Source of the DNA: Octopus vulgaris
Taxonomy: Eukaryota
Length of the DNA stretch: 64,000 nucleotides
Direction of reading: 5' to 3'
NCBI GenBank assembly: GCA_951406725.2
Contig: OX597833.1
Location: 25,234,001-25,298,000 of the forward strand
This document shows, piece by piece, positions 1-64,000 of this stretch. Position 1 is the first letter of the stretch, and each line of letters begins with the position of its first letter. The notes beneath the pieces were generated by a model. The model was not told where the DNA came from. It did not search any database and saw only the letters and a program-made list of their open reading frames with translations. A program made the position numbers and the translations under genes.

Positions 1-625
<625 letters not shown>

Positions 626-819
626 TAGCTATTTTTAACAAATTACGCAACCAAACAATGTTAATAGGATGGGAAAAATAAACCACAAATACGTAACAGA
701 ATAGATTCGCTTGAACATTATTGATTGATTTTCGTTCGAAATTTTATATTCAAAATTTCTCACATGAACACATCGATTGACGTGACTTTTTATATGCAGG
801 CATATACACTACATGTGTA

Positions 820-830
820 CAACTCATACA

Positions 831-866
<36 letters not shown>

Positions 867-1142
867 ACGTGCGTACACACATACATACATGCATGCCTAC
901 CTTCATACGTATGCACATATATATGCGTATATATATGCATATGAGCTGATCTACAGATGCACACATGCGTCCACACATACGTACACAAGTACATTTATAA
1001 ACATATGTGCATGCTTGCATACATAATGCCTACCTACCTGCCTACCTATCTATCTACCTACCTACCTACCTACCTACCTACCTACCTACCTACCTACCTA
1101 CCTACCTACCTACATACATACATACATACATACATACATACA

Positions 1143-1176
<34 letters not shown>

Positions 1177-1220
1177 CATACATACATGAATACATACATG
1201 CATACCTGAATACATACATA
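820..1220. repeat. Compound (TA)n/(TACC)n/(TACA)n microsatellite
   Basis: Direct reading; explains the overlapping PTYL/HTYI ORFs. Confidence 0.95.
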
Positions 1221-2563
1221 AAACATTTTAATGAAAATAGTCACGTCAGCATAAGGAACTATTCATCCGTTCGTGAGATGAATATTAACCTCTAAAACGT
1301 CTGCTATTAATGCTTACCTTGTAGAAAAATGAACCTTTTGAATATTTTTGATAAATGCAAAGGGGCTTTTATTTTTAGCTAATATCCTAGCAGTAATCGT
1401 AAATTGAAATAAATCTGATAAATAACGCGTCGATTACTACTACGTATATATCACGACAAGATTGGAAACCTGGGTCAGCTGCATCGTGTTAAAGAACTAG
1501 CAAATAAAACTCCAGTGGATTTCATAATGCATCAGAACATATACTAATTCTACAAAGTAAAAATTTTCCTTTTTATTATATGCAGGGAATGAAAGACCTC
1601 ATAGACGGTCTAAATTCTCAGTAACTCACATTTGTGTGGGAAGCAATTGCGCCAGGAAACTATGTACTCTGAGAAGAAATATGCATAATCAACGAGGAAA
1701 AGAGTATAGCAATGAAAGGTGATAGTAGTCTATATCGGTGGTATTTACCTAGGATCATATAAAAATGACTTCAGAATACAAAGAATTAAAACACAGCTCA
1801 CTGCAAGATTTAAGTAGAATTTTATTGTCTACATAGCTAAATATAGCGCACATCGAGGGAAAATATACTGATTTATATCCGAGATCATCAATATGTTGAA
1901 AAGCATGTAGCCCAATATAAAAGCGTTCAGCTATTGGACATTGTCTGTCCTGTGGTATTGTTTTGCAGATATTTGCCCACAAATGGTAGTATCAGAGACC
2001 TCCCAAAATCAGAACACACAAGGAAAATGGATTACCTCTCTCCGAAGGAATACTACCAGACTACAGGAAGACGTGTCATATTGAGATAATGTCATCATAT
2101 ATAATGCGAATAATGAATTCTGAAAGCCCACCGACAAAGAATTTCTAATAAACTATCCAACTTGTATAGAAACTTTAAACAATTTTCGTTCGCAAGTAAA
2201 ATTATTGCCCTTAGCATGATTCGAATGATACGTCAAAACCATTGTTATTGGAAAGTGTGTAGGACCATCAACCTTAAATATACATTAAACCTGTATTCAT
2301 AAAACGAAACGAAACACAAACAGTCTGTGCATGCTAATTTCGGGAGATAACCTCAAAACATCGATAACAGTTGACGACTTAGTATTATCTCCACTTCTCT
2401 GTCATAGTCATTTGCAATTGCCGCTAGGTGCTTGTTTAAATTCTCTCAAAGCAAAATTCATTCCATTACGCCAATAACATATCGTCTATACTGCATAAAT
2501 TTCTCGCTCCTTGATATGCGAATTCACGCATAGGTTGTTTTTGGCCGAATCAAGTGAACATAC

Positions 2564-3008
<445 letters not shown>

Positions 3009-3525
3009 TACAAGCGTATTACTCTTTTTGTATATGTTGTTCATGACTAAATCTTAAGACTATTGGACTGAAGGTAGTGCCAGGAATTACTGATGATATG
3101 CAAGCACGTGCTCGTATGTGTATTTATCTCCACGGGAACTATTGACATGAAAGACAAGCAAGCAGGTGTTCAGGCGTGTATTCTTTTCTTCGAGAACGAA
3201 AGCAAAAAGAAAAAAAAGAAAAACAGAGATCTTTTCTTTAATGGGAAGTTAAAGTTGTAAACTTGGCTGCTTCACATCATCGCTCATTTTCATTTAGTAT
3301 CATTTGCAATAGCCGTTACAAGTTTCTTTACTTTCTCTCGAAGTTAAAATAATGTGAGTGCATCAAAAATGTATCTTATATGTTTAGAGCACCCCTCCCA
3401 CCACAAACACACACACACATACATATGTATAACAGCATGTGCGTGTATGTGATTATGTGTGAATGTGAGTGTGTATATATATATATTTTTTTTTTTATAC
3501 ATATACATATACATATATATATGTG

Positions 3526-3646
<121 letters not shown>

Positions 3647-3654
3647 TATATTCT

Positions 3655-3836
3655 TATTTCTTTTATTCTTTCTTTCAGTCATTTGATTGCGGTCATGTTG
3701 GAACACCGCGACCCCAGAACTTATTCTTTCTAAGCCTAGTACTTATTCTATCGGTCTCTTTTGCCGAATCGCTAATTTACGGGATCATAAACACACCAAC
3801 ATCGGGTGTCAAGCGATGGTAGGGGACAAAACACAG

Positions 3837-3932
<96 letters not shown>

Positions 3933-4088
3933 GACATGCCTCTTTCAATTTCCGTCTACCAAATCCACTCAGAAGGCTTTGGTCGGCCCGATGCTATAGT
4001 AGATGACGCTCAAGTTGCCATGCAGTGGGACTGCACAAAAAAACCATGTGACTAGGAAGCAAGCTACTTACCACACAGCTACGCCTAT
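3655..4088 (-). mobile_element. Family A SINE, near full length
   Basis: Reverse complement aligns with 2564-3008 and 30459-30780, including the internal (CA)n(TA)n. Confidence 0.85.
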
Positions 4089-4104
4089 ACATATATATAT
4101 ATAT

Positions 4105-4565
4105 AACAAATGAAAGTCAGAAGATGGAATATACGAGAATATATTATTAATCACAACAATTGTTTCGACACATATAACATCGACTACTCTTGTGGGATAC
4201 ACAAAAACTGGCTCAGGAGTATCAGGTGGTGCAGACGTATCTCGTTGGGTGATAAATAAATAAAAAAAATCTCGTTAGATGACTGTTCCATAATGTAACA
4301 TTCTGTTTTGTAGAGAGAAAAACAACCAGACAGAGGAAAATTCTTCATATATATAGAAGATCGAAACATAAAATTGCAGAAGACAAAAAAGAAAAAGAGA
4401 AACGAATACTTAATCCAGCAAGAAAAGGGAAGTCAATGCTAGATGTGTCGAAACAGTCGTTGTGATTAATAATGTCTTTCATTTATTATTTACCTAACGA
4501 TCACTCTGAAAATGACCGTGCTTTACCAGTAAGCTACCAGGTGTAAACCGTTCATTTTATTATCC

Positions 4566-4570
<5 letters not shown>
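4105..4570. mobile_element. Penelope-like fold-back fragment with degenerate type I hammerhead
   Basis: About 31-bp inverted repeat 4142-4172/4443-4473; minus strand reads CAC-CTGATAC...CGAAAC-AATT-GTT-GTG with palindromic ACAATTGT stem III; flanked by (TA)n. Confidence 0.55.
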
Positions 4571-4621
<51 letters not shown>

Positions 4622-4626
<5 letters not shown>

Positions 4627-4876
4627 TAAGAAAATGGAACTGTAGCTTTAATATAATTTATTAATTGCAAAAATTCAACTTATTCTCTTTACAACTTTTT
4701 CGATGGTGCCGAAAGAATTAAATTAAATGAAAACATTATATTGGGCAAAATCTCATCAGAGCGTGTATATGTATATGTATTTTTACATATATGCATATAT
4801 TGTTACTTATATGAATATATTATTACCTAGAAGTGTATATCTTGAATTTCTACGCGCATATAAGTATGTATGTATA

Positions 4877-4940
<64 letters not shown>

Positions 4941-5543
4941 TATGTATATATATGCACTATATATATGATAAGATGAAGGTCTTTCTGACTATGATTATTT
5001 TATGCTTTATCTACTTTACATATTATTTCCATCAATTTTATAAATAAAATATAGAAATTTTCACTTATTTATTCTTCCATTCATATGATAATATCATTTA
5101 TTGTAACTCACTATCAAATCTTTATTTACCAATTATCACCTATTACCACCTGGCCGAGGTTTATACTAGTATTGGTAATTTAATCATATTCAGTCTGTTG
5201 AGCTGCTTTGTAAGTATAACATCTAATAACATAACGGTATGTCTTTTCTACTCATCTGATGAGATTTTGCCCAATATAATATTTTAATTACTGGAATTTA
5301 ATTCCTTGAGCAAAATTGAAACAGCCGTAAGAGAATATGTTGGCTTTTTGCAGCTAATAAATTATATTAATGCTACATATCCATGTTCTCAATTTTAATT
5401 TGAATATTTATAAACCATGATTCATATTTAAACTTATTATTTTATGAATATTACTATTCATGAAAAACTGATAGATTACGAAGCAGAAATTCATTGGATA
5501 CATTTATCCCTAAATGAGGATATTTTAACTTTTGTTTAAAGAC

Positions 5544-5545
<2 letters not shown>
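4622..5545. mobile_element. Penelope-like pseudo-LTR pair (inverted copy 4622-4765, forward copy about 5250-5400)
   Basis: 4622-4765 is a diverged reverse complement of 5252-5395; both carry CTGATGA...GAAA; embedded in (TA)n. Confidence 0.65.
5249..5338 (+). ncRNA. Type I minimal hammerhead ribozyme motif (Penelope-type), degenerate stem I
   Basis: CTGATGA 5256-5262; 8-bp stem II GATTTTGC/GCAAAATT; GAAA 5318-5321; stem III AC-AGCC-GT; GUA triplet ending at 5329. Confidence 0.6.
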
Positions 5546-5599
<54 letters not shown>

Positions 5600-5885
5600 A
5601 TAGGTGAATAGATAGATATGGGTTTACAAGATCAAGAGTGTTCACAAGAGTAAATTTGTGACAAAATAGAAAGAAAATGATTTTAGAAATTGATCATGGA
5701 AAAAGTAAATTAGAATTTATATTTTTAATTGAGCCGCTACCGTTTTCGATTTCCACCAGTAGATGACCTAGCATTGCTGAAATAAAATGAAAAGTAAATT
5801 CAAATATTTCAAACTAAATTAATCTTTCATAATATCTGTTCTGGATGTTCCATGATTTTCGTATAATGATCACATGGTGTTGCAT

Positions 5886-6048
<163 letters not shown>

Positions 6049-6733
6049 CTACATATATCTACACATGTATGTGCATGTGTGTGTGTGTGTGCGTGTGTGT
6101 GTTTCTTATAGCGCAATATATTACAGAGCATAACGCAAAATCTGATAGAAGCACATTAGCTAATACTATCAACGTATACTCGATTCATTTTTATCAGAAT
6201 TTTTTTTAAACACCGGAAAAGCATTTCAGGTTTGATATGGAAGCTATATTAATGGCAAGATACAAATCAAAAAATCAACAGACATACACACTATAAATGA
6301 AAAAATCTATAAAACTGACCGAGTTAACCGCTAAACAATTTTAGATCCGGCAATGGTGATTTTGTCAGTTGCAGTACCATTCACATTATACACTGTTGTT
6401 GAGTATATAAAAGGAAGAGACGGCCAACGAATTATTATCAACGTTTCATTCGGAATACGATGCTGATAAGGTCTTCAAAGGTTAATGGACTTAAGAATCT
6501 TAAGTGAACATAAAAATGTAATAAGACTCTCTCTCATTTCTCTCTCTCTCTCTCTCTCTCTCTTTTTCTCTCTCTCACCCTCTGTCCCTCTCTGTCTATC
6601 TCTCTGATTGTGTCTCTATCTTTGGTTATATATATATATATATATGTATGTATATAAACACGTACACACACACATATATATATACATATATGTATGTATG
6701 TATGTTTGTATGAATTAAATATATATGTATGAA

Positions 6734-6769
<36 letters not shown>

Positions 6770-7228
6770 TACTTACGTATATACATTTATATCTATGTGT
6801 GTGTATTTCACGTGTATACATATATATGCATGTGTGTGCACATTCATATATATGTACGTATATTATTGTGTATGTGCGTTTGTATATAAAATTTATCAGA
6901 GTAGCCATAAATTTTTTTACAGAAAGTTCAATTAATGGCAACCTAGACATTAAATATTAGTAAATAAATGTAAGACCTACTTAATATACATCGAATACTT
7001 TGTATGCATTATATAATTAAACTGAACAACATCATGCACGCACACAGAAGCACACACATACATACGCACAAATACGCACACATACATATATACATATGTG
7101 TCTCTATATGTTTACATATGTTTATATGTATATATACATTTATATACGCGTATACTTATACACACACACATAAATACATACATGCAGACACATAAATACA
7201 TATATATGTGTGTGTTGTGTGTGTGTGT

Positions 7229-7295
<67 letters not shown>

Positions 7296-8199
7296 ATTTT
7301 CCGACTGTGTAAATGTGTATAGAATAATATATCAGTTGTAACTTTATTCAACAGATACATACATACATATATAGATACATACACTTCCATAGGCACAGAC
7401 TCATGTCTATAAACATGGAAAAAGAGATACAAAGAGAATATCAGAGCATTAATTCCTTCTCTTAGAAATATATATCAAATGGACCTAATTTTAATAGAAT
7501 TTTTAAAGTAATAAATGGAAAAATGTAACATTCTGTGATACCTAAATCTTTCAGTATTTTCCACTAAAATGTCCATCAACTGCGATGACAAACATGCAAT
7601 CTTAAAATAATATTTTGTTTACCAATTGTAATTAACATTAATGACTAAGAAAATATATACATAGAGCGCATACAAAATTCATTCGCTGGAGATGAGAAAT
7701 GAGTCACAGGTTATATATAATGGCTTAGAATGACCAGTCATAACACATGAACTTCATCGCCTCTTTCATAAACAGTTACTTAACTGAATCTTCTGGGTGG
7801 ATAACAACATTGCTTGTGATATTTACTCTATCTCCTTTCGATATGGTTTTAAATCACACAGAGTTCAATTTTGACTTTGCAGTCCAGGGTGATATAGCAG
7901 TTCTGGGCTGTGAATGTTTGAATTATTACAGGGAAACACGTAAGTCTTTACTTTGTGAATTATTGGGTATTGGATTTAATGCATCACTCGGGTTAATACA
8001 GCCTCCTGATTCTAAAATGTTTAGAAGTCCAGTACATTGCAAGTCTTCATGTATGCTCTCCAGTTTGAAAAGATGTTCCTCTGACACATTTCGAAGGCCA
8101 TGAAAATATGGTATGTTCACTCTCTTTGGACGATTTAGTGAAAACCTATCAGCTGCCCCCGCCTGCGTGATTTCTTATGCTGTTTTTCTATATATAACA

Positions 8200-8600
8200 C
8201 TATTAAACCCTTTTTTCCAATGGCGCAAACCTTTCTCCATAATCAGATATTGCTTCATCCGTGATCATTAACAAAATATCTACAAAGCTCTAGTAAGATC
8301 TGATTTAGATCATTGCTCAGGTATCTTAGACAACGCTGCACACAAACCAATTCGAGAGTAACGTAGACGTACTGCACACATTATACTGTACTTCTGTTGC
8401 ATACTTAAAGATCGAAGATTAAATTCTAGCACTCTTTCTTTATCTAAAATAGAAATGTTTTGGATTTAAAAAGATATTCTAATTAATTGACAAAGGCACC
8501 CTCATTTGTAAACTAGAGCCACACGTCCATTTACACGCTGTTACATCCCTTCGCATTCACTAATATTATTGTAACACTCTCTAACCCTCTGGACTAATGG
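8200..8600 (+). mobile_element. Old CR1/L2-type LINE ORF2 fragment
   Basis: Translation IYKALVRSDLDHCSGI...RRRTAHII resembles the post-RT motif LYKxLVRPHLDYCS...QRRAxRII. Confidence 0.45.
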
Positions 8601-9007
8601 CTTACATACTCTTTTTACATGAATTTCCTGTCGCAGACGGTTCTTTTCTGATTGTCAGATATGCGGCATTTTATAATTTCTCTAATTCTTCTTTCCTCTA
8701 CATGGAACTTGTTTCGTAGGAAATCGACCAATATATGTTTAAGGTCATGGACTCTGTGCTCCCTAATTTGATTAACTAATGAAACATTAGTGGTTTATTA
8801 AAGAGACTTGATAAATATTCAAAGATATGTTGATTTTTACCGAGAGCTTTTTAATATTGATATTAACGAATGAAATGGTATTATCAGAGTTTGTCTATCA
8901 AAATTTGCATATCGGGGTTTGCTTATCGAGCTTATAAATATTTACACATAAACACATTATAATGTTTAATTCATAGCCAGTATTTGTTATTATATTGTTC
9001 ATATATG

Positions 9008-9812
9008 GTGATATGTTAGCAGAATCATCAGAGCGTCGTAATAAAATATTTTTCAGTATTAGTTCAGACTCATATTTTGAGTTGAAATTCCGCCGAATTC
9101 AACTTCACCTTTCATCCTTGTGGTGTTGATAAAATGAAGCTGTAGTCGATAGATTTGGATCTTTTCTGATGCTGTCACAAATTTGAAAATTTAAAAATCA
9201 AGTGACAAAATTCCAAATTTGCAATATTAACGTACTTTTTATACTCTAAATCCGTATTTGGGATTATTTATTTCAAGAAGAATTTAGAAAAATTTACAGA
9301 GGTTTGATGTCTGGCAATTTTTAGTCAAGTCAGACAACAGAAATCGGAAGCGGCGCAGTTTCTGCACGATAGCTGCCTGTCGCGAAATGACAGGCAGAAA
9401 TAACGTAGGGTCAAAAATATATTTCTCGTCAAAACTTGTGGTGGTGGTTGCGATGATGACTGTGCGCGTTGTACAGCGTCCTTGTTACAATGTAAAGGGA
9501 CAGATGACAGCTTTGCTCATTACTATGGAAACAGACACCAGGGTGAGATTTACGGCCATATGTATAATGGTTGCTTTCGATTTAAAGTATCCCAAATTTT
9601 AAAAGGTATTAACCTTTTAATTTTTAATCTATGCAAAAATAAATTTCATTTTGATAATTAGCGTGCAAAACTAAATCAGTATAACCAAGTTTGAAAACAA
9701 TAGCAACAAAATTGAAAAGTACGAAATCTGTGAGAGCAACCAAAAAGATCCATGAAATCGATTCAACCTATCACTCTAAAATTGGCTTCCTAGAGCCTTT
9801 ATCAGAAACCAT
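9008..9812 (+). mobile_element. Degenerate Meta-domain SINE split by a MITE
   Basis: GAGTTGAAATTCCGCCGAATTCAACTTCACCTTTCATCC...GATAAAATG matches the SINE at 33397; SINE-like tail resumes after 9752. Confidence 0.5.
9157..9751. mobile_element. MITE / non-autonomous DNA transposon with about 28-bp TIRs
   Basis: Left GGATCTTTTCTGATGCTGTCACAAATTT versus reverse complement of right end GGATCTTTTTGGTTGCTCTCACAGATTT; no coding capacity. Confidence 0.65.
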
Positions 9813-11554
9813 TAAATCGTCGATCTCGTACGGATGACTGTCCCTAGAATAATGAACATGTTAAACATCAGAATTTTTATTCAGACACAAAGAAAGAGAA
9901 GGAAAAATGTGAATAAGTGGATCTGAAATCGATTTATAATAAGCGATGGAGAGAGAAAGAGAAAAGAGATGTTTAGGTGCTAAATTTGCCGTTACTGGGA
10001 ATAAAATCATATTCCCGCTTTGTAGTTCCCTTATGTTAAAGCCTGGTGTAAGTTTGATTAAGGGGATATTCAATTTATTCATTTTCATTTAAACCGATTA
10101 GATAGATTCCGATTCATCTCATCTAACCTTATGAGAGATAACATGTTAATATGGGTTTGAAGTTTGTTGAGATAAGATATCAACAAATTTAACCAATTTT
10201 GGCTTCCATACCAATGTTGTTTGCTAGTAAGTGTAATTCATATGCTTCATAGCATAGTGAGATGCTTTGTGATTGGAAAGTGGTAAAAAACATATGGATG
10301 CCCATAAGACACACATATATGGAAACAAATTAAATATATAGACATAGACGTGTGTATCAGCGCAAGTGTTTGCGTTAGAGTATGAATAATTTGGAATGCG
10401 TGTCACAAAAAATACCTTGAAATTGCCTTGACGTGTGGAGCACCAAACGTTTTAAAGATAACAAAATGAAAATAGAAGATATCGACTATGTTAACTTTCG
10501 TCATGCATAGAAGACGACTCCCTATCCAATACACTGAATATTCTTTCTGCACAGCAATGTCCCAGTAATCTTAGGATTTTCTCCAAATTATACATGTCTA
10601 GCAGACAAATCACTGCTACTGTATTCTATGATTTAGTTTTATCTCATATATGTACATATGTACATGAATGTATATATATATATACATGTACATATACACA
10701 AACACATGCACACATACACACACGCACACACATACGCGTATGCAATTATACTTACATGTATATACATTTATATACATACATGCACATGTATGTACATATA
10801 CGTACATACATACTTCATATAACATTAGCCTTCACAAGTCGAGAAACAAAATATTTATTGAGTAGTACGATTCAAAAGTCCTAGTTAGGAATTCAGTAAG
10901 CCCCAAACATGCACAGAGCTAGTATAGCTGACGAAAGTTGGACAATATTCGATAATAACCATCACATGTTATACAGGTCATCCCACATTGAAATCAGTGT
11001 AAATTTCGATAAACTGACTGTCATTATACAACCGATGCTTTTATTGTTAGTAGGCAAATGGCCACAAATGGAAAGTGTGGTTTTATTTACAAATGTTATT
11101 TTAGCAAAGGAAAAAGAGGTTAGGTATTAAAGAAAGTATATTGAGAAGTACAAAAGAAATTATGAAGTACAAAAAAAGTACAAAAGAAAGAAGTAAGAGA
11201 GTCTCGAGGTGTGGTAACAAAATTATTAAATTAGGCATCGACGAGATAGAAGACATACAGATCTGAATGAAGATTAAGGTGCGTGATAAAGCATGAGAAC
11301 TAAAATAGGCAACATATGGTAACATTCTTAACCAAAATGCTCACATATATGTATAGACATACACCAACAGATACACACACACACGCACACACACATACAC
11401 ACACAGAGATTTTTGGACAAATGGGTATATGTCAAGTAGTGTGTTGAGTAAAGGCACGCGCACAGTTTGGACTACTTGGTGTCATCCACGGCTGGGGTTT
11501 ATTTCCGCTGGATCTACTTCAGGAAGTGGCAGCGTTACTTGAGATAATAATAAT

Positions 11555-11631
11555 CGATGAAGGAAACAGAAAATGGATTTGGCATTAGTCTTTATTCAAT
11601 AATGCCACATCCATCTTCCGTTTCCTTCATC

Positions 11632-11632
<1 letters not shown>
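11555..11632. repeat. Inverted repeat: 33-bp arms, 12-nt loop
   Basis: 11555-11587 versus 11600-11632, 3 mismatches. Confidence 0.9.
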
Positions 11633-11691
<59 letters not shown>

Positions 11692-11796
11692 GTGTATGTG
11701 TTTGTGTTTGTGTGGACATATGAATATGTATATGCATATATGCATCTATCTATCTATTTATATATATGTGTATACACACACACATATACACATATG

Positions 11797-11828
<32 letters not shown>

Positions 11829-12696
11829 AAGAAAGTGTCTACCATTTTCTTTCTACAAGGCTTCCTAAATTACCTCATGAATTATTCTCACAACAGAGCA
11901 TGAACTCCACCGTGTAAAGATGTTCATGTGTGAGGTATTATACAGGGACATGGATGGAGTCTGATATTTTAATGATATTCGGAGTTTTCGCTATTTCACT
12001 GAGTATTTTTAAAAACATATTTTCGTTGGAAAATGGTATAAAAACATTCCATTGCTATACTGAGCTGAGATAGAGACCATATATAAGCCAGCTCCATAGT
12101 TAGAAAGCTTCTAGTCAATGGAAAAACTCATCTAGTGAGAGATTGTACTGATGCATTCTAGGAGACATTTATTAGTTTATATGATCCTTCATTAAAAAAG
12201 GAAAAATATTGAGGAGATAGTAATGAGTTTTAAAGAGAAATTGGTCGCCATTATTGACCAGAGCGTTATTTAATAAAGTGTCTGTATTGATTACGTTATA
12301 ACGTTATATGTACAGTGATAGACTAGATGGGAATACCATTCATTTAACGTTTGAGTCTGAAGGAAGGGAATGTGACGATGGCTTTCGCGGGATTGATGAT
12401 ATCGTTGAGGTTCAAGTCATACCGGATTAACTGAGAGTCAATGGTTATCAGGCACACACGGATTGTGGTGGGGTATTCTAACAGCCTGAGGTTCTAGGAG
12501 TAGGTCTAAGCGAACAGTTTCAAAGCAACCTGAAGTGTCGACTCAAAAGGGACACAAGAAGCTGAAACGTGAGTAAATCAGATGTTTATGAATGTTTATG
12601 ATTATCGTGACACGATATTAGACATCTTCCAGGATTAGAGGCTACCGTAATGTTGGCAGAGTAAAGAGACTGCACACCCGTGTGGCGGAGATTGGA

Positions 12697-13126
12697 ATTG
12701 ATAAGGTCACCATATTTGACGGGTCACTATATTTATCAGATCTATATATTTATCGGGTCATTATCCTAATGAGGTAATTATATTAATCAAGTTACTATAT
12801 TGAGGAGGTAACTCTATTGGTCTATTTATTACATTGATTAATTTACGATATCGATCGGTTGACTATATTGATCGCCTAACTGTATTGATGAGGGAGCTCT
12901 ATCGCTTAGCTATACTGATCAGGACATTATATTGATCAGCTCGCTATAATGATCAGTTTGATGTACTGATCAAATGCTGTATTGATTAATCACTATATTG
13001 ATCAGGTCATTATGTTGATCAGATTGCTATATTCGTTAGGTCTCTTACTGCGTCGATTAGGTCACTGTTCTATTGATAAGTAATATATATTGATCAGGCA
13101 GCTATATTGATCAACACACTCTATTG
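12697..13126. repeat. Degenerate 17-bp minisatellite, about 25 units, consensus ATTGATCAGGTCACTAT
   Basis: Units can be phased by eye at 17-nt period with occasional short deletions. Confidence 0.85.
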
Positions 13127-14128
13127 GTATTGCAGTCTTCTATTTTCAAGAGAATAGGATGTTGCTCTTGTAAAATTTAGTACATTTAGCAGGTGATTCA
13201 GGTTCCCTTTCAAGCACATGTAGTATTGTCTTTTCAAGATTATAATGATGATCTCTTAAGAGAAAATTTTGTACAATAAATTAAGCAAATTTAATTTTCC
13301 TGAAATTTAATTTTTTAGCTCAGCATAGGATTATGTTTGAGAAAAATATATGGCCATATTACTCTTTGTGTATATAAATGCGTGTATATATGTATATATT
13401 ATACTCATGCGTTACCCCAAATAAGATAGCATATTTGTTTGCTGTAGAGAGTGTGTATTAGGCCAAACTCAAGGTAAGTGCCAGCATTGGCAGTTCCTTC
13501 TTATCACACATATAATATTTTCAGAAAGAAATTTTGTCAATAATTTCAATAAATCAAGTGATTGCGTTTAAATTTCCTCGCTAAGATTGATATCGTAAAA
13601 AGTACGGTACACATTGGAATTCTTTTTACATATAGAAGGGGTGGATAAACAGGTATACACACGAGATATTCTTGACTATTAGTCGACTAACAGCTGTTGA
13701 CAAAAGACTGTTTCCAAACAATGAAGGTACATAGACAAATAAAGTACTGCATGTTAATTGTGTTTCTTTCATATTTTTGTTGCTATTCTTTGGTAGTGTG
13801 TTTCATTATTATAATAAAATGGTAATATAACGATAAGATTTTGTTTCACTACCTTAAATTGACATTTTCGTATACCTGCAATAAAGCGTGACACGGTTGT
13901 AAGCACCTCCAAATATACAACTCAACATAACTTATCAATACGATTGAAATGTTACTGGGTACAGTGGATCTCTTAGTGGTCCAAGTTTCACGTTTGTACA
14001 AAGGTTAATATTCAAAATATCAAAAGCAAATTTGACCTGCAATAAAGTGTGATACACAGTCAACATATATATAGTTAGATAGATAGATAGATAGATAGAC
14101 AGACAGATAGTTACATTGATGCGTATAT

Positions 14129-14167
<39 letters not shown>

Positions 14168-14256
14168 TACATATATATATATATATATATACTAGCTGAA
14201 GGTGACCCGCTCTACGCGCGGGTAAGAGTGTGGCTGTTACTTTCTGTTGCTTCCTT

Positions 14257-14571
14257 TCAGCACGTGAAAAGCACCATCCGAACGTGGCCGATTGCAGCGC
14301 CGCCTTGACTGGCTTCTGTGCCAGTGGCACGTAAAAAGCACTAACCGATCGCTGCCGCTGCGAGCCCCCCCTGGCACCTGTGCCGGCGGCACGAAAAAAG
14401 CACCCACTACACTCACAGAGTGGTTGGCGTTAGGAAGGTCATCCACCTGTAGAAACACTGCCAGATCAGACTGGAGCCTGGTGCAGCCTTCTGGCTTCCC
14501 AGACCCCGGTCAAACTGTCCAACCCGTGCTAGGAGGGAAAACGGACGTTAAACGATGATGATGATGATGAT
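14257..14571 (+). mobile_element. 5'-truncated SINE with RTE-type 3' end and (GAT)n tail
   Basis: GGTTGGCGTTAGGAAGGTCATCC motif, tail ACGGACGTTAAACGATGATGATG; three internal GCACG(T)AAAAAGCAC repeats. Confidence 0.6.
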
Positions 14572-14759
14572 TCTCCCTCTTTGTTTCTCTCTCCTTTCTC
14601 TCTCACTTTCCCACTCTCTTACTTTTCTTTTCTCTCGGACTCTCCCTCGCTTTCTCTTACTCTCTATCTTTATCTATCTCTCTCCCATTTATAAACAACA
14701 AAAGATCTTGAGTAAGTTGAGAAATAAAATATTTAGAAAGATCAATCATAAATATCAGG

Positions 14760-15145
14760 CAGTGGTAACGGAAAGGTCTGCTTCAAGGCAGACAGCAAAA
14801 CGCTAACATTTAAAAGGGACAGACGAACTTGCGAGCTGAATAAAAATAATAAAATATTGGAAACCAAAGTTTGAAGGGATAGAATCTGAGGATAGTAGAG
14901 TCACCATGACTGGCATTTCTTAACGACGGACAGCAACGTATTGACAGTTTAACGGCTGGCGTAAAATTTTGAACTTGATGTAAAAGAAAATTCGTAAACA
15001 TCAAGTTTTGAAGTGATTCTTTCTCACGACAGTAGACTCAACATGGCAAGCATTCAAAACCTCTTCATCATGGACGGCAACACATTGAAGATTAAAAGGC
15101 TGGCGCAAATTTTTTAGCTTGATGTAACAGAGAATTCCTAAACAC
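14760..15145. repeat. Diverged tandem repeat of about 140 bp (2 clear copies, 1 weak)
   Basis: GGAC(A/G)GCAAC...GGCTGGCG(T/C)AAA...CTTGATGTAA...AATTC(G/C)TAAACA at about 14928-15000 and 15072-15144. Confidence 0.6.
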
Positions 15146-15322
15146 TCGCTCCTTTAAATTTTAATCTCCTTCCAGCCTCATTTCACCTTTTGGTTAATAT
15201 AACCCGATTTCATTCGGGTTTACTGAGGCCACATTTTATAAGATGAGGAATTTTGTCCTAGAGGTCACGCCTTTCATTTGAGGAAAAAAATAGCTGTCAT
15301 GCAAACTTGCCAGCACTTTTAA

Positions 15323-16402
15323 CCCTTTCGTTACCAAACCGCCCAAAGACGCCCGAAAAAAATTTTGGTTAATGTGACCAAACCGCCCAAACCCGGTTCA
15401 TATTTATATTTAAATGAGAATATCAGAGCAAATCTCTTTATTACATTCGTTCAAACACGTGATTATACTTCGTAAACAGTTTATCTACAGTTTTGTACAA
15501 CAATCGAAGTGTAATTTTAATTCCGTGAATTTTGGGAGATTTTTTTCCAAAATTTGTTCCTATTGTGTTTTCAAACTTTGTAATTCTGACAAAAAATGGA
15601 TACGAATTTCATCATATCAAGCAGCGAGTCAGAATTCGAAGGATTTTCTACTGAAGACCTTGATAAATCTAACTCTATGACTGAAAAAAAAAAGCACGTG
15701 GTATTTGATAATGAATCTGATGTTTCATTTTCCGAAAGTGAAAACAGTGAATCCGAGAGCTCCGACAGCGATAAAGAAAATGAATTGGCACCTGAATGGA
15801 GTGAAAATTGAAAAACTGTTTCTTTCGGTGATTTTTCTGAAGAAACTGGACCAAGCCACAGACTTTCCGAGGCGAGTAAAGCCTTAGACTATTTCTTTTT
15901 ACTTTTTCGAATGAGCCTATTTGAAATCATTACAGCGGAAACGAACCGTTACGCTAAATGTAAACAAAGCGAAAGAAAGGATAGTTAGTGGTTTCCCACA
16001 ACCTTAAATGAATTTAAGACTATTTTGCCATAAATATTATTATGGGTATCAGAAAGTTACCCAGAATAACAAATTCTATCGTAAAATTTTGTTGTATACC
16101 CAATTGAATATTAGCTAATAACCCATTTTCTATAGCGATGTTTGAACAAAATTTTAATAATTTTATATTTTGTTGAATTTACCTGTATCTACCTGCAATT
16201 AGAGTCACTTTGTGACAAAAATTATGGTATAGAATTGGTTGAGAACATTTCATTCAATTATCTTCCAAAAATCACATTAATATATTGATAAATAAAAAAG
16301 TTATAGTTGTTTAATTAAACCAGACTAAGTTTATGATTATGTTAGAAATTAATTGAAACACATAAGGGGTGTATTTTGGTCAGAAATATAGTAACGAAAG
16401 GG
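15323..16402 (+). mobile_element. Internally deleted piggyBac DNA transposon
   Basis: Perfect 12-bp TIRs CCCTTTCGTTAC / GTAACGAAAGGG; TTAA on the left and TTCA on the right (mutated TTAA TSD). Confidence 0.9.
15596..16075 (+). pseudogene. piggyBac transposase N-terminal remnant (PGBD4-like)
   Basis: Acidic N-terminus, then past stops and a frameshift LDYFFLLF..LFEIITAETNRYA..WFPTTLNEFK..IIMGIRKLP; catalytic DDD region absent. Confidence 0.8.
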
Positions 16403-16899
16403 TTCATAGGTGTGCATATTTTCAGCTGAACCGACCGACCACATAATGCACACATTATATATATGTGTATGTGTGTGTGTGTGTGTCTGTGTGTGTGTGT
16501 GTGTCTGTGTGTGTGTGTGCGCACGCATTATATATACAAATTATATATATATGTATAAATTAAATTAGAGATAAAACCACTAATAGGCAAAAAAAAAACA
16601 AAAACAAAAACATGAAAATAAAAATATAATATAGAAAATATATAAAATTGAAAAATTTAAATTATTTAAATTTAAAATAAAAATTATTAAATTATTATAT
16701 TTATAATTTGTTTAAAAATATAACTATCAAAAAGTATTAAAAAGTTTAATATACATAAATACAGATATATACACTTTGTATATATACATTATATATACAT
16801 ATTTATATATCGAACACACACACACACATATATAAATGAACGCAATGAATATCTGATTCATAATATTTGTTCTCATGATTGTGTGTTGTTGGTAGCGAT

Positions 16900-17215
16900 G
16901 ATAATTCTCCCTATGAATGCAGACAGATACATCAAAGAAAGCCGTCTGACGAACTTATAAAGGGAAAGTGAAAGGGAGTTGAGGGGAATACATTTAATAA
17001 CGGGAGTGGATATCTCAAAGTTATAAATGAAGGGGAGTAAGAGAGGGAAAGGAGGAAATAGCGTGAGTGAGGAAGATGGCCCCTAGCAACCACACCTTTC
17101 AAGATAGGTCACCTCATTCTACATGTCCCTGTAAATTTTGGAGCGAATCGGACGGGATGTAGTGGCATTGAAAGCGATCCAAGCGGTTAAAACGCATTTC
17201 AGTTTTATATGTAGA
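16900..17215 (-). mobile_element. Helitron-like 5' terminal fragment
   Basis: Minus strand begins A|TCTACATATAAAACTGAAATGCG, the A|TC start typical of Helitrons. Confidence 0.4.
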
Positions 17216-17559
17216 TATATATATATATATATGTGTTTGTGTGTGTGTGTATATATATATACACAAATATATCTACATATATGTGTAAAAAGGGTGAATT
17301 AGATTCGTCCTTTAATGTCTTACACATTTTTATTTTCCACTTATAGATTGCATCAATCCGTGTTAAGTGATCTCTTTCTTAGCTTGAAAATCCCATCTCT
17401 TCCAGATTGTAGTTAAGGCGTTTACTGTAATAACTGAGTGCACGAAAGATTATTAGTATAAATCTAAATTCAGTATCAGATGAGAAGAGCTGCAGGTTTC
17501 GAATTAGTTTTCCTTAGGTACATTCCATCTTGCTGATCTGCGAAGAGCTGTTCACATCT

Positions 17560-18200
17560 GTTGACAGTACATGATGTTTTTCAATCCCAAATAACTATGT
17601 TACATTCGGTATGCTTGCACTTGATAGAAGTTTTGATTGGAATGTTTCACCAGCATTCCTTGTGATAAAATGTATCCCATAGCATGAGTGTTATATGTGA
17701 AGTCTTATCTGTGGATGTCATTTTCTATTGTTTTATAAAAACAACATTATATCTCAAGAGGAGCAGGCACTTCTATGATTACATGCTTATATCCTTAATA
17801 ATAAATTTTTACAAATACCTATGTATCTATAGTACTCATTTTGCTGAACAAGGGAGATAGAAGGGCCATTGACACAAAGATTTAGAGTTTGGAGAACGGT
17901 TTTTTTGTTCAGTTATCATAAGCGAACATTTTTCTATCAGCAGAAAATCTTATTAAATCCACCTCTTCTGTTGCATTGCAAATATTTCGGGCATATATAT
18001 TTAGATCATCTACGAAGAAAGTATGGGTTATATTTGTGCGTCTTTGTGCTGCAGACTATAAGATATAACCGGTGGCTTTTCGTTGAAAACGTGACAGTGA
18101 ATTTAGACCTAATATAAATAGTAGTGGTAGATTGTCATCTTGGGATATTCTTGTTGAGATATTAATAACATCAGAGAAATCCTTCCACTTTTAGTTACAA
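17560..18200 (-). mobile_element. R4/Dong-type non-LTR retrotransposon RT remnant
   Basis: Minus-strand fragments ISQDDNLPLLFILGLNSLS (cf. GIFQGDSLSPLLF), ITHTFFVDDLNIYARN (cf. ISHLLFMDDLKLYAK) and EYYRYIGI (cf. YKYLG). Confidence 0.6.
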
Positions 18201-20377
18201 TAATGAGGATTGTGAAACCAGTCATTGTTAACCCCTTCGAGGGCAGCAACTAAGGGAGCATGTATATCTAGGTAATGGTAGATTTACAAGGTTCATACAG
18301 TCAATGACGCTGTGCATTTTCATTGACCTTGTTTAAACCGTGTTAAGATATACCCCATCAAAGTTACAAATTTACAAGCCAGACGCTATTGCAACATGGC
18401 ATCCTCATAGAACTACGTATAGTCTATGGCTTTGAGATACCTGTTTACACTTTTGTTGATTCTCTTTTTCAGGGTTCCTTCTTAATTACATCCAGATGGC
18501 GTTCACTTCCAGTAGTATGTAATTAAAACGGCATCATTTCTACATAAACTCAATAGTCACCACCACAAAGGCAGTGCCTCTAATTGGCTGAAACAGGTAA
18601 AGGACAAAATAATAACAGCTCTGTAACATCCATGCTTGCTATATTAAACTAAGTGGATTGTGATCCATGAAGGTGTATATAAATAGATCAGTGCATTGTG
18701 ACTCAATGATTGCCCTTCATAGCTTGGTACACGTACCGTATAAAATGACTTACAGTGTTTAGTTACAGTTCTTTGCATTCTGAGTGAAAATCGCGTGGTA
18801 ATTGACTTTTCTTTCCATCTTTCCGGTTCTATGAAATGAAGCACAAATAACTGGATAAATAAACGACTGTTTTCTCATCCAAAAATTTGTGACTGTCGTT
18901 GAAAGAATATCTTGGTGCAATGTATCTGACATGTTACCTTTCTACAATGGTGTAAATTATCCATTCACAAGATACAGGAATAATGTAACATGCTGTGGTT
19001 ATTATATATAAAAAGAATTGTGTGTACTCCATTACGGTGCGTGTATTCATATTTATGGACTGTAACAGTTCACATTGTCAATTTTTTTGTACAGTGTATA
19101 GATACCTCTGCCTTTTAATGTCTGGTGTACTGTATTTATACATGAAATTTCAACTATAATTATAAACTGATATGAGTTTGCATCAGGAAGTCGGGTCTTA
19201 AAATCTAATGTTCCAACGTCGATGATGTACCAGATGCCGTACAGTGTCCGAATAAATAGCTTGTACTATTATAATTTTGTCCCTCTATATTTTGAGTTCG
19301 AATCATGGCCGAATAAATCTTTTTTACTCAATCTCTGTTTAATGCTGATCAAGTGAACTGGTGAAATGCATCTAAGTCATAACCAGCCTGTCTATTTGAG
19401 ATATTGTGTATCTAGAATGCATTGTTAAACGCATTTTTCTGTCTTTATACTTTAAGGATGAGATTTTAGTTACGGATGAAATTTAAGATGATGTGGGAAT
19501 AACTTCTATATTCAGCCGGTCAAATAGTTAAATACCGACGTCAATGCCCCTTTGGTATCATATGCAATACCTCAATTTTGAAAACCAGAGAAAGTCCTTG
19601 TTATATATGCACATGGATTTCTGGTACGAACAATTCCATTCTGAGTTCTCTATAAGTGACATGAAGTTTACTTCGGGGGATAAATTTGGCCGATTCTCTT
19701 AGCAATCTATGTCACCATGAATAAAACTCATAGAAACTCTAAAGCTAAAAATCAGGGCAAATTTTTAACGCTGTAGTGTATCGCGAAATGTATCCTTCGG
19801 AATTTAAGATACTACAATGTCATTTAAGAAAAAGTTAACACCTATTTCTTTCAAGTCCATTGACCATGTATAGTGTCGTCCTTATTATGAAGTGAATTTG
19901 GTTCAGTCATATTCATGTGGGTGGCATGGTGCCAATGAATGAAGCCTCAGTGTTTAATGCTCGAAGACATTAATTGAAATTTAATCGACTTTCTATTAAT
20001 AAAATCCGAATTAATTAGAGATATTCTGATTAGTTCTTTAGTTCATGGGTGTTTTGATCCAACACGCATTGCCAATGCAACTTATAGAATTCTGGATTGC
20101 CATCATAAAATCCTGGATTTAGCATCAATGTAATCACAGTAACTATAGAACTGCTTTTAATTGTATAACTCTAATCAGGATTCATGCAAACTCTGCTCTT
20201 TATAATAATATCATTAATGAGATAGTATTGGATATTGATTAGCATTATAAAGTGAAAAGCGGATCTCAGTATTACACGCATGTATTAAATAACAAAATCT
20301 TAATAACTCCTCAGAAAAAATTCATACCTAATGATAATTTCAAATTTTGGCGCAAAGCCAGCAAATTTGGGGGAGGG

Positions 20378-21460
20378 AACTTCTTTTTCAAGAGAAACTT
20401 GAAAGAGTTGATGAGGGCTTGGCCAAAGAGGAAAGTGCCTGTCCTTAACCCTTTCAAACAGATCCAGAATACTACCTCTTTCGCTACAGCCACTAGACAA
20501 TTAAAGATTGCCTTCCCTACCGGGAAAAATAGGGCAGCGGTGCAATCTCCAGAGCGGATTCAGTTGATAGCCGGATCCGTCCTACACGCAAGATGCTGAA
20601 TGACTCCGACAGGTGCCCATTCACCCGAACAACGGAGCAAATGCCGCTGTACAAGGCAGCGATCCAACCACAGAAAACTTAACTGAAACCGGCTGCCCTG
20701 AGGACAGCCGCCAAATATTGATGTTCGACACTATCAAAAGCTTTAGGTTCATCTAAATTGATCAGAGCCCCACCCATACCAGTTTCGTTACCCACCCTCT
20801 CTATGATGTAGCGCATAAGATGGAGGTTATCGTGAACACTATTGTCTGGGATGGTGGAAGTTTGTGCCTTGTCAACCAGTTTGTCCACGACAAGCGCCAA
20901 CCTCTTGGCTAACAAATTAGCCAAAATCTTCAACTCTGCATTGAGCAGAGTGATGGGCCTGAAATACTTTATAAGGTCCCCATTTTTGGGTCCTTTCTCA
21001 GCAGTGCCACTACCCTTCGACAGACAAAAGTGAGAAATCTCCCATTTTGCTGCCAGGTGCAGTAGACGTTTGCTAAGAGACCCGCAAACAAGTCTGGCAT
21101 CGAAGTATAAAGCTCATAGAGCAGGCTATCCAAACACAGAGATCCTCCTCTCGTGGCGTCCTGTATTTCGGCGGCTATTATCGGCCTTTCGCAGCACTCT
21201 GCCTTGCTCGTCGAGAATCGTGGTAGGCCGTCCAGGTAGACACCGAAGTCTGCCCTGTTATCCTTCCTACCACACATCTGTTTCGGCTCGAACACCACGT
21301 ATAGTTTTGATACAGCAAAGATCGAATCGTGGCTTTATTGCCACGTTCCGCCTCCGCCATCGTGGCGCTTAGTGAACCTTTATTTTTGGTGTCGAAAAAT
21401 TGTTCAAGGGCTAGTCTGGCCGGCAACACTTCAGTTGCGATGCCTGTCCGAAGCGTCTCA
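20378..21460 (-). mobile_element. Tx1/L1-clade LINE ORF2 remnant with internal deletion
   Basis: RPITLLNAELKILANLLAKRL..Q..IPDNSVHDNLHLMR..LINLDEPKAFDSVEHQYL..VRVNGHLSESF, then jumps to C-terminal LVAVAKEVVFW; YADD region missing. Confidence 0.85.
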
Positions 21461-21462
21461 TC

Positions 21463-21530
<68 letters not shown>

Positions 21531-21722
21531 GTAGTAGTAGTAGTATTAGTAGTAGTAGTAGTAGTAGAAGTAGTTGTTGTTGTTGTTGTTGTTGTTGTTG
21601 TTATAGTGGTGGCAGTAGTTGTAGTAATAATAACAATAACAATAACAATAACAATGACAATAACAACAAGAACAAGAATAGCAACAAGAACAAGAACAAC
21701 AAAAACAACGACAACAATAATA
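21463..21722. repeat. Compound (TAA/TAG/TTG/AAC)n microsatellite
   Basis: Direct reading. Confidence 0.95.
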
Positions 21723-21899
21723 AACTGTACTCATAAGATATTTATGTCAAATGCCAAAAAATGCCAAAAAATACATAAAGAAAAGGCAATGGTGCTTATA
21801 ATTCGTGTGAGACTGGACACGATATATACATTGTGGGTAGGATAAAATTTAATGAAACATGAAAACATATATAAATTATAGGACGTGCCTGTTCTTTGT

Positions 21900-22460
21900 C
21901 TTTAATATACTCACAATCCGATGGTATGTACTGTTTTGTAACTCTGTTTTCACGTATCTTGATTATTCTTTCAACAAATGTGAAACCTATAAAGTCCTCC
22001 TCTGGCGTTGCCTTCTCACTTATTTTCGTCTCGATATATTGGGCTTCATTCTTCTTTGAAGTTTCTGATTTATGTTTTTACGTCATATATTATCGCCGTT
22101 GGTTTGTCCATATTGGTTTTTAAGCATCATTTCCTGCTCATGTCAATGGAATGGTGCTGCAGCTGCATGCTACGCTTTGAAGGTGAAGAGCTTGTTCATT
22201 TGTTTACGTGGCTGGTAGATAGTCGTGGTGTATGTGTCTACTACCGTTTTCACTAACACTGGTGATCTTAAATACCTTTCTTCTCTTTAACCTGTCTAGA
22301 TCATCACGGCAAAAATCCTTCAAGCGCATCTTCCTTCCACAAATGTTGGCCATTTTGCTTTGCACCATGAGTTTCATGTCTTTTGCTTGGGCACTTAAAA
22401 GGAAACTCATCATATATGATGAGTTTACTCTCGCTTGAGAGGCCAGTGAGCATGAATTAT
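21900..22460 (-). mobile_element. Possible old RTE-type LINE endonuclease-RT linker fragment
   Basis: Weak minus-strand motifs (LMVQSKM; FKA.HAAAA); heavily decayed. Confidence 0.25.
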
Positions 22461-22571
22461 CCATAAGTATATATGCGCTAGAGCTTGATTAAAACCAAGA
22501 ACATCTTCTGCCTTATAACCATTGAGACAAAACTTCTCCAACAAGACTAGCGTGAAGTCTAACGATAAACG

Positions 22572-22868
22572 TCACCCTTTTCAAGCCTAGCCAGGCTCAT
22601 AGGCCCGGTTTTCCGGTTTCTGTGACGTATGTGTTCCCCCCAGCTGGACGGGACGCCAGATCATCGCAGCGTTACTCAAGAAACAGAAAGTGTGAGAGAA
22701 ATTTGGGGCGAAAGAGTACAACAGGGGTCGCCACCACCCACTGCCGGATCCTCGTGGAGCTTTAGGTGTTTTCGCCCAATAAACACACACAACACCCGGT
22801 CTGGAAATCGAAACCGCGATCATCCGACCACGAGTCCGCTGCTCTAACCACTGGGCCATTGCGCCTCC
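22572..22868 (-). mobile_element. tRNA-derived SINE family B (OR1/OR2-like), full length
   Basis: Head GGAGGCGCAATGGCCCAGTGGTTAGAGCAGCGG..GGTTTCGATTTCC with boxes A and B; tail shared with 23091-23391. Confidence 0.8.
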
Positions 22869-23090
22869 ACAGCAGTTCTAGCTAGTTGTTAAGGGAGAAT
22901 CGAAGAGAGAACCTTTCAGTCTGTGGAAATTGTTTTCATGAATGAAGATATTGCAATCTAATCAGTAAAGCTCTTAAAGATAATCAAACTTTAAGAAATG
23001 CCAACTTGCATCATGAAATTAAATATTAGGTCCTACGCCGTGATTCTGTGTAATGCAAACTCATCGTAAGTAGTGCATAAAATTCAGTCT

Positions 23091-23391
23091 GGAGGCAATA
23101 GGCTTAGTGGTTAGAGCAGCGGACTTGCGGTCGTGGGATCACGGATTCGAATCTCAGACCGGACGATGTGTCTGTTTATGAGCGATAACACCTAAGCCCC
23201 GCGCGGTTCCGGCAGAAGGTAATGGCGAACTTCTGCTGACACTTTCGCCACAACTTTCTCTCACTCTTTCCTCCTGCACCTAGTAGCTCACCTGCGACTG
23301 ACTGGTGTCCCGTCCAGGTGGGTAACCTATACGCCGAGGAAACCGGAAAACCGGCCCTTATGAGCCAGGCATGGCTCGAGAAGGAACAAAC
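23091..23391 (+). mobile_element. Family B SINE, full length, with TSD
   Basis: Same head and tail as 22572-22868; CATAAAATTCA duplicated at 23076-23086 and 23391-23401. Confidence 0.85.
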
Positions 23392-23860
23392 ATAAAATTC
23401 ATACTTATTATTTCTTACAGATCTTTCAAAAGTGAATCTGTCCTCCTGCAAACAATTTCATTAGCACCCTCAGGGACTGAGTTCTCTTCCAGTTTAGGCG
23501 TCTTCAATTTCCATGCAAACCGTGTATTGAAATGACTATACATAATGTACAAGAGCAGATCTCTAAAGTGAGCAACCGAGTTTGAACTTGTCAGTCTTGT
23601 GCTTCTTTCCTGGGCAATTATACGTTGCAGTTACCAGAAGTGGGAGTGCTGAGGAATTTAATTATCGAGCCAAAAAAATGTGGTCTAACAAGGCTTTATC
23701 GAATACATTTATTTCTGCTTGACGTTAACAAGAGAGTCAAATACTATGCAAAATTCTTTGATTTAATTTATGAATGAAGCAAATTTACTCAGCACAGATG
23801 AAAATCAAATTTCTTGCACACTGCCTGGGTGACAAGTCTGAAGCAACAATATGCACATTG

Positions 23861-23869
<9 letters not shown>

Positions 23870-23930
<61 letters not shown>

Positions 23931-24090
23931 ATGGTCTCCTTTCAGCTGTTCTCTTTCAAATCCACTCACAAGTCCTCGCTCCGCCCAAAGTTATAGTAGA
24001 AGACACATGCCTAAATTGCCACGCGGTAGGATTGAACCCAGTACACTGTGGTTGGGAACCGAGCATCTTACCGCACGGCCACGCCTGCAC
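23870..24090 (-). mobile_element. Family A SINE, 5' half
   Basis: Reverse complement GCAGGCGTGGCCGTGCGGTAAG..GGGTTCAATCC..TTTAGGCATGTGTCTTCTACTATA. Confidence 0.7.
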
Positions 24091-24196
24091 TTATATATGT
24101 AAACAATATATACCCCAGCATGGCCACAGCTTGTGAGCTGAAACTAAAAAAAAAAATATATATATATATATACAGAGAGAGAAAGAGAGAGAGCGA

Positions 24197-24587
24197 GTGA
24201 TTTGTGGTACAACAAGGCACCAATATTCGCTAGAAATAGCAGTCGATACAATTACGACGCTATTGTAAAGCCTCACTGTGTATATACTGGCAAAGATGTG
24301 TGAGTGCAACAAACATGAAAAATTTGTCTTACCTCTAGGAAGAACATTCGATAAATGGACAACCCAGAATCGGATAATGCAGGACCGGTTTCTGACTCTT
24401 CAAATACGTTTGTTATGGTAAATTTGATCACATTTCATCAGATGCATGTACCTAGACAATATTTCAAATGTTACCACATCAATGGCAGTATACTCGCCTG
24501 AACGCTTAGCCGCTAACAGAACGAGAACAGTGAAAAACTCGTATTTGTATCGACTGCTATTTCCAGTGAATATTGTACCACTAATCT
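24197..24587. mobile_element. Fold-back element with about 48-bp inverted termini
   Basis: AATATTCGCTAGAAATAGCAGTCGATACAATTACGA versus reverse complement of 24539-24587. Confidence 0.6.
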
Positions 24588-24687
24588 ACATTTACATTTA
24601 TACTTCTACATTTACGGTGCTTTAATTTACAGGAAAGTAATACATTTGTATTGCAATATTTTATTTTTCATTGAAAATCTATCTATC

Positions 24688-24845
<158 letters not shown>

Positions 24846-25039
24846 ATGTATATATATGCTTATATACGTAAATATATATTTCACACATACACATACATCA
24901 TTATTATAATTAAAATTATATATATATATATGTGTATGTTTTCAATGTGTACAAATAACAAGGAAAAAATAAATAGTTGCCAGGGTAGCAAAAATTCACG
25001 TGACAAAGATATTATATTCTACTTATAAAGGTAGAAATT

Positions 25040-26057
25040 CAAGGGTTCACTGAAATATTTTTGTATGACAAGAATAAATTAAGTAATGTAGTCAAACGCA
25101 GTTGTTATTCAAATCATTTATACTTCTAACAAATATTTCGAAAAAAGCATTGAGATTATTCCGGAGGGAATAAAAAGTGGTGTAAAACAATACAATCATC
25201 TCATCAGGGTATACCACCGTATATGATGAAGGGGGACGCTAGCAATTATTTTTTTAAAATAACCGTTGGTAGATTTAATGTCAGAGGTAATGCAGAGAAA
25301 GAGAAGGAGGAGAAAGAAAGAGATTGACAGAAAATTAAGAGTGGAAACATATAGTGTGATAGATGAATGTGAATTAAGTTTAAAAGCGTGGAAATAGATA
25401 TATGCAGTGGAAATTAAATGTAAGACGACAGTCAAGGTCGAATTTTATAGATTGGTAGAAATATCTTATAGGAACTAAAGGTATGTTTTTGCCAATATTT
25501 ACAACGATGAACGCGTTCTTTAAACGGGTTCACAAGAATATTCTTGTGCATATATCAGGTTCTCCGAAGCACATGTGAAGTTGCTTTCCACTGTGAAACG
25601 TTGCCCCTGTTTGAAGGAGAACTCTGATCTCACAATTAAATTGACGCATACCCCACAATTGTTTCTTCCGCATTTTTCTACTTACGGCTTCAGTGTTATT
25701 GTTGTGCATATTCAGTCTTGTGCTAGTAGGCTTTTAATAGATTTGGGCTGTCTCTTGCTTCTTATGATGGTGTGTATTTGGAGGATTAAGTTCATTCTGT
25801 GGTCCTTTTTTTAGTAGGGTAATGTTTTGAAGGATGGTGTCAAAGGCTTCAGTGGTAAGATGGTTGTGTGTGGAGATGTATGGTAGGTCTTTTGGTTGTA
25901 AATCTTTCTTTAATTTGGGGTGTCTGAGTTCGTGGATGTTGAGTTGTAGGACACGTTGAAAGCATATGTCAATTAGTGAAGGTGGGTAGTTCCTGGTGAT
26001 GAGTGTATCATTTAGTTCATGTAGACGTGTGTGACTGGTGCTTGCATTAGAAACTAT
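25040..26057 (-). mobile_element. Penelope-like element: RT C-terminus, linker, GIY-YIG start and pseudo-LTR
   Basis: Minus translation RLHELNDTLITRNYPPSLID..LPYISTHN..CGRNNCGVC..NFTCASENLIY; downstream CTGATGA (25201-25207) and CGAAA (25136-25140) hammerhead remnant. Confidence 0.8.
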
Positions 26058-26063
26058 AGTACA

Positions 26064-26410
26064 CTAGCAGTATCGCCCGGCGTTGCTCGGGTTTGTTTCG
26101 ACCCGCTGGAATTGGAATCTTTGAAAAGTAAAAAGTTTGCATTATGTAGCTTGTTATTCTCTTCAAGTGAACATTTTTCTGGTTGAAATACACCGAAAAG
26201 TGGCGACACAGCAGTGAAAAAATCGTAAAAAATTGGGATTTTCATAGAAAAAGCACCTTTTTGATGTAAATAATGTTTGGTGTTAACATGGTCCGATTTG
26301 AATTTTATCTTCTACGGAAGGAAGAGCAACCCTTCTTCTATCATACTCTCAATTTTGGTAAACTTGCGCCGCAGGGTCTCAGAGGAGATAGTGTTAGTTG
26401 AAGGTTACCA
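26064..26410 (-). mobile_element. Non-autonomous Helitron 3' portion
   Basis: Minus-strand end CTAG|T at 26064-26067 with hairpin GCCCGG-CGTTG-CTCGGGT (26075-26092). Confidence 0.7.
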
Positions 26411-26419
26411 AAACTCCAA

Positions 26420-26725
26420 GCTGTTTCATCTAGAGTGAGAATCATGTATTATAATAGCTTGAGATTCAAGGTCCCACAGTATATTTAACGCCTTGTCGAA
26501 ACATCTGAGGGATTTCTATGGAGTGGGAGTAGATATTTTCAAGAAACAACTTGACCTTCAGCAATCCATGGTCCCAGATGAACCAATATCAAAGCAGGAA
26601 ACGCAAAATTAGGCAGCAGTGTCGAACTCTCTCCTTCACCAAAATCCAAGCACATAAGATTGACTATTTAAAAGGTGGTAACACTTGCGGTGCCCCGGCA
26701 TGACCACACTTTAGGAATGAAACAT
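26420..26725 (+). mobile_element. CR1-type LINE 3' end
   Basis: Translation NSLRFK..IFNALSKHLRD..GVDIFKKQLD..VPDEP..AAVSNSLLHQ, then 3' UTR tail GCGGTGCCCCGGCATGACCAC..GAAAC. Confidence 0.7.
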
Positions 26726-27051
26726 GTCTTGCAAACAACTTGCACATGCAAGTGCTAACAGTTGCGAATTCTGCATACCGGAAGTCAGAAAATGTATGGG
26801 GTCATCAGGAGAGAATGCGCGCATTTTCGGGACCAACCTCTCGACAACATCAATGCGCACTGGTCCTCTCACCGATATGAGGCACCGCTTACTACATCAA
26901 CTGATTATGAAATATAGCTCAATATTTCTCTAGCCATCGCTCATCGTCCCTTTTTAACCAAATCTAGCGGCTAGCCTTCTCCACTCTATGTTGGATATCG
27001 GTCATGGTGGTATTTACCTTACGATGAGTCATATATATATATATACAGTCA

Positions 27052-27105
<54 letters not shown>

Positions 27106-28322
27106 AATACGTTCTTATGCATAATAAGTCCATACCGTACATATATTGTTTGTCCTCAAAGAAACCTGACTGAGCAAAACAATGAATATCGTATATGTGT
27201 GCATATATATGTGTGTACGTGTGTGCATGTATGTGTTCATATATGTGTTTGCGTACGCACGCGTGTGTGTATGTGTGTTTTTGCAAGAGTTTCTATATTC
27301 AATATAACATGAATTGACAAATAAATGTACAGCCAACTTCACTATAGTCTAACTTCCAAATCTCTCTTACTTTCTATCCCCTTCTCCTCTCTCTGTCTCG
27401 CTCACTCGCTCTCCCACCTCTCTATCTCAGTCTATTTCGGCCGGCACCATATTACCCCATACGACTAGTCAGCATTCAGTCCACATCAAACAATATAACA
27501 AAACCACAACATGGACACAACTCAGTGGCTGGAAACAGTAAAACCGCCAAACATTAAAAGCGCAAAAACTAATAAAAAAAGAAACGCGGATGGTGTTGGT
27601 CGCTGTGGTGTTCTAATTTTATGGATATTGTTCGTTTTGGTGTTTAGATAACCAAATTTATCATTTGTGTGGGAGAGACTTTTATTGTTTCTCGTTTAAT
27701 ACATCGTTTCAACGTAGCGCGCTTTATATCATTTCCTTTCCCTCTAACACATACCCTAATACTTTGCCTATCTTTCTCACACAAACCTAACCTTCTATTT
27801 TCTGTCTCACTCTCACTATTACTCATTCACTCTCTGTATATCACATGTACATACTATCTCACTGTCTCTTTTATTCTCCTGCTCTCTAACTTTCTTTACT
27901 CTCTCACGTACACACCTCATTTTCTCGATCGCTTCTTTTATATATTTTCTCTCGTTTCTTGTTTCATACCCTCTTCTTTCTTTATTTCTCTACTCTTCTC
28001 TCTGTCTCTCACGGTTAATTTTCCTATCGCACATATAAAGATAGCGATTTGACTGGTTCCACCGCTCTCTATTTCTCCGTCTCTCTCTTTCTGTTTCTCT
28101 TTTTTTTTCTCGTAGTTTCCTTTCTATTCTTGTCACATATTCTGCTTACTACTCTCTATGCTTCGCTTCCTGACACACACAATCGTATATGTATTCATAT
28201 ACACACAGACTCACATAATCAGACATAGATAAATGCATACATATATGTATATATGATATTAATATATTTATGTATGAATATATATATATACATACACATA
28301 CATACATACATACATACATACA

Positions 28323-28358
<36 letters not shown>

Positions 28359-28477
28359 TATATATTGATAAATATAATATTTATATAAATATAATATTGA
28401 TAAATATAATATTTGTATAAAAGATATCGCTATATATCATATAGAAATAGACGACACAAACAGAAAGGCAGACAGAC

Positions 28478-28595
<118 letters not shown>

Positions 28596-28609
28596 ATTGA
28601 TAGATAGAC

Positions 28610-28700
<91 letters not shown>

Positions 28701-28911
28701 CTTTCTTTCGTAAGATTCTTGAAGTGAAACCCTGTGCTGCCAAAGTTATTGTTGCATTTCGGGAAGGTCATTCTGTCAATAAAATCAAATGTTATAATTC
28801 ATTTCTTTATTAATTGATTGATTTATCAGACTTTCATTGCACGTCTAGTTGTCCACTAACTTATCCTAACTTCTCTCTTATCTGACTGTCTACGTTTATG
28901 TATTTCAAAAG

Positions 28912-28974
28912 GTACTGATGAAGGTGGCGGCGGCGGTGGTGACAGCTTTGAGGATAGTGAACAAATGCGTACAA
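28912..28974 (+). CDS. Candidate 63-nt internal coding exon (phase 1-1), peptide (G)TDEGGGGGGDSFEDSEQMRT; host gene not identified
   Basis: Branch-like CCTAAC/CTGAC upstream, acceptor TTTATGTATTTCAAAAG, donor A|GTATGT, frame-preserving open reading, GC-rich relative to flanks. Confidence 0.55.
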
Positions 28975-29444
28975 GTATGTGTATGCATTTGTATACATTT
29001 ATGATTTCAGTACCGCAAACATCACAGTGGAAAAACACCACAACCTACTTATTACAAAACTCTGACTTTTCTACTTCTTGACCAATTAATCATAAATACC
29101 TTCCGAAACTATCAATTTATTATTGTTTCCTTTCATGACAACACTACTCGCCAATATTACATTGTTTTCATTGAAATTTTCTTTAAGTTAGAATACCACC
29201 AACTCCCTACATTTAAGGAACTGTAAGAGTAACTCCTGCTTCTCACAGGAATGGAAAATCATTTTCCAAGTATATTTGGTCCTCGAAAGAAAAGGTCTAC
29301 CACCTGTAAAACATTCTTGTCAATATTCAGGTTTGCTTCAACAAGCACACAAAGTATTCCCCGAAAAAGGAACAAAAGAAAAAATGTAATGTTGGCTCTG
29401 GAAATATCTCAGGCTTCTTCCATTTTATCGTTTATCTTTTTTTT

Positions 29445-29855
29445 ATGTTTTACATGTTTCAGTTATTGGATAGTGGCCATGCTGGGGCACACATTTGAAG
29501 TACTTTAGTAAACAAATCGACTCCCTTTACGTACATTTTAAGTTTGATTCTTAAATACCGGCTCCTTTATAAACTACTAAGTTACAGGGATGTAAACAGA
29601 CTAACACTAGTCATCAAAGGGTGGCTGAGGTCAGTAAAAGCACACAGACACACGTACACACACATTCATGCATATATGTATGTATATATATGAACTTGTG
29701 AGATATTTCAACTTCTAATGAAAAATCACTGCAGTTACCATGGAAAAAAATACTCTCTTTACGTAAATTTCTTAAGGTAAAAGATAGAATATGACACAAA
29801 CATATTTTAACTAAGCTAAACACCGTTTAGTTACCCTGGCTTCCAGCTAATGCTG

Positions 29856-29916
<61 letters not shown>

Positions 29917-29987
29917 CTCTGTCTCTCTGTTTGTATGTGTGTAACTGTGCGTGTATGTATGTATGTATGTATGTATGTATGTATGTA

Positions 29988-30021
<34 letters not shown>

Positions 30022-30195
30022 CATATATACACACGACAAGATTCTTTCATATTCCGTGAACTAAATCCACTCACAAGGCTTTAATTGGCTTGTGAATATA
30101 GTAGAATGCGGTTGCCTTGGTGTCTGCGTCGTGGGACCAAACAGCCCACACCATGTGGTTAGGAAACAATTTTTTCCAGCACATAAGTACGAGGC
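29445..30195 (-). mobile_element. Old family A SINE; 3' half 29445-29655 and 5' half 30030-30195 separated by an expanded microsatellite
   Basis: Both parts align with the family A consensus on the minus strand in the right order. Confidence 0.55.
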
Positions 30196-30458
30196 TTAAT
30201 AAAAATAATTATTGCTGTCGATTCGTTTGATTAAATTTCTCTAAGGCGGCATCTGAGCATGCCGCAGTCTAAACGATGAAGCAAGTAGAAAATAGAAGAT
30301 AAATATCTACTGTCATACTACGAGATTTGTGTTTTGAAATTTTATAACATGAAATATATTTATAAGATAATATATACATACTACATACATACATACATAC
30401 ATACATACACACACAAACACACACACACATATATATGTATATATATACATATATATAT

Positions 30459-30780
30459 AGTGGAGTGGTTGTGTGGTAAGTAGCTTGCTTACCAACCACA
30501 TGGTTCCGGGTTCGGACCCACTGCGTGGCACCTTAGGCAAGTGTCTTCTACTATAGCCTCGGACCGACCAAAGCCTTGTGAGTGGATTTTGTAGACGGAA
30601 ACTGAAGGTAGCCCGTCGTATATATGTATATATATGTCTATGTATATGCTTGTGTGTCGGTGTTTGGTCCACCCCAACATCGCTTGTCAATCGATGGTGG
30701 TGTGTTTACGTCCCCGTAACTTAGCGGTTCGGCAAAAGAGACCGATAGAATAAGTACTAGGCCTACAAAGAATAAGTCCC
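30459..30780 (+). mobile_element. Young family A SINE, 3'-truncated
   Basis: GGAGTGGTTGTGTGGTAAGTAGCTTGC..GGGTTCGGACCC..GAGACCGATAGAATAAGTACTAGG; breaks at AAGAATAAGTCC. Confidence 0.85.
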
Positions 30781-30789
30781 ACCCCAACA

Positions 30790-30851
30790 AGTCAATTTTC
30801 TCCTCATGAATGATATATAGTTCTTTATATCTTCTGAAACAATAATATCTT

Positions 30852-30929
<78 letters not shown>

Positions 30930-31211
30930 GCGAATAAATAGAGTATTGTATAAGATGTAAAGTAAATATCTTTATTGTTGCATAATTTTAGAGCTTCACA
31001 CATTATAAATTTCTAAAAATTCTCCTACGATTTGATTGCTTTGCATTACTCTATGATTTATACACGGATATATTTTGATTCGTCCATTATATCATAACGT
31101 ATTTCTGTATAGAAAACATTTTTACCGTACTAGTGCAAAACGAGTCAATTTTCTCCTCATGAATGATATATAGTTCTTTATATCTTCTGAAACAATAATA
31201 TCTTTCTCATA
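30790..31211. repeat. Identical direct duplication of about 69 bp (30790-30858 and 31143-31211)
   Basis: AGTCAATTTTCTCCTCATGAATGATATATAG...TCTTTCTCATAT occurs twice. Confidence 0.9.
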
Positions 31212-31397
31212 TTTCCCATTAACCAACCAGTGTTCGTTACTTTATTTCAAAGCATTCAAAATAAAATTTTAAATATTAAATTGTATATTCCGTTTTTTCA
31301 CAATCTCTTGAAGATTAGCACCGATAAATTCGGAGTGACAATTTGTAAAGATTCAGCTTCCAATAATATCATAGACAAACACGCACACACCCACATG

Positions 31398-31441
<44 letters not shown>

Positions 31442-31599
31442 TATATGTATATGTATATATATGCATACATATATATATATGTGTGTGTATTTATACATAT
31501 ATATATATGTGTGTATGTATACATATATGCATGTGCATATATATATATATATACATATATACATATATATATAAATACACACACATATATATATATGTA

Positions 31600-31642
<43 letters not shown>

Positions 31643-31851
31643 ATGTATACATATGTATATCTGTATAAAAGATGCGAATATACATATTAGAAGACGCTTC
31701 TTATAATTATGGCTAATGTTATCAAGCAGTTATTATTACCAAAATGTTTCAACCAACAGTGATCACAGTAACCGATTTGTACTAAGCACACAGATACACG
31801 TAATTACACACACACATATACACATATATATAAATATACATATACATATAC

Positions 31852-31934
<83 letters not shown>

Positions 31935-32314
31935 AGCGTGAGTATGTATGTGTATAATCAATATACTGTAGCCATTATCGATCTCTTTTACAAAACTCAA
32001 TTCTCGAACTATCTTTATCGATCAATTAATATCGATTTGTTTGATAGACTACAGCATAACGTGATAAATATAAAAATAAAAGAAAAAAATAACATCACAC
32101 AGAAGCGGCAAATTTTTGTTGTTTTTCATAAACAACAGTATTTTCTTTGTTTTGTTTGTTATTTTTTGTTCGTTTTGTGTCATTACCAATGCAGTGGATT
32201 GCAGAATTGGTTGAACGCTTGTCTTGCATTATTTTACTACGTCTTTTGATCTTGGTGATGGTGTCTAACCTGACGTACCCCTGATCCAGTAGACATATTT
32301 TTTCATCTTTTTTC

Positions 32315-32635
32315 TTTTTACTTGTATCAGTCATTTGACTACGGTCATGCTGGGGCACCTGTTGGAATGGTTTACGCTAGCAAACCATCTCCGATACTTA
32401 TTTTTAAATCTGGTTCTTAGTATGTTGCTTTCCATTGCTGAACTACTAAGTTATGGGAGACATACGCAAGCCAACACCGTTTAACGGTGTATGGAAACAA
32501 ACACACACACACACACACCTTCATGCTGTTTCTCTCTAACAGATTCACTCACAAGACACAGGTCTATCTGACGCAATGGTAGAAGATACGTTAACAAGTT
32601 ACCGTGGTATAGGACTGAACCTAAAACCACGTGCT
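32315..32635 (-). mobile_element. Old family A SINE
   Basis: Tail CAGTCATTTGACTACGGTCATGCTGGGGCACC and head remnant GGACTGAACC. Confidence 0.65.
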
Positions 32636-33396
32636 TTCTAAGTCATACCTGGGCTTGAGTAGCGTGGTTTCAACCGTGTCTCTCACAGCTTGTTTCAGTT
32701 GTAGTGTACATTGGACTAATTTTTTTCAACGTAAGTTCACTGAATAAATTTCAATAGTCAGCAATTAAAGTGTTTTGTTTTATTTCCCCGATATAGTATA
32801 TACATAATTCCATTTCCCAGAGTTCTCTTTCTTTTTATTTCGTCCCCAGTTAACTCTAATACAACAGGCGTCATAAATGGTGTAAGATCAAATTTTTGTT
32901 ATTGGTTCTTTTTTAAATTAATAGTGGGTCTAATTTCAGGAAAATTTTACTGCCATTTCTAGCAGGTCGAATGAACACTTATAAACTCTTATTTTGGAAT
33001 ATCATGGTGGCATTCTAGTTATTGTTACCATTGTGTCATTTATTATGCTCAGATAATGAGAGGAAGTATAAACATGGGCTCCACCAATACCGCACATGTT
33101 TTCACCCGAACATTGTATATCTAATACTCTACTTCAGACGACAAACGCATTACAATACGTTTCTTGAGTGGGAATCAAGGTTGGGAGTTGATAAGGACAT
33201 AGTGCTGAGTTGCAGTGATTTTCTAACGTAACGGTATCTGCAGTAGTTTTGAGTCCTATACTCGTTGGAGATCGTATGTAATCCCATTCTATCTCATAAT
33301 TCGCATGGAACTACTGATATAAAAAGAGTTTAGCAATATAATATTTTTTTCGGAACAGTTCAACTTTATTGCTAAAACAAACTACCATTACAGAAA

Positions 33397-33822
33397 GGCG
33401 GCGAGCTGGCAGAAACGTTAGCACGCCGGGTGAAATGATTAGCGGCATTTCGTCTGAGTTCAATTACAACTCTGAGTTCAAATTCCGCCGAAGTCGACTT
33501 TGCCTTTCATCATTTCGCGATGAAAGTACCAGTGATGCACTGGAGTCGATATAATCGACTTATTCCGTTTGTCTGTCCTTGTTTGTCCTCTCTGTGTGTA
33601 GCCCCTTGTGGGTAGTAAAGAAATAGGTATTTCGTCTGCCGTTACGTTCTGAGTTCAAATTCCGCCGAGGTCAACTTTGCCTTTCATCCTTTCGCGGTCG
33701 ATAAATTAAGTACCAGTTACGCACTGGGGCCGATGTAATCGACTTAATCCGTTTGTCTGTCCTTGTTTGTCCTCTCTGTGTTTAGTCCCTTGTAAGTAGT
33801 AAAGAAATAGGCATTTCGTCTG
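33397..33822 (+). mobile_element. Meta-domain tRNA SINE (family C) with tandemly repeated body
   Basis: Head GGCGGCGAGCTGGCAGAAACGTTAG; Meta-like GTCGACTTTGCCTTTCATCCTTTC..GATAAA..AGTACCAG; body repeated at about 33445-33626 and 33627-33811. Confidence 0.8.
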
Positions 33823-34994
33823 TTTTAATTTTGTGCCTAGAGTAGAAAAGAAACTACCACACAGGCATACAGAATGAATGAAAGAAAGACAAAATGCCTT
33901 TTGGTCCTTAATTACAACTTTTTGCATTCCTAGTTGAAATCCAGCCAAGATTGAGGTTGAGACATATGTAAAGATTCTTGGATAATGAGCAGGTTTCATT
34001 TATTTGTCTGAAAAGTTTTCTTTCAGATCATGTCTTTGACAGAATTTCAGCCCTGGAGCGAGTATATAGCCTACATTACATGCTTGACATATGGAATGTT
34101 GTCAAGCTCTCACAATTCTCTGGTCGCATGATACGATGGTTAATATGTCAAAACATGTACAGTGTAAGCGATTGTAAGAGGGGCATTCGACGAAGGTCAA
34201 TGTAACGGCCTACTGCAGAGAACTTTTAACCAGGGACTATTGACAGCTTTCAGAAATCCTTAATGCGGTAGTGCTACCGTTTCATAATATTACTTCGGGA
34301 TTAACTATACAGGCATGCAAGTGCCATCACCAGTGTCTGTGTCAGAAGCATACCGAGTGACCACAAGATTCTGAATGAATACGTTCGGTGCTTAAACCTT
34401 GCTAAATCATGGAGTTGTGACAAGCGCTTATTGTGTTTAAGACAAGTGGCCATGGTCATCTTGCCATATTCCTGTAGCAATAAAGGACAGCCAGTATCTT
34501 CTACAGAGAACACTGCTAGACGGTCAACAAAGTTGAAAATATAAATGAGAAGTAACTAATATGTCTTCACCTTCAACTTCCATTTACAAAGGTGAACATC
34601 AAGAGGAAGAAACTGTATTCAAGAGAAGTGACTGAAAGAGAGGAGACAGTGGCAAGAATGGCCTTACTTTTAGCATAGTCTTGTAGACAGGAGAACACAG
34701 TTAAGATAAAGCTTTTCCCTTTGGTAGTCTAGGTAATTAGCGATAGCTGGGTCCCTGATTTATTCTTGAAAGGTGTCCACCTTAGGGCTTTCAGCTTTCA
34801 TACACTCCATTATAATTTGAAGTTATATGTTCATCAGCTGCCATACTTGCATTAAATTAAGGAAGGACCATCATTATCACGCTACTTTGTTTCGTTCTTC
34901 GATTGTTTGTTTATTTGTCTGTCTGTCTGTTTGTTTGTTCATTTCTGTCTTTCATTTTTCTATTTTTCCTTTTTCTGCTTCTATCTATCTTCCT

Positions 34995-35235
34995 TTTTTC
35001 TGCTTCTCTTCTTCTTCTTCTTCTTCTTCTTCTTCTTCTTCTTCTTCTTCTTCTTCTTCTTCTTCTTCTTCTTCTTCTTCTTCTTCTTCTTCTTCTTCTC
35101 CCCCTCCTCCTCCCCTCCTCCTACCTTTCTTCTTCACCTCCTTTTCTTTTTTCTGGTTGTTTTACTGTATTGTTGTTTTTGTAGTTATTGTTGTTGTTGT
35201 TGCTGTTGTTATTATTATTATCATTATCATTATTA

Positions 35236-35270
<35 letters not shown>

Positions 35271-35274
35271 GTTG

Positions 35275-35350
<76 letters not shown>

Positions 35351-35365
35351 CATTATTATTATGTT
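34995..35365. repeat. (CTT)n and (TTA/GTT)n microsatellites
   Basis: Direct reading. Confidence 0.95.
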
Positions 35366-35595
35366 TGTGCACTGCTAGACAAAAGCGAAATATCTATATA
35401 TTGTTCAAGCTTGGATGGAAACCATTTTTGAAGCGGTGCCAAGTAAATCTTAACAAATTCTGTAGAATACCCTGGTTGTTACGTGCTTGTTTGTATATGA
35501 ATATATATATATGTGTATGTGTGCTTGTGAGAGTGTTGTGTAAGAACCGTATTTATTCATTATTATTATGTGTGTAAATCAGAACACAATCGCAG

Positions 35596-35671
<76 letters not shown>

Positions 35672-35816
35672 CTTCTTTCTCTCTCTGTCTCTCTTAGTAT
35701 ACACACAGAGAGATATATGTGTGTGCGTACACGCCTGCGTATGTCTATGTATTTCAGAATATCATATGATATATATGAATAAATGCACTCATACACGCGC
35801 GCACGCACAAACATAC

Positions 35817-35917
<101 letters not shown>

Positions 35918-35928
35918 TATATACATAC

Positions 35929-36009
<81 letters not shown>

Positions 36010-36847
36010 TATACATATATGTGTGTGTGTGTGTGTAACAGCATCTATACATGTGAGTATGTGTGTGTGGTTTGGATGGCAACCATTTTTGGAACGGTAC
36101 CAAGTAAGTCTTCATTGCAACTTTAAAAGGTCATTAGGGAAAAAATAATGTACGCAACTCATAGCAATTCCAGTTCTAACATTGGTTATTCTCATGAGAA
36201 AAGAAAGCTATAAGTTCATTAGGTAATACTTCTTCGATTAAAAGAATTAACCAATGTTATTTCTTCGTTCTTCACAATTTTATTAGCTTGTTTTGCTTGT
36301 TTATTTGTTTATTTACCTATTTGCTTTGTTCTTCTTGTTTGTTTTTTAAATTGTTATTAAGATGTAAACTTATATTGAACTCTTAGAGAAACTTGGCAAC
36401 AAGTCGTATTCAGCCATTAATAGTGATCTTTTTCGAATCAGAAGTCATGGAGAAAAAGATGTATTAACGAATTTAACGCGAATACCAATAGCGAAAACAA
36501 TTACAACAAGAAATACAACAATTGCTACAGCAACAGCAACAACGATAAACAAAGAAAATTTGCAATAAATACAATGATTTCAAGAAAAGCAACAATAACT
36601 AAATAAAGAAGTAATCGATCTTCATTATATGACTTTAACGTCAGGCACTTATTTATTGGAAATTAATACGCAGTTTCAGAGTTACCACTCGTCTGAGCTA
36701 GTTGCCTGACTAGCTGCCACAATACCAAAGAATCAGTCATTCGTTCGAGAATGGTCGCAGTACAATGAGATTCATTCAAAGAAATATAAAACTTGCTGAC
36801 TGAATCCATTCGAGTATAAAAGATGCTGATGTCTTGACAAAGCCGAT

Positions 36848-36968
36848 ACAGTAATCACTCACCATAAAGCGGTTCCCCTATCATCAGTACATCGTGGATT
36901 TTTCTGGCTAATATATGTAAATTTATATCGCGGACTCTTCAGTATATCGCGGGTTTCTGCAGCCGATA

Positions 36969-36970
<2 letters not shown>
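36848..36970 (+). mobile_element. Possible Tigger/pogo-type MITE left end
   Basis: TA|CAGTAATCACTC..AAAGCGGTTC..TATATCGCGG; no matching right TIR found. Confidence 0.3.
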
Positions 36971-37012
<42 letters not shown>

Positions 37013-38466
37013 TTAGATTTTAATTATTTATGTGGTAAAATAAGCATTTTCACGTATACAATACAATACTACATTGTACAAAACATTAATTAAAATATAT
37101 TAAAGGAAAATACGTAGTGTATTGTAGATGAGCAAACAAACAATTGCACACACTGTATGGAAAACGAAACTCGGGAGACTAGTGTATGGAGTAAAATTGT
37201 GAATTTATTTCAGGGTTTTGTGCCTCCTCGTAAAATAGCATAATATTCTCTTGTTAGGAAACTTACCCACTGCTCAGCTGATTTTTTGTTGTTGTCTTTC
37301 ACCACAGAAAAAGTGATAGCATCTACACTGCTAAGAAAAGTCTTACGGAATGTTATCTTAAAATCATCATCAGCACCGACTTAAGAGTCATTTGCTTGTT
37401 TTTAGTTAGATGTTCCATTATCCCTGACTACGAGCAGGCATGGCACTTATATGACGCTAAATGAATAGATTGTATACATAATTATAGACACCGTGTGCAT
37501 AAAATATCGCAAAAGACTTAGAAAGATAACATCAAGATTACCGAATCTTTTTTTTTCCGACAGAGACATATTTAATCGCATTGCAGTGCACTTAAATGAC
37601 GCATTGAAAAGAAGTTTCAAAGAAACACTAATATTTTTGGAACACTTTCCACAAGGAAAAGATACATCATCTGGTTATCACCCACATATAACAAAAGCGT
37701 AACATGAAACATAGCTATAAATTTCCTGTCAAAGATAAAAGCTTTTCTTTACTAGTCGTAAATAAAAACACCAAAATCACCTCAATAATAATAATGTAAA
37801 TGTCAGCTATGCCTGTTTGAAAACATCGCAGGCCAAATATTTTACTATAACAAATGTCTTAGAAATAGCAATATTCTGAAATAATTTACCAGAATTCAAT
37901 TCCAGCAATACCATATTCTTTCCATTTAGTGGTTAATGTCTCTTAAACATATCTGGGCACTCATCTGAAATAGGATCAACAAATAGTAAGGTGCAGAATG
38001 GTATAGTTTTGTATATAACATTGAAAATCGTAAATACATAGCATACTCTCTCTTTCGAGTACAGCGATGAAATAGATTCTATCATTCAGTTTGAATGTCT
38101 TGAAACTGCAAATCATTGCAGTTTACAGCCAGCCTCAAAACAGATCATTGTAAAAATTGCATCTACATATTCCATTAGTAATGTAATTTATGCTTGGCGG
38201 AGAAAGATAACATTTATTAGATGATTCATAAAATAAACAGCACAGTGGAGTGTTGTACATGTTCAGGCATATGAATAAATTAATAATTAAAATAACATTA
38301 ACAATAGCAATTACGTATACACACAGCCAGTCATAAAAAAGCAAGTCTTGTGAGTGGTCTTCGTAGACGGAAACTGAAAGAAGCCGTGGTCGCAGCTCTT
38401 TTTAAATGGCGGTGCCCCAGCATGGCCACAGCTCGTGAGCTGAAACTAGAATCAATCAATCAATCA

Positions 38467-38498
<32 letters not shown>

Positions 38499-38499
38499 A

Positions 38500-39378
38500 C
38501 GAGGAGGTACTCGACAGTAACCGGAAACAACCTCTATGTTTCAAGCCCGTTGTAGTCCGGGCTTCTGCCGCTATTGGCCACAGGTGTCAATATGTTGATT
38601 GACATTGTTGAATGTAATCTTACTGCCACGTTTTGCATCTTTGCTTTGTAGTGCTTTTCCTCTGTTCCTCGATTTTCGCATGGTTGAAACGCAAGAACAG
38701 CGTGTTTCAGTGAAATTCTGTTTTCTGCTGGGAAAACAGCGGCCTAAACGGTTGTCATGCATCTAACAGGTTACAAGGATGAGCAAAACACAAGTTTACG
38801 AGTGGTTTTTCAAGCTTTAGGAATGGTCACTTGTGTCTTGAAGACCAAGCTCGTTCAATGCGTCCGTCGACCTCCCGAAAGAATGAAAAACATCACGAGA
38901 ATTCGCGAACTGATTATAGAGGACAATAACCGAACAATTGACGAACTTGTTGATATGACTGTTGTGTCCGGAGTTCCAGTCAACGAATTTTGAGTGAGGA
39001 ATTGCAAATGAAAAGAGCTGAAGCAAAATTTCTGCCTCACTTACTCACGGAAAATCAAAAGAAGTCACGAGTGTATGCGTGTGGTGGACTGCAAGAACAG
39101 TTGGAAAGTGATCCGAACCGCTTTTCGGTCATGACTGGTGACGAAAGCTGGTGCTACGGAATTTGCAGATGTGGATGAGACGAATTAAAAAACGACGTAG
39201 GTGTTAAAACGCATCACTTTGCAAGAGTTCCAGCACTTTCGAACAATGGAAAACGTATCTGGACCGATACTTTTTTTTCAAAAGGAGAATACTTTGAAGG
39301 CGATAAAGGAGTAAGCATGTAAATCTAAGTGAATGAAATAATACTGTAAAATTCGAGTTTGTTTTGGGTACCCCCTCG
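38500..39378 (+). mobile_element. Internally deleted mariner transposon
   Basis: TA TSDs; imperfect TIRs CGAGGAGGTACTCGA / reverse complement CGAGGGGGTACCCAA; transposase remnants MVETQEQRVSVKFCFLLGK, KTQVYEWF, KFLPHLLTENQK, MTGDESWCYG. Confidence 0.88.
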
Positions 39379-39424
39379 TATACATACATACATACATACA
39401 TACATACATACATACATACATACA

Positions 39425-39456
<32 letters not shown>

Positions 39457-39499
39457 CGTATGTCTGTGCGCGCGCGCGTGCGTATGAATGCATACTAAA

Positions 39500-39712
39500 T
39501 AAAGGTCTGTGTCTGTTTTCATTCCCCGCCAACGCTCGACAATCAATGTTGGTTAGTTTACTCCCCGTAACTTAGCGATTCAGCAAGAGACCGATGGAAT
39601 AAGTACCAAGTCCCAAAATTAAAAAAAATATATATATTAGGTTGGAGTAAAATCTATTCGTGGCGGTACCCCAGCATGGCCGCACTCTAATGACTGAAAG
39701 AAGTAAGAGATA
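39500..39712 (+). mobile_element. Family A SINE 3' half (5' part at about 38345-38386)
   Basis: CCCCGTAACTTAGCGATTCAGCAAGAGACCGATGGAATAAGTACC..GGCGGTACCCCAGCATGGCCGCA. Confidence 0.7.
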
Positions 39713-41136
39713 AAATGTAATCTACAATATAGTACCAGGACGATAGTACTCTCCCATTACTTAAAGCCTATTCATTATATTTGAGTTGCATATTTTCTAT
39801 TTGACCACGATACTTCGCAATGGACCAACCCCAGCAGCCTATTGAGTAGATATGTCCTTTTCATGCGTAAAAATTAAAAGACCAATGTATAGAGAAGAAG
39901 CCCTATTTTCATCTATGAAGGTTTGTCCTAATTCCATATTCTAAATATGTGTATGTTATCGAACTTGAGCAACGAGAATGAATAATGCAACGGACATTAA
40001 GTTACGTCCCTAGACCATTAAACAAATTCATCCATTAATTTACTTGGCATCCGGACAAACCAAACGCACACAGTGAAAAACTCAAATAAATGATGGAGCC
40101 AATCATCAGCTCCGGACGAATAAATAAACACAGCTATATATTAGTTATTTGTATTCTATCCATCCACACATACACACATATTCGCGCGCAAACTTACTCA
40201 TACAAGCATACATATGCCCACCAACTACACACCTGTTCAGATTCAGTCTGCTGTATATATCTTAACTCATAAATCCTCTTTCATACAAAATTAAATACAA
40301 TTCCTCACAAATATTAATATTTCTTGCTTTTAAATTTTTTTCCATTTTCAAAGAAGCAGCGTTTTATTTTTCTGTGTATGATTTTTTAAGATTATTCTTG
40401 AAATATTTTGAGATAAGTTTCAAAATAGCTTTATGAAGAGATTATGTTACGTTGCCAATATTTTCTTTAGGTGGTTCGATTTTCTGTTTATTTACCTTTA
40501 TTTGATTTTTTGTGCGTATGTAATTGTATGTAAATGTATCTGAAAGTTCTTTTGTGCGCGTATTTTTTGGATGTGTTTTTGTGCGTAAACCATTATAAGG
40601 ATACATTTCTTCCTTAAATGACGAAGTTATATGAAACCTTTTACTTTCATGAAAATGTATGATTTATGTATAAATATAAATATTAAGATTAAGTGTGCAT
40701 ATGTGTGTGTGTTTGCGTTGATCAGCAGAACGTTACAAATTGCTTTGAAGGTTGCGAGTATCGTGCCTATCACTCATTATATATTTATACACACACACAC
40801 ACACACACAGACACACACACACACACACAAACACATACATGCATATATGTGTGTATATATATATACATGTATATATGAAACAAGGACTTTCCAGGCACAC
40901 ACGAAGCAGATCTTAGAATCCGCACCAATTTACGAGCAGGAAATTCAAATTCCTGTTGCCGCCAGACTAATATATCGGTACGTTGCACGTGCGATATTTA
41001 TAAACTTGTATCCTTTATACTCACCTATAGAGATTAACATTTCTCTTCCTGATTTAATAACATTCAATATTTGTTTAATTCAGAGAATCTCATTGGTCTT
41101 GAAACGAAAGGTTAGGAAAAATCGAAGTTGTACCTA

Positions 41137-41290
<154 letters not shown>

Positions 41291-42089
41291 ATCGGCATGT
41301 TTATTTGATGATTCAAGCCTAAGTTGTACAAAATTTCATACAAAGCACTGCTTCTCTAAAAGAGTTATTGATGGAGAGAGTAAACCCTGGCTATGATGGA
41401 GATTGAAATTTACTTTCAAGAGTAGATTGGACCAATTTCTTGTCCCTTTACAGCTAATGTTATCGTTCGTCTTGATTACACATTAGATTCTAGTTCAGCC
41501 ATGTCTTAGTGCAACGTTATAATAAAAGGGGCATTGTTGAATATATCCCTGTCTTCTACTTGCACCCTCTAACATGTTCCTGATTGTAGCTGGATGCCGA
41601 GTAAAGTTGTTATGTATGTATATGATTCTTCTCATTTAGCTTTCACTTGTAAGGATGCATATTTACCTGTATTTTGTTTTACTCGGCCTCATCAGATAAC
41701 TATTTTAGGTTTGTCTCCCCAGCGGCAAATCGTATACCTTAAAATTTCTTTAGCAGGTATTTTTTTAAAACTCTATTCAAGAGTAGCAGCGAATTGTTAA
41801 ACAATTATCTCTGTGAGCAGTCTTTGGTTGAAGGAGTCAAAGAAGAAATGCGTCACGCCTACCGATATTTCCCCATAGATTCATTGAATATGTAACACTG
41901 TTTTTTTTTACCCATTAGGATTCAGTACAATATTATACGGATTATGTTTATTATAATCCTTGTTATGAGATCACCAAGAACAGCGAATGTTTTCCTCTAA
42001 ACCAAGACTTCATAAACATATATTTAGATATAGCTGGTACGAGAAATTATTATTTCAAATTGGATGAATCAGCAGAAAGGATTCTTTTC

Positions 42090-42323
42090 TTATTTCTTTA
42101 CTGCCCGTAAGGGGCAACACGCAGAGGTGATAAACAAGGACAGACAAACGGATTAAGCCAATTATATCGACCCCAATGCGCATCTGGTACTTATTTAATC
42201 GACCCCGAAAGGATGAAAGGCAAAGTCGACCTCGGCGGAATTTAAACTCAGAACGTAGCGGCAGACGAAATAACGCTAAGCATTTCGCCCGGCGTGCTAA
42301 CGTTTCTGCCAGCTCGCCGCCTT
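42090..42323 (-). mobile_element. Family C Meta-domain SINE, full length
   Basis: Reverse complement of the 33397 element; 17-bp direct repeat AGAAAGGATTCTTTTCT at 42074-42090 and 42375-42391. Confidence 0.88.
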
Positions 42324-42804
42324 TTTTTAAAGATACAACCCAAGAGCTGCACAGAGGAACAGAACCCTAAACTGAGAAAGGATTCTTTTCTGTCTTACGG
42401 CACCATTCAGTGACATTGATACTGTACTTGAAGTTTACTGATCCCATAGTATTTATAATCAACACGCCTAAGACCGTCTTTAGTTCTCTGATAGAAACTT
42501 AATGTTTTATCGTGGTCTAAACTAAAAGCCTTTCATCTAAATTACCTGATGACAATGTTATTTTACTGCAGTCTTCTATATTTTCAGAATGAATTAAACA
42601 AAAGCAGTCGTCTCCAGTATGTGGTTATAAACTGAATTCCATCTATGGTGGTGTTTCTCAATCTACTTCTTAAGCTGGAAGCGAAAGTGATTTATCGTTT
42701 AAACGTATTTTTGGATGTGTGTAAAGCAAGGCGTTTAACATTTTGTACTGTTTTTAGGAAAGAGGTGAAATCATTTGTGCTGGCGGTGATCAAATTAAGT
42801 TTGT

Positions 42805-43017
42805 ACTCTTTTGCTCTTTTACTTGCTTCAGTCATTTGACTGCGGCCATGCTGGAGCATCGGTTTTAGTCGACGAAATCCACCCCAGTACTTATTCTTTG
42901 TAAGCCCGGTACTTATTCTATCAGTCCCTTTTGCCGAACACTAAATTACGGGGACGTAAACACACCAGCATCGGTTATCAAGCAATGTTGGGGGGACAAA
43001 CACAGACACTCAAACAG

Positions 43018-43095
<78 letters not shown>

Positions 43096-43164
43096 TCAGT
43101 GGGACTGAACCCGGAACCATGTAGTTGGTAAGCAAGCTACTTACCACACAGCCACTCCTGCGCC
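42805..43164 (-). mobile_element. Family A SINE with internal deletion of the core
   Basis: Head GGCGCAGGAGTGGCTGTGTGGTAAGTAGC..GGGTTCAGTCCCACTG joins directly to the microsatellite; tail intact. Confidence 0.85.
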
Positions 43165-45338
43165 TGTCTGTAATGTTGTCTGATATTTATTGACTCTATC
43201 TCATTAGGTTATATTGTTTTGTTTTGTCTGGAAGTACTTGGGATTCACAGTATTGTTTCAAAAACTTGTGGTTCAAGAGAGATATTGAACACATCATTTT
43301 CAGGTGACTGAAATACCTGGGATGGACAGGTACAGAAGACGTTCCTCCAAATCAAAAACCATTATCATGCATGTCTCTATGCATGAGTGTGCGCGCAAGC
43401 GTTTGCGTGCGTGTGCATGTGTGTGTATGTGTTCATATATGTGTGTGTGTATGTGTCCATGTATGTGTGTGTTCATGTGTATGTGTTCATGTGTGTGGTG
43501 TGTGCGTGTAAAGTTTATATGTGAGGGCGAGTGTGTAAACACATCTGCATATTTAGACAGGAATTTAATTAATGGCATAACCATGACAACGGTTATCAGT
43601 ATGTAAATCACGGGCGTATTTAATTTACTTAATTACGTGAGCGACATCTGTTACTTTGCTCACGTTTAGATTATACACTGTAGGAAAAGTAAAACACCTT
43701 TTTGCTTAATCGTAGTTTGTATACGCCTCATTAACATATATATTCCGCCTTATTCAACCAGTCTATTTATGATTATATATGCACAGAAGGAACGTTTGAC
43801 CTTCGCAATGATTCATGCGACCCAACTGTGGTTTTCACACACATTGAGTAATTTAGTCGTCATCACATAGGTCATTGAATTTATGAAAAATGTAACTTGG
43901 TCACTCACCAGCTAATGTATTGCTAACCACATAGTGTCCATTCCCTGCTTGATTCAAACCTAAGGTTTTAGAAAATTTATCGATAATGGAGATTTATTCA
44001 TATAGAAAAAAATATTACACAATGAAAATATAAAATAAAATAAATTTATACCCGAACGGAACTTTGATAGTCTTGAATTCATTGAAATGTTAAGAAAATG
44101 TTGAATACATTTGATTTTGCTTTGACATCGGTTGCTTGTATACATTAAGTACTGGCGGCATTTATTTGGAACCGAAAAAATATTTCAATTTTATTGTACA
44201 TTTGGCTAGGTTCAAGAGATGTTTTATGCAATTAAACAATCACATTACCGAGAATTATAGGTGAACCGTCTTTTACTATAAAATATGCATTTAATAGAAT
44301 TTCATGATAACCAGTTCAGCGATCAATTGAAATCAACTATATTCGTGTTTGTGTATGTGTGTGTAAAAAGGGACATTGAATGCGGAAGATGATGGTTAAT
44401 CATATACATGTCTGTCTGTCTCTCTCCCAGCCTCTCTCTCTCTCTCGCGGTCTGCACAAACACAGACACACACACATGTATTATGTATATGCATACATAT
44501 ATATGTGTGTGTGTGTGTGTGTGTCTGTGTGTGTCTATGTTTGTGTGTGTGTGTTTGTTGGAATGTAGAGAACCCCTGTATAAATTGGATCATTATGCCT
44601 AAAATCAGCAAATATGGGGGCGAGGCAACATATGCATTACAGAGAAATTAAAATACAGGACATCAAGTAAATATTTTGAATATTCCGGAAAAGGCTTTCT
44701 CCTTTTGCATGCAAAAACAACAATTTAAATTTTGAAACCTTATGCATGTCTCCTCATTTATCTTGACACTGATCCAACCTGTATAAATATTCGGTTATTG
44801 ATTATATGCTTCATATGCATGACAGACATTAAGTCCCAAGAACCCATTCCGGAATTCTAAACTGTACATGATTTGCAATATATACACACTGACATAATAC
44901 AAACACACACCACACACACATACTCCCTCTCTCTCTCTTACACACACACACGCACGCGCACACAGACACATACAGAAAGTAATGGATGACAGAAAATATT
45001 TTGATGAACATTTATTTAACAGTCAGAAATATGCTAATATCATGACAAATACATTCGTAACTCCAGAATACACAAACAATTGTAATTATCATATCTGATG
45101 CATTATTTTGATCGAAGATTTTTTTGCATTTTATATTAATGCACATATGTAAGTAATTTGTTCCTTATTAAACATAATAATATGACTTGTGATATTAGGA
45201 TATTTCTTATTGTTAAATAAAACTTCATCAAAATATTTCTCTGCCATTTATGACTTTGTACACTCCTTATCCTTTTCTCTTATACGTTAATATAGATTCC
45301 GAGCTTTTTTATGAGCATCACCGGATTACTTGTATCCA

Positions 45339-45795
<457 letters not shown>

Positions 45796-46231
45796 TTATA
45801 TATTTATATAGAACTAACTTTATGGACTAATTTGTTTTTAATACCTGCAAAATTCCATAAATAATTATGTGCCCATGCTCAAACAACTACCGCATACAGG
45901 TATTTTGAAAAATGAGCATGAATGAACATTCTCGCATAACGAAATTTATCTTTAGTGAATTGAAATTCTTGTAAAAAATCTAGAGATAATGCAAGGGAAA
46001 TAACATCCCTTATAAGTCACCTCCCCTAATCGTCCTATCGCTTTTCAAGTCCTGCATAGATTCGTCTAACTTCGATCGTTCTCGTCCTAAATGAAGACGA
46101 TCATCAGCATTTTTAATTTCTGAAATCTCTCCACATGAAATAACTGTCAGCATTGTTACTTCAAAAATAAAGAATATTTATCAACCAAATGCAGTTTCCA
46201 GCATGCCCTCTTACACTTCCGTAATATCGTT

Positions 46232-46276
<45 letters not shown>

Positions 46277-46338
46277 TAACACATGCATTTATATGTATAT
46301 ATTATGTATTTATGTATACGTACATGCCAACATATATG

Positions 46339-46380
<42 letters not shown>

Positions 46381-46382
<2 letters not shown>

Positions 46383-46690
46383 AGGCTCAATGGCCCAGTG
46401 GTTAGGAGAGCGGATTCGCGGTCGTAGGATCACGGTTTCGATTCCCAGACCGGCGTTGTGAGTGTTTATTGAGCGAGAACACCTAATTCTCCACGAGGCT
46501 CCGGCAGGAGGTGGTGGCGATCCCTGCTGTACTCTTTCGCCACAACTTTCTCTTACTCTTTCTTCTGTTGGCCTGCTCGCTTAGCCAGCGGGGTAGCATC
46601 ATTTGAAGGCTAAAACAATACAAAGCGCATTGTGACCAGCGATGTGTAACAACAGCTGATAGCCTGGTCGGTCACGGGGATCACGGTGAT
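46381..46690 (+). mobile_element. Family B-headed SINE with an alternative 3' tail, inserted in (TA)n
   Basis: First 180 bp or so match 22572-22868 and 23091-23391; tail GCGCATTGTGACCAGCGATGTG..GATCACGGTGA differs. Confidence 0.8.
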
Positions 46691-47084
46691 ATATATATAT
46701 ATATGCGTTTTTGTGTATGTATGCGTATCGACATGAACGAATGTCCTAAGTGCACCACTTCACTTTCACTTGCTCATTGACATCTCATTCTGTTGTAATC
46801 TCTTTGGATCCGTATCTGTCATCTTCTCATTAACTTATTGTGACATTCACTAAATGAATGTGGCACTCAATTTCATTTTCATAATATCATTAATTGTAAA
46901 TGCACAGTTAAGAAATAAAATGTTTCTAACCACCATGTTTTTGGGTGTATATATATGTGAGAGGATACACATGCATACACACACGCACGCAGACACACAC
47001 ACACACTCATATATATATACAATAGTAGGCATATAAATATGAAACAAGATGGAGAATATTAAATATTAAAGCTGCAAAAGAAAT

Positions 47085-47378
47085 CACAGAAAATACCACA
47101 AAATATGGTATTCAGATTTTCACGTTACCCTTCATCGACCAGTTGTGATGCAGAACGGATCTATTCTGGATCACAACTGTCCGATTGTTAAAGCCGCAAA
47201 AACATCGCAATAAATATCACGAAAAAACTGCTATTCAGAGTTTCACGTTCCCGTTCGTAAGGCAATTGTCGTCCCGAACGGATCCATTCTGGATCACAAC
47301 GGCCCGACGAACGTCAACGTGAAACGCTGAATAGCAGGGTTTTTTTGTGATATTTCTGGCGATGGCCTTGCAACTTTG
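47085..47378. mobile_element. Palindromic MITE-like element (about 190 bp, 47190-47378) preceded by a partial tandem copy
   Basis: AAATATCACGAAAAAACTGCTATTCAGAGTTTCACGTT pairs with AACGTGAAACGCTGAATAGCAGGGTTTTTTTGTGATATTT; centre AACGGATCCATT repeated at about 47155. Confidence 0.7.
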
Positions 47379-47405
47379 ATAATAATGCATATATATATAT
47401 ATATA

Positions 47406-47480
<75 letters not shown>

Positions 47481-47497
47481 GTACATATATATATGTA

Positions 47498-47624
<127 letters not shown>

Positions 47625-49883
47625 GTGATCCGGACAGTAGTAGGGTTTAGGGATAAGCGTCGGTTCGTGCTTTGCCAAGTCACAGACCGGGAGATTGCTT
47701 CGTTTTGGTGTTGTATTGAATTTTACGTGCCAAAACCTCAGACCTGTATTCGCAGTATCCCGCTCAAACACCCCTGGATATCAAAGTGAAACGCTTTATT
47801 CATCGTCTTATCACATGCAATAATCTCAAGAGGAATGATACTGAATCAATCGACAAAGGACCTTAACACGACATTCCTATAAAACAACTCGGGTGTGCAC
47901 ATTTTCCTGCGGCATCATTGATTCTCGTGATCGTGACGACTGTCATTACCTTTTGATTCCGTATACATACACCCACGCCTAGTCACCTCTCGTGATATAC
48001 TTTACAATGTTGTCTTGAAAATGCATACGAATGAATGGGCTTTCTTTTGGTTCATCTGTCACTAGCCGACGCACTAACTCTGTAGCAACAGGATAAATTT
48101 GATACATTTTTCTTTTAGAATCATGTCAGAATACACATACTCTACTTCGAAATCTTCAAGGTTAGACAGCTGTCGACTTACGTCCATCGGAATACGTAGT
48201 TTCACAATTTGATTGATCGACGTTCATTGTTGTAGAAGTTCATTAATTTTAGAGTCCATTTCAGTAGATGTTCTCCCAGATTTGAAAGATTAGTGCCACT
48301 AGTGAAATAGAATGTGGCTCAAGTAATAATTTCTCATAGTTCTGTTAAGAATGCTTCTGCAATTTTTTTTTTTATTTCAATTTAAAACAAAATTTCAAAC
48401 AAATATGTGTTATACTTCTAAAACCAACATTGGTGAACTTGCGGCAAAATACTAAGTGTACTTAAACTCCCTTCGTTTTGATTTGTGAAGATTGATATCC
48501 ACTCATATGGTGTAACATGGTTACGTTTAGACACGCAATCAAGCTCGATAAGAGACTGTGTATCACTGTACGCCATCTTGTTGGCGCGTTGTTTTAATAG
48601 TCCGGTTCGTTCTTGGACAAGCCTTTTCAACCATCCATGCGCTATTGAGTAAAGCACAGCTCTATTTGACTCACTTGCTGACATTGCGAAGCCATTCCAA
48701 GTGGAAGCTGTAATCGCATATATATGAACGGCATATTGATGTCATAGTCTTAGTTTAATAGTTTAGCATAATGACATGTTTAACGTAATGTTCACCTTCT
48801 GTAACAATGTCACCATCAATCGTACATTTATGTAAATGGTTTCTTTGAATTCTTGTTCCATTATAGAGACCATTAGCTCTATTTAAATTTCACAATAGCA
48901 TTACATCATAACTTCTTTTCAAGTACAAAGTATGTGTGGAAGGCAATTCACCAAAGTTACAGCTGTTTAGAAACGTCATTGCATAATTCTACAGAATGTC
49001 TCCATCGCTTTAGGAATCAATGCTTTTGTAAGTGATTGTTTCTCTATCAGATATGCTGATAATTTCCTCATTTAGTATCTAGACATAAAAGTAACTAGAT
49101 CCAGTAACTAGATACGGAAATATGCCTCCGAGATGCAACTGAAACACAGAACTGCTTACGGCCGACATATTAGCAGAGTAACTTGAAAAATTACCTATTG
49201 ACCTTCCTTCAGACTTCTAACAAAATTTACAACGGGAAATATTAACACTAAAGTCTATTATCAATCGTCAATCTGCTGATATTGATTTCGCTTAAAACAG
49301 TTATTAATGAACAACAACATTCTATGGTGTAGTTAAATTGGAGAGAAATGGAGAAGTGGACAACAATTTTATTGTAAGTGGCATATCAGAATGAGATACA
49401 GAGGGGGAAAACTGAAATGTTAATAAGGTTTTGGTTGTGTTTTTCTTTTGATATTATTGTAAGGTTGGATCTTATAAATATGTCAGGTTGCATTGGCATT
49501 TTCAGGAACGCCGAGGGAATATTTTGACAGATTAGTTTTAAGATATATAAGAGAAATAAAATGCTAAAACAGAAATGGTGAAAAATATAAATATAAGAAG
49601 GCTTGATAAATGCACAAATGCATTAATAAATCAAGAAAACTCAAGAATGGACTGGAGGGAATTTTCGAAACTCCAACGGCACACGTAACGCGCGTTGAAA
49701 ATCTTGATAAGCGTAGCATGCTAAAAGTAGATACTTCAACTTTGTTAACTGTATAATATAATGTTTGGCATGTAACACCACATACAAAAAATCATTACGA
49801 TATTTTTTGTGTCTAAAGGCAATTCTAAAAATCATCTATAAGAGCAAAATCTGCACTAGTCTCCAAAATATTCGGTCGCTATA

Positions 49884-50405
49884 TACGGAAGCTGGGCAAA
49901 ATGATGGAAACACCTTATGAAATGGTATATATTATTTAATGCGGCGTTTGTCATCAACTGCAGCTATAATATGCCGAAGAATTGACTCGTACACGTTCTA
50001 AATGGTAGTTAAGGGGGTTTTTGAACCATGTTTCAAGTCTAACCTACTTTCGCTCTTTCAGTAACGATGGTGGATGAAGGTGACTTCTCACTGCTCCAAA
50101 ATGCACCATAAATGTTCGATTATATTGAAATCTGGCGACGATGGGAGCCTATCCGAATGGCATAGTTCTTTACTTTTGTACTCTTCGTACAAATTTTGAA
50201 TAACTAGCCGTATGAATCGGTGGATTATTGTCTCGGAAATTTGTACTGCCATTAGTAAAACATGTTAGTACCACAAGATGGAGAGAATCCACCGAAATAC
50301 TCCGATAATTCTTGGTGTTAACTCTACCATGTAGCATAATTAAAGGGCCAAGAGAATTCTGTGATATAGCTGCCAAATCATTATAGAGCACCCTCCACAC
50401 TTCGC
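49884..50405 (-). mobile_element. Tc1-type transposon 3' remnant
   Basis: Minus translation AAISQNSLGPLIMLHGRVNTKNY..FRDNNPPIHTA..PSSPDFNIIEHLW (Tc1 DDE region); TIR-like end TA|CGGAAGCTGGGCAAAATGATGGAAACACC. Confidence 0.75.
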
Positions 50406-50699
50406 GGTAGAAACCAAACTGACAAGGTCGAAGGTGACATTGGGCTGCTGTCTCCACTTACTTGTACTTGCGGAGGCATTCACCCGGGGTGAGCTGAGCC
50501 GGCTTCGACCAATAAGTTCACCACGATCCTTGCAAACGCTGACATCCGACGGTCGTCCAGCAAGCAAATAAATGCTTGTGCCTGGTGTTCAAAGGCTCAA
50601 CTTGCAAGTGTGACAAATGCCTCACTTGCACAACAAGCGCATCGGATAGTGTGGACGCTGTAACCGTAGTCATCATTCGTTGTTGAGGGATTGTCTTGT

Positions 50700-51030
50700 T
50701 CGGAGTTTCAATAGGAATACAAATTCAAATGTGGTTCCCGGTGACATTCATACACACTTTGAGAGTGTGATACGTAGCAGCTCATCTTACCGACGTTTGT
50801 CGACCTTCGCTGTGGGTTCTCTAACCAAGTCACTGCCAATTATTCGGAGCTGGCAAAGTCTGGGTTTGAACCGGGTGATACACATGCTAGTTAAATAGTA
50901 GTTTGGACCCTAACGTGGTACTACTCAGGTTCAGATTAGATTTGAAAACAATTGTGGATAAGGGGTGGTTTCGAACTCCCCCAAATCCTGGAATTCCCGT
51001 ACAAAGGCCCCACTACCGTAGAAAAGGGTG
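50700..51030. mobile_element. Possible Gypsy gag (-) and integrase C-terminal (+) scraps
   Basis: Minus DLVREPT..DELLRITLS resembles gag; plus LEFPYKGPTTV resembles the LxPPYxGP motif; both weak. Confidence 0.25.
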
Positions 51031-54000
51031 AGTGGGGATTCATCAGAGTAGATGACATTTTCCCATTTAGTCATTTACTGCTTATCAATGTTAACGGGGA
51101 ACTGAAGAGGATTAGTAATTGCTGTTCTCTTGTGGTATTCATCTTTATGGAGCTCACGAGGTTGGCAAGCTGGTGATTTATCTCTGCTTTCACTTTTGTT
51201 CCGTCGTCGTTTTATGGCTTTTAGACAATATGTTCCACAATTCTGAGTGTTTTGTCAACTGTTAACAATTTTACTTGTCAAAACCTTGTTTGGGGAATGA
51301 CGGCATGATTTTAGAGACTGTGCGGCATCAATTTAGAGACTGAACATCTAATAACGATAAACAAATTTGCAGTTTTTATGACTAAAGCTCCATCCATCCA
51401 TCCATCCATCCATCCATCCATCCATCCAGCCAACTAGCCAGTCATGCTCCAACAATTTGGAGGTTACGAATTTTAGCCTATACATATACATACGTGTGTG
51501 TCTGTACGTGTGTTTGTGTGTGCTTTTGTAAGTGAGACATGGAAAGCAAAAGTGTAAACCATATATAATACATATATGATACATCTGAACACATATATAC
51601 GAAATCGTACATTTCTTAATTTGTCATCTTGCCAACAGGAAAAATAATTAAATACGAAGTGGTGTTTCTATTATTTTGTACAACCCTTGTAATTGGTCCT
51701 AACATATAAACAAGGTCAGTTATTTCAGTGAGACGTGTTAGTTGATTAAATCAATCCCACTACTTGAAATTCTTTAACCATCCCAAAAGGATGAAACAAA
51801 ATATTGACTTTGGCAGGTTCCAAGCTGAAATATATGTCTGCCGCAAGGCAGTTTTACAGATTCTCTAATGATTCGGAAAATCTGGCGCCCTTGGTCAGTA
51901 TATAACAATAGAGGCACTGTGCTGAGTTACTGTTTCATAAACTAGAGTTTTCGTTCACACTAAAACTAGGACCAGAAGTAACAATGTATTAAATTACAAG
52001 TGAATGGTTAAAAATAAGAAACGACGAACTTTATGGCAGTTGAAGTGGTTATTTTCTTTGAAAATCTCTTCTAACTACACCACAGTTAATTTATCACATT
52101 CAGCGCATTTGCCACTTTTATCCAAGGCACTGCATGTTATATAGCTCCCGCCTTCCGTTAGTATTACGTTATTTACGAATGAATTCAACGATTTCTTGGG
52201 AAAATATGCCGACGTAGATAACAATGTAATAATGGGGAATATCAGTACCCATTAGCTTTCAACTATTCTCTCTTATAGAAATAATCTTAATACCAATACA
52301 TTAAATTATCTACACATGTTTCAAGTCATATTCTTGATTTTATTATTATTTGAGCAACAGACACTATTATTTCTGGTACTTTGGTTAATGATTTTACTAT
52401 CAGTGATTAACTTTTAAGAAACTTAGCTTAATTTTCCAATATTGTGAACATAAAATAATTACCTTCCTGCTGAGGAAGTTATCAAACACTACCTAATTTT
52501 TCACTTCGGTGAAAACATCATGGTTATACAGAAGCAAGTTATTAATCAGTGATTATTGGCATACTTATGTACTGCACTATATAACGTAACCAACACCAAA
52601 ACTCTGAGATTACATGTCCATTGAACTTGAATCTGTTGCCACCCAGCGAAACCATAAAATTACAGAAGCTGAACGAATGAAGCTCAGAGAAAAGAAAATA
52701 TGGCGGTGGCAGTCGTCTTTAGAACTAAATATATATACTATATCGATGCCGTATTCTTCAACATAGAATTCTATTATTCAACATAAACGGAATTCAATAA
52801 ATCAACCAGCAGTGGACATTGCTAATTCATTCGGAAGCTATTCTAAGTTAGAATAAATTTCCTTCATAAGTCTTTACAACCAGTATAAAAGTTTGAAGTC
52901 GATTCTTTCCTGAGATCTTTCAACTCGAAATCCTTTACAGTACATCCTGTGCCAAAACTGATATGTCTCCTAATCAGTAATGTTAAGGGATTGGTCTCTC
53001 GGCAGCAACTATATATATTAAATCAAATAATGATCTTGATAAAAGCAACTTATTATAGCAAGGTATCAGACGTAATATTCCAAAATTCAAGCTGTTCAGC
53101 GCAGTTAATCATGACATTCTTATATAACGTCTTGAGCCCCAATTTGTTTTGTCTTAGTTCGACGGTACTATTCTCCTTCTCGGAAGATGCCAGGAAGTAC
53201 ATGTTTATGTCCTGTGTTGATGCCCCATAGTAATATATTGCACTGCACCGCAGAAAGCAGTACTCGGCCACTGTTTTACTCATTATTCATCGACACATTA
53301 TCAAATTTCTTGTGCAAATTTGATATTCCTTTCTAGACCCATGACATGCATAATTATGTTGCTATACTGACAATTTCTTTCAATATATTTTACAAGCTCA
53401 TATCCAACGAAATGAATTTAAACATAATCAAAAGTAAAGAATTCTCCTACGTTTTGCACCATAATATTGCAAATATCCACAATAGGCATATTCGAATCTA
53501 TCAAATACACACCTCTCATCAACAGTTTAACGGGCAATATTCCATAATTTTCTAATATCTGATGAACAGCGAACGCATCTGTTAGACGCGTGAGAACATA
53601 GATCATTGTGTAGGGAATCTTGTTTTGGTCTGTTTGGTAGAACATCACCTGCAATAATTGTAGAGACCCAAATGTGACGGTCTCAGTTACAGGTTCTCCA
53701 CTTGAAGACACTGTCAGCCATTCTTTCTGGTGCTGTTTTTCCCGTTGAATTTAGTTTTCTTCCTCTGCAAACCTCAGTCTTTCCTCTCCTCTTTCTAAAA
53801 GCTTGTCTACTATTTCCCACCAGAAGCATTCTTCACTAATGTCATCCCACGTTCCAACGTTCATATAAAGAAAGGGTTGACATTGTGTTCTCCACTCGAA
53901 TGCCAGTTGACTATACAGCAGGTCCTTGAACGTCCTGATCCTATCGGAAGTATTGATAAGAAACGCCTGTTTCACTTGCTTAGCATATATAGGATCAGAA

Positions 54001-54432
54001 AAATTTCCAGGTGAAGATATTTTAAAGCATTTGATTCATCGTTTATTTTCGGTAATTTGAATTATTTTAATGAAATTCTGGTCTGAATAAACTAAACAAA
54101 GTTGTAAAGAAAAACTTTAAATCATTCAAAATATTTGTGCATGTTTTTATAAATGGCTACGTAGATTCTTTGCGAGTAAATTTGAAAAATATGTTAGATT
54201 TTCCATGAAACGTTATTTCACTCGATTATTGCATGATTTAATAAGTTTAGTTCTGGCAGATACTCTAGTTAGATGACCTGAGGTCCTATTCAACGATCAT
54301 TTTCTTTTGCCCATCAGCAACCCAGTGTAGCCTTTGCATATACCGTATGACATAACTGGAATTATTTGCAGTTACAACTCTGGTATGTATCTATGGGAAT
54401 TTTTCCTGTTATTAATTCAAAGCATTCCATAT

Positions 54433-54476
<44 letters not shown>

Positions 54477-55334
54477 CAAGTTAATTGACTGAACAAAATA
54501 CATTTTCATGCGCTAAGTCATGCTTTTCAATGTTCCTACACTTTTGTACGATTTAAGAACACTGTTAATAATGAATTAATAATATTGATTATGATGAGTG
54601 CAAATTGTACATTGTGGTAAAGAATACAGGATTTTGTAATTTTTTCTTTATGCTTACTGACAATAGGCCTTAGAGAGAAGGAACATTCCTAAGAATATAC
54701 GCTGTTCCAATTAGAAGAGATTGTTGGAAATTTCTCATGTCCATCTTGGTATCCAATTGTTTGAGGAGGTATGATTGAATTTTGAGGACTGAACTTAATG
54801 ATTCGATGATAATTAGTAACATTGTCACTTCTGCTGCGGGGCGTTTTCATATACTTGATATCTCTGATTTTAAATCTTTGTCTGTAACGTTTTTCTTTGA
54901 AGAAATTGTTTGATATATTATGAGGCATTCTCATTTTTATAATTTGTTGTTCTTTGGGTTATCAGAATCCTATAACATATGGGTTTATCAGGTTTCTTTA
55001 GAGAGTTTGCTGGTACATAACTACCATTTGTCTCAAATATTTTTTCCTTCACATATATTACAAATTGATAAGTGTAAATTATCCATTGAGAGAATTGGTC
55101 ATGCGGATTGTCTATCGAAACTGATTCCCAAAAATACGGAACCAAAAGAAGATAGTGATACCTGCACTGCAGGCAGAAAATGAAATAAAATGTATTATGA
55201 CTAATGTTATCCAAGAACTATCAGTGATTGTACGGGATATAAGAATGAAATCTGTAGCGATGAGTATATTACAAAAATGAAATGTTTTAAAAAAATAAAC
55301 AGAACAGAAATACAAATTCGAGTAGCTTCTGAAT

Positions 55335-56340
55335 GTGCGACGGTATTCTGATGCATGCGCGAAGCGTTGTAGTATCGATTACATTACAAAAATGTGCTTT
55401 GCAGCAATTCCACAGCTGATAGCCGGGAATGTCAACGTCGAAAGCTCTGATGAGACGCTATATCAATTGACCGACCATCGAGGTCGAGCGCTCGCGGCCA
55501 AAGCCTCACCGGTAAAATATCAATCGTAGCCAGAGACTGAGAACCCATGGTCTAGGTTATGATCGACTATGCCGGACCGGAGAACGGTGCTTAGTATCTA
55601 ATCGTGATTGACAGCTGTAAAAAGTAGCCAGAAGTATGCAGGTAAGACAACTTTAAACTTCCTATATGAACTGTGTGTGCGATATGATGTTCCAGACACG
55701 TTAGTTTCTGATAATGGAACGCAATTCTCGGGGTATGAATTAAAGAAATTCTGTAAAATGCATGTGATAAAGTATATTTTCACTCCACTCTACCACCCGA
55801 GACCAAATGGGCATCTAGAAAGATTAGTGGACTTGTTCAAAAGAGTGTTAAGAAAAGCTTTGAACGAATTAAGTGACGACGAAATACTAACAAAATTTTT
55901 AAGGGTATATAGAGTAACGCCCAATCCAAGTACAAATTCAAGAAAATTACTCGCGGAGTTGATGTTCGCGAGAAGGATAAGATTTATGATAAGTTATTGC
56001 CAAAGTAAAAAAAAGGATGTAAAGGAAATACGAAATATGCAACGAAATATTTCGAAGTATGAAAGTGCATTTTAAAACCTACAGAAATGGTAAAGACGGC
56101 TGGAATGATGGTCAAAAACAAAAAAAAAAAAAAAAAAAGGAAGTATGATTAATCTAATTAAAGGATCACGCTGGGAACATAAGAGACACGTAAATCAGCC
56201 AAAGAAGAGACATACCGAAGAACGGAGAGAAATTCTAATGAATGTATTTTTTGATGTAATCGATGTCCCGGCGCCGAAAGTAATGGAGTTCCGCAGAACT
56301 AGCATGAGAAAACCTTGAGATAAGGCCCAAGTGAAAAAGA
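55335..56340 (+). pseudogene. Gypsy/Mag (K02A2.6-like) integrase remnant
   Basis: LQQFHS..PGMSTSKALMR (H2C2 region), PWSRL.IDYAGP, VPDTLVSDNGTQF, YHPRPNGHLERLVDLFKR, YRVTPN; stops and deletions. Confidence 0.9.
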
Positions 56341-56404
56341 TACTAAAAAATAATAATAAAGAAAAAAATGTTTACTCCTTCGGAACTCGAAATCGCAAGA
56401 GAGG

Positions 56405-56672
56405 TGTTGTGGTGGGAGTACGATACCCTCTGATGAGAATAGACGGGGCCACTACATATAAATAGTAACGGTCTGACGTAGTCGGCAGTTCGTATTTCGA
56501 AGTTCAGGTGTAGTTCGAGTCAGTGTGTTGGAAATATTGGTTTTGGTACGTTATGTGTTTGTTATTGCTGCTGTTATAGCACTGTATTTTTATAAGACTG
56601 TTACAGTATATTCTTTATATATCGTCGACAATATCAACCGTACTACAATATTGGAGATGTAAGGATATAACA
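56405..56672 (+). mobile_element. Candidate 3' LTR of the Gypsy element
   Basis: Purine tract AAGAGAGG immediately before TGTTG; ends TAACA; TATA-like TATATAAAT inside. Confidence 0.6.
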
Positions 56673-57019
56673 ATATACATTTAGCTTGTTGTTTAACTAA
56701 GAGATGTTCCATGTAAATTTATAATTGGAAAATAATTAATCCTAAAAATGCACTGAAAATAGACAATATTCAACATCCGAATTTTATTCAATCATTAAAC
56801 ATGACAATACTTGTTATAATACCTGTTAACTGTTTTGTGCTGATCAGCTTACCTCAACTGCGCTTTAGTAAGCTATGGAAGGGCAACAAATCTTGGCATT
56901 TCAAAATGGCCTATGAGATACTCTCTCATCTTACCATTTTCATATCGTGCCTTTTAAATTACTGTGTTTGCCAGAAATTTGATAGCACTTTTACTTATAT
57001 ATAGCTTTTAAATATGGGC

Positions 57020-57145
57020 ACAGCGGGTACCTATTTAATCCTCTCCGGAAAGTTGAAAGGCAAAGTCGACCCCCACGGAATTTGAACTCCGGGGAATGCC
57101 GCTAAGCATTTTGCTCGGCGTGCTAACGGTTCAGCCAGCTCACTA
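57020..57145 (-). mobile_element. Family C Meta-domain SINE fragment
   Basis: TGAAAGGCAAAGTCGACCCCCACGGAATTTGAACTC..GCTAAGCATTTTGCTCGGCGTGCTAACG. Confidence 0.75.
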
Positions 57146-58552
57146 ACTGAGCACTTGTAATTATATATAGACCGAAATAATCATGATTTTGTTGCTGATT
57201 AGAGGGTTAAAGATAAACGGGGGTGTAGCAAATATCTTCAGCAAACGACGTAGTGTGCTTTTATTTTACTATTCTTGTGCAGATTCAGCCTATGTTGTTA
57301 GTTTCCAGCTAATTGCTTTATCTATTTTCAATCCAACTATTGACAAGATGAAGCAATGCTTGAAAAATTCGCCATTGTGATTCTGCATGTGATACAATCC
57401 AACTGAATGAAACCCAGTTGGCCTTTGTTCCAAGAATGTTTGGTCCAATTCTACCTCAGAACTTTGGCAGAAGAATTTGTGCAACATGCATATTCTTATC
57501 ATTCAAGCTGTTATATAAACGAACGTTTTTGTCATTTTCATTGACTTTAGTAGGTTTTATCGGCATCTCGATCGATGTTTTCGTCTTTGTAAAAGGCTAC
57601 ATCGAGTTAGTCACAATCATTCTCAATAAATGACTTTAAGTTACATATAGTTTTGAGCTCTACATTTGATGATAAAAGTGCGCACACATTGTTATCTAAC
57701 AAGCATTAAATTTTGAGGTCACTTCTGCAAGAAACTAAATGCTCTTTCCGCTGCATGATCACACTTTACGGTTTCAGGAGAAAAAAAACAAAGCCTTCAG
57801 AATTGTACTCATGTTTGTATATTTCTTTGTTTGTTTCTTTCTTTCAATCTTTCATCGTTTGTTTTTTCTTTATTTATTTTTGCTGTAATTCTGTTGCCCG
57901 TTTAGCTTTCGGCTTCTAAATAATTTGGTTTGAATTTGCTATACAACGCTTACGAGGATCTGTGTCATTATGACTATATAATCTCTAATTCACATATTTC
58001 CCTTCGATTCTGTATAATATACTTGAGACTTTGAGATATGTGTTCATGGTTTCAAAAGGAGAAAAATGCAGTGAATTTATGTAGCACGCTTCTGTGTTGT
58101 AGCACTGGAAAATGGTGAACACAACAATGTACTGCAACGGCGCATGCCCCCACGTTTGACCTGACTTAATTTTGTAAGCAAATATTGCTATGAAAAGAGA
58201 AAACGCCTTTAATGTTATTTCAGGTATTTTTAGTAACTTGCTATTAATTGTTTAGAACTGTCGTTCAAAAAAAAGTGCTTGCTTGGGGATGACGTGTTAG
58301 TTACATTTAACGCTTGACCTCAGTAAGTTAAAATAAAATTACTGGTACATTGTTCTACATCCACGGTTTTGGTAATTCATTTGTATGTCAAAGCATGGAC
58401 CTTTCATGATTTCAGAAATAAACTACGCTACATTGAAAACCACTTTCTGTTTCAGAGATTTAGATGCTGTTCTAAAAAAAAAAACCCACTAAAAGCTAAA
58501 ACAGTATACATAAAAAGACCCGTATGTTCAGTGAATATATATATATATATAC

Positions 58553-58647
58553 AATTATAAATTAGGGTATCTGCGAGATACCACCATGCTGAAAATAGCA
58601 GCCATTTTCAGCATGGTGGTATCTCGTAGATACCCTAATTTATAATT
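58553..58647. repeat. Near-perfect 95-bp palindrome (44-bp arms)
   Basis: AATTATAAATTAGGGTATCTGCGAGATACCACCATGCTGAAAAT and its reverse complement with one G/A difference. Confidence 0.95.
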
Positions 58648-58732
58648 TAAATTATTATTACCTTTGAAGGTTATTCTTTCCATGCTGACCACTTGATAAA
58701 ATCTTTATTTATTTTTAAATTAATGACCTTAG

Positions 58733-58880
<148 letters not shown>

Positions 58881-58883
58881 ATG

Positions 58884-58914
<31 letters not shown>

Positions 58915-59381
58915 GTGTGAGAGAGAGAGAAAGAGAGAGAGGATCCGTTTAGTGAATCGAAGTGGAACTGTTGGGGAGTATGCATTTCATGAGTCAAATG
59001 CTACTTTTGGCTTTCTTTTTTTGACACTGAGCATAAAATTTGACAGAAGCAAACGCAATAGCTTCAGCAGGTCATCAATAAAATCGTTTATTGGCTAATG
59101 GGATTCTAGCTACGATTTCGTGATGCTCAGGCATACTTTCATATTGTCTCTTTTCCTCATATACTTTATCAACTTTTTGGATCATGTATTTTACTACCTC
59201 TTTCTATTATCGCACAGCTTGTTATTGATAAGGCAGAAAGGTTTTCAAGCACGTCTAAAACTGGGCTATGCATAGCTACTTAAAATGTTAACAATAAAAT
59301 CCTGCAAATCATACATTCTCCTGTGCAGATTCATCATCATCTTTGACCTTAATACCGAAAGATCATCCGATATATTGACAT

Positions 59382-59417
<36 letters not shown>

Positions 59418-59522
59418 ATATAAGAAAGGAATGTATTCACCATTCATACACAATTAATTCATGCGTGCATGTTTGTGCATGCATACAGAAATGCAAGTTC
59501 ATATACAAGCGCATTGATATAT

Positions 59523-59624
<102 letters not shown>

Positions 59625-60782
59625 TATCAATCTGAGCGAAATACTTTTTAGGCCTTTGCTAATACAAACGCATCAGGCTAACAAAAAGTGTTCAATTGGT
59701 ATAGAAATCCATGTAATCCTAAGGTGAGAACCGAAGTTAGTCGACTCTGTAAATCCATAGGTGTTACCAAGTAAATATGGAATGTTTTAACTGAATGATA
59801 TAAAAAAAAAGGCAAGAATGATGGGCTTCACACATTTATTGATTTGTACATCGTAGACTCACTGGTGTTTCTGCAATGCATTTTAGGTGTATTCATAGTT
59901 CCGTTTACTTACTAGGTCAAATGACCAATTGAAAAAAATGAACGGCTGTTAGAAATGCTATAAGTCCATGCAGCATGCGCCAATGTATAAGAAAACAAAA
60001 ATAAAGTGTGTATGTATGTAAGTAAATAAAATACTACTACTGCGATCCATGTAAATGACGAGATAAAATCAGGACTCTAGGTCTAGTCATATCCTGTTCA
60101 TAGAAAAGAATTCCAATGTAATCAAAATAGAAAGGGTGATTCATTTCCATTGTTGTTCATGTCATGTTTCCGCGTCATCCAAGGCTTCTAATGGAACTGA
60201 TTCCAAGAAAATGCAATATAGTGTATATCGATATCATATACAATAGGCATATGATACGAAAATGTAACATGATAGAACCAAGTAAGATTAAGCTTTTTTT
60301 TTGTCATATTTTTGGAGAGATAGCAGATTTTCATATGAGCTACACAGTGGATAGTAGAGATTGACTTTATAATCATGAAGAGGTGAGATCAATATACGCA
60401 TAATCGGGAGAGCAATGTCTAGTGGTGTGCAATAGTTCTATGATAAAAGGCCTAAGTTCCTTTTAACGCATCTTGGCCCGTGACTTCATTTCGACAGGAG
60501 TTATGGTTATAAAGGAGCAGTCTTTCGGAATGCAAAACCAATGATTTGTTTCTGTACAGGAAGATAGGGAACATTCTGTTACAGATTCATGGTCAACGGA
60601 GGAATGATGTAGTCTCATAAATATGAAGGGATGTATGTACGTACGTACGTATGTATATATGTGTGTATGTGTGTATGCATGTATGTATGTGCATGTATGC
60701 TTGTTTGTATTTACCAATTAACGTATCTATGCATGTATAGATTTATGTAAGCATGTGTGAGTGTATATATATACATATATAC

Positions 60783-60970
60783 TTTTACTTGTTTCAGTCA
60801 TTTGACTGCTGCCATACTGGAGCAACGCATTTAGTCGAAAAACTCTACCTCAAAGCTCATTTAGTACTTATTCTATCGGTCTCTTATGCCGAACCGCTGA
60901 GTTACGGGGACGTAAACACACCTATATCGGTCGTCAAGCGATGGTTGATGGAGGGAAACACAGACACACA
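60783..60970 (-). mobile_element. Family A SINE 3' half; matching 5' part at 62842-62900
   Basis: Aligns with the family A tail; ACGACGGACTTCTTTCAGTTTCC at 62842 is the sequence that normally borders the internal microsatellite. Confidence 0.75.
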
Positions 60971-61080
60971 AATATATATATATATTTATATATGCATGTA
61001 TATATACATGTAGATGTCGGTACGTACATATATGTTTGTATGTATGCATATATTTTATTTATTACACTATATATATATAT

Positions 61081-61744
61081 ACATGTAAATGTAAAAAAAA
61101 TACAAACTAGGACAAGAATGTGAAACATTTAGAAGACGATACAAAAAACACGGATGGGACATTCGAAGCTTTCAATCTTCAGTCAAGAACCGGATCATCT
61201 TCGCAATTTCGGCTGATTAATCTTGAGATTGCTCCGATCTGGCCAGCCCCAAAGGAAAATCTAAGCCAAGCGCATTAGATTCCTTGGAAGAAAGCCTCGA
61301 ATGTATACAAAACAAAGACGGAAAAACGGACGATGTTACACGAGTAAAAATACAAAAATACGTAAAAACAATAATGATAGCACGAATAAGATACAAAAAT
61401 ACGTAAAAACAATAATAATAATAAGAAAAACAGGACGTCACAGACAAGCGTCTTTTCGACAGGACGAGTAAATTTTTGAGCTGGCGTTAGAAAAAAGCCT
61501 TAGGGCTACAGAGAGACAACAAAGTGTGTCTTGCCACAACGGCTGCTGTCCACGAAGAGGCCAGCAATCAATGGCTAGTCACGTGAGGGAAAGAGAGAGG
61601 AAAAGAGGGACAGGTGAAGAGAGAAAGAAGGGGAACAAGGAACAAAGGAGGAGGAGAAGAGAGAGTGAGAGAGAGAGAGAGAGAGAGAAAGAGACAGAAC
61701 AAGTGGAGTGCAAAGTGTGAAAGGCAGAGAAATGTAGGAGAGGG

Positions 61745-61748
<4 letters not shown>
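61081..61748 (-). mobile_element. Non-coding retrozyme-like element, copy 1 (5'-truncated)
   Basis: Reverse complement homologous to 62065-62694; bounded by (TA)n. Confidence 0.75.
61172..61233 (-). ncRNA. Candidate rearranged (non-circularly permuted) hammerhead ribozyme, intact core
   Basis: GCAAUC|UCAAGA-UUAA-UCAG-CC-GAAA-UUGC...UCUUGA-CUGAAGA-UUGA; stem I 6 bp, stem III 5 bp, stem II 4 bp. Confidence 0.6.
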
Positions 61749-61781
<33 letters not shown>

Positions 61782-61786
<5 letters not shown>

Positions 61787-62694
61787 CCGAAATTGCTAAG
61801 ATGATCTGGTTCTTGACTGATGACTGAGGGCTTCGAATGTCCCGTCCTGTGGTTCTTGTGTCGTCTCTGTGGTGTTTCATGTTCTTGTCCATGTCTGTAA
61901 TTATTTTTACTGTTTACCTATATAATCGGCGGCTACGTATCCACAATTGTCCTTATACGATAAGTATATTTTTTCTCTAGCATTGATACGACTCTTAATC
62001 TGTCTCTTTCTCTCTCTCTCTCTCCCTCCCTTATTCCCCTTCCTTTCTTTCCCTCTCCATCCGTCTTCCCCCCCTTCTACGTTTCTCTATCTCTCTCACC
62101 TCCAGCCCCCTCGATCTGTCTCTTTCTTCTCCTCCCTCGTCCACCTTCTCTCTCTTTTCATCTGTCCCTTTCTCCTGTCTTTTGTTCTCACGTGACCGCT
62201 AGCCGCTGTTGAGCGCTCTTTTCGTTCCAGCAGCCGCCGAAGCAACACGTATTTGTTCGTCTCCCTGCGGCCATTAGGCACAACTTCATAAGCCAGCCCC
62301 ATACTCAACTCGTCCTGTCGAAAGACCCTTGTCCTACGTCCTGGTTTTGTTTTGTTGTTTATTTTTTATTTTTACCGTTATTGTTTTTACGTTTTTGTAT
62401 TCTTATTGGTGTCACGTATTCTGTATTTTTGTTCGTGTACTTCGTTCGTTTTCCGTCCTCTTGTTGTATACATTCGAAGCTTTCTTCCAGGGGATCTAAT
62501 GCGCTTGGCTTAGATTTCCCTTGGCGGGCTGCCCATATCGGAGCAATCTCAAGATTAATCAGCCAAAATTGCTAAGATGATCTGGTTCTTGACTGATGAC
62601 TGAGGGCTTCGAATGTCCCGTCCTGTGGTTCTTGTGTCGTCTCTGTGGTGTTTCATGTTCTTGTCCATGTCTGTAATTATTTTTACTGTTTACC

Positions 62695-62700
<6 letters not shown>
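61782..62700 (+). mobile_element. Non-coding retrozyme-like element, copy 2, more than unit length (776-bp period)
   Basis: Direct repeat 61782-61924 / 62558-62700 with one mismatch; no credible ORF; (TA)n on both sides. Confidence 0.85.
62542..62603 (+). ncRNA. Candidate rearranged hammerhead ribozyme, G12-to-A variant
   Basis: AGCAAUC|UCAAGA-UUAA-UCAG-CC-AAAA-UUGCU...UCUUGA-CUGAUGA-CUGA; upstream repeat keeps GAAA at 61789-61792. Confidence 0.55.
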
Positions 62701-62737
<37 letters not shown>

Positions 62738-62783
62738 TTGTATATATATGTGTATATATGTGTGTGTGTATATATACATAAAT

Positions 62784-62843
<60 letters not shown>

Positions 62844-63781
62844 GACGGACTTCTTTCAGTTTCCCTCTACCAAATTCAGATCACAAATTTGTGGTCTGTG
62901 TAGTTGACAAATTCAGATTGTGGTACACCCTATGTTTTCCTATCTGATCGCCTACAAAATACCCTATCTACATGATTTGGTTAACAAATATCAGCCCCCT
63001 GCCCCAGAAGGGCAGCTGACTTGCAAAACGATTTAACCAACGAAATACAGTATAGAACCTTTTAAACAAGTGAATTAATTATAAACTTACAGCGCTCCAA
63101 AAACACACCTCCAGCAATGGCGACAAAATAATAATCATGGCTCAGATTTGGGCATACGGTCAACATTTTTTTTTCGAGCAGGTGGGAGACGATGTAATCG
63201 ACTTCAGTTCTTCAGCTCTTCCTGAAGGGAAGAAAGACATATTTGATCTTGGTGCAATTTGTACTCGTAATGTACAAGAGAGTGAAAAGTAATGTATTTT
63301 GTCTGGCACAGGAATTAAAAGTTAAAATATAGCACTAATCAATTTGACAGTTACACTTCTACTCATTGTGTATTACATCTTAATTAAATATTTCGGTTTT
63401 GTGTTGGGGTTACAAGATTTTTGATGTCATCTCACGTGTTAAAACATACTCTGTTGAATCTCGGGAAGGTTATTATGTCTATAATAAACACACGCAGTAA
63501 TTTACACACACCTAAAGTAGACCTTGAGTTGGCAGGTCTCGAATGGCCACGAAATAACTTCGATAAACCTGGCTGGTTGACTTATTGATCGAACGAATAA
63601 TCACACAATCAATTAGCTAGTTGGTTAATTGATTAACCAATTTACTTATAAAATAAAAGAAGTGAAATAGAACCAGTGCATGTGTATTTATTGTTCGCAT
63701 AATGGCCGCTCGACATACAACAAATTCTGAAATAGTGATGTTTTCTCCTGTTTCCTTTCCTTGTGGAAAATCATGTAGTTT

Positions 63782-63784
<3 letters not shown>

Positions 63785-63814
<30 letters not shown>

Positions 63815-63875
63815 CTTCTTCTTCTTCTTCTTCTTCTTCTTCTTCTTCTTCTTCTTCTTCTTCTTCTCTCTCTCT
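63785..63875. repeat. (CTT)n microsatellite
   Basis: Direct reading. Confidence 0.95.
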
Positions 63876-64000
63876 TTCTGTCATGTGCCTTATGTCACTC
63901 TCTACCTTTCTCTCGTTTAAAGACTCTCTTTTTCTTTCCCTTTCCTCGTCTCTTTTCCTATGTCCTTTCACATTTCCATCACTTATTGTTACAAATTCTC

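Follow-up and report, generated by a model that had tools for sequence, protein, structure and literature searches.

A retrozyme-like, non-autonomous Penelope-type element with a split, non-circular hammerhead motif in the genome of Octopus vulgaris

Animal non-LTR retrozymes, as characterised in the available portions of the two sources that describe them, are defined by a type I hammerhead and have units of 51-972 bp (PMC7229834; bioRxiv 10.64898/2026.07.22.740005), and for other animal retrozymes a circular monomer has been shown (PMC7229834). The element analysed here, from a 64,000-nt stretch of Octopus vulgaris DNA (the window), shares with them non-coding tandem units that carry one hammerhead each, a GC content below 45% and a unit length within that range, and in both cases dependence on Penelope-like elements (PLEs) and a circular intermediate have been proposed. 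It departs from them in that its predicted hammerhead is a split, non-circular permutation, which type I descriptors miss. It also goes beyond these accounts of non-LTR retrozymes, in that (TA)n targeting, a fixed internal start of reverse transcription and a pile-up at the cut site can all be read from the genomic copies of this one family.

There are equally clear likenesses to the Naiad and Chlamys elements (MRC1), for which the accessible text of PMC8557442 describes a (TA)n target, strong 5' truncation, pseudo-LTR tandems and multicopy head-to-tail insertions. Unlike autonomous Naiads, the octopus element has no open reading frame (ORF) of its own, no detected DNA similarity to them and no 30-40 bp tail, a feature that is optional in Naiads; and it is young (1-5% divergence), whereas all Naiad reverse transcriptases (RTs) found in this genome are broken. 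Naiads are described in the same text as being without canonical hammerheads, and their 3' UTRs as often containing an 'HHR_core' or 'HHR_half_core' that fits no descriptor.

Hammerheads of types SGC and CSG come from metatranscriptomes and metagenomes, with none from a known eukaryote genome in the available part of PMC10085705, where block C is assumed to be uninterruptible and the published non-circular hammerheads keep CUGAnGA beside stem II. The octopus motif has the same cyclic S-G-C block order, all of the core nucleotides, a short linker between stem I and stem II, and a helix that connects these two stems on their other sides, but its block C is opened at A9/G10.1, where two additional structures (P0 and P0a) are located, with the ends of the RNA lying at P0's tip. 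The Poseidon PLE of Anolis, as far as the accessible text of PMC11167929 describes it, resembles the octopus element in an RT start internal to the RNA and in an endonuclease preference for AT-rich DNA. The Poseidon start is not homologous to its target, whereas that of the octopus element lies on a target-like UAUAUA; and cleavage by the Poseidon ribozyme is traceless in RNA-seq, whereas the cut site of the octopus element is imprinted on genomic 5' ends. A literature search, with most subscription papers outside its reach, returned nothing that links non-circular hammerheads to PLEs or describes a core opened at A9/G10.1.

The locus and its family

The locus contains a 143-nt direct repeat (61782-61924 and 62558-62700) with a period of 776 and a single mismatch, G61789/A62565. 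With unit numbering in which u is the window position minus 61918, the insertion comprises 1.18 units: a 5' partial unit of 137 nt (u640-776; 61782-61918, plus strand), which is the pseudo-LTR, and then a complete, non-coding 776-nt unit (61919-62694, plus strand; GC 44.8%, longest sense-strand ATG ORF 47 aa). The 143-nt repeat finishes with TATATA, and without these 6 nt its element-specific part measures 137 nt. The 5' repeat begins ATCAGCC, 9 nt past the predicted cut between 62548 and 62549, a start that the (TA)n flank leaves uncertain by about 2 nt. Such flanks lie on either side of the insertion (61748-61781 and 62695-62713), and within it there is a TTTACC-TATATA-body junction, whose internal TATATA (61919-61924, plus strand) would be the annealing site for a nicked (TA)n target. 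An earlier, sequence-only reading of the window had described the repeat with its period, mismatch and start, the junction and the (TA)n setting correctly.

That reading also identified the mismatch as CpG to CpA, with which we agree; it is a change of G12 to A in the GAAA core of the 3' ribozyme copy (62565), G being ancestral and A present in 2 of the 174 unit copies examined. The cleavage site of the 3' repeat had been considered intact. This is true of the triplet, but the mismatch strikes G12, and the ribozyme of this copy is predicted to be inactive. The 5' partial unit retains blocks G and C' with an intact GAAA, without the cleavage block and without the 5' strand of stem II, and since the only other copy carries the G12 change, the locus is predicted to be unable to release a monomer. 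Both units with G12 changed to A (window 62565 and L187) occupy the 3' position in 913-nt copies that begin at u640; the two copies are independent and belong to different sublineages. Inheritance of the change from the source locus was rejected, as shorter copies with the same change would be expected and none was seen among the 174 units.

Elsewhere in the window, an older and separate insertion of sister subfamily B (61085-61741, minus strand), about 74% identical, also contains the ribozyme motif, in intact form. Two fragments were recognised by eye, one similar to a LINE-type RT (20679-21334, minus strand) and one to an LTR integrase (55608-56075, plus strand).

Across the 2.8-Gb genome, exact pattern counts gave 584 unit ends and 114 head-to-tail junctions, and therefore about 470 insertions of subfamily A. 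In 30 of the 30 best loci the 3' end lies at TTTAC(C) and is followed by (TA)n, with scattered 5' ends, which supports the suggestion that priming occurs on the internal UAUAUA at a (TA)n target; the same fixed end and a (TA)n-like 3' flank recur across a set of 82 insertions (L182 and L225 were checked individually). Eighteen of these 82 exceed one unit, forming partial tandems and pseudo-LTRs. The first 100 junction matches represent 87 loci, eight of which carry more than one junction: two in six of them, three in another and five in the last. The unit, with no ORF beyond 47 aa and arranged in tandem arrays, has the non-coding tandem structure of non-LTR retrozymes, and a fixed 3' end with 5' truncation, pseudo-LTR partial tandems and a (TA)n target are features of Naiad-type PLEs. 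We have very little doubt that this is a Penelope-type family, and the earlier view of a retrozyme-like, non-coding Penelope-type element is upheld: it is a new, retrozyme-like, non-autonomous PLE with a split, non-circular hammerhead.

Further non-coding families with the same split ribozyme were observed: family E (L011, about 2400-2800, minus strand), in which an inverted 5' copy is present, family F (L041, about 700-1400, minus strand), family G (L116, 3250-3050, minus strand) and family H (L157). The stretch L045:250-1756 joins a unit of subfamily C, on the upstream side, to the 3' end, junction and unit of subfamily B, and is either a chimeric two-subfamily tandem or a nested insertion. 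In the L179 array, u319-410 of the third unit has been swapped for a short stretch of other sequence.

Fold and topology of the hammerhead motif

The motif contains every core base of a hammerhead, but the cleavage block comes first, GAAA second and CUGAnGA last (S-G-C). Block S (62542-62554; this and all other parts of the fold are on the plus strand) contains a stem III strand, the AUC triplet, the predicted cut and a stem I strand; block G (62560-62573) contains the 3' strand of stem II, GAAA (with the G12 change at 62565) and a stem III strand; and block C' (62587-62599) contains a stem I strand and CUGAUGA, with no stem II after it. The bases after A9 form no stem II, and the strand before GAAA pairs instead about 20 nt upstream of the cut, where the 5' strand of stem II (62527-62531), with G10.1 as its first base, is supplied from upstream rather than following CUGAnGA. 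Because the closing helix P0, whose 3' strand (62602-62616) comes after A9, pairs back to a 5' strand (62470-62484) upstream of hairpin P0a (62487-62524), which directly abuts G10.1, the core appears to be opened at this point. An interaction helix between stems I and II is formed by 62533-62539 and 62579-62585. Judged from these pairings, the hammerhead is not of type I, II or III but a non-circular permutation with the core opened between A9 and G10.1.

In an alignment of five subfamilies and 11 distinct rows, which amounts to few independent lineages, stems I, II (with the upstream strand) and III are 98% paired and show two-sided changes, as did none of 500 shuffles; in stem II such changes occur at three of the five pairs, and 98% of cells are paired. 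The stem I-II interaction helix is the weakest element, being 62% paired in A1; by eye it is clear, at 6-9 bp, in families D and E and in seven metagenome matches. A descriptor finds the split arrangement in families A-G and in 0 of 3000 shuffled units, family F (one copy) being ambiguous for stem II; family H, which has a mismatched stem I, was read by eye. A contiguous stem II would have only 0-2 bp in families A-E and G, the partner strand lying upstream. Most of 13 folded elements have the P0/P0a arrangement, seven of them at a shuffle fraction of 0.02 or less, and the structure of the 146-nt 3' fragment alone is not unusual (z 0.96). An Rfam scan returned 38 matches at E<=1, all under the gathering score and none to a ribozyme family.

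The core CUGAnGA, GAAA and NUH are found in the family, with the exception of the 3' copy at this locus, in which G12 is changed. The S-G-C order and the lack of a contiguous stem II set the motif apart from the type I hammerhead of non-LTR retrozymes, and its interrupted block C sets it apart from the non-circular hammerheads, in which at most 1-2 nt separate A9 from stem II. Type I and type III readings of CUGAUGA...GAAU and an HDV-like reading, all considered by eye, were set aside, since the strands concerned do not give stems I and III. We also discarded a contiguous stem II built from CUGA or GGCU after A9, which does not hold in subfamily C and whose bases are paired in P0. We consider it probable that the permuted hammerhead is active.

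Cleavage, template and proposed cycle

The set of 82 insertions used for mapping 5' ends is unselected and consists of every insertion among the first 100 unit-end matches. Their 5' ends fall at u631-650 in 18 cases, including four at u631 itself, which directly follows the predicted cut, and in no case within the 20 nt before the cut (u611-630). Under a constant-hazard model about 2.8 starts would be expected at u631-650 (p about 1e-9 for 18, calculated by hand), and there is no comparable excess at other TA-like positions, where the hazard is 0.0024 against about 0.018 at u631-640. Fifteen of the 18 pile-up copies are 127-146 nt long, which matches a run-off product that begins at the internal start and stops at the cut. 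Ten of the 18 starts sit at u637-640, 6-9 nt past the cut, so that trimming or microhomology has to be postulated. Pattern counts for reverse-strand matches point the same way, although the anchors sample differing mixtures of subfamilies: they gave 68 at u619-644, 21 downstream and 6 upstream. Sister subfamily H has the same 5'-end boundary. The sequence-only reading had envisaged one full round followed by a stop near the cleavage site, and had named random 5' ends as grounds for abandoning this. A stop close to the site is borne out by the pile-up, but the other 64 of the 82 5' ends are scattered, like ordinary PLE truncation, and a full round with a stop is one outcome among many.

The pile-up indirectly supports cleavage of the RNA in vivo. 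In the Anolis PLE, according to the accessible text, hammerhead cleavage proved unnecessary in vitro and RNA-seq yielded no reads terminating at the site (PMC11167929), and eight of nine predicted retrozymes did not cleave in the account given in the available part of bioRxiv 10.64898/2026.07.22.740005.

Units of the same insertion were compared at 43 loci with overlapping units, those with multiple junctions being picked on purpose and L179 being excluded for its internal rearrangement. They differ at 43 of 22,948 columns (0.19%), against 1.93% between loci; in several arrays, private variants are common to units of the same array; and at 30 polymorphic sites every covering unit carries the minor allele whenever it is present (124 of 124 cases). 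Because units are so alike within insertions and share their minor alleles, each insertion derives from a single unit copied repeatedly, and the earlier proposal of copying through a single-unit template is thereby sustained. Passage through the cut site is free of indels in 156 of 156 copies, with three substitutions (duplicate loci being kept in), and this lack of indels favours covalently continuous RNA over template jumps. The template was, we believe, rather more probably than otherwise a circular monomer, which would account for both observations.

In proposing a mechanism we need to account for the structure of the family, its fixed 3' end, the 5'-end pile-up, the identity of units within insertions and the conserved fold, all of which are seen in the DNA itself, and from these we infer a cycle of catalysis, ligation, a circle and a helper. 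A locus with two intact ribozymes would be transcribed, and cuts between u630 and u631 would free a monomer, part of which would be ligated into circles. A PLE endonuclease would then nick (TA)n, the nicked end would anneal to the internal UAUAUA and RT would start at TTTACC. Where the RNA has been cut, RT would run off its end at about 146 nt. Closed RNA would let RT continue past both the site and the junction, and the resulting copies would be 5'-truncated, 1.x-unit or multi-unit; about one in five passages would end at the cut site. Taken as a whole, the reading of a non-coding Penelope-type element with a split, likely cleaving hammerhead, copied from a circular monomer by a borrowed Penelope-type enzyme, seems to us reasonably likely.

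The explanation that survives best beside it, although we think it unlikely, retains cleavage by the ribozyme and dispenses with the circle: the templates would be linear multimers from tandem source loci, and the locus in the window would come from a dimer in which the upstream ribozyme alone had cut, a template that would yield the same insertion. Arrays exist as possible sources, the longest reaching 5.5 units, and the ratio between rounds is inconstant, since about 100 of 470 loci pass one junction and 8 of 87 a second. The rate of stopping at the cut site is also similar in round 1 (15 of 73) and in later rounds (3 of 16 at risk, this locus among them), and because stops recur on later rounds, linear multimers or a ligation scar are needed besides the circle. 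However, paralogous units in a linear source should diverge and arrays should only shorten, yet units are ten times more alike within insertions than between them; private variants are shared across the units of an array, and 0 of 124 minor alleles are position-specific. Linear inheritance would require very fast gene conversion.

It is improbable that the motif has ceased to cleave and that the pile-up reflects the start of transcription or a structure that blocks RT. Such a view would fit the non-standard core at A9/G10.1, the absence of the pseudoknotted core from MFE folds and the position of most stops, 6-9 nt past the cut; but the boundary matches the site predicted from the core to the nucleotide, no excess of 5' ends occurs at about u695, the point at which RT coming from the 3' side would encounter the structure, and across eight families of this genome and seven metagenome elements the core bases are conserved despite variation at N7 and in the stems.

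More improbable still is a linear, cut-to-cut monomer held as a nicked circle, on which RT jumps repeatedly from the 5' to the 3' end. This would account for the single-unit bottleneck and for an equal stop rate per passage, and there is a local jump exactly at u631 in L262, where a copy of u636-655 lies ahead of an exact u631 start, as if RT had run off the cut end and then jumped back. Template jumps usually leave small gains or losses, however, unlike the 156 pass-throughs, none of which has an indel. A local tandem duplication or an ordinary TG...CA LTR element, to which a direct repeat flanking a unique middle might point at this one locus, is refuted by the identical junction at 114 dispersed sites, by direct repeats that range from about 30 nt to several units, and by ends at ATC and ACC in (TA)n. 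The variable repeat length, these ends and the (TA)n flanks likewise set the family apart from LTR retrozymes, for which fixed-length TG...CA LTRs, a type III hammerhead and a 4-bp target duplication are characteristic.

Candidate helpers and Naiad relatives

The element was likely copied by a borrowed enzyme. The sequence-only reading had suggested the Penelope RT remnant at 25000-26100 of the window (minus strand), a candidate that finds no support: the remnant, of Neptune type, is broken, has a C-terminal endonuclease and shows no DNA similarity to the element. In its 3' region, CUGAUGA is followed about 65 nt on by CGAAA, possibly a decayed type I hammerhead. No intact Naiad helper occurs among the best 150 of 2778 and the best 138 of 744 candidates, and distant Naiad lineages may exist beyond these; in the scored candidates the longest open frame in a Naiad-like match is 325 aa, and all Naiad-type RT matches are broken. 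Nor did 50 RT-bearing loci, with the best candidates scored, yield an autonomous element with the same 3' end, the DNA matches there being unrelated neighbouring insertions.

One young, intact PLE family was found, with a 753-aa open frame, a C-terminal GIY-YIG with a cysteine linker, copies that are 97.5-99.3% alike and 3' ends in (TA)n. Its sequence suggests the Neptune type, a label that we assign from the description in the available text of PMC8557442; the 25-kb remnant has 42-46% amino-acid identity to it. The 3' end of this family bears a weak U-rich/UUAC likeness to that of the element. It is the best helper candidate and the only one found, and we name it tentatively, with doubts that outweigh our confidence. 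At its loci (L133-L138), which have (TA)n targets, a further ORF of about 340-370 aa lies upstream and the structures include tandem and inverted ones; no hammerhead core is evident in the 3' UTR.

The published Naiad_Ovul motif has 169 matches in this genome, and a Naiad_Ovul-like family here has the split fold downstream of its RT (L101), with wholly different stems. A metagenome set of 80 Naiad-type loci was reduced to 57 by dropping 23 with a 3' region shorter than 300 nt or with N; seven of the 57 3' regions have the split-SGC form, two have CSG and 48 gave no match, with 0 matches on the reverse strand and in 285 shuffles. The final 420-600 characters of about 44 published Naiad consensuses, with names taken from file order (PMC8557442, from the accessible material), were read by eye and with no control. 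The split form is clear in eight, from two octopus, three coral, box jellyfish, acanthocephalan and crustacean Naiads, and weak in two; six nematode consensuses have a clean CSG form and a spider has an SGC-like form, and the remainder show no such form in these 3'-terminal characters. In the accessible part of the supplement to PMC8557442, bivalve and hemichordate Naiads have another conserved 3' motif instead of a hammerhead, and Naiad-1_Movir a twister-like motif. Several Naiad-type proteins (P0027-P0040) contain a UCH ubiquitin-hydrolase domain (PF00443, precomputed).

A broader proposition, which we think possible but to which we would give slightly less than even chances, is that, in animals as different as ctenophores, corals, cephalopods and nematodes, many Naiads and their non-coding riders rely on active non-circular hammerheads, including those opened at A9/G10.1. 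These would cut germ-line PLE RNA and lead to a circular template, and rolling reverse transcription of this template would produce pseudo-LTRs and partial tandems; in the present case a Naiad-type rider would be using a Neptune enzyme. If true, this would fill a stated gap, that of Naiad hammerhead cores fitting no descriptor, would give an animal-genome home to non-circular permutations known from environmental RNA and DNA, and would add a topology that the six-permutation scheme excluded. The genomic copies of this family provide genome-scale evidence, at the level of sequence, that a PLE-type hammerhead may cut RNA that is actually reverse-transcribed and that partial tandems probably pass through a one-unit template, which bears on what PLE hammerheads do and on how pseudo-LTRs arise.
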